Part shown: positions 1 through 64,000 of the stretch, piece by piece
Layout of the letters: each line of letters starts with the position of its first letter
How positions within the stretch are numbered: the first letter of the stretch is position 1
NCBI GenBank assembly: GCA_951406725.2
Contig: OX597819.1
Location: 65,720,001-65,784,000, forward strand
Reading direction: 5' to 3'
From: Octopus vulgaris
Taxonomy: Eukaryota
DNA: 64,000 nucleotides
Program-made: the position numbers and the translations under genes
Notes under the pieces: generated by a model
Seen by the model: only the letters and a program-made list of their open reading frames with translations
What the model was told of the DNA's origin: nothing
Databases searched by the model: none

Positions 1-441
1 TGAAGCAAAGAGAGATAAAATAAAATGGCCATTTTGTCTGGATATGAATATGGAACCCAATGTTTCATCGTGAGATATCAACAAATTTCATCGAATACTT
101 TAACAACCTTTCCAAATAATCATGTTCCAAAATCAGAAATTTCGAACTTACATCCCTTCCATTATACTGCATTGATATTTCATTCTTCTCGACGTGAAAA
201 AAATTAGATGGAAGGATGACTAACGTCAGATTTGAAAAGAATCGAAAGCGCCGGGACATATACCAAGATACCTTTAGTCCGACGATTTAATAATCCTATC
301 AATTCAGTTTTAGCATTCGTTATAATAGGAGGAGGAGACTCCCTTCAGTCATGAATGACTATGGAACTGCACCTAGAAAATTACACTCCGAGGCACAGGT
401 CAGAGCAAGATTGTTTGTGGAAGGCTAGTAGTCACCCATGC

Positions 442-472
<31 letters not shown>

Positions 473-473
<1 letters not shown>

Positions 474-687
474 CCATTCTGCTACAGTTACAAGGCCTGA
501 AATTTTGGTGGAGAGGACTAGTCGATTACATAAAACTTAATGCTCGACTGGTACTTAGTTTATCGACCCTGAAAGGATAGAAGGCGAAGTCGACCTCGGT
601 GGAATTTGAACTCAGAAGGTAGTGGCAAACGAAATGCTGCTAAGCATTTCGCCCGGCATGCTAACGATTCTGTCAGCTCACTACCTT
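473..687 (-). mobile_element. SINE family A (tRNA-like head, GCCTTTCATCCTTTCGGGGTCGATAAA core), short-tail form
   Basis: Reverse complement has GAGTTCAAATTCC B-box-like motif and the core shared with more than 10 other copies in the window; ends in ATT repeats. Confidence 0.85.
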
Positions 688-694
688 AATAATA

Positions 695-1083
695 ATCCAT
701 TCCACTAACGGCACAAGGCCTGAAATTTGGTAGGAAGGGACTAGTAGACTAGTGTGTAACTGGTACTTAATTTATCGACTCCGAAAGGATGAAGGGTAAA
801 GTCGACCTCGGCGGAATTTGAACTCAGAACGTAACGGCAGACGAAATACCTATTTCTTTACTACTCACAAGGGGCTAAACACAGAGAGGACAAACAAGGA
901 CAGACAAACGGATTTAGTCGATTATATCGAGCCCAGTGCGTAACTGGTACTTATTTAATCGACTCCGAAAGGATGAAAGGCAAAGTCGACCTCGGCAGAA
1001 TTTGAACTCAGAACGTAACTGCAGACGAAATACCGTTAAGCATTTCGCCCGGCGTGCTAACGTTTCTGCCAGCTCGCCGCCTT
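695..1083 (-). mobile_element. SINE family A, composite/dimeric form (head-core-long tail + second B-box-core-short tail)
   Basis: Two B-box/core units joined at AAAGAAATA|GGTATTTCGTCTG (minus strand); the same junction recurs at 53757-54143. Confidence 0.85.
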
Positions 1084-1435
1084 GATAATTATAATAATGA
1101 TAGCTTTAATTTTTGGCATAAGGTCAGGGAATGCGAGAGATGGGGAGCAAGATGATTACATTGACCCCCCATGACATTGCTGCTTCTTATTTTTATCCAT
1201 CTCGAAAAGATGAAGAACAAATTCCAGTTCAGCAGACTTTTATTGAATCGGAAGAAACACGACTCTACATTGTTCAGTGCTTTAACGATCGTGCTACCTC
1301 GCTACCTTAGTGGTGATGAGGATGATGATGATGATGACGATGGTGATGTCGATGACGATGATGATGACAGCAATAACAATAATATGAGCAGAATATAAAT
1401 TATTTAAACAAAACAAATAAATGTATATACAACAA

Positions 1436-1508
1436 ACACACACACACACATATATTTATATATATGTATATGTATATATATGTATATATATATGTATATA
1501 TATATGTG

Positions 1509-1540
<32 letters not shown>

Positions 1541-1564
1541 TGTATACGGACATACAGATATGCA

Positions 1565-1604
<40 letters not shown>

Positions 1605-1656
1605 TACATATGCACATATTTATATATGCACACATATACACAAATGCATACACGTA

Positions 1657-1693
<37 letters not shown>

Positions 1694-1700
1694 TTATATC
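1436..1700. repeat. Compound (CA)n/(TA)n/(TG)n microsatellite
   Basis: Directly visible. Confidence 0.95.
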
Positions 1701-2234
1701 ACTTAGAATTCTAGTCTGTTTTAACTACAATGCACGTTTCCAATCACCGACAAGACGCTACATGCTTTGTTAAAATCCTCCATGTTATATTATTCAATTC
1801 TAATGTCTTTGTTATGTCTTCATTGTGAACTACAATTGCTATATGAGACATTTTTCGTTGATCTTATTATTATCATGCTACAAAACGATGCTGATAGTTG
1901 CAGCTGTTATTTGATATATGCTCTTCGACTTGTTATATTTCTACCGTGTTTGTTTTCTTCTTGTCGTCGTCTTTCCCCACGATATCATATTTGTATTTGT
2001 TTTATTGTATTTCCTCTTGTTGATATTGTTCAAGAAACATTCCGAGGAACTGAGTCTACTCTTGGAAAACGTTGAGTATATTAAGTAACGGTGACTTATC
2101 TTTAATGTCCAGATGCTGTAGTGTTCCTTGGTTTCTGCTAGGTCTGTTGTTTCCTTGTTTATCATTCCATAGTTCTTTTCTTTCACATAATGGGTTTAAA
2201 TCGAGCATTCACCATATTTGTAATTATTGGCTTA

Positions 2235-2456
2235 GAATTTTGGTGCAAGGCTAGCAATTTTGGTGAGGGATAAGTCGGTCACATATACGCCAATACACAA
2301 CTGACCTTATTTTATCGATCCAAAACTTTGCAAAGCAAAGTGGAAGTGGAACTCAGAACGTTAAGTGGAACTCAGAACGGAAATGGAACTCAGAACGTTA
2401 AGACTGACGAAATACCGCTAAGCATTATGTCCAGCAAGCTACGATTCTGCCAGCTA
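2235..2456 (-). mobile_element. Degenerate SINE family A with internal triplication of GGAACTCAGAACG
   Basis: Similarity to other family A copies. Confidence 0.7.
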
Positions 2457-2653
2457 ATGGTATTTGTATTTATTCCTTAGTTTGTATATGTCCATTGATA
2501 CATTGCCCTTGTGATGAATAAGATAAAGGTCAATCGGCTGACACAATCATTAGAACAGTGGAAAATATTTTAGTGGATTATCGTTTGCATTCCGAGTTCA
2601 AACCAGGGTGACTTCATATTTGCCTTTCATTCTACCGATGTCTGTATAATAAC

Positions 2654-2909
2654 TACTGGGTTGGTGCATTATTATTGCGGCATTTTTCAACACATTTTAT
2701 TCGACAAAAGCAATAATAATATTTAACAAAAAACATCTTTAAATGACGGTCTGACAATCTTCCAAGCAAATGGGACGTAGTAATTGAAGTAGATGGTGAA
2801 TATGCTCCGGAATAATCATTTAAAGATGTTTTTGTTATATGTTGTTATTGTTTATGTTGAATAAAATTCGTTGAAAAAAAAGCAGCAATAATTATACAGC
2901 AATCCAATA
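2654..2909 (+). mobile_element. Mariner-derived MITE (internally deleted)
   Basis: TA-bounded imperfect inverted arms of about 90 bp (e.g. AACAAAAAACATCTTTAAATGA / TCATTTAAAGATGTTTTTGTTA). The centre encodes LPSKWDVVIEVDGEY, resembling a mariner transposase C-terminus. Confidence 0.8.
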
Positions 2910-3483
2910 GAAGTGCAGTTATTGAAGGATGCGCTCTCTCCCATCTTAGGTTCTGACCGTTTGCTTGCACCCCTTCCCCCACAAAAAAACTGCATAACAG
3001 TTGTCATCGCCGTCATCATCATCATCACCATCATTGTTATTATTCTTTCAATTCTGTTTCCATTTCTTACCGAGTATATTCCCAAAATCATATTCATTGG
3101 TAGGCTATTAAAATAAACACACCACATTTTTCGTTTACAAATTCATGTGATAGAAAACAAGCGGGAAGAAAGGCAGATGAAAGAAGGGGGAAAAAACCCA
3201 GAAAAATGGAAATAAAAAAGCGCAAAGGAAATAAGTGGGTAAAACGAACGAAAATTCAGAGCGACAATGCTCTTCTCAATACGTGTGTCGTGCCAATAAA
3301 GACAATTTCTTACACTTCCTCCATGGATGGTAATACAGGGATCATTCTCAAATAATTTGTAGTTCCCTTTTTGATCATTCAAAGTGTTCCTACAATCATT
3401 TGTATTGTACCCGTCTTGAAATGCCACATTGTTTCGATTTCAATCAGCAGATCTTTATATTTTCTGAGCTCATCAAATCCCAA

Positions 3484-3572
3484 AATCATCATCATCATCA
3501 TCATCATTATTATTATTATTATCATTATTATAATTATTATCATTATTATTATTATTAGTAGTAGTAGTAGTA
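3484..3572. repeat. (ATC)n/(ATT)n/(AGT)n compound microsatellite
   Basis: Directly visible. Confidence 0.95.
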
Positions 3573-3579
3573 CCATGAC

Positions 3580-3795
3580 AGCGAGCAACCAGAATCGTTA
3601 GTACATCGGATGAAATGCTTAGCGGCATTCCGTCTATCTTTGCATTCGGAGATCAAATTCCACCGAGGTCGACTTGCCCTTTCATCCTTCTGGGGTCGAT
3701 GAAAATAAGTACCTGCTGAACACTGTGTTCGATCTAATCGAGTTCACTCCCCCCTCCCCCCTCCGAAACTCCTGACCTTCCGACAAAATTTCAAC
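3580..3795 (+). mobile_element. SINE family A, diverged
   Basis: AAATGCTTAGCGG...AAATTCCACCGAGGTCGACTTGCCCTTTCATCCTT core. Confidence 0.8.
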
Positions 3796-3799
3796 GCTG

Positions 3800-4133
3800 C
3801 TATTATTTCTCTTTATCACAGGTTTTGTTGAAGCTCCGAGAGTCTTGCATATGTAGCGAGCTTGCAACCTGCAGCCTACGCTACCACGCTGCCCGTTCTT
3901 TTCAGTTCTTTAACACCTTACTGATTATTCTGGCTCTGCTAAGGAGGCAAAACCTTTGTAACAATTCAACTGGGCACTCTATTCCAATTTCTTTTATATT
4001 CCCTTAATGACTTCTGATACTGTTACCAAAGATCCAACAATAATTCGCACTATCTCCACCTTCTTCATTTTCCATTGCCGGGCTATTTCGTACTAGAGAG
4101 GGTTGTGCTTATCTATCTTTTCGCCTTCCTTCT
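3800..4133 (-). pseudogene. Dong/R4-clade non-LTR retrotransposon 3' fragment (REL endonuclease C-terminus and 3' UTR)
   Basis: Minus translation KEGEKIDKHNPL*YEIARQWKMKKVEIVRIIVGSLVTVS...IGIECPVELLQRFCLLSRARIISKVLKN* matches the R4/Dong EK..KY..L...W...V.P...GALG...LQK..LLGTA.I.R pattern; one stop and one frameshift; abuts (ATT)n. Confidence 0.75.
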
Positions 4134-4138
4134 TAACA

Positions 4139-4173
<35 letters not shown>

Positions 4174-4233
4174 CATTATTATCATTATTATCATTATTAT
4201 AATAATTATTATAATAATAATTATTATTATTAT

Positions 4234-4786
4234 TGAGTGAGAGAGCAGTGCATGCCATCAAAGTGACACTGGGGTAAAATATACGAAGCCCAGTACACCC
4301 ATCATGACCACCCGTCTGATAAGGGTACACCAGGCACATGCATCACAACCATATGTGCGTGACATAGTGATCGCATATCAAAATAAACAGCACATGACCT
4401 TGCAGGTGGGGCCCAGTTAGAATTTTCTTCTGGTCGAGTAACCCATCCCGCTCAAAAGGTCCCTGAAGAAGGGTTGTTTAAGGATGTTGAACGAAACACT
4501 TTTTTCCAGAGGTGAACTATTCAAACCCCAAAAAATCCCTCTCAACACATGGCTATGATGCTCCCCCACTACTTCTGCTCATGATCAGAGATGCACATAT
4601 CGTCAGCCACTAAGGGACATGGTCAACTGGTTAAGGTCAAACAACTGACAAGCAAATCTGTGGTATTGAGCAGAATATTTGCTGTAGCCCATCTTTTATA
4701 CCAAGACAAAACAATGTACATGATAACACTTCCAATCAGTTAAGATCAGAAGCCATGAGAGCCACTGTCTGGTACAACACCAGGGC

Positions 4787-4790
<4 letters not shown>
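4234..4790 (-). mobile_element. Interspersed repeat of about 560 bp embedded in (TAA)n; probable non-autonomous retroelement
   Basis: Complex, GC-richer block with sharp boundaries inside ATT arrays on both sides and no long ORF; recognised from memory as an abundant octopus repeat; strand inferred from the (TAA)n tail. Confidence 0.6.
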
Positions 4791-4864
<74 letters not shown>

Positions 4865-5030
4865 CTCAGTCCTATATAATCTTAACAAAAAATAAAGTAG
4901 ACTGACATGTAATTTTTGAACCTGTGGAAAGCACACTAGATGCCGAAATATCGTTCAACCAATTTCACATGATAACTATGGCACTCTTTTTTACTTATTT
5001 CTGTAAAACTTCTGGGGAGTTACTTCAGTC

Positions 5031-5031
5031 A

Positions 5032-5120
<89 letters not shown>
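5031..5120. repeat. (ATT)n microsatellite
   Basis: Directly visible. Confidence 0.95.
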
Positions 5121-5122
<2 letters not shown>

Positions 5123-5427
5123 TCTTCATCATTACCATCATCCTCATTATTATTATAGCAATTAAGTTTATCTGCATCACTAAACACATCATTACAACTG
5201 TGTCTTGTACAACATTGCATTAGACAAAATGGCGTTCGTTGAAATTTTGTAGCCGTCGTTTTATTTATTCATTTATTTTTATCTATGTGTTCTCATCTCA
5301 ACCAGGTCAGTTTTATCTTATATCAGTTTCAAATTCAATAAAATGCGAAGCAATTAAGAAAAGAGGATGCAGGATTCATTGCCCGCTTGTGGCTTTTTAC
5401 AGCTAAAAATATGAAATTAATATAAGC

Positions 5428-5514
5428 CTTCTTCTTCTTCTTCTTCTTCTTCTTCTTCTTTTTCTTCTTCTTCTTCTTCTTCTTCTTCTTCTTCTTCTTC
5501 TTCTTCTTCTTCTT

Positions 5515-5571
<57 letters not shown>

Positions 5572-5574
5572 GTT

Positions 5575-5608
<34 letters not shown>
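5428..5608. repeat. (CTT)n followed by (ATT)n
   Basis: Directly visible. Confidence 0.95.
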
Positions 5609-5780
5609 GTTATTGTCGCTGTTTTTTGCTAGCATCATTATAGTTTCATAAGCTAGACTCTCGGTATACTTATTAACATCGTTAATGTCATAACGACTAT
5701 CAACATCGTTGAAAACGATGCCATCAGGTGCGTATGTGTGTGTGCGCACGCGTGTGCGTAGCTATGTGCAAAAACATATG

Positions 5781-5825
<45 letters not shown>

Positions 5826-5965
5826 GCGTGTTCACATGATTATCATCTCTCTATCTCTCTATCTATCAATGAATGAATCTATCTATCAATCAATCAATCA
5901 TCTATGTATCTATTCTATCTATCTATCTATAAATGTATATATATATACATCAACATATATAAACA

Positions 5966-6047
<82 letters not shown>

Positions 6048-6126
6048 TATGTGTGTGTGTGTGTGTGTGCTTATGCGTACATACGCATATACAATAATTG
6101 TGCATATGCACCCATACATTTTATGC

Positions 6127-6170
<44 letters not shown>

Positions 6171-6329
6171 AGAGAATAAGAGAGAGGGGTGAAAAAGTAA
6201 AGAGGGATAATCTATATCGCCATGTTTATTTCTATGATTATCATATTCAGCATTCTCAGCAGTATTTCCGTCGTTGGTATAATTCTTATCATCGCTCTAT
6301 TCTCATCAGCGTCATCTTCAATTCTGTCG

Positions 6330-6870
6330 TGAACATCATGTCGTCGCTGCATCATCATCATCATCATCGCCGTCATTGTCGTTGTCGTCACCAGCAATAA
6401 CGCCGTCACCATCATCAGTCACGTCGCATACATCATTAACGCTATTTTCGCTGTTATTTCTTTTTTTTTTTTAACACAGGGAATACATCCAGCCCCATCG
6501 ACATGAACATCATAGTCGTCGTCGTTATCATCATCCTTATCATCATCGTCGTCATCATCATCATCATCATCATCGTTGTCGCCAGCGTCATCATCATTGT
6601 CGTAGTCATCATCACCATTACCATCATCATCATCGTCTTCGTCGTCGTCATCATCATCATCATCATCAGTAACGGCAACAGCGTAGCCCTTTTACCGTCA
6701 TCATCGTCGTTATCATCATCGTCGTCATCATCAACATCATCGTTGTCGTCATCGTCATCATGATTGTCGTAGTCATCATCATCACCATCATCGTCATCGC
6801 CGTCGTCGTCATCATCATCATGATCAGTAACGGCAACAACATCGTCGCCCTTTTACCGTCATCGTTTCGA
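6330..6870. repeat. Cryptic (CAT/CGT)n region with an internal duplication of about 160 bp
   Basis: ATCAGTAACGGCAACA...GCCCTTTTACCGTCATC occurs at about 6665 and 6823. Confidence 0.85.
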
Positions 6871-7358
6871 AGGTTGTTATTATTTTTTTTCAGCAGAGCA
6901 AAGCGGATACATCCGACCCCTCCCACGCCATCGCCCCAACTACTACCACCACCAACACCACAATCACCACCTCCAACACACACCGACCATTCCCACCACC
7001 ATCCTTAGTCTTCGATAGAAAAAAATCGATTAAGACAATTCTCAGATTACTTCTGGCGCCACTGAGCAACTTCCCTCTCTCTATTGATTGATGCAGAACA
7101 ATTTCTTAGCAAAAGAAAAGAAGAGATTTAACAAAAGTTTAAATCTGTATTCAAAGAAGTTTCTAAGAAAACGAATGAAGAAATTCCAAATGTAATAATA
7201 AGGGCAAGAACGGCAACATCAACAGAAACAATAATAGGAACAACAACAACAATAATAATAATAATAATAATAAAAGTACTACTACTAATACTTATAATAA
7301 TAATGATAATAATGATGATAATAATATAAGTCCTACTAATAATAATGAAGATAATGAA

Positions 7359-7416
<58 letters not shown>

Positions 7417-8100
7417 GTAATAATAATACTAATAATAAAAAGAGCAATAATGATCATGGTTATGATGATAATGTCGACGACGACGATGATTCCACTTCTA
7501 CTACTTTTAATAATAATAGAAGAAAATCGAATGCAATAAAGAATTGAATAGCAAACTGGAAATTAAGAAATATATACATACACGCATACATACATATATT
7601 CGTGTGTGTGTGTGTGTGCGTGTGTGTGTGTGTATGTAGTGTAGAGACACACAGAGACACACACATGCAATCATACATACATGAATACATGCTTACATAT
7701 GCTTAATTTTATATACATACATAGAGTTATGCACACACACATATATGTCTGTACATATACATATGCATTATATATATATATATATTTATTTATATAATTA
7801 TATATATATATGTTTGTGTGCGTTTGCGTGTATGTGTGTGTAAGCGAATATTAAGTAGTTTAAGCAAACAAAAACGGTCTCAATACCAAATATAGAGTCG
7901 TACATCTTTACTAAATTACTGAATAAGATACATTCATTGCCTCTGGTGATTTCTAATACAAATAGATCATTGTGTTTGGATTAGTCCAAACTATGAATCA
8001 CAGCCGCAGAAACGCATGGCAGTGAAATTACTGTATGTAATATAACTGAAAATCCGGCGATTTCTTCCAGATACAACATGTGCCAATAATTCGGTTGCCA

Positions 8101-8162
8101 TAATAAAAATCTGAGTTTCGTATAACGGAGCGGAAATTGCTCCGGCATCTCGTCAGTTATTA
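8101..8162 (-). ncRNA. Second, partly decayed hammerhead motif (inverted copy)
   Basis: Minus strand reads TAATAA-CTGACGA-GATGCCGGAGC-AATTTCC-GCTCCGTTATAC-GAAACTCAGATTT-TTATTA; the base of stem II and stem III are mutated. Confidence 0.5.
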
Positions 8163-8223
8163 ATAACTGACGAGATGCCGGAGCAGGTTTCCGCTCCGAC
8201 ATCCGAAACTCGAAGTTTTATTA
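8161..8223 (+). ncRNA. Type-I hammerhead ribozyme motif
   Basis: Stem I TAATAA(8161-66)/TTATTA(8218-23); CTGACGA 8167-73; stem II GATGCCGGAGC/GCTCCGACATC (10 of 11 bp, plus one extra C before GAAA); GAAA 8205-08; stem III ACT/AGT; predicted cleavage after GUU at 8217. Confidence 0.7.
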
Positions 8224-8320
8224 TGACAACCGAATAATTGTCACATACTGCATAATATAAATTCCTCTATTTATTTAATATTGAGGTCTCATTCATTATT
8301 TTGTTGACGATCTGGCAGAC

Positions 8321-8556
8321 AAGGCGGCGAGCTGGCAGCAGACACGTTAGGGCGCCGGGCGAAATGCTTAGCGGTATTTCGTCTGTCGATACGTTCTGAG
8401 TTCAAATTCCGCCGAGGTCAACTTTGTCTTTCATCCTTTCGGGGTCGATAAATAAAGTACCAGTTTCGCACTGGGGTCGATATAATCGACTCAATCCATT
8501 CGTCTGTCCTTGTTTGTCCCCTCTATGTTTATCCCCTTCTGGGCAGTAAAGAAATA
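8321..8556 (+). mobile_element. SINE family A, long-tail form
   Basis: GGCGGCGAGCTGGCAG head, GAGTTCAAATTCC, core, tail ...GGGCAGTAAAGAAATA; a second partial tail follows to about 8625. Confidence 0.9.
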
Positions 8557-9384
8557 TATATATGTAATCGACTTCATCCCTTTCTCTGTCCTTGTTTGTC
8601 CATGCTATGTTTAGCCCCCTGTTTGTTATAAAAAGATTAACATCGTTTATTCTGATTCACGTTATTGAAAGTTTTGGAGGGAATCACTGAACGTGACAAA
8701 TGCTTCGTAAGGAATTATCGGTACTACGGTGATTTTCGTCCATATGATAAGCTATTCCATGTGACTAACGGACGAGAATTTCGACTTTCTGGTTTTAGAA
8801 TTTCAATCGCTTTAACTATTATTTCAGTATTTCTCATAAATTTTAGAACAAATCGTACCTTTTTTGTTCTACTTCTTTCGGCTACAGCGCCGTTACAGGA
8901 AACCAGTACGCATATGATTGAAAGTCGAGCGTAGACGCGTTTATCTACTTAAACACTGGCTTCTTAACTGCATATTATTGCCTTCACTTATGTTAATATT
9001 TCTGAATATTTTCAATATTTTATTGAAATGCTTTTACAGGAGTGACCACTCCTACTTGCGTTTTAAACTTTACCACTGCAATCAATAATTGCATGTGTTG
9101 TCTGAGCACATTGATGTCATTGTATGTTATTGTTACTAATTTATACGTGAGAGGTTTCCATATTTTATATATTGTTTAAAGAAAATTTCTTCAGGCAAAT
9201 TTATCTTACTTCGGTCATATGACTGTGGAGCACCGCCTTGGGGAATTTTCGTCGAATGTACAATTTTTAAAGCTTGATACTCATACTACAGGTCTCTTCT
9301 GACGAGCCATTAAGTGACAGGGACATTAACACAACGCCGATTGTCAAGAGGTGGTGGGGAACAAAGACAGGAGAGAGACACATA

Positions 9385-9431
<47 letters not shown>

Positions 9432-9433
<2 letters not shown>

Positions 9434-9835
9434 TCTTTTAATCTTTTACTTGTTTCAGTTATTTGACTGCGGCCATGCTGAAGCACCGCCTTTTAATCAA
9501 GCAACTCGACTCCGGGACTTATTCTTTCGTAAGCCCAGTACTTGTTCTATCGGTCTCTTTTGCCGAACCGCTAAGTAACGGGGAGATAAACACCAGCATT
9601 GGTTGTCAAGCAATGCTAAGGGGACAGACACACAAACACACACACGCATATATATATACATATACATATATACAACGGGCTTCTTTCAGTTTCCGTCTAC
9701 CAAATCCACTCACAAGGCTTTGGTCGGCCCGAGGCTATAGTAGAAGACACTTGTCCAAGGTGCCACGTAGTGGGACTGAACCCAGAAGCATGTGGTTGGT
9801 AAACAAGCTACTTACCACAGCCACTCCTGCACCTG
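9432..9835 (-). mobile_element. SINE family B (tRNA-like head, CORE-like GGCACCTTGGGCAAGTG domain, internal microsatellite), full length
   Basis: Matches the copies at 36296-36700 and 58493-58892; resembles octopus OR/OK-type SINEs (from memory). Confidence 0.9.
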
Positions 9836-10726
<891 letters not shown>

Positions 10727-11050
10727 TAATTAATAAGGGTGAGAGAATTAGATACTAATTTAATAGTATATCTATTCAACACCAAGTGGCCTAGTGCTCC
10801 GAGAAACCTGGATTATTATAATATTTTATAATATATTATAATATTTTTACAAAATAAATATAAGAGAGTGGTCACTATATGGCTCACTCTAGCACCAGTT
10901 AATCCAAAAGGTTTCAACCACAAAAATACATGTTTCCCATGAAAGTCAGTACGATTGTTAGCTCATACGGACAGGGCAAATAAAAAATAACAAAAATACA
11001 GATTATTTTGGGACAATTGTTTCGCTATTAATGAATTAAATGTAATTTTA
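10727..11050 (-). mobile_element. Element between TA-rich tracts, Penelope-like terminus
   Basis: Minus strand has GCGAAACAATTGTC (HHR 3' half with palindromic stem III) and ends CCACTTGGTG...CACCCTTATTAATTA, similar to 16210-16265 and 59205-59265. Confidence 0.45.
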
Positions 11051-11227
11051 TACATATATATATATAACATACATACGCACATACAAACACACACATGCAT
11101 ATATATACTGATATATCGTGTACTTTCAGTTATAATTATCAATTAACCATAAATTGTATTGATTAGCCATTAAACAGCATTATATGCTAATATTGTTATT
11201 TTTATTAATTACTTATTCATCAACTGC

Positions 11228-11265
<38 letters not shown>

Positions 11266-11384
11266 TCTACATAATTATTCATTTCAATATTTATTCATTT
11301 ATCGACTATGTATGTGAGTATGTGTGAGTATGTGTATCTGTGCATCTGAGTGTCTATATGTGTGAGTGTGTGTGTGTGTGTGAA

Positions 11385-11545
11385 GTCTCTTCTGGTATCC
11401 ATCTACTAAATCCACTCACATGTCTTTGTTGGGCCTGAGGCTGTAACAGAAAACCTTCGGTAAAGGTGCCAATCCGTGGAACTGAACCCAAAACCATGTG
11501 GTCCAGTGGTAATCATCTTACAACACAGCCACGCCTGCGCCTATG
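11385..11545 (-). mobile_element. SINE family B 5' half, diverged
   Basis: AAATCCACTCACA...CACAGCCACGCCTGCGCC. Confidence 0.75.
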
Positions 11546-12164
11546 TATATACATGTTCGTGTACACGTGTGCGTCTGTGTGCGTGCGTGCATAGTCTCCT
11601 TTGGTATCGACCCCTTGACCTCTTGCCAAAGTTATAGCAGTGCAGTAATGATACATGCCGTCTTTGGGGATTTTGTAGCATAGCAAAACCTATTCCAAGC
11701 CATGTCTGACTCATACTGTATTGTGGCAGACAAACTAAAATGGGTCAACAGAATAATGTGAGAGAGAAGAATCGGGCAAAGTTTAGAACTGTGAATTAAG
11801 TTATGTTTCATAAAGAATAAAACGAAAAAAGAGATTTGGAGCATTTGCACTCCGAGCGACGAATGTTATGCAGCCTCAGTGAAGCTCTATCACCTCGACA
11901 ATTTCATCTTTTAAACTGAAATACATACATGTACACACACATATATTTATATTCAGGCATATATACATCCATATATAAGCAATACATGATGGAACGTTGT
12001 AGAAAAAGCAGCTCTTTCCTTACAGGAAGGTACCAAATAATTAAAAACAAAACATAATATACATATACATAGAGTTACGTATATACAAAGACAAACACGC
12101 ATATATATATATATCTGTATATGCATACAATACACATATACGCAAACATGTATATGAGATAGAT

Positions 12165-12228
12165 AAAGAGGTACTGAGACAGATAAGTACACACACACAC
12201 ACACATATACAGATAGATAGACAGAAAG

Positions 12229-12301
<73 letters not shown>

Positions 12302-12383
12302 TACATGGATGGATAGATAGATAGATAGATAGATACATGGATGGATAGATAGATAGATAGATACATGGATAGATAGATGGATG

Positions 12384-12475
<92 letters not shown>

Positions 12476-12510
12476 CATGGATGGATAGATAGCTAGACAG
12501 GTAGATAGAT
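12165..12510. repeat. Compound (CA)/(TA)/(GA)/(GATA)n microsatellite
   Basis: Directly visible. Confidence 0.95.
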
Positions 12511-12748
12511 AATGTAGCGCATGGTTAGTTTGATTATGTAAACAGTACTATCTTTCAGTTAATTATTTTTGTTAGGAATAAAAATATATTTGAATGCTCT
12601 GCTCTCTGTTTCAGTGGTATTGTGTTAATAGACATTTGCCTCTGTTATTATCCTTCCAATATTAGTCTCCATCATCTGTTCGCTTGTTGTTATTAATAAT
12701 ATCAATAATATTCAGAAATGTATTTCTTTTCCATTTATACTCATGTGT

Positions 12749-12779
<31 letters not shown>

Positions 12780-13318
12780 AACACACACTCACGCACACAC
12801 ATACACACAAACGTACACACAATACACACACAGATGCATGCATATAAACACACACATATATATATATATATGCAATGTAAATGCCTACTTTTATTTGCTA
12901 TGTTAATTATAATTTAAAAATAGGACAAAGCAAAATGGCGAATGTTTATTTTTAAAGCCGTAACTCATTTTCCATTTCTACTTTCCTTTTATGTGTCCGC
13001 CATTTGTGTTTGGTTTCAATCCAATTGTAATAGATTAGAGACACGCATAAACATCATCATGAATTAGCATAAAACACAGGCACATAGATGAACATATATG
13101 TTATACACACACATACATTCTCTTATATATATCAACGTCCAGAATCATATATACCTCCGTGTATGCATAAATACTGTTGCATATATACATACACAGATCT
13201 CTCTTTCTCTCTCTCTATGTCTTTCTCTGTGAGCATGTGTGTGTGTGTCTCTTTGTAAGAGTACATATATTCCCGTGCATATATCTTATAACTATACAAG
13301 CATAAGTATGTGATACCC

Positions 13319-13319
<1 letters not shown>

Positions 13320-13372
<53 letters not shown>

Positions 13373-13514
13373 CAGGTCTATATATATATATATAGATATA
13401 GATAGATAGATATAGATATATGCATATATATATATATAGATATATGCATATATATATATATATAGATATATGCATATATATATATAGATATATGCATATA
13501 TATATAGAGATATA

Positions 13515-13552
<38 letters not shown>

Positions 13553-13558
13553 TATATC

Positions 13559-13590
<32 letters not shown>

Positions 13591-13697
13591 CAGACCTGTA
13601 TATAAATATATATATGCATATATATATATATGCATATATCTATATATATATATACATATATATATATATACAGACCTGTATATAAATATATATATGC

Positions 13698-13783
<86 letters not shown>
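13320..13783. repeat. (TA)n array with direct and inverted internal duplications
   Basis: Marker CAGGTC at 13373 versus GACCTG at 13593 and 13673. Confidence 0.9.
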
Positions 13784-13786
<3 letters not shown>

Positions 13787-13831
13787 GTTGCCAGCATGGG
13801 AATAAAAACCTTCAAAGGTAATACATATTAT

Positions 13832-14370
13832 TAAAATTATAATTTAGGGTATCAAAGAGATACTACTACACTGGAAATAGCAGCCGAACTTGACTCTAAA
13901 ACCACATTAAATATTCATAAAGCACCAGGAGAGAAGACAGAGACAAAATAAACTAGCAAAAAAATGACTCGATAATTCCAGATTGTCTGGCTTTGTATAA
14001 GAAATGCTCTGCCGTCATCAGTGAAATATACTCAGCACATAAAAACAAATATATATATAACATACGAATACTTACCTATACGAACGTATACGTTCATATA
14101 TATGCACGTATGTACACGACCAGCTTAAATTACCCGCCTAAAACAGTATATTCCACTGATGAAGGCAGAGCATTTCTTAAGCAGAGCCAGCAATCCAGGA
14201 TCTAGAAATACCCAGTGATTTTTTTGTTTTTGTTTTTTGCCAGTTTATTTTGTTTCTTTGTCTTCTCTCCTGGTGTTGTATGAATATTTAATGCAGTTTG
14301 AGAGTCAAGTAGATTTGGCTGCTATTTCCAGCGTGGTGGTATCTCTTACATACCCTAAATTATAATTTTA
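13832..14370. mobile_element. Fold-back element: diverged inverted arms of about 200-225 bp, each starting internally near CTGATGA
   Basis: Arms 13832-14032 and 14145-14370 (TAAAATTATAATTTAGGGTA...TACCCTAAATTATAATTTTA); CTGATGA at 14156(+) and 14021(-). Confidence 0.75.
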
Positions 14371-14371
14371 T

Positions 14372-14439
<68 letters not shown>

Positions 14440-15174
14440 GTATGTATTTATATTTTGCTTGAGAATGTGCGGTTTATTGTTACATCATGTAAATATGCAC
14501 ATGAGTAAGCTTATATGTATCATTGTGAGTGTACGCACACACACACATATATATATATATACGTATAATATTATATGTTATATTATATTGTGTGTTTAAT
14601 AAATAGACAGAGAGAGCGAGAGGCGGAGAGAGAGAGAGATGTGTAAATATGTAAATATGCGTATTTTAATTTGCAGATCAATAACCTTTACCAAGTCCAT
14701 CATTTCCTTACGCAGCTTGAGATTTAATTATAAAATGGCTGCTTGCTTACTCGATGACGAGATTGTTTAAAATATGTATGCAACGTTGGTAGCCACAAAT
14801 AGATTTTTTTCGAAATTTGTCATATTTTGTGTACACAGACATATACGCATTGAGTGCGTGCGCTTCTCTCCGTTATTATTTGCGATCGCAAGCATGTGTG
14901 TGAATGTGGGTGCTACGTGAGAGGCCAACATGTTTAACAGTAAAAGGTGATTGACTAACTTCTTAATATTCGTCGTATTTTCCAGTTAACCCAAGGGTTA
15001 TATATTCGAAATTCTTCTATATCTTTCTTTTATCATGTCACTATTTTTATTTTTTTTCTCTCAATTTCCTTTTATTTTCTCTCTTGGTGTTGGTTCTGTC
15101 ATTTTTTTTTTATGTCTTGCATATTTTTTTCATTTTCTGTATCCATTTAATTTTTTCTTAGCATGTCGATATGT

Positions 15175-15560
15175 TTAAAATGCTCGATTTAAAACTACAC
15201 GGTTTTGGTTTCAGTCCCAATACGTGACACTTTCGACAACTAACTCCCATTATTGACCCTGTCTGACCAATAACTTGTGAGTTAATTTGCATGACAGAAA
15301 CTGTGTGGAATCCCGTCTTATATATATATGTGTGTGTGTACGTGTGTGTGTCTTTACGTTTGTCTGACAACATCGTTTTACAACCCGTTTTGGTTTGCTT
15401 ATGGGCCCGTAACCTAGCGGTGCAGCAAGAGACACCGATAGAAAAAACACCATGTTGTAAAAGACAAATTTTAAGGTCGATTTGTAGGATTGAACACTTC
15501 AAGGTGGTGCCCTAGCATGGCCGCTGTCAAATGATTGAAAAAAGAAAATGATAAAAGATA
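15175..15560 (+). mobile_element. SINE family B, diverged
   Basis: TTCAGTCCCA...CTTGTGAGT...GGTGCCCTAGCATGGCCGC. Confidence 0.75.
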
Positions 15561-15899
15561 TTTCTTCACCAAACTGTTTGGAAATAGTATCATTGAGAAC
15601 ATAACCTTTTCTGAAGTAATAAGCTGATAAATTTATTACTGTGTCTCTGTCTATGTAATTAGTTAAGTAACAAACACATAATTTCTTAGCTAATTCATTC
15701 CTTTTAATTAGAATAGTCTTTTAACAGATTGTTTTTTCTGTTGGTACGCCCACGTATTTAAGCTCCTTACATTCGATTAAGCAATAAACATTTTCACAGT
15801 TCGACGTGACATTAGAGTCGATGTCAATAGAATGGTCTTTTATAAATTCTGCTTCTCAGAAAGTAGAAACAGGAAATAAAAATGTACGATAATTTTAGA

Positions 15900-16052
15900 C
15901 AGGTGCATGAGTGGCTGTATGGTAAATAGCTTGCTTTCCAACCACATGCTTCCGGTTTCAATCCCACGGTGCAAGTGTCTTCTATTATAACCTCGGACAA
16001 ACCAAAGCCTTGTGAGTGAATTTAGTAGACGGAAACTGAAAGAAGCCCGTTG

Positions 16053-16055
<3 letters not shown>
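15900..16055 (+). mobile_element. SINE family B 5' half
   Basis: GAGTGGCTGTATGGTAA...GGAAACTGAAAGAAGCCCG. Confidence 0.8.
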
Positions 16056-16092
<37 letters not shown>

Positions 16093-16102
<10 letters not shown>

Positions 16103-16257
16103 AATTAAGGACTGAACACGAAAAGTGGACAGTCAACATGCTAGATATAGACGTCAAATCGTCCTTAATTGGTATATATAAATATTTTAATCTTCGGATT
16201 CTTTTTTAATATGCTAGACCACTGGTCTTAATTGATAAATATCAATTTCTACCCTTA

Positions 16258-16268
<11 letters not shown>
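16093..16268. mobile_element. Short element inside (TA)n with a 20-bp fold-back; 63 bp identical to 58942-59004
   Basis: TATATATACCAATTAAGGAC(16093-112)/GTCCTTAATTGGTATATATA(16161-180). Confidence 0.7.
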
Positions 16269-16305
<37 letters not shown>

Positions 16306-16317
16306 TGTATGTACGAC

Positions 16318-16467
16318 AGGTATTCATTTAGTTTCCATTTACCAAATCCCCCCACGAAGGTGTGGTCGGCCCGAGGCCATAGGGGAAAACACTTGCCCAG
16401 TGTTGTACGCAGTGGGGCAGATCTCAGAACCATGAGTTTGGGAATCAAGTTTTATCACACAACCACG
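16318..16467 (-). mobile_element. SINE family B 5' half
   Basis: GGTCGGCCCGAGGC...ACACTTGCCCA. Confidence 0.75.
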
Positions 16468-16939
16468 GTTGTTTGATGAGACAGGAATTACGTAAAATAA
16501 GATTTTAGCATTCCTTTTTGAAAGATACTAAGAAATGAGAAAATTTTAAAGAGTTTTGAGAAGGTTTGACGAATTTTGATGGTAAATATCTAAAACTGTT
16601 CCATGATAACATGTTTCGTTGAAATCTTAGTAATCAGAAGTATACAAAGACAATATGCTGTATTATATTTATATAATATGAAAGAATCGGAGTAGCGCTG
16701 AAGAAAACAATAAGCATACACGACTATACACACAAACACGTAAATACTCATGAATTCAAATATGTATACATACATATATTTTAGTTTATCTCCACATTTC
16801 GCCGAAGCCAATTTAGTTCTTCGATCAAATGAATTATCTGTCCCTGATTGAGCTTATATATCGATTTGTGTTCCAGAGGCATATGTAAATTTAACGTAAT
16901 CTCCAGGCCCTATCAACATAGAACAGAAGTTCAGAGGAT

Positions 16940-17086
16940 TTTGTCTTTATTTCTGTGTTCTTTTCTGTCGAAGAGTGTAGGCTCGAAACGTAGAAGACTT
17001 TTTCACTTCCCGAGTGTTAAACTAATACATCTGTTAGTTATTTACACACCCGTCTTCGTTTTTTGTTTTCTTGTAAGTTCTCACTA
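16940..17086 (+). mobile_element. Repeat of about 140 bp with a minimal hammerhead-like motif, ending in a TA-rich tract
   Basis: CTGTCGA-A-GAGT-GTAG-GCTC-GAAACGTA; homologous copies at 56805-56952 and 63345-63493. Confidence 0.7.
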
Positions 17087-17090
17087 TATG

Positions 17091-17160
<70 letters not shown>

Positions 17161-17688
17161 TGTATGTATGTGTGTGTGTGTATAAAGAGAGGGGGAGATG
17201 GCACATACATAGATAGACACACAGACAGACAGGAACACTGACGAACAAACAGGCAAAGAAATAGATATATAATTTATTCGTCCCCACATCCCCCTGTCTA
17301 GCCATCTGTGTATTCATTCATTCATACATAGTTACATATATACGATCGTACAAACACACATACATACATACATACATACACACATACATACATACACACA
17401 CACATACATACATACATACATACATCATATATACATTCATCATACCTACTCATATACACTCACAATGCACTCATGTCAAACTTCTGACCTTGAATGACAG
17501 AAACCATAATATCCACGATTTTTATTTGCTGTAATAACATCCATCATTCAGACGAAGAATTCAAACCACTTCAATCGTTCACATACATCATGCAAACAAT
17601 AAATAAATAAATAAATATGTATGTGTCTATATATATGTATGATGCTGTATGTATGTACATATATATATATATGCATGTATATGTATAC

Positions 17689-17729
<41 letters not shown>

Positions 17730-17814
17730 TGTATCTATGTACATATATAAATAAATAAATATATATATATGCATGTATATGTATACATATATAAATATAT
17801 ACTCTTTTTTTTTT

Positions 17815-18070
17815 ATTCTTTACTTGTTTCAGTCATTTGACTATACCGCCTTTATCGAGCAAATCGACCCGGATATAAGCCCAGTACTTATATATCGAAC
17901 CGCTAAGTGACGGGGACGTAAACACACCAGCAATAGGGGAACAAACACAGGGTAACACACTTATATATATATATACATATATACGACAGGCTTTTCAGTT
18001 TCCGTCACAAATCCACTCACAAGGCATGTCGGCCCGCTATAGCAGAAACACTTGCCAAGATCACGCATTT
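17815..18070 (-). mobile_element. SINE family B copy with many small deletions
   Basis: Collinear with 9432-9835 but with numerous short gaps. Confidence 0.8.
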
Positions 18071-18085
18071 ATATATAAATGTATC

Positions 18086-18164
<79 letters not shown>

Positions 18165-18192
18165 GTAAATAAATATATATATAAAATATATA

Positions 18193-18241
<49 letters not shown>

Positions 18242-19128
18242 AACTATAGCAACTAAATGAAACCTAATACGTTCGAACGTTTAGTTTATCAAAATAGAAT
18301 ATGTTTTTCCTGACATCAATTTGTAATCGGATTTTATCTAATTTAAAACCAGGGCCAGCTTCAAGTGATTGTGAAACTAATTCTTTTTGGCAATTCATTG
18401 AAATTCATTGGACGAAGATCTGTTGTTGAGAGAATGCGACAAAAGCTTAGAAATTATTATATGTTAAAAGGAGATCGTTTCGTAATCACAGAATAACAAT
18501 AGGGCACTTTCAATCCCGACTCTCTTTCATCAGACATATGTTTTCGTTTTATTTCCTTTCTTTCTCATACTTATGTATTTTTATTGATATATTTTTGTTG
18601 TTTTCTTTTATTTGTTTGAATTTTTGTTGCTATGGTAATAGATATAATATAAACTGACTGCATCTGTTTTTTCGTAAGAATTATTTATCGCTATTTTTCT
18701 TCGTTATATGTCTTTGCTGTTATCACTGTTGCGTCTTTTAGTTTACATAATTACTCTCTTCTGGACAGTTTTGTTTGCGTGTGTTAATGAGAATGAATGC
18801 GTGGGTATCGTCCTATTGTACTCGCGCACGTCTTCAATAAGTGATGTTGTTATCATCATCATCGCCATCATTTTTATCATTTAGCCCGTCGGGCAAAAAG
18901 CGTAGCAGCATATTTTCCGGTTGTTTACGTTCTGAGTGTGAATCCTTCGAGATAATTTTTTTTCTTTTTTGCATTCATCCTTTCAGATTCCCTAAATGAA
19001 TGTCCCGGGATCCATAATAATGACTCTTCGCTCTCAATCGTTTGCTGGCCTTGTGGCTATAACTAAAACCATAGATATATGTGTTTGTGGGGCGTGTGTG
19101 TGTGTATGAGTGTGTGCGTGTTTGTGTG

Positions 19129-19199
<71 letters not shown>

Positions 19200-19454
19200 A
19201 TGTGTCTGCGTTTGCCATCCACTGTTTGCTTTCTGGTGTTTTTACGTACACGAAATGCAGCGATTCGGCAGAAGAGACCTGCAGAACAATTACCAGGCTT
19301 TCAAATGAATAAATTTAATAAATTAGTTAATTAAAAAAAATTGAAAAATATAAAGTACGGATTAATTCGTTCGACTGCTAAATTCTTCAAAGCGGTGCTC
19401 CAGCATGGCCGCATACTAATGAATGAAGCAAGTACATAATAATAAACAAAATCC

Positions 19455-19565
19455 TTCTTCTCCTCCTCGCCTTCTTGTTTCTATTCTTCTTCTTCTTCTT
19501 CATATTATCATTATTATTATTAGTAGTAGTAGTGGTAATATTATTATTATCATCATTATTATTAG

Positions 19566-19619
<54 letters not shown>

Positions 19620-19695
19620 CATTATTATTATTATTATTAATATTATTATCATTATTATTATTATTAGTAGTAGTAGTAGTAGTAGTTGTTGTAGT
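19455..19695. repeat. (CTT)/(ATT)/(AGT)n compound microsatellite
   Basis: Directly visible. Confidence 0.95.
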
Positions 19696-21589
19696 TACAA
19701 AGCTACTAAGAAGACCCGGCAATTATACAGAGTTGCTAAGGAATGCTTCTAGCAGAGAACGACATTATCATAATCACCAACGCTGTGTCTCTCAGGGTTT
19801 TCCTTTCCATTTCCTTCTTTTTCTTTAACCTTTTCTTTGTTTTGTTTTTTTGCTTCTTTTTTTTTTTGCAAAATACATATTGCACGATCTTTATCGAGGC
19901 ATCGCGTTCTTGCACGAACAATGAAACACACTTAACTTCAGATATGCCAATCAAGCGAACTAGATTAGTAGAAGGCATTTAACGCAATGTCAACAACACA
20001 ATCAACAGAAACACACGAGCTGCTCAAGTAAGAAATTACACTTTCATTTTAATGACGAGGGAGTTAAAACTATTAACAAACCAAACAAGACAAATATATA
20101 GCACAACAACAACAACAACAGCGTCATTGCAATCATCCGCATCATTATCAACAGCAACAATAAATTTAGTAGCTGCAGCTGTTGCAGAATTAAGTAGGGG
20201 GGTCGGTGGGAAGAGTATGAATAGCGGTGATAGTTTGAAGTATAGCAACATATAAAATAAAGAATAGGATTACAAGATTTCGTTCGGATTTCGTGAATTT
20301 CAACGATTGTGATGATAATGACGTAAGGAAATAGGAGGGAGTTTCAGATTGATTGGTTATTAAGAAAGAAAACAAAATCTTCCCAAAGGTGCCGGGTATG
20401 GTAGATTAATTCAAATAAAAAAGGAAAAACGAAAGGAGAATGAGAAAACGGGAAGTGCCACAACGGGATTTATAAAGAGACGTCAAACAGAATGAGATTT
20501 GATTAACAAAAAGCTAATCATGGAATGAAAGGGACACAAAAGTCTACCATTTTGTTTCTCTTGTGAAACAAAAACGGAGATTTAATTGGCTGATGTTAGG
20601 ATTGAGTTCCCTAATAAATTAATGCTTGTTTTAATTTCTTTAACATCGCATTACTGCATTAAATTGTTAAATAAGGAGATAAATAAATAGATTGGAAGGA
20701 ACTTACCAACAACGTATGTGTCCTTGCAGTTTTATAAATCTGGAAAAAATCAACGATTGACAGACTCTGAAGAACTGATGACAAAATATCTTCTTGTATT
20801 TAGAGAAATACGTTTACGTTGTTCCATCAAATCACATTGGAGTTGGATTTAACTTTCATTCTTTTAGGATCAATAGAAAAAAATAATCAAATTGAATTGT
20901 AAGCTGATAAAAATTTTCAGAAACTGGAATAAATTACTATAGTGCAAGGAAGAAGACAAAGCTAACGTTTGAGATCAGATTCTATGCAGGGCAATATAAA
21001 ATGTTCACTACAAATATTCCTGCGCAAAGTGTTATATTTCCTCTCTTTTTCAATGCAAAATAATTTATTCCATTTAACGAGCTTGGTATTTACGATTTTT
21101 TGACACAAACCATCATTGGTTACCTTCAATTTTTCTTTTTCAATTTAGTATTGTGATCATATCATGTCACAAAATATAGATTTCGTGTGTATGCAAAATC
21201 AATTTCTTTGCATTTTCATATGAAAATATTTGTGTATTGGCCTATGGATATTCCTTCCTACCATGTCATTGCTGTGGATATATTCAGTTTTATTTTCTCT
21301 GCTTATATACTTTTTAGCTGACATGTTCCTATTGCTTTCATATTTCAATGTTGGTCGGTTTCGGAGCTATACATTGATCTTGTGAGCTAAAATCAGTTTT
21401 TATATTCCTCGTTTCAGATCAGTGTTTTTCAGATATTACCGCCTTTCATACTGGACCTCTTGTCAATATAATCCTTTTATGCTCAATTTTTAACATTTTA
21501 TAAAGTTTTCAAATGTAAAATTAATTTATATTTAGCAATTCACGGTTTTCTTATATATCGGTGCCGGTATGGCTGGTTGCAGATATGGC

Positions 21590-21990
21590 TAGGGGCAGGG
21601 ACGTGTGGTTAAGAAGATCGCTTTACAAGCTTCTGGTTTGGAGTTCAGTTCTATTGTGCAGCACATTGTGAAAGTAACGTTTTCTATAGCCACGGGCCTA
21701 CAAATACCCTGTGAGTGAATTTGGTAGACAGAAACCGCGTGGAAAACCCGTCGTGTATGTATATGGGGTAGTGCCATGGTATCTTTACCTCCCCACCATT
21801 TGGCAGAGTTATTTGTTTCGTCTAAATTCCCATAACGAGTGGGTTCCGCAAAACAGGTCAATAGGACACCTATAAGACTTTAACATTTAAAAGGTACTCG
21901 TCTCAATTTGCGCCGCTAAACCCTTCGAAGCACTGCCATAACATGACCGCAGTCCAATGAATGACACAGGTGAGAGATAAAATAAAGATA
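21590..21990 (+). mobile_element. SINE family B, diverged
   Basis: GTGAGTGAATTTGGTAGACAGAAAC...CATGACCGCAGTCCAATGA. Confidence 0.7.
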
Positions 21991-22234
21991 TGAAGAAATT
22001 CTAACCCGTTTTTACATTTTGCTACACAAATTGATCTAGATATAATCAACTTCCTTCCCCCCCTTAAATTTCTGGCCTTGTGACAAAATTTGAAATCAAT
22101 ATTGTATTTACCAACGACTTATTAATCTTGGATTATTTTAATCATTGTTAAAGCTTTATCTTAAAATCTCCATTTTCCCCTTGTATATATATATATATAT
22201 TCTACAAACATCTACCATATGAAACGTGCTTCCT

Positions 22235-22407
22235 GGAGTGGCTTTGTGGTAAGAAGCTTACTTCCCAACTAGATGGTTCCGGGTTCAGTCCTACTGCGTG
22301 GAACCTTAGCCAAGTGTCTTCTAATATAGCTTCGGTCCGACCAAAGCCTTGTGAGTGGATTTGGTAAACGGAAACTGAGAGAAGCCCGCCGTAGATATAT
22401 ATGTGCG

Positions 22408-22448
<41 letters not shown>

Positions 22449-23235
22449 AATAATGATAAAAAGTGACAACAAAAGAATGAGACCTCGATATGAGGTGAAT
22501 AGAGGATTATTTATAATTATAGTTTAGGACAATCAGTAAGTTGCCATTATAGAGTTTCAAATTATGACAACTTACAGATTGTCCTAAGCTATACATACTT
22601 ATATTCATACATACATATATATCTATATCTATCTTTATCTCTGCTTCTTAATTTTATGTTACCTATTTAATTAAAGACATTCCAGCGTAATCCATGAGTC
22701 TTCCATTGCTATTATATTCGTTTTCTTCTCTTATATATATATATATATGTATTTATATATAAGTATGTATGTATGTATATGTGTGTCTGTGTTTGTCCCC
22801 CAACATCACAGTTGCATAAATCTGTGTTTGGCACCCACCACCACCATTTTATTGCATAAATCTAATTAAGTGAATTTTAATTAATTTGCTCCTTGTTAGC
22901 CTTGTTTTTACACATTTCTCTGAACGTACATATGCATATGTTTATGTATGTCTATGAATTTGTTTGTATGTGTTTGTGTATGTATGTATATGATTGTATA
23001 AGTAGTATTGTATGTTTGTATACGTGTATGTGTATATGTATATATATGTGTATGTGTGTGTGTGTGTATGCGATGTTAGTGTGTTTACGTTCCCGTAACT
23101 TAGCGGTTCGGCAAAAGACACCGATAAAATAAGTACTAGGGTTACAGAGAATAAGTCCTCGAATCGATTTGTTCGACTGAAAGGCGGTGCTCCAGCATGG
23201 TTGCAGTTAAATGACTGAAACAAGTAAAAGAGTAA
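22235..23235 (+). mobile_element. SINE family B split by nested insertions (5' half 22235-22395, 3' parts about 22780-22808 and 23070-23235)
   Basis: Both halves match the intact copies; the intervening DNA contains a hairpin element and a locally templated duplication. Confidence 0.75.
22455..22595 (-). mobile_element. Collapsed fold-back element related to 8078-8310
   Basis: Inverted arms of 33 bp (about 22518-22550 / 22561-22593, roughly 29 of 33 matches) around a 10-nt spacer that retains GAAACTC on the minus strand. Confidence 0.65.
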
Positions 23236-23434
23236 CTTTTTTTGCATATTATTGCACAAATTAATGTAGATATTTGTATCACTGTGCTTTGTTGTAATTC
23301 TCTCTCTCTCTCTCTTCGAACCCTTTCTACGTCTGTAGCTGTTTTGCAGCCTTATCTCTCTATCTTAGCTTTCAATAATCAGTGGGTTTGGAATTCAATT
23401 ATAGTAGTTCAGGTCTTATTTAATATATTCATGT

Positions 23435-23785
23435 GGAGGCGCAATGGCCCAGTGGTTAAGGCAGTGGACTCGAGGTCATAGTGAGTGTTTAATGTGCGAA
23501 AACCCCTAAAGTTCCTCGAGACTCCGGCATTGGGTACTGGAGAACCCTGCAATACTCTTTCACCACGAATTTCTCTCACTCTTTCCTCCTGTTTCTGTTG
23601 TACCTGTATTTTCAAAGGGGCCAGCCTTGTCACAATCTGTGTCATGCTAAATGTCCCCGAGAACGACGTTAAGTGTACATGTATCTGTGGAACGCTCAGC
23701 CACTTGCATGTTTTATTTCACGAGCAGACTGTTCCGTCCATCGGATCAACCGGATCCCTCGTCGTCGTAACCGACGGAGTGCCAC
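23435..23785 (+). mobile_element. SINE family C (tRNA-like head; B-box deleted in this copy)
   Basis: TGGCCCAGTGGTTAAGGC A-box-like head; homologous to 50092-50472. Confidence 0.85.
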
Positions 23786-24353
23786 GATGTTACATCTAAC
23801 AGCAGTTTCCCTATTGTTATTACTCTGATTTCCCTACAGCACATTTCACTAATGTTTCCCAGCTCTGTATGTTAGTTATAATGTATCAGAGATTCCTCTC
23901 CTGCGTAGTTGTAAGTATGGTTCCCTGTCAATTCTACGATTTTGTTGCATAAATCTAATTAAGAGCATTTTAATTAATTTGCTCCTTGTTAGCCTTGTTT
24001 TTACACATTTCTCTGAATGTACATATACATGTGTGTTTGTATGTCTATGTATTTGTGTATGCGTATAGGTGTGTGTGTTTGTGTATACATACACTTATAC
24101 ATATGAAAGTATATGTATGTAATCATATACATATGTATACGTATATGATTGTATCAGTAGTATATGTATATTTGCATATGTATATGTTTCTATATATATG
24201 TTTGTGTGTATGTGCCTGTATATCTATGTATTTGTGTGTATGTGTGCATACATATACATAGGAAAGTATGTGTGTGCATATGTGTTTACATATATGATTG
24301 TATAAATAATATATGTATGTTTGCATATGTTTATATATGTAGATGTTTGTATA

Positions 24354-24404
<51 letters not shown>

Positions 24405-24797
24405 GTTTGTGTGAGTGTGTGTATATATGCATCTATAGATAGATAGATAGATAGATAAAAGTATTCACATATACATGCTGAGAAAGAGAGAGAGAGAGAG
24501 AGAGAGAGCAGAACTAAGTTGAGGCCCCATTTTTAGGCTCGCCTATGGGATTTTAATCTTAAGCCTATAATTTCAGAGTCTGCCATGTAAAAGCATATAT
24601 ATACATATAGTTTGTCAATAAATATATTTGATTTAATGTGTATCAGAGTGAAACAGAAACGCAGGTGCGTTAATGATGCACATCAAAATATTCTCGTTTC
24701 ATGAAATAGTGATGCTTACGTATGAATTGTTGTTAGACATGTTATCCATCATGAAACAGCGTGATTGGTTCCCTGCCTTGAGATTTTGGTTTCATTG

Positions 24798-25012
24798 AAG
24801 GCAGCGAGCTGGCAGAAAAACGTTAGCAGGCCGGGCGAAACGCTTAGCAGCATTTCATCTGTCTTTATGTTCTGAGTTCAAATTCCGCCGAGGTCGATTT
24901 TGCCTTTCATTCTTTCAGTGTCGATAAATTAAGAACCAGTTGCGTACTGGGGTTGATCTAATCAACTGGCCCTTTCCCCAAAAGGTTCGGGCCTTGGGCC
25001 TAGAGTAGAAAA
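24798..25012 (+). mobile_element. SINE family A, short-tail form
   Basis: Head, B-box, core and tail all present. Confidence 0.9.
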
Positions 25013-26086
25013 AAAAGTATTTTAATTTCATTGTATATGAGCTCCAAATGACCACAGTATGTGATGTTGTCAAAAATTTCGAAATTTTGTTATCAATTCA
25101 TGCCATTAAGTTTAAGTTAAATCAGCGTCACCTCGCTGCTTGTCTCTTTGGCTAAGATGCAGTCCAAGGTGAAGCACAAATCGTAGCTCTCCGGGGTTCC
25201 TAGCATTATTCCATCAGAGCTAAACATTGTGAGCGCCTGGAAGTTACTACTGCATTCCATTATGTGTTAGTGAAGATTATATAAGTTTACCATGTTGGAT
25301 AGTGATGAAGGAATTCCAACCACTTTTCGTGGTTCGCTACCACAACAGCTTCGTTATAGGATCCAGTGGCTAAGGACATCATCAAGAGGAACCACATCTG
25401 GTTTTGGCCCCTACTTCTCCACCGTTTCCGACGTGGCGGCAACCATAGACCCCCTTTCGGAAGTATCTTAAACCCTAGTGTTGAGTGCAATTTTTACCTT
25501 TTTCCTTTGCTCTTTTTCTTCTTTGGTTTCTTCGATGCAGTGTCAACGAATGTATGTGGGCGAATGACTACCCTGCTAAATTCCCCTTTAAATACACGCC
25601 GGAAGGCTGCAGCAGCCAGCGCCAGCTGTCACGCGACGCAATCTAAGCTTCAACTTACCTATGGAGGGGAGATGTACAGGGGCTTGCGTAGCAATTTTAA
25701 GTTAGCATTGCAAAGAAGTTAGGATTTCCCTATTCATATCTAAGTGCACGTATATTGTGGGCAATTTTAGGGACCCTATACCCTTGCAATCAGTAAATTA
25801 ACACTTGTTTTATTATGTATCTCCTCAAAAACTCTCAATTTTCTTTCACTTAATTTTGAATATAATAAAGAATTTAGTCAAATAACATTGTCAGTATTAA
25901 TCTGGTGTTTGAAAGTTAATTAACATGAAATTTGATGACAGGTTTTAAATTAGATTAGTCTCAAACAGATAGCATTTTTTTCTCTTTTTTTTATCAAAAT
26001 AAAAGGGTGTCTCAGGTAGATTGGTATCAAAATGGATACACATAGAGACATGAAATTATAGCATTTAATATCGAGGAAACAACGGC

Positions 26087-26289
26087 TGCTGCTGCTGCTG
26101 CTGCTTCTTCTTCTTCTTCTTCTTCTTCTTCTTCTTCTTCTTCTTCTTCTTCTTCTTCTTCTTCTTCTTCTTCTTCTACTTCAGTTACTGCTGCTGCTAC
26201 TTCTTGTCAAAGTTGTTATCGCTGCTGTTGTTATTGTAGATGTTTTTGTTGTTGTTGTTGCTATTCAACACTAAATTAATCCTGACCAC

Positions 26290-26385
<96 letters not shown>
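26087..26385. repeat. (CTG)n-(CTT)n, (GTT)n, (CA)n-(TA)n microsatellites
   Basis: Directly visible. Confidence 0.9.
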
Positions 26386-26386
<1 letters not shown>

Positions 26387-26539
26387 TTCTATTGATCATT
26401 CTATCATCTTATATTTTTACGTTTTTCGAACAAAGTGTATCAAGGACTACACTACCCAATGTATCGTTTGTCATTTATGACTTTGTTGAAAACGTGACCG
26501 CCATGGGTGGCTGAGATAAGTGTGTTACTATTGCTATTA

Positions 26540-26599
<60 letters not shown>

Positions 26600-26601
<2 letters not shown>

Positions 26602-26775
26602 GGCGGTGAGCTGGATTAATCTTTAACACACCGAGCAAAATGCTTCGCGATATTACGTCGGCGGCTACGTTCTGAGTTCAAATTCCGCCTAGGTGCCAGT
26701 GAAACACTGGGGTCGATATGATCGACCAGTCTCTTCCCCCAAACTTTCAGGCCTTGTGCCTATAACAGAAGGGAT
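26600..26775 (+). mobile_element. SINE family A with core deletion, inside (ATT)n
   Basis: GAGTTCAAATTCCGCC then CCAGT...CTGGGGTCGAT tail. Confidence 0.8.
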
Positions 26776-26789
26776 TACTATTATTATTA

Positions 26790-26853
<64 letters not shown>

Positions 26854-27009
26854 CTTCATCATCATCATCTTCAACATCGTCATCATCATCATCTTCAACA
26901 TCGTCATCATCATCATCATCATCATCGTTATTATTATTGTTGGTGTTGTTGGTGTTGTTGTTGATGTTGTTGTTGTTGTTATGTTATTTGTTGTTTTTGT
27001 TGTTTAGAC

Positions 27010-27208
27010 TTCTGCTCCCCAACATCTTGTCACTTGCGGAACACTTATATTCTTTCCAAAATACGGCGGCACACCTGAACTAAACATAACTAAAAAGTAC
27101 AGGGTAAAAAAAACAACAAAAAAGCACATTCAGGTTACACTGCGGCACACCTTGCATCGTTTCGTGGCACACCATTGTGCTGCGGCATACCAGCTCTGCA
27201 GCACTGGT
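27010..27208. mobile_element. hAT-like MITE relic
   Basis: Five GCGGCACAC-like subterminal motifs and a ...GCACTG end, typical of hAT non-autonomous elements. Confidence 0.5.
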
Positions 27209-27819
27209 TTTGTCACACGTCAATCTTAATACAAATATCAATGATAGAAAAGCAGTCCAGCCATGACCAGTTAGTCTCAATTTACTCCTTGTTTATAATT
27301 TTAAAAAAAATATAACATACCTAGTATCACTTGACTTAATGTAACCTATATCGGGGACTAAAACATGGCTTGAGGTTGTCTTGCTGCTATTTCTAGTAGT
27401 TTGGTCAACTAATGTAAACATCTCGCCGTTGGGTCACATGGCAAGGTTTTGTGCAAAATGGTGTTAAGTCTTCTATGCAATTTGGCAGCGTTAAATTTTG
27501 GAGGCTGTTGGGGGGGGGGTTATTCATGGTGGGGATGTCGGTGGTGATGGTGATGCTCGTGGATGTCGGTGGTGGTGGTGATGTCGGTGCTGGTAGCGCT
27601 GGTATTGATGATATCGATGGTGGTACTAGTGGTGCTGTTACTGGTAGTATTAATGATGTCGATGGTAGGCGTGGGGGCAGAGCGTATGTGTTTTGAGGGC
27701 GGTGTTGGGTTTTGGTTAATTTTACATTTCGGTTTAGTGTCAGGTTCATCAGATGCCTCAAGGCTTACAAAATCGCATCCTTAAAGCTTCCCAGTGTTTC
27801 CCATAGCAACAAGTTCGAT

Positions 27820-29358
27820 TTCACACACGCACACAAACATACACGTGCACATGCACCCATAAACACACACACACACACAAACACACACAAATATATGCTT
27901 GCACGCGTGCACAAGCGCGCACATACAAACACACACACACACACACAGAAACACACAACCACTCACACACACAAAAACATACACATGTGTGCGCACAAAC
28001 ACACACAAACACAGAAACACTCACACACACACACACACACAAACACAGAAACTCTCACACACAGATGCACACAGATACACACTCATACCATTCTTCTGCT
28101 TCTTTCTCTGCAATAGTAAATGCTTGGAGAAGAGTTGGTTTTTAGGCACGGCGAAGGAGGGGAAGGAGGAAGAGGAGGAAAGAGACGGCGGGGAAAGAAG
28201 GGTTTCGCAATTGGGGGAAGGAAAAAGGTGCTGCGTGAGGGAGTTCTTTCCGGCAGGCATTTACTTTTTAGTTGTTTAATACTTTCTGATTAGACTCCGT
28301 TTTCTTATTGCTGCCGCTGCGACTGCTGCTGCTTCTGCAGCAGTTGTTGTTTTGTTTGTAGTATTGTGTTTGATGCTGATGATAACGGTGGTGATGGTGG
28401 TGATGGTAATGATGATCAAGATACGGATGTCGACGACGATGATGCTGATGATGGTGATGATGATGGTTATGATGACGACGACGTTGAATGTGATGCTTAC
28501 CATTGTGGTGGCTGTAGCAACTAACGGTGGTGATGATGATGATGATTATGATGACAACCATGATGATGACGGCGACGATGATGACAGCGATGATGATGAT
28601 GGTCCTGATGTCTGTGGTGGTGGTGGTGGTGACGGTAGCCGTAGCGACTGCTGTTGGTGGTGATGACGACCATGATGACTATGATGACGATGACGATGAT
28701 GACAGCGATGATGATGATAATGATGATGATGACGATGACGATGATGACAGTGATGATGATAATGGCTGTGGTGGTGGTGGTGGTCATGGTTATGATAACG
28801 GTAGTAATGATGGCATCGATGATGGCAATACTAATGTTGCTATAATTGTTGTAGTTGCTGTTATTGTTGGCAGGGGGGGTGATGGTTGCTGCGGGAGGGG
28901 AAGTAGTAGGATTGTCACTCTCATTGTTTACTCCTATGTTTACTCCAAACCACTCACTTGCTCTTTATTCAATGTCACTCTCACCCTCACCCGACCCCCT
29001 CCACACAAACATACGCACATACACTAGCACACACACATACACACCCATATATATACATATACACACGCACATATATATACGCACACATACACACACATAT
29101 ATATATATATATACATATACACACGCACATATATATATATACGCACACGTACACACACATATATAAATACACACACATACACATATATATATACACACAA
29201 GCACATATATACACACACACGCACACATATATACATACATACACACACACTTATATACATATACACATATATATACACACACCCATATATATATACACAC
29301 GCGCACATATATATACATATATATGCACACACACAAACATATATGTATACACACACAA

Positions 29359-29401
<43 letters not shown>

Positions 29402-30960
29402 CTTACATACATACACACAAACACGCACACGTACTTATGCACTCATACGGTAACTCACATACATACACACACACACACAGCCAAACACTCACACAAACAG
29501 GAACAGACATAGATGAAAATATACCAAAGCTTTTACATACACGACCATCTCTTACAAACATATACACATATATTACGTATATATGTATATCCGTTACGTA
29601 CATAATACACATATACACATGATAATATTAGGAACATTATATACACAAACGCATTACAGGCATACCACACACCACCTCGCTCAAGCATCATCACTCTCTT
29701 CCCCCGCCAGAATCCTCTTCTCTTAGGCATCATTCATCTATCCGTTGTTTCGTCTATCCGCCCACACATTCTAGCTGCACTGCCAAGAAAATTATACGGA
29801 AGAACGTCAACAACGAGAAACAAAACAATAATAATGGCAACAGAAAACTGACAAAAGAAAAGGAACAAACCAACACCAAACAACAGCAAAAATCAAATAA
29901 AAAAAATCAAATACGACAGCAAAGAGATAGTTATAGCTAGAAAAATGAAAAAAAAAATAAAACACGAAAAAAGAAAAAAAAATGATTTCAGAAAAAAAAA
30001 ATTAACGAAAATAATAACCGTTTCTTTTGCCCGTTTATTTATCAAAAAAGCCATCACCCGAAATATCATAGCTAGCATGATGGTGATGATGATCATCATC
30101 ATGATCATCGTCATGATCATCGTCATAATCGTCCTCATTTTCGTCGACATCATCATCAACATCATCATCATCACTATCGTCAACGCTATCATAATCATCA
30201 CCGCCGAACCCACCATCCCCACCACCACCACCACCACCAACACCATCATCATAAACAGCACCGTCGAAACCACCGTCATCTTCACCGTCGTCGTTGTCAT
30301 CATCATTATTAATATCATCACCATCATTATCATCAGCAGCAGCAGCATCACAATCATCATCATTATCATCATCACCATCACTCTCGTCACCCTCATCATC
30401 ATCATAATCATTTTCACGTTCATCATCACCAGCATCACCACCACTACCTCCACCATCGCCGCCGCCATCATCATAATCATCAAATTCATCATCCTCATCA
30501 CTATCATCATCATCATCACCACAACCATCACCGCCACCACCACCACCTTCACCACCAGCACAATAATAATTATCATCATCATTATAATAATCATCATCAT
30601 AATCAACAGCCCATCACCATGGGCAGCATCAGTAATAACAACATCGTGAACATCCCAATCCTCCTCTCCATCCGCAACCATCGGCATCGACTTCGTCCTT
30701 CGCCTGTCATAGTAGCTGCTATGACCGTCATTAAGTCCGTCATTGTTACCACCATTATATTAAAATTCATGGAATTCATCACCAGATTTATAATCATATG
30801 TCATTAACCAGAAAAAAACAAACAAACATTACCGTCATCAGTGTCATCACCATCATCATCAGTATCATCAACGTCATCATAGATGTCATCATCAATCATC
30901 TTCATCGTCGCCGTCATCCTCCCTCACAGCCCTGACCTCATCTTCATCCCCATCACCATC
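27820..30960. repeat. About 3 kb mosaic of (CA)n, (TA/CA)n and cryptic (GAT/GGT)/(CAT/CAC) simple repeats with short unique islands
   Basis: Directly visible; explains the 264, 234, 184 and 166-aa low-complexity ORFs. Confidence 0.9.
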
Positions 30961-31949
30961 ATAATTTTCAATGTATGAAGGAAAACCTTCCGTAAAACAG
31001 TTTGCGAAGTATAGAGACATACATACACACATACACACATACATACAAACATAGATACTTGCATACATACATATATGCAAACACACATACATAGGCACAT
31101 ACATATATTAATATATACGTGTACACTTGCTGCAAACATACATACATACATACATACATAACACACTGCCTATATACCAATCTTGAGAAATTTGGCTTCT
31201 CAATACCAGAAAGGATCCAATCCATCACTGGAACTGTAAAAATCTGTAAAACTTTCGAAAAGTTTATCATTTAAATGTATATGAAGATGTCTAGATATGC
31301 AACTATATGCATGAGAATACATACATAAAGCAAAACATACAAATCTTTACACCCACCTACATACATACATACATACATACAAACACAACAACATGTTGTT
31401 GATGTTGAAATTCCAATGAAAGAGCCTTAAATCTAGGTTAGAAATATTGAATTAAAACTGAATAATGACATACATACATACCCACATATATATATACACA
31501 CAATCATACATGCATACATTTACACCCACACACGCATAGAAAGCCGACAATTGTTTCAACATATTTAGATACACAAAATCTCATTAACATATCCTTATCT
31601 AATTATATTGGTACAACAGAAGCAATTGTCGGCTTTGTATGGTGAATTCGACAATTAACGATGCGATATTCTCTAACCATACACACATAGATGCAAAAGT
31701 GAAGCCTGTTTAATACATCCTCTTGAACAAAATTTTATATAAATTCTATAAACAATAGTAATTCCACAAGTATATCCAGCATATGAAACAACTCTGCTGT
31801 ATGATCGCCTATAACCGCTGCTGATAACCGTATAGAAACCGTAAAATGCACGTTTTGCGGTTATTACCCAGATAATATCGAATATATATATGTCTATATA
31901 TATATACTGGATTAGAATTGGAATGCCATGTTGCATTTCAATGTGTAAA

Positions 31950-32960
31950 AGAATCGAAATACACTTCAGTGGTTTTGTTATAACATAATTCGTTCCATTT
32001 GACAAATTTTTTGACCTCTCGGGTGCAATATTCTTCAGGTTTCAATGCAAACAATTACTCACTATCGTTTTCAATCTCTCCCTATTTAATAAACTGTTTC
32101 CCCTTAAAATAATGTTGGAACTATCTGAGAAGTCGATTATTTAGACGGAGCAAGGCGAGGAGAGTAGATACGATGAATCATAACTTCCATGTTTTGTTCC
32201 ATAATTTTTCCTAATAGACTGGGGTAATATGTGGTCTTGAATTATCGTTTAAGAGCAATAGCTCTTTAAGATTGACAAAGGTGGGTGCTTTTTCCGAAAA
32301 GTCTTGTGCCAAGATTCAATTGAGACCTTACATCTCTGCATTTACTCTTTCGCATAGGTTTCATTATTCATGATAGACGAAACCGTTCATATCCCACCAG
32401 ACACAGAGCATAACATTTTCAGGTGTATATCTGGTTTGGAAAACGATTCCATTATTTCTTTGGGGGCTAATCATTGTCGCTTTCGTTGGATATAATAATA
32501 GATAACCAAGTTTTCACCACGTGTGATGCCTCTACCCAACAAAGATTCGATAGCTAGTCAAGTCTTGAATGATGAGCAGAGGGAAACTTTTTGATTAAGC
32601 TAAGAGAAAAATCAGATGCTGAGGAACCCACTCGACAAGATTAGACAGATTTTCTACTTCACGAAGGTGTTTTACATTCTAAATATCTCTTGTCTTGGTT
32701 CTATTTGCTAATTCTCCTGTAGATGCTTGCCATGGTTTTACATTGAGCGCGGATTTTAGAAGCTAATTGGTTGTCTAGATTGATGGATATCGTCACGGAA
32801 AAAGTTTCCCTGACGAATCTGAACCCATCGCCGTTAGCATTTATTGATAGTTAAAGCTTCATTTCCATGGACAGAACGAACATTTCTTGCCGCTTCCATT
32901 GCTGAAGACATTCTTTTGAATTCATATATAATGCCTCCTATAGGCCTGATCTAACCGTAT
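31950..32960 (-). pseudogene. Near full-length decayed mariner (Tc1/mariner) transposase
   Basis: Minus-strand translation gives, in order: YEFKRMSSAMEAARNV (HTH), WVPQHL (WVPHEL), ITRGENLVIY (TGDEKW), NDNSRPH (HDNARPH), YSPRLAPS (YSPDLAPSD), LFALKPEEY; multiple stops and frameshifts. Confidence 0.85.
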
Positions 32961-33193
32961 TTTGAAAGGGTAATATCTATACCAACATAACAACCATGGC
33001 ATACAGTAATATAAAAAAAAGAAGAAAAATCTGGAGAATGTAAGCATTGCAGGTCATTTTACTAGAAGTAGGAGAAATTTATCCTTAAACTGATCATGTA
33101 AAAGATGCGACAGGAATTTTTACAACCTAATATGGATTGCATGTGTGTATATATATATGTGTTTATATAAATGTACATGTGTGTGTGCGTGTG

Positions 33194-33243
<50 letters not shown>

Positions 33244-34000
33244 TAATAGATATACACACATACGTGTGTGTGTGTATAAGGGTTTAGACGTTGGCAAGTG
33301 TCACGTACGAAACTCTCGACACCTGAGTCACTATTATCATTCTGCAATTAAATATTCAGCGCATATGTGTGTGTGTTTGTATGTGTGTGTGTTTGTGTGT
33401 GTGTGATGTGCGTGCGTGTGAGTGCTGATGCGGTCGGGTACGAGTCTAAGCAGATAATTGCTTAGTGTATCCTTGTGAACGGTAGAATTTCGTTAACGAT
33501 AAATCAATAAGATGCTCTCGCGTCACCCTCTCCCTGCAGCTATGTAGCATGTTCATTTGACACGAAACATTGGTAATACTTTGACCTTTTTTTTTACTAT
33601 ATTCATGTGTGCGTGCGTGCGTGTGCGAGTGTGTGTGGTTGTGCGTGTGTATGTGTATGTGTGTGTGTGTGTGTGTGTGTAGTGTGTGAATAATTAGATT
33701 TTTACAAGTATAAACTAGCACCAAACCGGCAAACGTTGGGACTATCTATCGTGTGTTATTAAAAACCTGTCTATAATGTAATATTCTTCGATTTTGCTGT
33801 GGTATTTTCAACGTTAGTTATCATCATCATCATCATCATCATCATCGCCACCACCAGCAACAGTTAGCCCACACACTACCCACCTCGTCAATTTCACCAT
33901 CGTCGTCGACATTATTATCATCATCATCATCGTCAGTATCTTCAATATAATCATCATGACCATCACCATCATCATTATCGTTACCATCATCATCTACATC

Positions 34001-34032
<32 letters not shown>

Positions 34033-34069
34033 CATCTCCAACATCATCATATGTGGGCGTAGTTTTTTG

Positions 34070-34250
34070 TGCCTGCGTTTGTCCTCCATCATCTCTTGAC
34101 AACTGGTATTAATTTGTTCACGTGGGCGTATGTTAGCGGTTCGGCAAAAGTGACCATTAGAATAAGTAGTAGGCTTTAAAAAGAAAAAAAGAATCCTGGG
34201 GTAAACTATTTGGAGTAAATTTTGAAAAACTCTTCATACCGGTACTCCAG
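34070..34250 (+). mobile_element. SINE family B 3' half
   Basis: TTAGCGGTTCGGCAAAAG...AGAATAAGTA. Confidence 0.7.
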
Positions 34251-34335
34251 TACCTCTTCATATGTATGTATCATATGTATATATCTATATCTACACACAC
34301 ACACACACTCACACACACATATATATATATATGTA

Positions 34336-34367
<32 letters not shown>

Positions 34368-35369
34368 TGTATGTATATATATTATATATATATATATCCA
34401 TATACGAGGAATTGTTGCAAAGATCCTGACTTTGTGTAAAAGAAAATAGTGTATGATTTCCCTCTCAGTTTCAAATTTGATCTGGCGATCGCATCTCCGC
34501 CTTTCCTAATTGCATTTAGTATGCTGGCTCTCAGGAAAGTTCTGTTAATTGTGATGTAATGATCATGTAATTTGTAATGCTGCTAGTATGTCACTTCTGT
34601 AGATCACACTGATGTCAATATTCAGGTGTTAATTTTCTCCTGATGCCACAAGACATAAGTGTCAATTTGTTCCTCTAGCAATTATTTAGCACCACAATAT
34701 GGATGGGTTTGTCTCTTATTATGCATTGTCTTCCGTTATTATTCCCCAGATTAAGGACATCCGAACACTTTTCATTTTCGTCAGAGTTTAGGCTATATTT
34801 TCACTAAGTACTCACTATTTATGCACATGAATAATTAATTAGATTTCATTTTGTTACTGAATATACAAAATTCTTACAATTTTGTGAGTTTTGATGGCTG
34901 TTAGTGAAAGAGCGGTGAAATACGTTGTACTCTACAGCAGCAAATTACATATACGACTCGGTTTGTAGCGGTAGTTGAATGTTCACCCTTGCAAGAAAGA
35001 TTATAGAGTAACCACCCTTTCGAAGTTTCTCGAAGCATCTCTGTTATGAGACGTGACTCTTAATTATTCAAGATGCTTAGCGTTTCTCTTGGAAGTTTCT
35101 AGAATGTCTAGCGTTCCATTAATAAAAGCAGTGTATTAACCCAGCTCTTCTCTTCTTAGTCGATTAGACTAAGAGCCATTCATGTGATTGTTATGTCCGT
35201 CTATTTCTCTTCGTCACATGACTGAAAACCACCACTTAGCTGTTATTTCTACATTTTCTGTCTCTGAGCTTTCTTGCAAAGATTACTTCATTCAACTAGA
35301 TTCTACGTTATGATTCTATGTATCATCATCGACCAGTAATAGAATATATTTTTATGTAGTAAATATTTA

Positions 35370-35460
35370 AGCACTGGGATTGATGTAATCGACTTAATCT
35401 CTGTGCCCGTCCTTGTTTGCCCACTCTATGTTTAACCCCTTGTGGGCAATAAAGAAATAA
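35370..35460 (+). mobile_element. SINE family A long tail only
   Basis: AATCGACTTAATC...CCCCTTGTGGGCAATAAAGAAATA. Confidence 0.75.
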
Positions 35461-35769
35461 ATGTCCTATTATTTAAGAGAACCATGTATGATTTCAGTAG
35501 GATTTGTTGCTATTTCTATCGAGGTGGACGACCATATAAATGCTTCCTTCCCCGACGACTGTTTTTGCTTTAATTGCCATTATTGCTTTTGTTGCTTTTG
35601 CTGTTGTTGTTGGTGGTGGTGGTGATAATCGTTGGAGCATTATTGAATATGGCTGTTGTGATATTGTAAAGGGCATTAATGGTAAATGTAATGTTTGACG
35701 TATTTTATGGTGAAAGTATTGGCGCTAGTGTTGGTGTGGTAGCAGTGGTAGCTGTAGTTACGTTAGTAA

Positions 35770-35800
<31 letters not shown>

Positions 35801-36295
35801 TGTTGTTGTTGTGTTAGTGGTGGTGATAAAATTCAAACCTAGTGGTGCGTTGTTTTTCAAACTTTTATCATGTGCCAAGTTTTAATTTGCCGGTTTATCA
35901 GGAGCCAAGTTTTATTTGGTATCTACATAACCTGAGAGATGAGCACCGTTCCGGTAGAACTCAGTAATCCGTAAAGGGATTATTATAGTTTTAATGTTCG
36001 TTAGTAAAATAAAATGAAGGTAACTAGAAGAAAAATGGCTGCTCGTTTCTTCTGTAATGTTCCACCTATTCATTCCAACCGGCTTACTGAATTAGGATCG
36101 AGAAAGTTTAAGTTTCAAAGGGCCTCTATTGTTTGATATATTATAGGGAAATCCGAATAAAACCGACGGATCTAAGCACATGCACACAACTGCTGATACA
36201 TATTGAATGCCAAAACAATCTCGAACATACAGTTTCGAATCACACGCACATCTGTACTAAAGGGACATGATTACCTACTACACGAGCGAACACAT

Positions 36296-36700
36296 AGGTG
36301 CAGGAGTGGCTGTGTGGTAAGTAGCTTGCTTACCAACCACTTGGTTCCGGGTTCAGTCCCACTGCGTGGCACTTTGGGTAAGTGTCTTCTACTATAGCCT
36401 AGGGCTGACCAAAGCCTTGTGAGTGGATTTGGTAGACGGAAACTGAAAGAAACCCATTGTATATATGTACATATATATATATATATGTATGTATCTGTGT
36501 TTGTCCCCCCAACATCGCTTGACAACAGATGCTGGTGTGTTTACGTCCCCGTAAGTTAGCGGTACGGCAAAAGAGACCGATGGATAAGTACTGGGCTTAC
36601 AAAGAATAAGTCCTGGGATCGATTTGCTCGACTAAAGGCGGTGCACCAGCATGGCCGCAGTCACATGACTGAAACAAGTAAAAAAGTAAAAGAGTAAGAG
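36296..36700 (+). mobile_element. SINE family B, full length
   Basis: GGAGTGGCTGTGTGGTAAG A-box-like, GGTTCAGTCCC B-box-like, CORE-like domain, tail GAAACAAGTAAAA. Confidence 0.92.
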
Positions 36701-37358
36701 TATGCACACACTCACACACACATACACACAGTTACACACATATTCACGCATTCACACACACACACTCGTACACACATAGGAACATACGTGAACTTATCAA
36801 CCAATTCACAAGTTGATAGGTTACTTCAATAAACCCTGGAAGATCAGTATTAGAGAATTATGGGAACGTCAAACGTGCTAGAAATCGCAGGGAAAAGATT
36901 TACTTGGTATTTTAGAGTACTATTCAAATATACGCAAATGACCATTACATCATGTAGACAAAAGCGGAACACAAGCCTCGTAAAAGATATTATCAAGGCT
37001 GGGACTCCAGTGATTTGTTAGTATTCCCGGTTAGAGCTCAAGTAAGGCTACACAACATTAATAATAATAAAATATTCATAAGATCTGAGACGAAATTAAA
37101 TTAAAGCAGGATCTACAGCGTAAGGTGCTTTAGCTTAGCGACGTACAAAAGGTAAAAAAAAAAAATTGTAAAAAAAAAAAAAAACACACATTTGGTTATT
37201 AAATACGAAGCAGAAATCGAATATTGCAACAATATTCATGGCAAACTTGGAACCATTAAAATAGCGAAAAAGAGTAATGTTTTGTTATTGAGAAGCCTAT
37301 ATTGACATACTTTAAATATTTACTTCACGCAGCTTAAACCTTTCCACAAAGGCACACA

Positions 37359-40420
<3,062 letters not shown>

Positions 40421-41779
40421 TCACCCACTCACAACTAGACATGTTTTTTTATCTAATATAAGCACCGGTTTTAAACTGTTGTCAGTTGCAACTCGAAATC
40501 TGAAGGCTATTTTTTTCACTAGAAACCTTTATTACGTTATATTGACTTTTATTAGAAATGTGGCTGATGAAGAACCCAAAACTACAACGATAACAACAAC
40601 AACTACCACTACTATTGTTGTCAATTTTCTTATCATCATCATCATCAGCAGCAGCAATAGCCTCATCATCATTAATAACAACAACAACCACAATGACAAC
40701 CTCGACTCCATGGTGATTGCAATTGCTTGTTGTGAATCTTCGTTTTCCATCGGTCTCCACTTAGGATGTAGTTTCTCCGTTATATATTTTAAGACGCCCT
40801 CCTCCTCCTTTTTCTTTTGCCACCAGGGGTTCTGCTAATATTCCAGCACCCAATATAGCACTTACCTGTACAAAAGAATCTGTGCCCTTCGACTATGTTT
40901 AGAGTAGACATTGTATCACTACAACTTATATCATAATGAATCAAATAAGACTACAAGTATGGCGGTTTAGAGTTGCTGTCTACAATGACGTTAGAAGCAA
41001 CTACGTCTTCTCACATTCTTGGTGGCCAAAACGATTCCGGATTAGTTATAGTAGGAAGCTTTTCACTATATATATGTGTATATATATACACTTAATATAA
41101 AATAGTGTACATTTAAACACAAGAGAAATCTACATTTAACAGATCATTTTTTACACGCTAGAAGAAGCAGTCAAAACTACCAAAACCACATTTAAGAGCA
41201 ATTTTCGGAGGGAATGAAAAATAAGAACTTTTACGGTTATGCCTAGGTTTTAGATTTCTTCAGCAAATATTTACGAATAATTATATTGATACATATATAG
41301 ATGTATACATATCTATACATACAAATTCACATGTATATGTATAGATATGTATTTGTATACATATCTGTACATATACACATATATGTATATACATATACAT
41401 ATCTGCACATATACACATATATGTATATACATATACATATATATATATATATATTTATATACACACACACATATATATATGAATGGATGGATATATATAT
41501 GTATATATGTGTGTGTGTGTGTGTGTGAGTAGATAAATATATATGCATATGTGTGTGTGTGTGTGAGAGAGAGTAGATAAATATTATATATGCATATATG
41601 TATGTATATGCCAATTCTTTAAATATTTGGATTATTTTATAGCTTCCATGTCATGGTTTACCGAACGTTCATATTTAATGACTCCATTGGGCTTTTTACG
41701 AGCCGATACTCCATTCTGCTTTCAAAGGTATTAACCGGTTTTAGGGTTTCGAAAATATTTTTCCAGTTGAAACACCAAA

Positions 41780-42060
41780 TTGGGTGACAGCTTGATATCA
41801 TGAATATATAGGTAGTTGCGAATAATGGTCCTTTCGGACATTGCAACCATTGATTGCACATTTTAATGCCGCTCGTAATATAAGAACGAGTAAAACACGA
41901 AAGAAGTGAAAGCGAGCCTCTTTAGAACAATATCATTTTTATACGAGTTTTAGCAGATTATTTGATAATTCTGTTGTGATTTAACACAAAGTATATTTCC
42001 CATTGTGGCATTTTCCCAATTTTCATGAATTCTTTTAGCATTGTGGATAATTCCAACACC
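41780..42060 (-). pseudogene. Possible Penelope-like GIY-YIG C-terminal remnant
   Basis: Minus TTELSNNLLKLV...SGIKMCNQWL loosely resembles PLE STELSK.IW.LK...KKCNLCL; very decayed. Confidence 0.3.
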
Positions 42061-42255
42061 CTTATTTAATGACGTGTCTCTCAGTGTAATACAATATCTT
42101 ATACTCTTTTAGTCTATCCTGTCAGCATATACATCGACTGTTTGTGTTGGTGGTTTTCTCACATTGCTTTATTTATCAGTAGCTGGTCTTTACAAACATA
42201 AACTTTTCTTCTAATCGTTCTTTTCCTTCCAATTTATGTATTATTATAATTATTC

Positions 42256-42690
42256 TTTTCTACTCTAGGCACAAGATTCGAAATGTTGTTGGGGGGGGGG
42301 GGGGGGTTGGCAGTCGATTAGCTCGACTCCAGTACACAACTGGTACATAATTTTTCGATCTAGAAAGGATGAAAGGCAAAGTCGACCTCGGCTGATTTTG
42401 AACGGACAAAATGCCGCTTAGCATTTCGTCCGGCGTGCTAAAGTTTCTGCCAGCTCGCCACCTATTCCTCAACAAAATATTCGTTTTTACTCTAAGCATA
42501 AGGCCCGAAATTTTGGGAGGGGGCCAGTTGATTAGATCGACCCCAATACGCAACTGGTACTTATTTTATCGACCCCAAAAGGATGAAAAGCAAACTCGAC
42601 CTGGGGGGAATTTGAACTCAGAACTTAAAGACAGACGAAATACTGCTAAGCATTACACCCGGCGTGCTAATGTTTCTGCCAGCTCGCTGA
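42256..42690 (-). mobile_element. Two tandem SINE family A copies (42256-42462, 42485-42690)
   Basis: Each has a CTGCCAGCTCGC head (plus view) and an AAGGATGAAA core. Confidence 0.88.
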
Positions 42691-42864
42691 CTTTGTATTA
42701 TTATAATTATTGATCATTATTCAATAGAGATGAATCCGTAGGTTCTATGGACAATCGTTACGAGACAGCGTTCGTAACTCGGGGGGTTTTCTAGTTTAAG
42801 CCGCTACTTTTCGAAATCCAGAGGTCACAGCCCCGGTATGGTGAACTTGCGATAAGAATTACGC

Positions 42865-43072
42865 ATGAAAGAATCGGACAACAAGAGACCTGGAGGTTGG
42901 TCAAGAACAAGAATGTTGCATAATATCCATGGTCTTAGTTGGTCATGCTTGGGAATGCAACTAGAACGTGTAATAACAGTTGCTTCTGCTACAACCGTAT
43001 GGAGGATCTAATTGAACATCTACTCCTACCAGCCTCTCTGGAAAAGTGGGCAGAGAAAATGGCTAGATAGAT
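42865..43072 (+). pseudogene. RTE-clade (Expander/Rex3-like) LINE 3' remnant
   Basis: KRPGGWSRTRMLHNIHGLSWSCLGMQLERVITVASATTVWR resembles RPRGRPRTRW.D....L.W..LGI.......VA.....W; ends in TAGA repeats. Confidence 0.55.
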
Positions 43073-43429
43073 TCTTTTCATAGTTTTATTCAAATATCTA
43101 CTACACAAATTTGTACACAACTATGTTCTTGTGCTGTGTGTGTAGCATTGCTTCTTTTGGGGGAATGTTCAAATGTCTTCGTATACAACATCTCATTTGT
43201 TTTGCTCGAAGCAATATTGTAGCAGAGCAAATGCACAGTGAATTATTTTCTTAGATGCTGATTAGATATTGTATGTGTTGGTGTAATTGACGATTAGTGT
43301 ATTGGTAAGTGATGCTCTGTGGAATATGCAATTCGCTGGTTTGTGTTCTACGCTACTCATTTAATTTGGAGCTGACCACAACATATTATTGTCGTTATAA
43401 TTGTTATTAAAATTATGCTTATTAGAGAG

Positions 43430-43603
43430 GAAAGCTGGTAGAATAGATAGTAGGCCGGACAAAATGCTTCGCGGCAATTTGTCCGCCTTCACATTCTGAG
43501 TTCAAGTTTCGCAGAGGTCGACTTTGCCTTTCATCCCTTCAGAGTCGATAAAATAAATTCCAGTTGAACACTGGGGTGGATATAATCGACTCACCCCTCA
43601 CTC
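43430..43603 (+). mobile_element. SINE family A
   Basis: GAGGTCGACTTTGCCTTTCATCC core. Confidence 0.8.
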
Positions 43604-43606
43604 CCG

Positions 43607-43957
<351 letters not shown>

Positions 43958-43960
<3 letters not shown>

Positions 43961-44152
43961 TAGTTTTTTTATAGCGTGCTTCCACTTCACTACCGAGCGT
44001 AGCTCTGTGTGCCTTGGGTATGTGCTGTGGGTTGCTTTGATGCTCTTATGATTATTGTATTGAAAGTGTTTTGCGTAGGATGTGTGTAGTGCCCAGTTGT
44101 GCAATTTTCTGTGTTATATATATATTTGTAAGTCCTGGTGTTTTTTATAAAT
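43958..44152 (-). mobile_element. Dong/R4-clade LINE 3' end, copy 2
   Basis: Near-identical to 43711-43910 with the same 5' truncation point. Confidence 0.8.
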
Positions 44153-44834
44153 ATTATTATTATTATTATTGTTGTTGTTGTTCTTGCTGTTATTATTATT
44201 ATTATCATTATTATTATTTCGTATCTTCGACAGGTAAAACATATTATACCCAGCCAATACACCGGATAGTTATTCGTTCCGAATTGGATTGTATCTCACT
44301 TGAATGTTCTAACAGTCAATTGGAAAAACAAACAAATACCCGATAATAATAATAATAAAAATAATAATAACAATTACACAAATATGGGAAAATCTTCGTC
44401 TTTGGTAAGTTCTGAAAATTTTCATTTTCTTTTTTTTCTTTTCCAATATTTTAAAGATTTGTCAGAATATTTTGAATTACGTCGCCAATAGGCACAACTA
44501 AACATAACGTACTCAGAAACATACGTATAAAACGGTGCAAACAAAAATGATATGCACATTTCCTCATCTTATATTTTTATCTTTGACGTCCTCTTCTCCA
44601 TATGAATACGTTTGTCTAAACAAATACATTCATATTTTTATGATGGCGCATTAACATATGTTTACAATGCATCACACGGAAACATCATCTTTTACTAAGC
44701 AGATATGTTTGTGTGTGTATATGTGAGTGTGTGTGTATGTGTGTGGCTATATGTATGTATATATGTATGTATGCATGTATGTAGGTATGTGTGTGTATGT
44801 ATGTATTATGTAAATATGTATATATATGTGCACG

Positions 44835-44870
<36 letters not shown>

Positions 44871-45004
44871 CGTATATATGTACATATGTATGTCTGCATG
44901 CATGGTTGTATAAGTAAAGATAGGCACTCATATAGCATTCTATCTCTTCTTCACCCTATTTCTCTGTCTATCTATCTATCTGTCTATTTATTTATCTATC
45001 TTTG

Positions 45005-45239
45005 GTTCGCAATCACATGGTTCCAGGTTCAGTCCCGTTACGTGGTAGCTTGGGCTTGAGTTTTCTACTATAGCCTCGGTCCGATGAATACTTTGTCATT
45101 AGATTTTCTAGATGGAAACGCGAAACCATTTTCATACACACACACGCACGCACACACACACACACATACATACATACCTATATACACACACGCACACAGA
45201 CACACACACGCACAGACACACACACACACACACACACTT

Positions 45240-45270
<31 letters not shown>

Positions 45271-45465
45271 CAGGGTGGGGGGTTAATGTGTCTTTGTTTA
45301 TCGCGCAACCACCGTTTGAAATGAGGTGTTGGTGTGTTTACGTCCCATACCTAGCATAAGAACCAGGCTTTAAAGCTTGAGTACTGTGGTCGTTTCGTTC
45401 AAGAAATGAAAATTCTTCAAAGCGGTGCCCAAGCCTGACTGAAACAAATAAAAAATGAAAGAAAG
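45005..45465 (+). mobile_element. SINE family B with expanded internal (CA)n
   Basis: CACATGGTTCCAGGTTCAGTCCC...GACTGAAACAAATAAAA. Confidence 0.75.
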
Positions 45466-45719
45466 AAAGAACATATATGTGTATGTGCTTGTATGTGCGT
45501 ATGTATGCGTGCATGTATATATGTATTTATGTATGTATGTATGTAGGTTGGTGTGTATGTATATTAATCGATAGAATTTGATTCTGGGATATATTCCTTT
45601 AATAGTTTATAAACGTTTATTGGCTGCAGACTCCTTCATGCGTCTGTAATGAATATGTAACGAACTCATAGGAAAATTTATTCGATGTACGCATGTGTTC
45701 ATTGCACCGAACAGTTATT

Positions 45720-46330
45720 ACCAATCTCATTGGATTGTACACTTTAAATATACTCAAAAGAAGATTAACGTACTAAATTCCTCTCTATCCTAATCACAGT
45801 TAAATCATTTTCAATAACGCTAGCATACGCATCGAAGATAAATTAAGAAAGGATATGATCAAAATTTTCAGCTGTTTGGGTATAGAATATTGCTATGGGA
45901 TAAAAAAAAAATAATAAAAATAACGGTACCATAAAGAATATCCTAAATGTCACAAGCGTAATCAGAAAACCAAGAATCTCCCTTATATCAACAGAAGATC
46001 TATCATTCTCCATTGATTTCAGTACCTATATAAGACCGTACAAATAGATAATTTTCGCCCCAGCTTTTTGAGGACCACATAGTGTATACACCAACCAAGA
46101 AGTCCCTAAACTTTATTATCTCCCATGAAGTAAAAACAACGGAGAATCATCTAGCTCACTCATCCTATTCAATTAATGTAAAATCCAAAGGAGCTAAAAT
46201 TTTCATGAACGAAATAGACAAGTAAGCAACCACAAAGAAAATAAATTATTCAATAGGAACATCATTGAATATAGTTATAGTTGCACCATTAAATATGAGA
46301 AGTATTATAACACGCAAAACTACAAAATCA
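45720..46330 (+). pseudogene. Penelope-like element reverse transcriptase / linker remnant
   Basis: NASIRIEDKLRKDMIKIFSCLGIE, then YSINVKSKGAKIFMNEIDK and NKLFNRNIIEYSYSCT/NMRSII, matching PLE PP.S.NV.T......LIDKHF...KIFNRN..K.SYSC..N..SII; stops and frameshifts. Confidence 0.7.
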
Positions 46331-46849
46331 CTTGAAGAAGTAGTCAGAATCTTTGATGCTTGCCTGCAAAAAACGTTGCAATGTTAACACTTGTTTGCTT
46401 AACGGAATTTGAGCAGTTAAGTTGAACAAAATCTGTACAATCACTGAATATATAGAACTACGATGGCAAAACTTAAGACTAACTTTTACAATCATCATCT
46501 TCTTAAATTTGGAACGAACGAAAGTGAACACAACATAGAATCTCCGGTATGTCTCCAGTTAGAGTGACATGAAAAATTCTACAATGGACCGGCGGTAAAT
46601 AAAATGCAGCAGGATAATCTAATTTATGCTCTTAATAGAAAACCTTTATGTTGAAATATTCAATTCTACCGAATAACTACCTTTGTTAAAAATCCGAAAT
46701 CATCGGAAAATGTAGACACAAAGGGATGTATACCATGTATTTAAGTCAGAGCTATCTGGTACTGTCTGGTACTGCATATTTTCTTTTAATATTTCACTTC
46801 GTTACTGACATCTAAATGGTATTTCTTCCATTGAAATTATGTTGAAGTA

Positions 46850-46962
46850 GATCTTGCATTTCATCCTTTCGGGGTTGATAAAATAAGTACCAGATGTGCA
46901 AGTGGTCAACTTAATCAACAAGTCCCTTACCCCAAAATTTCAGGCCTTGTACCTATAGTAGA

Positions 46963-46968
<6 letters not shown>
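46850..46968 (+). mobile_element. SINE family A 3' part
   Basis: TTCATCCTTTCGGGGTTGATAAAATAAGTACCAG and short tail. Confidence 0.75.
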
Positions 46969-47009
<41 letters not shown>

Positions 47010-47639
47010 GTAGTAGTAGTAGTAGTAGTAGTAGCAGCAGCAGTTGTAGTAGTAGTAGTAGTAGTAGTAGTTGTTGTTGTTGTTGTTGTTTGTGCGCCGA
47101 ACAGCTAAAATTTTGTGAAATTTTACGGAGTCTTACATAAAACATTATTTCAGCTGCGTTAATAATCAAAATTAAAAGGAGGTATTTTGAACCAAAGTTC
47201 CGAAACTTTCTTTCGTATTCACAAGATCTTTGACTATTAGAAACTATTCTCCTACAATAAACCACAACCACCACCATTTTTATGAAACTAGAAGAATGCA
47301 CAAGAATACATAAATTGTTGCCTCTTGTTATTCTTTGTATTCAGACGTAAACAAAAACACAACCGTTAATTACCATGACAGGAAGGCCTAAGGTATAAAT
47401 AATAAATAGGAGAAATATGTTTTATATTGGGGCATAATGAAATGAAAGTAAAAATGTACCATTGCTAATTAAGTTTAATTGCGATTTATCCTGGGGTATA
47501 AATAACATATACTGTTACTTGAAATGAGCAGCAAAACAATCCGAAGACACAGTTTTCAGTGACTTAACTGGACTAGAGCTTCTCTTAATGCTTCTTATGT
47601 CTTCTCGGATACTGACAGGCAGACAGTCCGAGACAAATA

Positions 47640-47847
<208 letters not shown>

Positions 47848-49440
47848 TGTTTCTTTATTAGCCACACAAGGCTGGACACAGACAGGACAAATTACAAGGT
47901 AGAGCTTTTCTTTTGGGGGTAAAAAAGGGGGTTTGGTTTTCGATCAAAAGGGATCGTAAAAGGAAAGAAAGAGGACAAAAAAGGTGGGGATAACATTTTT
48001 AAAAAATGTGAAAAGGAAAAAAATTGATCAATAGGGATCGTTATCACAGAAATATCAATATGAAGTGTAAAGGGGAGAACAGGTGAAGTTTACCCGTGGA
48101 AAGAAAAGCCGACGGAAAAGACCACGGTAACGTCGGTCAATGAAGTCACATGTTATATTTTTTTTTACAAATAAGCAACTCTCTGTATTAATTTTTACGG
48201 TTCATAGGATCATAGTCAAAGTGGCCTCGTCATTCATACGTGCCATCCTTGCTACATTCACCCATCTTTTTTTAAAACATTCACTAGACAAAACTTGCCT
48301 CTCTACTCACTTTCCTCTTCAAGTGATACTTGAAGAAGTTGATGAGAGATTGACCAGAGAGGAAAGTGTTTGTCTCTAATCCTTTCAGGCGCGTCCACCA
48401 GATACATTCTTTCGCCATAGCCACAAGTATGATAAAAATAGCTCTTCCTTCCCGTTTGAAGGAAGGAGGCGTGACGATATTAACGATAGACTCGGCTGAT
48501 AAACCGACACGTCCCACACGTGACAGCAGTCGTTCGACATAAGCCCACAGGTCGGTAATTGTTGGACACTGCACGATTGCGTGCAGAACGGTTTCGTCGC
48601 TCTGACCGCATCTCAGGCAGGTCGGCTCCGTGTTTCTCGAGCCATGCCTATAGAGCTTATCCCGAACGGATAGCGCTTCTCGGTAGCACCGCCAGGTCAG
48701 GGATCTCTGGAAGTTGTCCATAGATCCCGGCCCGAAAGTCGTTTCAAACAAGCAGGTCAGGTATTCCTCGTCGACGCCCAGGTTTGCCCCAAGATCGTCG
48801 TCGTTCCTCCCCCCCCCCCCCCCCCACTAATCCCCTATAGAATGCTTTGGTTGTGTTGAAGTCACTCAAGGTCGACCCGGGACGGCAGAGTTGCTTCAGA
48901 GCAACGCGACACTCGCGGTGCCATTCGCCCATCCTCCGCCTCTTTTTGATCCACGACTGCAGTTCGGTCATGGAGACGAGCTGCGGGAAAGCGTGCCTCA
49001 CAAACGGCGACCACACCTGTTCACCGTCGTCTACATAGAGCCGGAGATGTCGCAGTCTCAGCGCGTGTCTGCGCATCATCAACCACGGCATGCCCAGCCC
49101 TCCTTTTAACGGGTGTTGACAGCAAATGGATCGCCTGACCATCGGGGGCGCATCCTTTCCACAAGAAGCGGAAGAGAATGCGTTCTAGTTTGGTGATGGT
49201 AGGGTCGAGACAAGGTACGACGGTCAGGCGGTAGTACATGATGGATGCGATGTACGTGTTCGCCACCTCCGCCCGACCTTTTAGGGACAGTTTCCTCTCG
49301 GCCCATTGCCAGGCGATAGTGACCACCCTACTCGTTATCTCGTTCCCGTTCTTCACCATTTGGAGGTCCGGACCGAACCAGACCCCGAGCAACTCAACCG
49401 GGCCGTCCGTCCAGCGTCCCACGACGGAGGTACTGGTGGA
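47848..49440 (-). mobile_element. 5'-truncated Tx1/L1-clade LINE (ORF2 RT C-terminus, zf-RVT, 3' UTR), frameshifted
   Basis: Three overlapping minus ORFs give LLGVWFG, LSLKGRAEVANTYIASIMYY, FRFLWKG, KGGLGMP, WRCYREALSVRDKL and CLRCGQSDETVLHAIVQC; AATAAA at 47859-47854; high GC relative to the flanks. Confidence 0.9.
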
Positions 49441-49442
49441 TT

Positions 49443-49493
<51 letters not shown>

Positions 49494-49594
49494 TGATAGA
49501 TAGATTGATAGATAGATAGACAGACAATCAGACAGACTGACAGATAGATTGATAGATAGATAGACAGACAATCAGACAGACTGACACATAGATT

Positions 49595-49628
<34 letters not shown>

Positions 49629-49648
49629 CAAACAGACATGCAGATAGA
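49441..49648. repeat. (GATA)n/(GACA)n array at the LINE 5' junction
   Basis: Directly visible. Confidence 0.95.
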
Positions 49649-49910
49649 TATATTCCCATTGGATGTGGTGTATTTAGTCGGTTTTTATTAACACAACGAC
49701 ATGAACCGTAGATTAGCGTGTAAATGGTAGTGAATTCCATCGATATATCATTCTAAAACCGAATCCCTGTGACATAGTCTTTGATAACATGTTTGGGTAT
49801 TTGAATTACAAGAACAATCCATACGATGGGATTCCACACAGTTTCTATATACGAATATACGTAGCAATGGTATGATATATAAATAAAATGTCGCGAAATG
49901 GAATCAAATT

Positions 49911-50012
49911 CAACACCTTATGACGATGAAGGCTGTAGGGTATATCAGCCGAAACGTTGTGTTAACATCAAACAAGATGAGTACAAATATCCGTCAAATG
50001 TAAATAATGTAC
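49911..50012 (+). mobile_element. Penelope-like pLTR fragment with a decayed minimal hammerhead
   Basis: AACAC-CTTATGA(CGATGA)-A-GGCTG-loop-CAGCC-GAAACGTT-GTGTT: stems I and II and a palindromic stem III are present, core mutated. Confidence 0.55.
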
Positions 50013-50091
50013 CTCACGACGATGACAGACATATCCTTAATCTTTTAGCCTTGTTGCATTCTGACAGAGTGACTGATATATATATAAGGTG

Positions 50092-50472
50092 GTGGCGCTC
50101 CGTCAGTTATGACGACGAGGGTTCCAGATGATCCGATCAACGGAACAACCTGCTCGTGAAATTAACGTACAAGTGGCTGAGCACTCCACAGACACGTATA
50201 CCCTTAACGTAGTTCTCGGGGAGATTCTGCGTGATACAGAGTGTGGAATGGCTGGCCCATTGAAATACAGGTACAACAGAAACAGGAAGAAAGATTGAGA
50301 GAAAGTTGTGGTGAAAGAGTACAGCAAGGGTTCGCCATCACCCCCCGCTGGAGCCTTGAGGAGCTTAAGATGTTTTCGCTCAATAAACACTCACTACGCT
50401 CGGTCTGAGAATCGAAACCGCGATTCTACCACCGCGAGTCCGCTGCCTTAACCACTGGGCCATTGCACCTCC
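50092..50472 (-). mobile_element. SINE family C, full length
   Basis: Minus TGGCCCAGTGGTTAAGGC and GGTTTCGATTC Pol III box-like motifs; homologous to 23435-23785. Confidence 0.88.
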
Positions 50473-51351
50473 ACACACACACGCACACACGCACACACGC
50501 ACATAAATAAGGTATCAAACAAAGGAAAAAAATTCCTTCAAAGGGGTGTGTAAAACATTCAATTCAGTGGTATGTTGATTGAATACTTCATAAATATGGG
50601 TATAATGCAAATTACAAACAATAAATTAAATAAAGAGATTCAATTAACAATCCGGTAAATTAATTATATTATAATACGACACAACATGCTGTGAATATAA
50701 TATAATATAATATCATATAACAAACAATTATTTAGACAACCAAACAAGCCAACAATTTGTTTCGACTTATATACATTTTTTGATACAGAAGCAATCCAAT
50801 TTCCTTATATATAAGACGACGTATGACCATTCAGCTTTTGCCGCACGACCTAATGATTTGTTTATAGTCGTCAAATGTATGCGCTGTACAATTAGCTCAT
50901 TCCCTCCATCAAATCGACATTATCTGAACTGTTGCACGGTGTGCCAAGCGTCAGATATCTAAAAATCGAAACCACGAACCCGCAATCATGAATGTAGCAG
51001 CCTAAGCACAAGGCCATGCGACCAAAGAGAAAGTGAATTTCAGCGATCTTCTCCTTTGCAGGCCCATGAAATATGAATATCCACTAACTACTGTGCCTAT
51101 ATATCTGTACGCACCTGTCAATGCCGTGTAAGATGTAAGGTCTGCAAATCTAAATATGGCTTCAAAAGACATTTTAAGATCCACAAAGATCAGGACCTAG
51201 CTGGTGCTCTTGGTGATCCAAATCAGAAATGAAATTTATATGTTTGTCTTTTCAAAACATTGTCTGGTTTTAAAAGCCACATTGGACGCCATGATAGATC
51301 TAAGGCGTAAGTACAAGAGGTGGTCAGATCTGCCTATGGAGTAGACAACCA

Positions 51352-51411
<60 letters not shown>

Positions 51412-53323
51412 AGAGAGAGAGAGAGAGAGAGATAAAATACGAAGAGAGAAATAGAGGTTAATGTAATTAGGCAAGACAATTGGATTATATTTTAAGGTTA
51501 CACTTTATTTACATTAGATCTTGCTTTTGAAAGATAATATATGTCGATATTACATTTGAATGACTGCCTAAGATGAGGGATATATATATATATATGATAA
51601 TATATATGTATGAGGGATATATATATGTAACACATTCACATTTACCGAACGGTCATAACTGTATGACGAATATCTTTAAAAGCAAAGGAGGTATAATAAT
51701 TATGAAACGAAGGCTGTAGGGTAGCAAAGTCCATAGCTGTATGGTGGCCAAGTACCTTGCTGTATTTAATGTCATAGCTTTACATTCCGTGTTCCAATTA
51801 TCCTGAGGTTAAATTCATGTTCTTTTGGAGGTCCATGAAGTAAAGTAAGTTGAAGTAATTACCTTCACCATTTCCAGCAAACGAATGAGTCTTATGTTTT
51901 AGCAATTAATCAATATTTAATTATTCTCTTTTATATTTTGAATTGATATCCGTCGCGGTCAGCTTAAACTTTCATCTTTCTCGTTGTCGATAAAATAAGT
52001 ACACGTTAAGTGGAATTGTGGCGGTGACCCAGCATGGCCACAGTCCAATGACTAAAAGCAGTTAAAGAACAAAAGATCCGTGCCAATTTTAGAAATAAAT
52101 TTTATCACAAATACCGCCTTTTAATTTGAGTCTGCGTCTAAAGAAGAAATCGATATTATCGCAAAAGTAATTGTTAATGCAACGTATCTAAGCACGGTTG
52201 TTTGTTTGCCTACGGGGAGAAGGCGGAGTACCCGTGTCTGTGTGTGTGTGAGAGAGAGCGGGAGAGATAGATAGAGACATAGAGAGAGAGAACACGTCTG
52301 TGTGTATGTGTTTCTGTTCGTGTATAAAAAATAACATGTTTCTCAGATAAATGCCATTACAATGTAACTAACGTCTACTGATCATCATTTGTCTTTGAGA
52401 TCTTCAACTTTTCAACAAGGTATCATTGTTCTGTATTATAGATCCTAAAGAAAAAAAATCAAGATGACTGCCGCCATGAATTATTTCATTATACGTAGAA
52501 TTAGCAATCTAAGCCGTTAGATTACGGTTAGTACTCGACGTTAGAGTCTGCCGCCACTCCGCATAACTTACCAATATTTTATTTAAAATATAAGTGTGAT
52601 GAAAGTTGATTCGTTACGTCTAGTGTTTTTCTACAGCTTTATATGTGATCAGCTAATGGCAGAATGATATAAATATGACTCTGAGGCAGACGAAGCTAAT
52701 GCAGTAAAGCTGGCTTTCCATAATTTCACAGCCACATTTGTCGTCTGCCGAAAAAACATGGCCTCCTCAGTATGAATGGATGTTACTCGATGAAGTACTT
52801 TTGAATGCTACCATGTTGCAATACTTTCTGAAAGCAAGTTCTACCTACCTCACTGCAAAATGCAATGCATATAACAATGAGGGGAATAGAATTGACTTTT
52901 ATTTAGGTAAGCTTTTTGGGCACATTTACAGTTTCATGCGGATGCGTATGGCAAATAGGTTAGAGAAACAATCTTCCATTTGGCCACGCTGCCACTACTT
53001 ACAGTGTTGTGTTTGGTCTATCATACACTCTTTGATTATGACTAAATGGCAGCGAACTACTTTTCTGTATTAAACTCTGTTTACTTGACCTCAGAGATAA
53101 AATCTTCCCGAGGTCAGTTTTGCCTTTCGTAACTTTGCGGAGGTGATGAACAAAATACGAGTCAGGATCGGTGGAATGTTGGTTGTGATGCCTTGCAGTA
53201 TCCGTTCCGGCTCTTTGAATTTTGAGTTCAATTTCTAAAGTAGGCTCTAACACCATCATTTGATCCTGTGGTGCTTTGACAAAACCCTTCTAATTGTAAT
53301 CATCCGGGCCTAGTCGCTGCTTT

Positions 53324-53662
53324 GTGGTACGGATTCCATGGACAGCGAGGCTCACCAATGGAGAAGTTCTTAAGCAGATCAGGCCGAAAATGTCGCTAGA
53401 AGCTAGGATCACCAAGCATATATTGGCATATTTCAGTCATATTATGCAGAGAAAATCCCTGGAGAAGGACATCATGCTCGGAATGGTCAGTGGGCAAGAG
53501 AGGAAGAGGCCGACCAAGAACCCGCTGGCTTGACACCATCAAGAGTGATATCGGAATGGAAATAGCCAGTCTGAAAGAAGCGGCCCAGGATAGAACTGAC
53601 TGGAGGACACTGATCCAACGAGTAACCGAGAGTCGACTTCGACTGAGCGGATAGATAGATAG
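53324..53662 (+). pseudogene. RTE-clade (BovB-like) LINE 3' fragment
   Basis: RIPWTARLTNGEVL...YFSHIMQRKSLEKDIMLGMVSG / RGRPRTRWLDTIK...AQDRTDWRTLIQRVTESRLRL with one frameshift; GATA tail. Confidence 0.88.
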
Positions 53663-53756
53663 TATGCATCCATTACGCAATCACGGATACTCTGTAAAGT
53701 GTTATGGTTCTACCTTCCGTTATAACTAAGCAGTAAAACGTATGGTATCGCTGCAA

Positions 53757-54143
53757 TCTTTTCTACTCTAGGCACGAAGCCCGAAATTTTGTGGGAGGGA
53801 GCCAGTGGATTATATCGACCCCAGTATGCAACAGTTACTTAATTTAACAAGCCCGAAAGGCAAAATCGATCTCAGCGGAATTTGGACTCAAAACGCAAAG
53901 ACAGACAAAATACCTATTTCTTTACTACCCAGAAGGGGCTAAACACAGAGAGGACAAACAAGGACAGACAAACGGATTAAGTCGATTATATCGACCCTAA
54001 TGCGTAACTGGTACTTATTTAATCGACCTCGAAAGGATGAAAGGCAAAGTCGACCTCCGCGGAATTTGAACTCAGAACGTAACAGCAGACAAAATACGGC
54101 TAAGCATTTCGCCCGGCGTGCTGACGTTTCTGCCAGCTCACCG
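53757..54143 (-). mobile_element. SINE family A composite/dimeric form
   Basis: Same architecture and junction as 695-1083. Confidence 0.85.
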
Positions 54144-54734
54144 TTTTGGTATGGCTGCCTTCTGAGTGAAGAATATATACGAACTCGTAACTCTTTCGAA
54201 TGGTTGTAGATCGTGATTTTCACCCTTCATATCAATATGGTCATCTTTTTATATTCTCTTTAAAAAAAATTAAACAAAATTTAACAAATAAGCAAGCAAA
54301 CCTACACAAATAGTTCAACAATATTATCTATAAACACCACGCAGAAATATTTCCCTGAATATGAAAATAAAACAAAATAAACAAACAACTAAAATATAAC
54401 GAAAAGAAAAAAAGCTTTCTAAGCATGATATCATTTTGATGGAGGTGCACGTTTGAAAATTGAGACAATAGAGAAATAAAAATAAGCAGAAAATTAGCAT
54501 AAAAAATTCTCATAGGAAAAAAAATTCTTTGAAACCTCGTCCGTTAATATTAATAATAAAATTTTTGATAATATTGGCAAAAAAAGAACAGAAAAGAAAG
54601 AAAATACAACTGTGTCTAGATACTTCCGTTATGTCTTTATAAATGTCACTCCATCGTGACAAACGTGTGACCTTTATAACATTTTTCATATCGTGTTGGG
54701 GGAAAATATTTACAAAAGGCAAAAACAAAGATAA

Positions 54735-54926
54735 ATTAATAATAATAATAATGATAATAAAAATAATAATAATAACAAAAATAATAATAATAACAAAAAT
54801 AATAATAATGATAATAATAACAATAATAATAATAAGAAGAATGATAATAACAACAACAATTAAAAACAATGTGTGAGGAAAAACTAATGAAACGTGTATA
54901 ATTATAGATTTTTTGTAACGGTATTC

Positions 54927-54988
<62 letters not shown>

Positions 54989-55261
54989 GTAGTAGTAGTA
55001 GTAGTAGTAGCAGTAGTAGCTGTTGTTCCTTCCGAATTCACATCTTCATTCATAATCGAAAAAAAGCACCGTGTGCCTGAGATATGTGCTATGGTGTTTT
55101 TTTTTTAAATGAATTTTTTTGGGCTGTTTTTATTTTTGTAATTACTTTTTTCTTTTGTTTTTCTCAGCATCTTTTGTTTAAATTTCGCATTTTCAAGAAT
55201 AAATTTATTAGATTTCTTTTAAAATTTATATTATCAAGTTCATCTTAATCAGCATTATTAC

Positions 55262-55304
<43 letters not shown>

Positions 55305-55332
55305 ATATTATTATTTCATTATTATTTTTATT

Positions 55333-55363
<31 letters not shown>

Positions 55364-55758
55364 TTATTATCATTATTATTTTGTTATTATCGATTTATTA
55401 CTATTGTTTTCGTTATTAATTCCATAAATAATCATCATCAACCATCATGACCATCATTATATCATCACCATCGTCATCATCATTCCCACCACCAACATCA
55501 TCCCCATACTCAGCGACATAACCAGCACCATCATCGTCAGCACCACCAACACCCCTACCACCGCTGCCACCACCAACATCATCATCATCATCATCATCAC
55601 CGTCATCATCACCATCGCCATTATTGCGTGCTCGTGCTCATCATATTGTACGCTGGCCACGCATAACGTACTTTTCTATTTTATTCGTTTCTGCTGTTTT
55701 CCCATATTGGTCTTTCTTTTACATTTTATTCACGATCCTGTGTGTAAATTGTGACCAA

Positions 55759-55827
<69 letters not shown>

Positions 55828-55875
55828 CGTTATTATCATTATTATCATTATTTTTCATTATTATCATTATTTCTC

Positions 55876-55906
<31 letters not shown>

Positions 55907-55950
55907 GCAACAACATCAGCAACAACAACGACGACGATGATGATGATAGC
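54735..55950. repeat. (AAT)/(ATT)/(CAT/CAC) microsatellite cluster
   Basis: Directly visible. Confidence 0.9.
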
Positions 55951-56281
55951 GTGCGTGTTTCCATTGCATAATCGAGCAGAAACTCTGCCTGCCTAAGGCT
56001 CATGCTTTCATTTTCCTTTCCAAATATTGGCCATTCTCTTTGTAAATTGTGTGAAGTGTCTTGTAGTGCAGAATTTTATGAAATGGCGTTGTTTGTTTTT
56101 TTCAATAAAGGAAATCTTCTTCAAAGTCAGTGGGATGGATTCGGATAAAAGCAATACAATTCCGTACGATGGTACATATGATGCTGCCGTTTCCTCTTTG
56201 TATATTTTGTGTTCAAATACAAGTTTAAGATCCACTTGGTCAGATGAACACTTGTTAGAAAAGGAAAATATGGCTTCCAGT

Positions 56282-56520
56282 TACGAGGTGGTATCAAAAA
56301 TTTTGCGGACTAGTTATGTTTAATAAGCAAAAGATTAACTCATTTACCTAAGTTTTTAGAATCTCCTTTGAAATAGTCTCGTTGCGCAGCAATACATCAG
56401 ACCCAACGATCCTGCCCCTTTTGGAATCTAGCCTGGAAGTCGTTTTCCGTAAGGGAGTGGAGGATCTTCTGCGATTCGCTCTGGACCTCGACAACGGTGT
56501 TAAAACGGTGACATTTGAGC
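56282..56520 (-). mobile_element. Mariner 3' end (TIR and transposase C-terminus), abutting a SINE
   Basis: TACGAGG TIR start; minus LKCHRFNTVVEVQSESQKILHSLTENDFQARF...RW..CIAAQRDYFKGD. Confidence 0.8.
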
Positions 56521-56529
56521 ATAATGTTT

Positions 56530-56668
56530 AAATTCCGCCGAGGTGGACTTTGCCTTTCATCCTTTCGGGGTCTATAAATTAAGTATCAGTGGAACACTGG
56601 GGTCGATCTAATCGACTTGTCCCCTCTCCACAAATCGGAGGCCTTGTGCCTCTAGTAGAAACGATTAT
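56530..56668 (+). mobile_element. SINE family A 3' part
   Basis: AAATTCCGCCGAGG core and short tail. Confidence 0.85.
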
Positions 56669-56804
56669 TTGTCCACAGAGGGACAAATAAACGTTTCTAC
56701 TAGAGGCATACACACATACATATCTATCTATCTATGTATCTGTCTGTCTATCTACAGTTTTTCTCTACACAGTTTTCTCACTCCATTTTTTCTCGTACTG
56801 TCTC

Positions 56805-56952
56805 CATTTTTTCCTCTTGTTCCTTTCTGTCGAAGAGCGTAGGCATGAAACGTAAAAGGCATTGCTCTTTTTCCCGACCGTGAAACTAATACATCTCCTT
56901 GTTGTTCCTACACCTGTCTTCGTCTTTTGTTTTCTGTTTTTAGTTTAAACTA
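56805..56952 (+). mobile_element. Hammerhead-like repeat of about 140 bp, copy 2
   Basis: CCTTT-CTGTCGA-A-GAGC-GTAG-GCAT-GAAACGTA-AAAGG. Confidence 0.7.
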
Positions 56953-56977
56953 TGTATGTATGTATATATATATATAT

Positions 56978-57345
56978 ATCAGCAAAACGCCCCCTCCCCC
57001 GTCCAATGGACGGTGCTGGGTTGTCAAACATTTAAACCAAATTTTCTCAAAACAATCTGTCTGATCGTCCCATAGGCCTTCGCTTTGAGAAACACTGATT
57101 TAACCTGAATTTGAGACACCGGCAAAAGAAGAAATAAAGATAGACGATTTTACAAATGCTTGTTCCCACGGCTTTATCGATCGCATTCTCACCTGGAATC
57201 GACTTTTGTAATTTTTTCAAGACTTATACACGCTCTGATACCGTCGGTATGTACATATCAAATTTGAGCGCAATCGGATGGAGGATGCCCGAGATCCTAG
57301 AAGACACACACACAGACAGACAGAACGGATTTTATATAATATATA
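56978..57345 (+). mobile_element. Non-autonomous Helitron/Helentron-like element
   Basis: 5' hairpin CCGTCC-AAT-GGACGG; 3' AAATTTGAGCGCAATCGGAT...(ACAG)n...TTTTATATA architecture like Lep1/DINE-type elements. Confidence 0.5.
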
Positions 57346-58221
57346 TACACGTATGTGCATGTGCGCGTTTGTGCGTGAGTTTGTGTACGTGTGTGTATGT
57401 GTTTTTGTGTCTGTGTGCCTTTGGGTGAGAGTGTTTATGTGACTGTGTATTAAATATTTTCTGATATTTGCATGATTAGGAGACGTTGGAAACGAATTAT
57501 TTCTGCATCATTTATTTCATTTATTAATTCGTTGCCTGCTTTCGTGGTATTTAGCTTGTGTGTGATAGGTTGTAGAAATCTGTATATGTGTGTAATTCTG
57601 TGTGCAAATAACTGTGTTTGCGTAGGACTGCGTACGTGAACATATCTGGTCATGCTATTTATATTGAGAACGCATTATAAATTACAATACAGTATATTAT
57701 ACATTTCTGCACGGGTGATATCAGAGCAAGCTCATATGGCCACGCATGAATTATCTGGTCAAATTACAGATGTATTCAAGCTATATTTAGACTGGATGTC
57801 TGCTTGTGCACTTATAAGAATGCTTTATATGTAATGGGGCATAAGGAAATGGTGTATGAATATAATGATGCAAAGTGCAGACACTAATTATATTCATCTA
57901 CATATTTTACTAATTATAAATTTAAACCACGCTTATGCCATCAGCGCATAGGCATAACACTTCAACAGACAGACAACACATGCAATGCCGTTAATTATAT
58001 GTGTGTGCATGTGTATATTTATCCATATGCATAGCTTTCTTTATATAAATATGCGTATGTATATGAATATATGTGTATTTGTAAATGTGAATGTGTGCAT
58101 GTGTATGTGTAGGAGTATGTGTACCGTGCGTGTGTGTGTTTGTTATATATGTATATATGTAAACATATATGAATGTGAATGTTCGTCTTCATTAATTAAA
58201 AGATATAAGTGTATATATCTA

Positions 58222-58272
<51 letters not shown>

Positions 58273-58381
58273 CCAAATATATATATACACGCATATATAT
58301 ACATATACACACATATTATTCATATATACATATGAATTCACATTTACAAAAACATACAGGCAGACAGGCCGAGAGACAGAC

Positions 58382-58418
<37 letters not shown>

Positions 58419-58443
58419 AAAAAAAATATATATATATACACAC

Positions 58444-58492
<49 letters not shown>

Positions 58493-58495
<3 letters not shown>

Positions 58496-58892
58496 CGCAG
58501 GAGTGGCTGCGTGGTAAGTAGCTTGCTAACCAACCACATGGTTCCGGGTTCAGTCCCACTGCGTGGCATCTTGGGCAAGTGTCTTCTGCTATAGCCCCGG
58601 GCCGACCAATGCCTTGTGAGTGGATTTGGTAGACTGAAACTGAAAGAAGCCTGTCGTATATATGTATATATATATATATATGTATGTATGTGTGTGTGTG
58701 TTTGTGTGTCCCCCTAGCATTGCTTGACAACCGATGCTGGTGTGTTTACGTCCCCGTCACTTAGCGGTTCGGCAAAAGAGACCGATAGAATAAGTACTGG
58801 GCTTACAAAGAATAAGTGCCGGGGTCGATTTGCTCGCCTAAAGGCGCTGCTCCAGCATGGCCGCAGTCAAATGACTGAAACAAGTAAAGAGT
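58493..58892 (+). mobile_element. SINE family B, full length
   Basis: GGCGCAGGAGTGGCTG head through ATGACTGAAACAAGTAAAGAG tail. Confidence 0.92.
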
Positions 58893-58941
58893 ATATACAC
58901 AATATATATACACAATATATATATATATATATATATATATA

Positions 58942-59270
58942 CCAATTAAGGACTGAACACGAAAAGTGGACAGTCAACATGCTAGATATAGACGTCAAAT
59001 CGTCATTCTCCACAAAAGATTATGTTCTCAGATCAAACTCAACACAAAACTGTGTTTTTTACTGAGATCTCCTTTTTAGTAGAAGAAATAGCTATAACTC
59101 TTTGACTGCTATTTCTAAATTCGGTCTGTGGTAAGGCAATTCGTTGCTAAACCCTTTATTGCTTAGTATTACTTAAATTTTCCTCGAACGAGGCTTTTAC
59201 ATGCCGAAGACTACTTGGTGTAATTGATAATTATTCCAAATTAATTAATTTCACCCTTCATTATATACAC
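58942..59270. mobile_element. Element between (TA)n tracts sharing both end types with 16101-16268
   Basis: First 63 bp identical to 16101-16163; the right end CTACTTGGTG...TTTCACCCTT is similar to 16210-16260. Confidence 0.6.
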
Positions 59271-59306
59271 AATATATATATATATATATATGTAATGTAT
59301 ACAGAT

Positions 59307-59366
<60 letters not shown>

Positions 59367-60344
59367 AGGGGGAAGAAAGATAAAAATTATATACCCTTCA
59401 TCTTTTAAACTTCGGAATATATTTTGAACTTCTTGTGTTTTGCTATCTGTCATCGGCTTAATATTTTCGAACCAGCGATAAGCACTGACCATTAAAAGCT
59501 TTGTCTGAGTTTAGAAGTCATTTTGAGATATTTCAGAGTATATATGTATATGTTGTTTGACGTAAATTTACATTTGAACTGTTGAATGTCATAGGCCAGG
59601 CCGTCTGAATATTGCTGTTACAAAGTTATAAGCGTTATATTTATTTTGACCTGTTGTAAAAAGGCTGCAACATAAAGTGATGGAAAATAAAATTACTAGC
59701 ATTCAATCTATCAATATAATTAGAAAACGGCTCTGTTCAGCAAAAGTTATTCTAATTTAGTAGAAGCAACCTTGTCTAAGCTATAGCGAAATACATCAGA
59801 GACGTTTTTTTGCGGGGTTTTTTTTTCTTGTTTTTTGGCTTGGCTTTGCAGTATAAAGGTTTGTTGTTGTTGTTGTTGTCGTCGTCGTCGTTGTCATCGT
59901 TTCTCTGAAATAAGTGGCTGTTTGCACACGTGGCCTTGCAGACACATCGAGGCTAGTTCGATTGACATGACTGATTCTCTCTTTGGAAAACTACACGAAA
60001 AAGATAGGTTAGTGCAGTGGATTCCTTGAAGCTGAGGATAAGGGGAGAAAGAACAGGTGTGGAAAAGTAGCTGATAAGTTATTTAGAGAAAGGGACACAA
60101 CAGAACTGAAGAAAGTAGATGAAGGAATACAAAAGAGCTGGAGAACGAAGTAGAGATTAGAAAGTAGGAAATCATCTTATCAGACAAACATTAGCTAAGA
60201 ATAATATTTCGGAATAAAACTATCGCGTTATTGATTAATAAGCTATAAGACGGGGATTACAGAAGATTAAATCAACAATCTATATTCTACAGTTATGTAA
60301 GTTGTACTTAGCAGAAGTAACATAAATTATAGAAAATCTCTGTA

Positions 60345-60468
60345 TGACTGGAACTCTGAGTGACTGGAACTCTGTGTGACTGGAACTCTGTGTGACTGGA
60401 ACTCTGTGTGACTGGAACTCTGTGTGACTGGAACTTTGTGTGACTGGAACTCTGTGTGACTGGAACTC
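60345..60468. repeat. 16-bp minisatellite TGACTGGAACTCTGTG, about 7.7 copies
   Basis: Seven full units (two with one substitution) and a partial unit; no spacers. Confidence 0.95.
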
Positions 60469-61444
60469 ACTGCCAGCTTCGGACGTCACAGAAATCAACA
60501 CGAAATATCTTTCTCTCTTTCCACTGTATCAACCTTGCAGAAGAGTGTTCAGTCTTTCGACTGCAGCCCACTTAATTTGCGATTGTTGTTTCATGTCTCC
60601 ATCATCATGGTTTGAACTCAATACGGGGATAATTGAAATTTCATCCTATAATATCTTCAGTTCGGAAGAATAACTGGCTTTCTTCAATCACTATTGCTAA
60701 AACACTCTCATAAAGAAACCAGAAACACACAAATATAGATTTTTCCTCCAGGCTCTAGGATTCATATGGCTGTTTACTCGGTTTCTATGACGTATAAGAA
60801 TCCGAGATCCCAATATTACCCCTGTTGCAGGGTTGAAGGCCAGCAAGTTTTTGATTTCAGGGCCAAGTCGGTAACGGTAACCCCAGTACTTGACTGATAC
60901 TTTAATTTATCAACCTCGGAGGGATGAAATTGAACCAACAACGCAAATAGCCGGTAGATATTACCCTAAGCATTTTATTCGCCGTGCTAGCGATCCTGCT
61001 ATATCTCTGATATAGTAACAACAAAACGCAAAATAAGAACTAAGCTTCCAATTTCTTCAACTGCAGCAACGCACACATCAAAAGTTACCACAGTCACGTG
61101 ACACCGTATGAGATGAGAAAAATATTGTAATGTAACTATAAGCAATTACTTTCAAAGAATGTTCTGAAATCAATAAGGTTAGAATTCCGAGTCACTTAGA
61201 ATCAACATAACAGCCAAACGATCGGTATTTCATACACTAATTGTGGTGCTGAAAAGATATATATATGCTGCATATATCTAACTGTCACATGACTCCCAAA
61301 TGGCTTAGTCCATGAGCATTTGAGGGAAGACGCTGAAGGATTTGACCACTTACTGGACGTACATGAAATCTGACTGTGATTATATAACTGTGTTTAGATT
61401 TGTAATTAAATGATAAATCACTTTAGATAGCTAATTAGTTAGTT

Positions 61445-61450
61445 AGATAG

Positions 61451-61481
<31 letters not shown>

Positions 61482-61558
61482 GATATAGACAGATAGATAG
61501 ATAGATAGATATAGACAGATAGATATAGATAGGTAAACCATGGTAACGTCAGGCAGAT

Positions 61559-61639
<81 letters not shown>

Positions 61640-61662
61640 GAAACAAATAGATAAATAGATAT
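61445..61662. repeat. (GATA)n array
   Basis: Directly visible. Confidence 0.95.
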
Positions 61663-63163
61663 AAAAAGTAACCATACTAGAGGATGGAATAGGGGCTCAT
61701 CTGAATCATACGCAGCTATTCTTGCGCCAATACATATGTGTTTGAGCGTGCACGTGTTTGTGTTAATGAAATATATGTGTACGAAACGTCATTTTCTAAC
61801 CACTGTCTCTATGAATATAAAATAGTGTGTTGGCTACGCTTCACATTTGATATGCGCTTTATATTATTTTTAGATATATATGCATACACACAGATACACA
61901 TACCTACATGCATACACATGTATGTATGTATGTATGTATGTATGTATTTGTTTGTGCTTGGGCGTAGTTATGCCAGTTTGTAACTAGATATCAAATGTTT
62001 CAGACAAAATAACTTACAAAAAATGACAATGGAGAACACTTCAATAGAAAAACTAAGGATTTTTTAATACGAAATCTGTTGAATTAAACTAAAAAAACTA
62101 ATCATTGGTAATTTTTTAAAATATGTTTACATCATACGAGAATCCAAAATCTGGAATATTTTGTTTCCAGCTTCAGTGCGGTTTTTTATACAAATCTTCA
62201 GACATAGTTTTATTTAAATTCATATTTTAGAAACAACATTTCAAATTGAAGTCAGCTGCTTCGTCTTTCCAGTTGGATTGTTGCGTTGTTTCCTACAGAA
62301 AGTACGTCTGGAAGGCAGACAACTGAAGAAGGCCATCACAAAAGTAGGCACGGGAATAGAAAAAAAGGTCGAGGTGGCTATGGTCGATAAGAAACCACAA
62401 GTGGATCCAATCCGCAGGTGAAGAATAGTTCAGTCCACGCTACTTCACTCGGGTGAAGGGGACGAAATGCTTGTAACCCTAAGATCCCTGCTGAGGATAC
62501 AAGTTTTCCAGAATTACGATTAAGTTAGAAGCGTAAAACCTCTGTGTAACTCCTACAGATTTGCATGAGGGAAAGTATCTCTGATGATTATGCCATGTAT
62601 TAAGTCATATTTGGAACACTAAGAAATGTTAGAAAACCAAGCTAAGTTTCAAGATAAATAGCAAATTTTAATATCAAATCAAAAGCAGCAGTCTGCCCTT
62701 GATATATATACCTTCATTTTCTATTCTAACCCATAATTTTATACGTCTCAACCAAATGCTCTGTATAGCACGATGAAACAATGATATTTCGGTGCCATGT
62801 TGCATTGAAGCATAATATTATTTTCCTTTTTTTTATCATAGTCCGATATGATAATTTGACTGCTCCAGCATTTCTGATGCACAATTAGCAGCTGAATGAT
62901 CGGGCGAATAAATGTAATCAAATTTTCGACCATGTATTACATAGTTTTTTTCTTGTTCATTGCTCATGCGCAGATACACATGTGTTATGTGAAGTGTGCG
63001 TGTGCATGTTTGTACGTGTGTGCGTGTATGTGCATGCTTGTGTAAGTATTTGTATAGCTTTTTTTCTTTATAAATACATATACACATGGATATTTAAAAG
63101 TATACATTTTAAAAAACAAATAAATATTTAAGCAGGTCTGACAGAGAAACAGGATACTCAATA

Positions 63164-63198
<35 letters not shown>

Positions 63199-63344
63199 GC
63201 ATGTATGTATGCATGCATGTATATATATATATATATATATATATGCATATATATATATATGTATGTATGTATGTATGTGTGTGTATATATATATATGTAT
63301 ATGTATGTATATATATATATATATATCCACAAGTTTTTTATTCT

Positions 63345-63619
<275 letters not shown>

Positions 63620-64000
63620 CATCATCATTATTATTATCGTTACCTCTATTCGTCTTGAAATAATAAAATTTATTTGCGAGCCGAGAGTTACGTGAATGGC
63701 TCATGACAAACTGTCAGTTTAAAATAACTAGATACGAATTAAAATGTATACGTGCGTATGTGAACGTGTGTGTAGCTCTTCAAAAATTTCAGTTTGTATG
63801 AGAAAATAGTATTCAGCAGAATAAGAGAACATAGTTGACAGTATGGCTATAATGTTAACTAAATTATTTATCTTGCACCACAGTTCCATACGTCTGCGAC
63901 CGTCATTTGAACTGATGGCGTTGTTTTTATTCTAACAATTTATTGGTGGGGTGGAGGCTACAACATTCTTTTCTGCACTACAATGGGTCTTTTACTGGTA

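Follow-up and report, generated by a model that had tools for sequence, protein, structure and literature searches.

The window, i.e., the whole 64-kb stretch of DNA that was analysed, holds at positions 8138-8185 a perfect 48-bp palindrome with two arms of 24 bp and an axis at 8161/8162, which is unique within the window at an arm length of at least 10 bp and a GC content above 15%. It forms the centre of two inverted arms (8078-8161 and 8162-8246) that align with 87% identity over 85 columns (E 5e-24), whereby the inverted arms of about 85 bp, the zero spacer and the perfect centre described in an earlier note on this DNA were confirmed. The arms differ from each other at 12 of 89 columns, and the + arm extends past 8246 to about 8309; loose ends of family contigs cluster near 8247 and 8305-8306. 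The features assigned to the locus, including the hammerhead ribozyme (HHR) motifs of both arms, are as follows.

8036-8045, - strand: probably where the inverted arm truly ends on its short side, as suggested by 10 nt matching the short end of the family in the orientation of the arm
8078-8161, - strand: inverted, 5'-truncated copy of the pLTR, tail-less (short 3' end), with a decayed HHR; 87% identical to the + arm
8101-8162, - strand: decayed type-I HHR with a UUU triplet; CTGACGA core at 8156-8150, GAAA at 8119-8116, H17 at 8107
8138-8185, no strand: perfect palindrome, each half corresponding to the family majority sequence
8160-8163, no strand: junction, TTAA common to both arms (4-nt overlap), which belongs to the element itself and lies 7 nt upstream of C3
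8161-8223, + strand: type-I minimal HHR with all 11 core positions intact and a GUU triplet; outer stem I lost to truncation
8162-8309, + strand: direct, 5'-truncated 3' end of the pLTR, comprising the HHR, the stretch that follows it and the larger part of the tail; ~17 nt absent at the end
8255-8309, + strand: tail, present on the + arm alone and spanning the interval between the two family 3' ends
8320-8640, + strand: unrelated SINE-like repeat adjoining the tail, outside the element, and recurring more than 10 times elsewhere in the window

The shared TTAA at 8160-8163 suggests that the arms were joined by microhomology or fold-back. Approximately 32 unrelated bases with an imperfect inverted repeat (8046-8077) apparently intrude into the - arm at its short end, and the SINE-like repeat at 8320-8640 is probably a later insertion which clipped the long end of the element. 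Pieces of the same repeat (more than 10, with 74-91% identity) were found at 520-1084, 24798-24967, 42312-42693, 53804-54143 and other positions. The locus copy has no (TA)n flanks, and no target-site duplication was seen by eye at the locus, where both ends are disturbed and for a family whose ends lie in microsatellites.

The parent element and its family

Using as query the endonuclease-like frame found upstream in a tail-selected locus, 30 loci were obtained, whereby the arm lies downstream of the endonuclease on the same strand in 17, mostly after a 3' UTR of ~0.5-1 kb, and inverted at the 5' side in 7. Walking upstream from the endonuclease led to reverse transcriptase (RT) motifs and then to near full-length copies; among the loci listed, 12 of 25 have the arm as 5' pLTR, its end lying ~125 nt ahead of the start codon. 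As read from the sequence, these positions show the arm to be the pLTR of a Penelope-like element with RT plus an endonuclease (EN) of GIY-YIG type at its C-terminus, and they support the earlier suggestion that minimal type-I HHRs of the kind known from Penelope pLTRs are present here. Side by side with this, it was observed in five of the loci with a 5' pLTR (L099, L092, L104, L113 and L120) that both family 3' ends reside inside the 5' untranslated stretch before the start codon, so that priming would be internal to a tandem transcript. The family short end is located at a TTACAG word, which we take to resemble a 3' splice site.

The open reading frame carries, in several copies, the motifs RWK (RMRWKAFF) and DKT (FSDKTKN), and possesses a CxCx5C linker (CSCRDKNLC) followed by a C-terminal IIY...YVG without cysteines, whereas no CCHH was found. 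According to Craig et al. 2021 (PMC8557442), RWK, DKT, CxCx5C, the lack of CCHH and a C-terminal EN are marks of the Hydra clade, and the putative assignment of the family to this clade rests on these motifs and on a hand comparison, not on a tree. By hand count, the N-terminus agrees with that of Hydra-1_Obim at 28 of its first 43 residues (65% identity), and since the HHR differs in its stems and in the helix III word, the family was suggested to be a sister of Hydra-1_Obim. It possesses clear pLTRs and a 3' UTR of ~0.9 kb, whereas PMC8557442 lists Hydra-1_Obim without a pLTR. The helix III word of the family is self-complementary and equals that of Hydra-2_aMil; searching the supplement of PMC8557442 with this 9-nt word and with the N-terminal octapeptide gave no match to the family, and no paper on it was found in the literature searched, which covered sources outside subscription. 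Among protein databases, Pfam returned GIY-YIG for the reading frame at E 0.11-0.17, i.e., below cut-off, and no RT match, and searches of PDB and Pfam with pieces of the frame yielded nothing significant; 132 homologues of at most 49% identity were found.

Searching the 2.8-Gb genome with the palindrome yielded 1977 first-look candidates, of which 40 were scored. A 27-nt core word has 219 exact matches genome-wide (control 0). Of 112 other arms, 17 contain it without mismatch, from which ~1,400 arms were estimated, a rough and likely low figure as those arms were picked by similarity. Three duplicate sites (L138, L039, L053), local alignments below 76% identity and pairs with fewer than 40-72 shared columns, depending on the test, were dropped before the counts. 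Within a shape-blind sample of 69 copies, taken in genome order by means of the 27-nt word, single arms account for 42 and head-to-head pairs for 25, the remaining 2 being of another form; among tail-selected copies, 19 of 29 are head-to-head. The earlier view of the second arm as an inverted partial copy was supported. The aligned copies differ in their centres, and one arm usually runs a further 65-70 nt, the tail of a full copy, before reaching a (TA)n tract. Pairs from all sets (n=81) mostly combine a long with a short arm (75 cases); both arms are long in 2 and short in 4. Most listed family ends abut (TA)n or (AC)n, whereby the (TA)n insertion preference, a trait of the Hydra clade, was found in most of them. 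At L049 (oriented 880-1600) the endonuclease end is joined nearly directly to an HHR arm, the 3' UTR being deleted.

The junctions vary in form, as some arms overlap by a few bases while others are set apart by spacers hundreds of bases long, and both core spans are kept in 6 of 26 shape-blind pairs. The earlier note had proposed selection on the axis and a count of copies sharing it. This proposal was not supported, as the 24-nt centre has its exact match at this locus only and 6 sites at no more than 2 mismatches as compared to 2 in the control, three of the six (L122, L124, L125) being counted by pattern with family membership unchecked. Given the broad junction spread and the centre matched exactly here only, the zero-spacer form with two ribozymes is therefore one draw from this spread, joined at the element's own TTAA. 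Of 47 truncated copies, 7 have their 5' end at the HHR edge (-15 to 0; p 0.09), and no pile-up of 5' ends at the cut site was found among them.

Formation of the head-to-head arms

By every structural test run, the locus is an EN+ Penelope-like insertion that has been truncated and includes an inverted pLTR. Taken together with the clade assignment, it is very probably an old, truncated 3' end of a Hydra-clade Penelope-like element to which a shorter, inverted copy is joined head to head, a structure that was likely made at integration and has likely been inactive since; its arms have diverged by ~13% from each other. The suggested course of events assumes that the element protein would cut both strands at an AT-rich target, whereupon two short cDNAs would be primed at two internal start sites, the distance of which defines the tail. 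The synthesis of both cDNAs would stop ~7 nt upstream of the HHR core, their ends then being joined via the element's own TTAA, giving rise to the zero-spacer palindrome; fold-back self-priming may be an alternative route. Two start sites combined with end joining would yield one tailed and one tail-less arm, arranged head to head.

Several published systems resemble this picture. For the Poseidon element PAc, cutting and extension of both strands, AT-rich targets and two RT start sites whose spacing equals the tail were reported in vitro (Frangieh et al. 2024, PMC11167929). The family shares with PAc the two 3' ends and the AT-rich targets, but PAc belongs to a different clade and its HHR overlaps the start codon (PMC11167929), whereas the cut site is located ~210 nt upstream here. 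Head-to-head pLTRs with junction palindromes were described by Arkhipova et al. 2013 (PMC3846280) and read as self-priming; the locus agrees with them in the head-to-head arrangement, the junction overlap and the single-arm tail, and differs in that the insertion is merely ~150 + 85 bp, that both arms begin just upstream of the HHR and that the tail measures 65-70 nt as compared to 31-37 nt there (30-40 nt in the papers cited here). The locus itself is ordinary, its insertion shape being already described for Penelope-like elements. New is an abundant, putative Hydra-clade family in which the pLTRs are clear, the tail measures 65-70 nt and several HHR subfamilies show compensatory stem changes. 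Its one-tailed pairs (75 of 81) lend genomic support, from a clade other than that of PAc, to the priming from two start sites which was shown for PAc in vitro.

A different origin would be that the palindrome was made or is maintained after insertion, by DNA template switching or by hairpin-mediated arm-to-arm conversion which erases differences near the axis; we regard this as unlikely, albeit as the best of the alternatives. The clean centre of the locus speaks for it, as none of the 12 differences falls within the inner 24 of 89 columns, with a p of 0.017 that was computed after the locus had been chosen for its clean centre. Over the perfect 24 bp, however, both arms equal the family majority and share no variant, the one variant common to both arms lying outside, and the recent correction that the earlier note had claimed for this locus thus found no backing. 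Across 47 pairs, inner, middle and outer 24-bp windows have on average 2.3, 3.0 and 2.6 differences (Wilcoxon p 0.24), and windows without differences occur in 9, 5 and 5 pairs from inner to outer, i.e., the inner ones are not significantly cleaner.

Shared variants amount to 0.030 per site in true arms and to 0.007 in shuffled partners, a fourfold excess which is expected from arms copied from one template, and shared variants may stem from that template. In favour of conversion, the 9 pairs with a loop of at most 4 nt hold 12 shared rare variants in 815 sites (22 if subfamily markers are counted in), whereas the other 56 pairs hold 27 in 4318 (permutation p 0.013); this cut-off was chosen after looking, and other cut-offs gave p 0.03-0.09. 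Among these short-loop pairs, L164 carries the core-breaking A9>T in both arms and L054 four CpG decays in both arms. The centres of L164, L054 and L044 contain rare changes in both arms and are candidates for arm-to-arm conversion. The one-tailed anatomy in turn fits integration, which remains the preferred origin of the pairs, while arm-to-arm correction somewhere in the family is a fair lead. That near-zero-loop Penelope palindromes in this genome undergo such correction after insertion, including ribozyme-breaking and CpG-decay mutations, is a tentative and rather doubtful proposition. If it held true, hundreds of pairs with graded loops would offer a natural scale on which to gauge conversion driven by hairpins in the germline of an animal, and would also supply perfect hairpins from which new substrates of small-RNA pathways or editing could be drawn; a rise of shared mutations with shrinking loop would make the family a test of palindrome correction.

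Very unlikely, and already largely refuted, is a palindromic non-autonomous element, MITE-like or retrozyme-like, which moves as a unit. Many palindromic copies of ~180 bp exist in the genome, but this set came from a palindromic query, and the constant centre and ends of such a unit were not found, as centres vary from copy to copy. None of the 26 shape-blind pairs has a symmetric junction, and the 42 single arms among 69 copies include many that run into the 3' UTR. With non-LTR retrozymes, as described in a preprint (bioRxiv 10.64898/2026.07.22.740005), the locus has in common that it is non-coding, related to pLTRs and equipped with a type-I HHR. Retrozymes, though, are same-strand tandem repeats with at least two HHRs, whereas the inverted pair at the locus allows no transcript with two HHRs. 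No same-strand tandem HHR units were seen in the window, the only other match to the arm being a second, more decayed pLTR fragment at 22467-22551 (-), which comprises downstream stretch and tail at 75% identity and is devoid of the HHR core.

The hammerhead motifs and their predicted folds

The + arm was read as a type-I HHR composed of stem I (8161-8166/8218-8223), CTGACGA (8167-8173), stem II (8174-8203) with an extra C at 8204, GAAA (8205-8208), a 3-bp stem III and the triplet GUU (8215-8217) with H17 at 8217, in accordance with the fold proposed in the earlier note. Its description of the - arm as a more decayed equivalent likewise held: the core is kept, but G16.2 is now U, which gives the UUU triplet, the 15.2-16.2 pair is broken and the base of stem II is disrupted. 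On the + arm, a G>A exchange at 8213 weakens the palindromic helix III which is needed for dimers, whereby the predicted dimer helix III energy drops from -9.7 kcal/mol for the family word to -4.1 for the + arm and -0.4 for the - arm. Even for the isolated + arm, the HHR fold (predicted at -14.0 kcal/mol) is not the minimum-energy fold, which has -18.6 kcal/mol; the HHR-constrained fold of the - arm has -2.2 kcal/mol, and HHR-compatible folds as monomers have a predicted probability of ~1e-5. The search with hammerhead models put forward earlier gave no match on the palindrome: Rfam returned no hammerhead, neither for the whole window at gathering score nor for 7900-8700 with E raised to 10, the only models to score being miRNA-type hairpins, all below cut-off and merely reflecting the hairpin.

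According to Cervera and de la Pena 2014 (PMC4209133), minimal HHRs of Penelope-like elements are inactive as monomers and weak as dimers, and dual HHR motifs on opposite strands occur at distances of 100-700 bp. The motifs at the locus agree with those HHRs in being of type I with a long helix II, a bulged base, G10.1-C11.1 and a palindromic helix III, and the copies are mostly dispersed and truncated in both cases; different are the zero spacer and the extra base on the 3' side of stem II. The PAc HHR, in turn, requires the element protein (PMC11167929).

Covariation among family copies, which had been named beforehand as a test of the motif, was analysed in 35 arms from several subfamilies, the rows of which are related, and compensatory changes were found in the stems. 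Of the cells in the HHR stems, 87.3% are paired (32-52% in slid controls), and two-sided changes in stems I and II occupy 33 cells as compared to 17.5 after shuffling, a value reached in 0 of 500 shuffles. The number of two-sided pairs in these 35 related arms (6), by contrast, is not above the shuffles (347 of 500), and RNAalifold recovered from the 35 arms the inner stem I together with a misfold, but not the HHR fold. The free positions N7 and H17 vary between subfamilies. Core A/T positions changed in 14 of 746 cases and downstream A/T positions in 56 of 1613, hence the core is slightly better kept (p 0.036), whereas retention in G/C and CpG classes is without significant difference between core and downstream. 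These rates suggest that family copies decay nearly neutrally, and conservation of the HHR is a trait of the active parent lineages rather than of the locus copy. In one subfamily (L111:2324-2401, L113:1060-1137, L120, L109, L117 and L075) CCGAAGA replaces CTGANGA (U4>C); its arms are near-identical with compensated stems I and II, and it appears to be the youngest lineage, its core being non-standard.

The earlier note had combined both motifs into a selected two-way RNA switch, in which a transcript of either strand adopts either a dsRNA fold, as substrate of ADAR or Dicer, or a self-cleaving HHR fold. As one part of this, a read-through transcript was claimed to form a long hairpin which hides the catalytic core, and the predicted fold of the full transcript (-108.2 kcal/mol) is in line with it. 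The other part, mutually exclusive dsRNA and self-cleaving folds, was not supported: with the HHR forced, the energy is -47.5 kcal/mol, and due to this gap of ~60 kcal/mol in favour of the hairpin no switch is expected. Moreover, the antisense arm is transcribed first, whichever strand is read, and minimal HHRs of this kind are reported to need a same-strand dimer or the protein of the element (PMC4209133, PMC11167929). Read-through RNA would hence be a plain long hairpin. The retention of all 11 core positions and of the GUU site on the + arm and the left junction common to another organism may be quoted for the switch, but an intact core is common anyway (60 of 95 family arms), the - arm has a UUU triplet and broken stems, the palindromic nature of helix III is weakened, the two motifs are never both sense in a single RNA, and the axis lacks conservation among copies. 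The switch is thus highly improbable, and the HHR motifs at the locus would likely be inactive leftovers of the integrated pLTR ends. No paper on a zero-spacer dual-HHR switch was found in the literature searched, within the same coverage as above; family copies are present in four runs presumed to be RNA, none of which yielded a piece across the axis, an outcome that is neutral as to the locus.

Least probable of all is that the palindrome is an assembly or library fold-back artefact: none of the contigs listed crosses the axis, yet 12 of 89 columns separate the two arms, like anatomy recurs genome-wide, and the left junction was recovered in two runs, one of them labelled another organism, so that an artefact is unlikely. 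In DNA run X1, one contig connects the - arm with unique sequence on its left over 7850-8121, at 2 differences; the same link was found over 7955-8109, at 4 differences in 155 nt, in a contig from X6, the run labelled another organism, whereby X6 was counted as independent support because X1 may be the source sample. Elsewhere in the 64-kb window, where no tRNA was found, the broken 3' part of a non-LTR retrotransposon reading frame with a zf-RVT domain (E 7e-9) is located at 48284-49527 (-).
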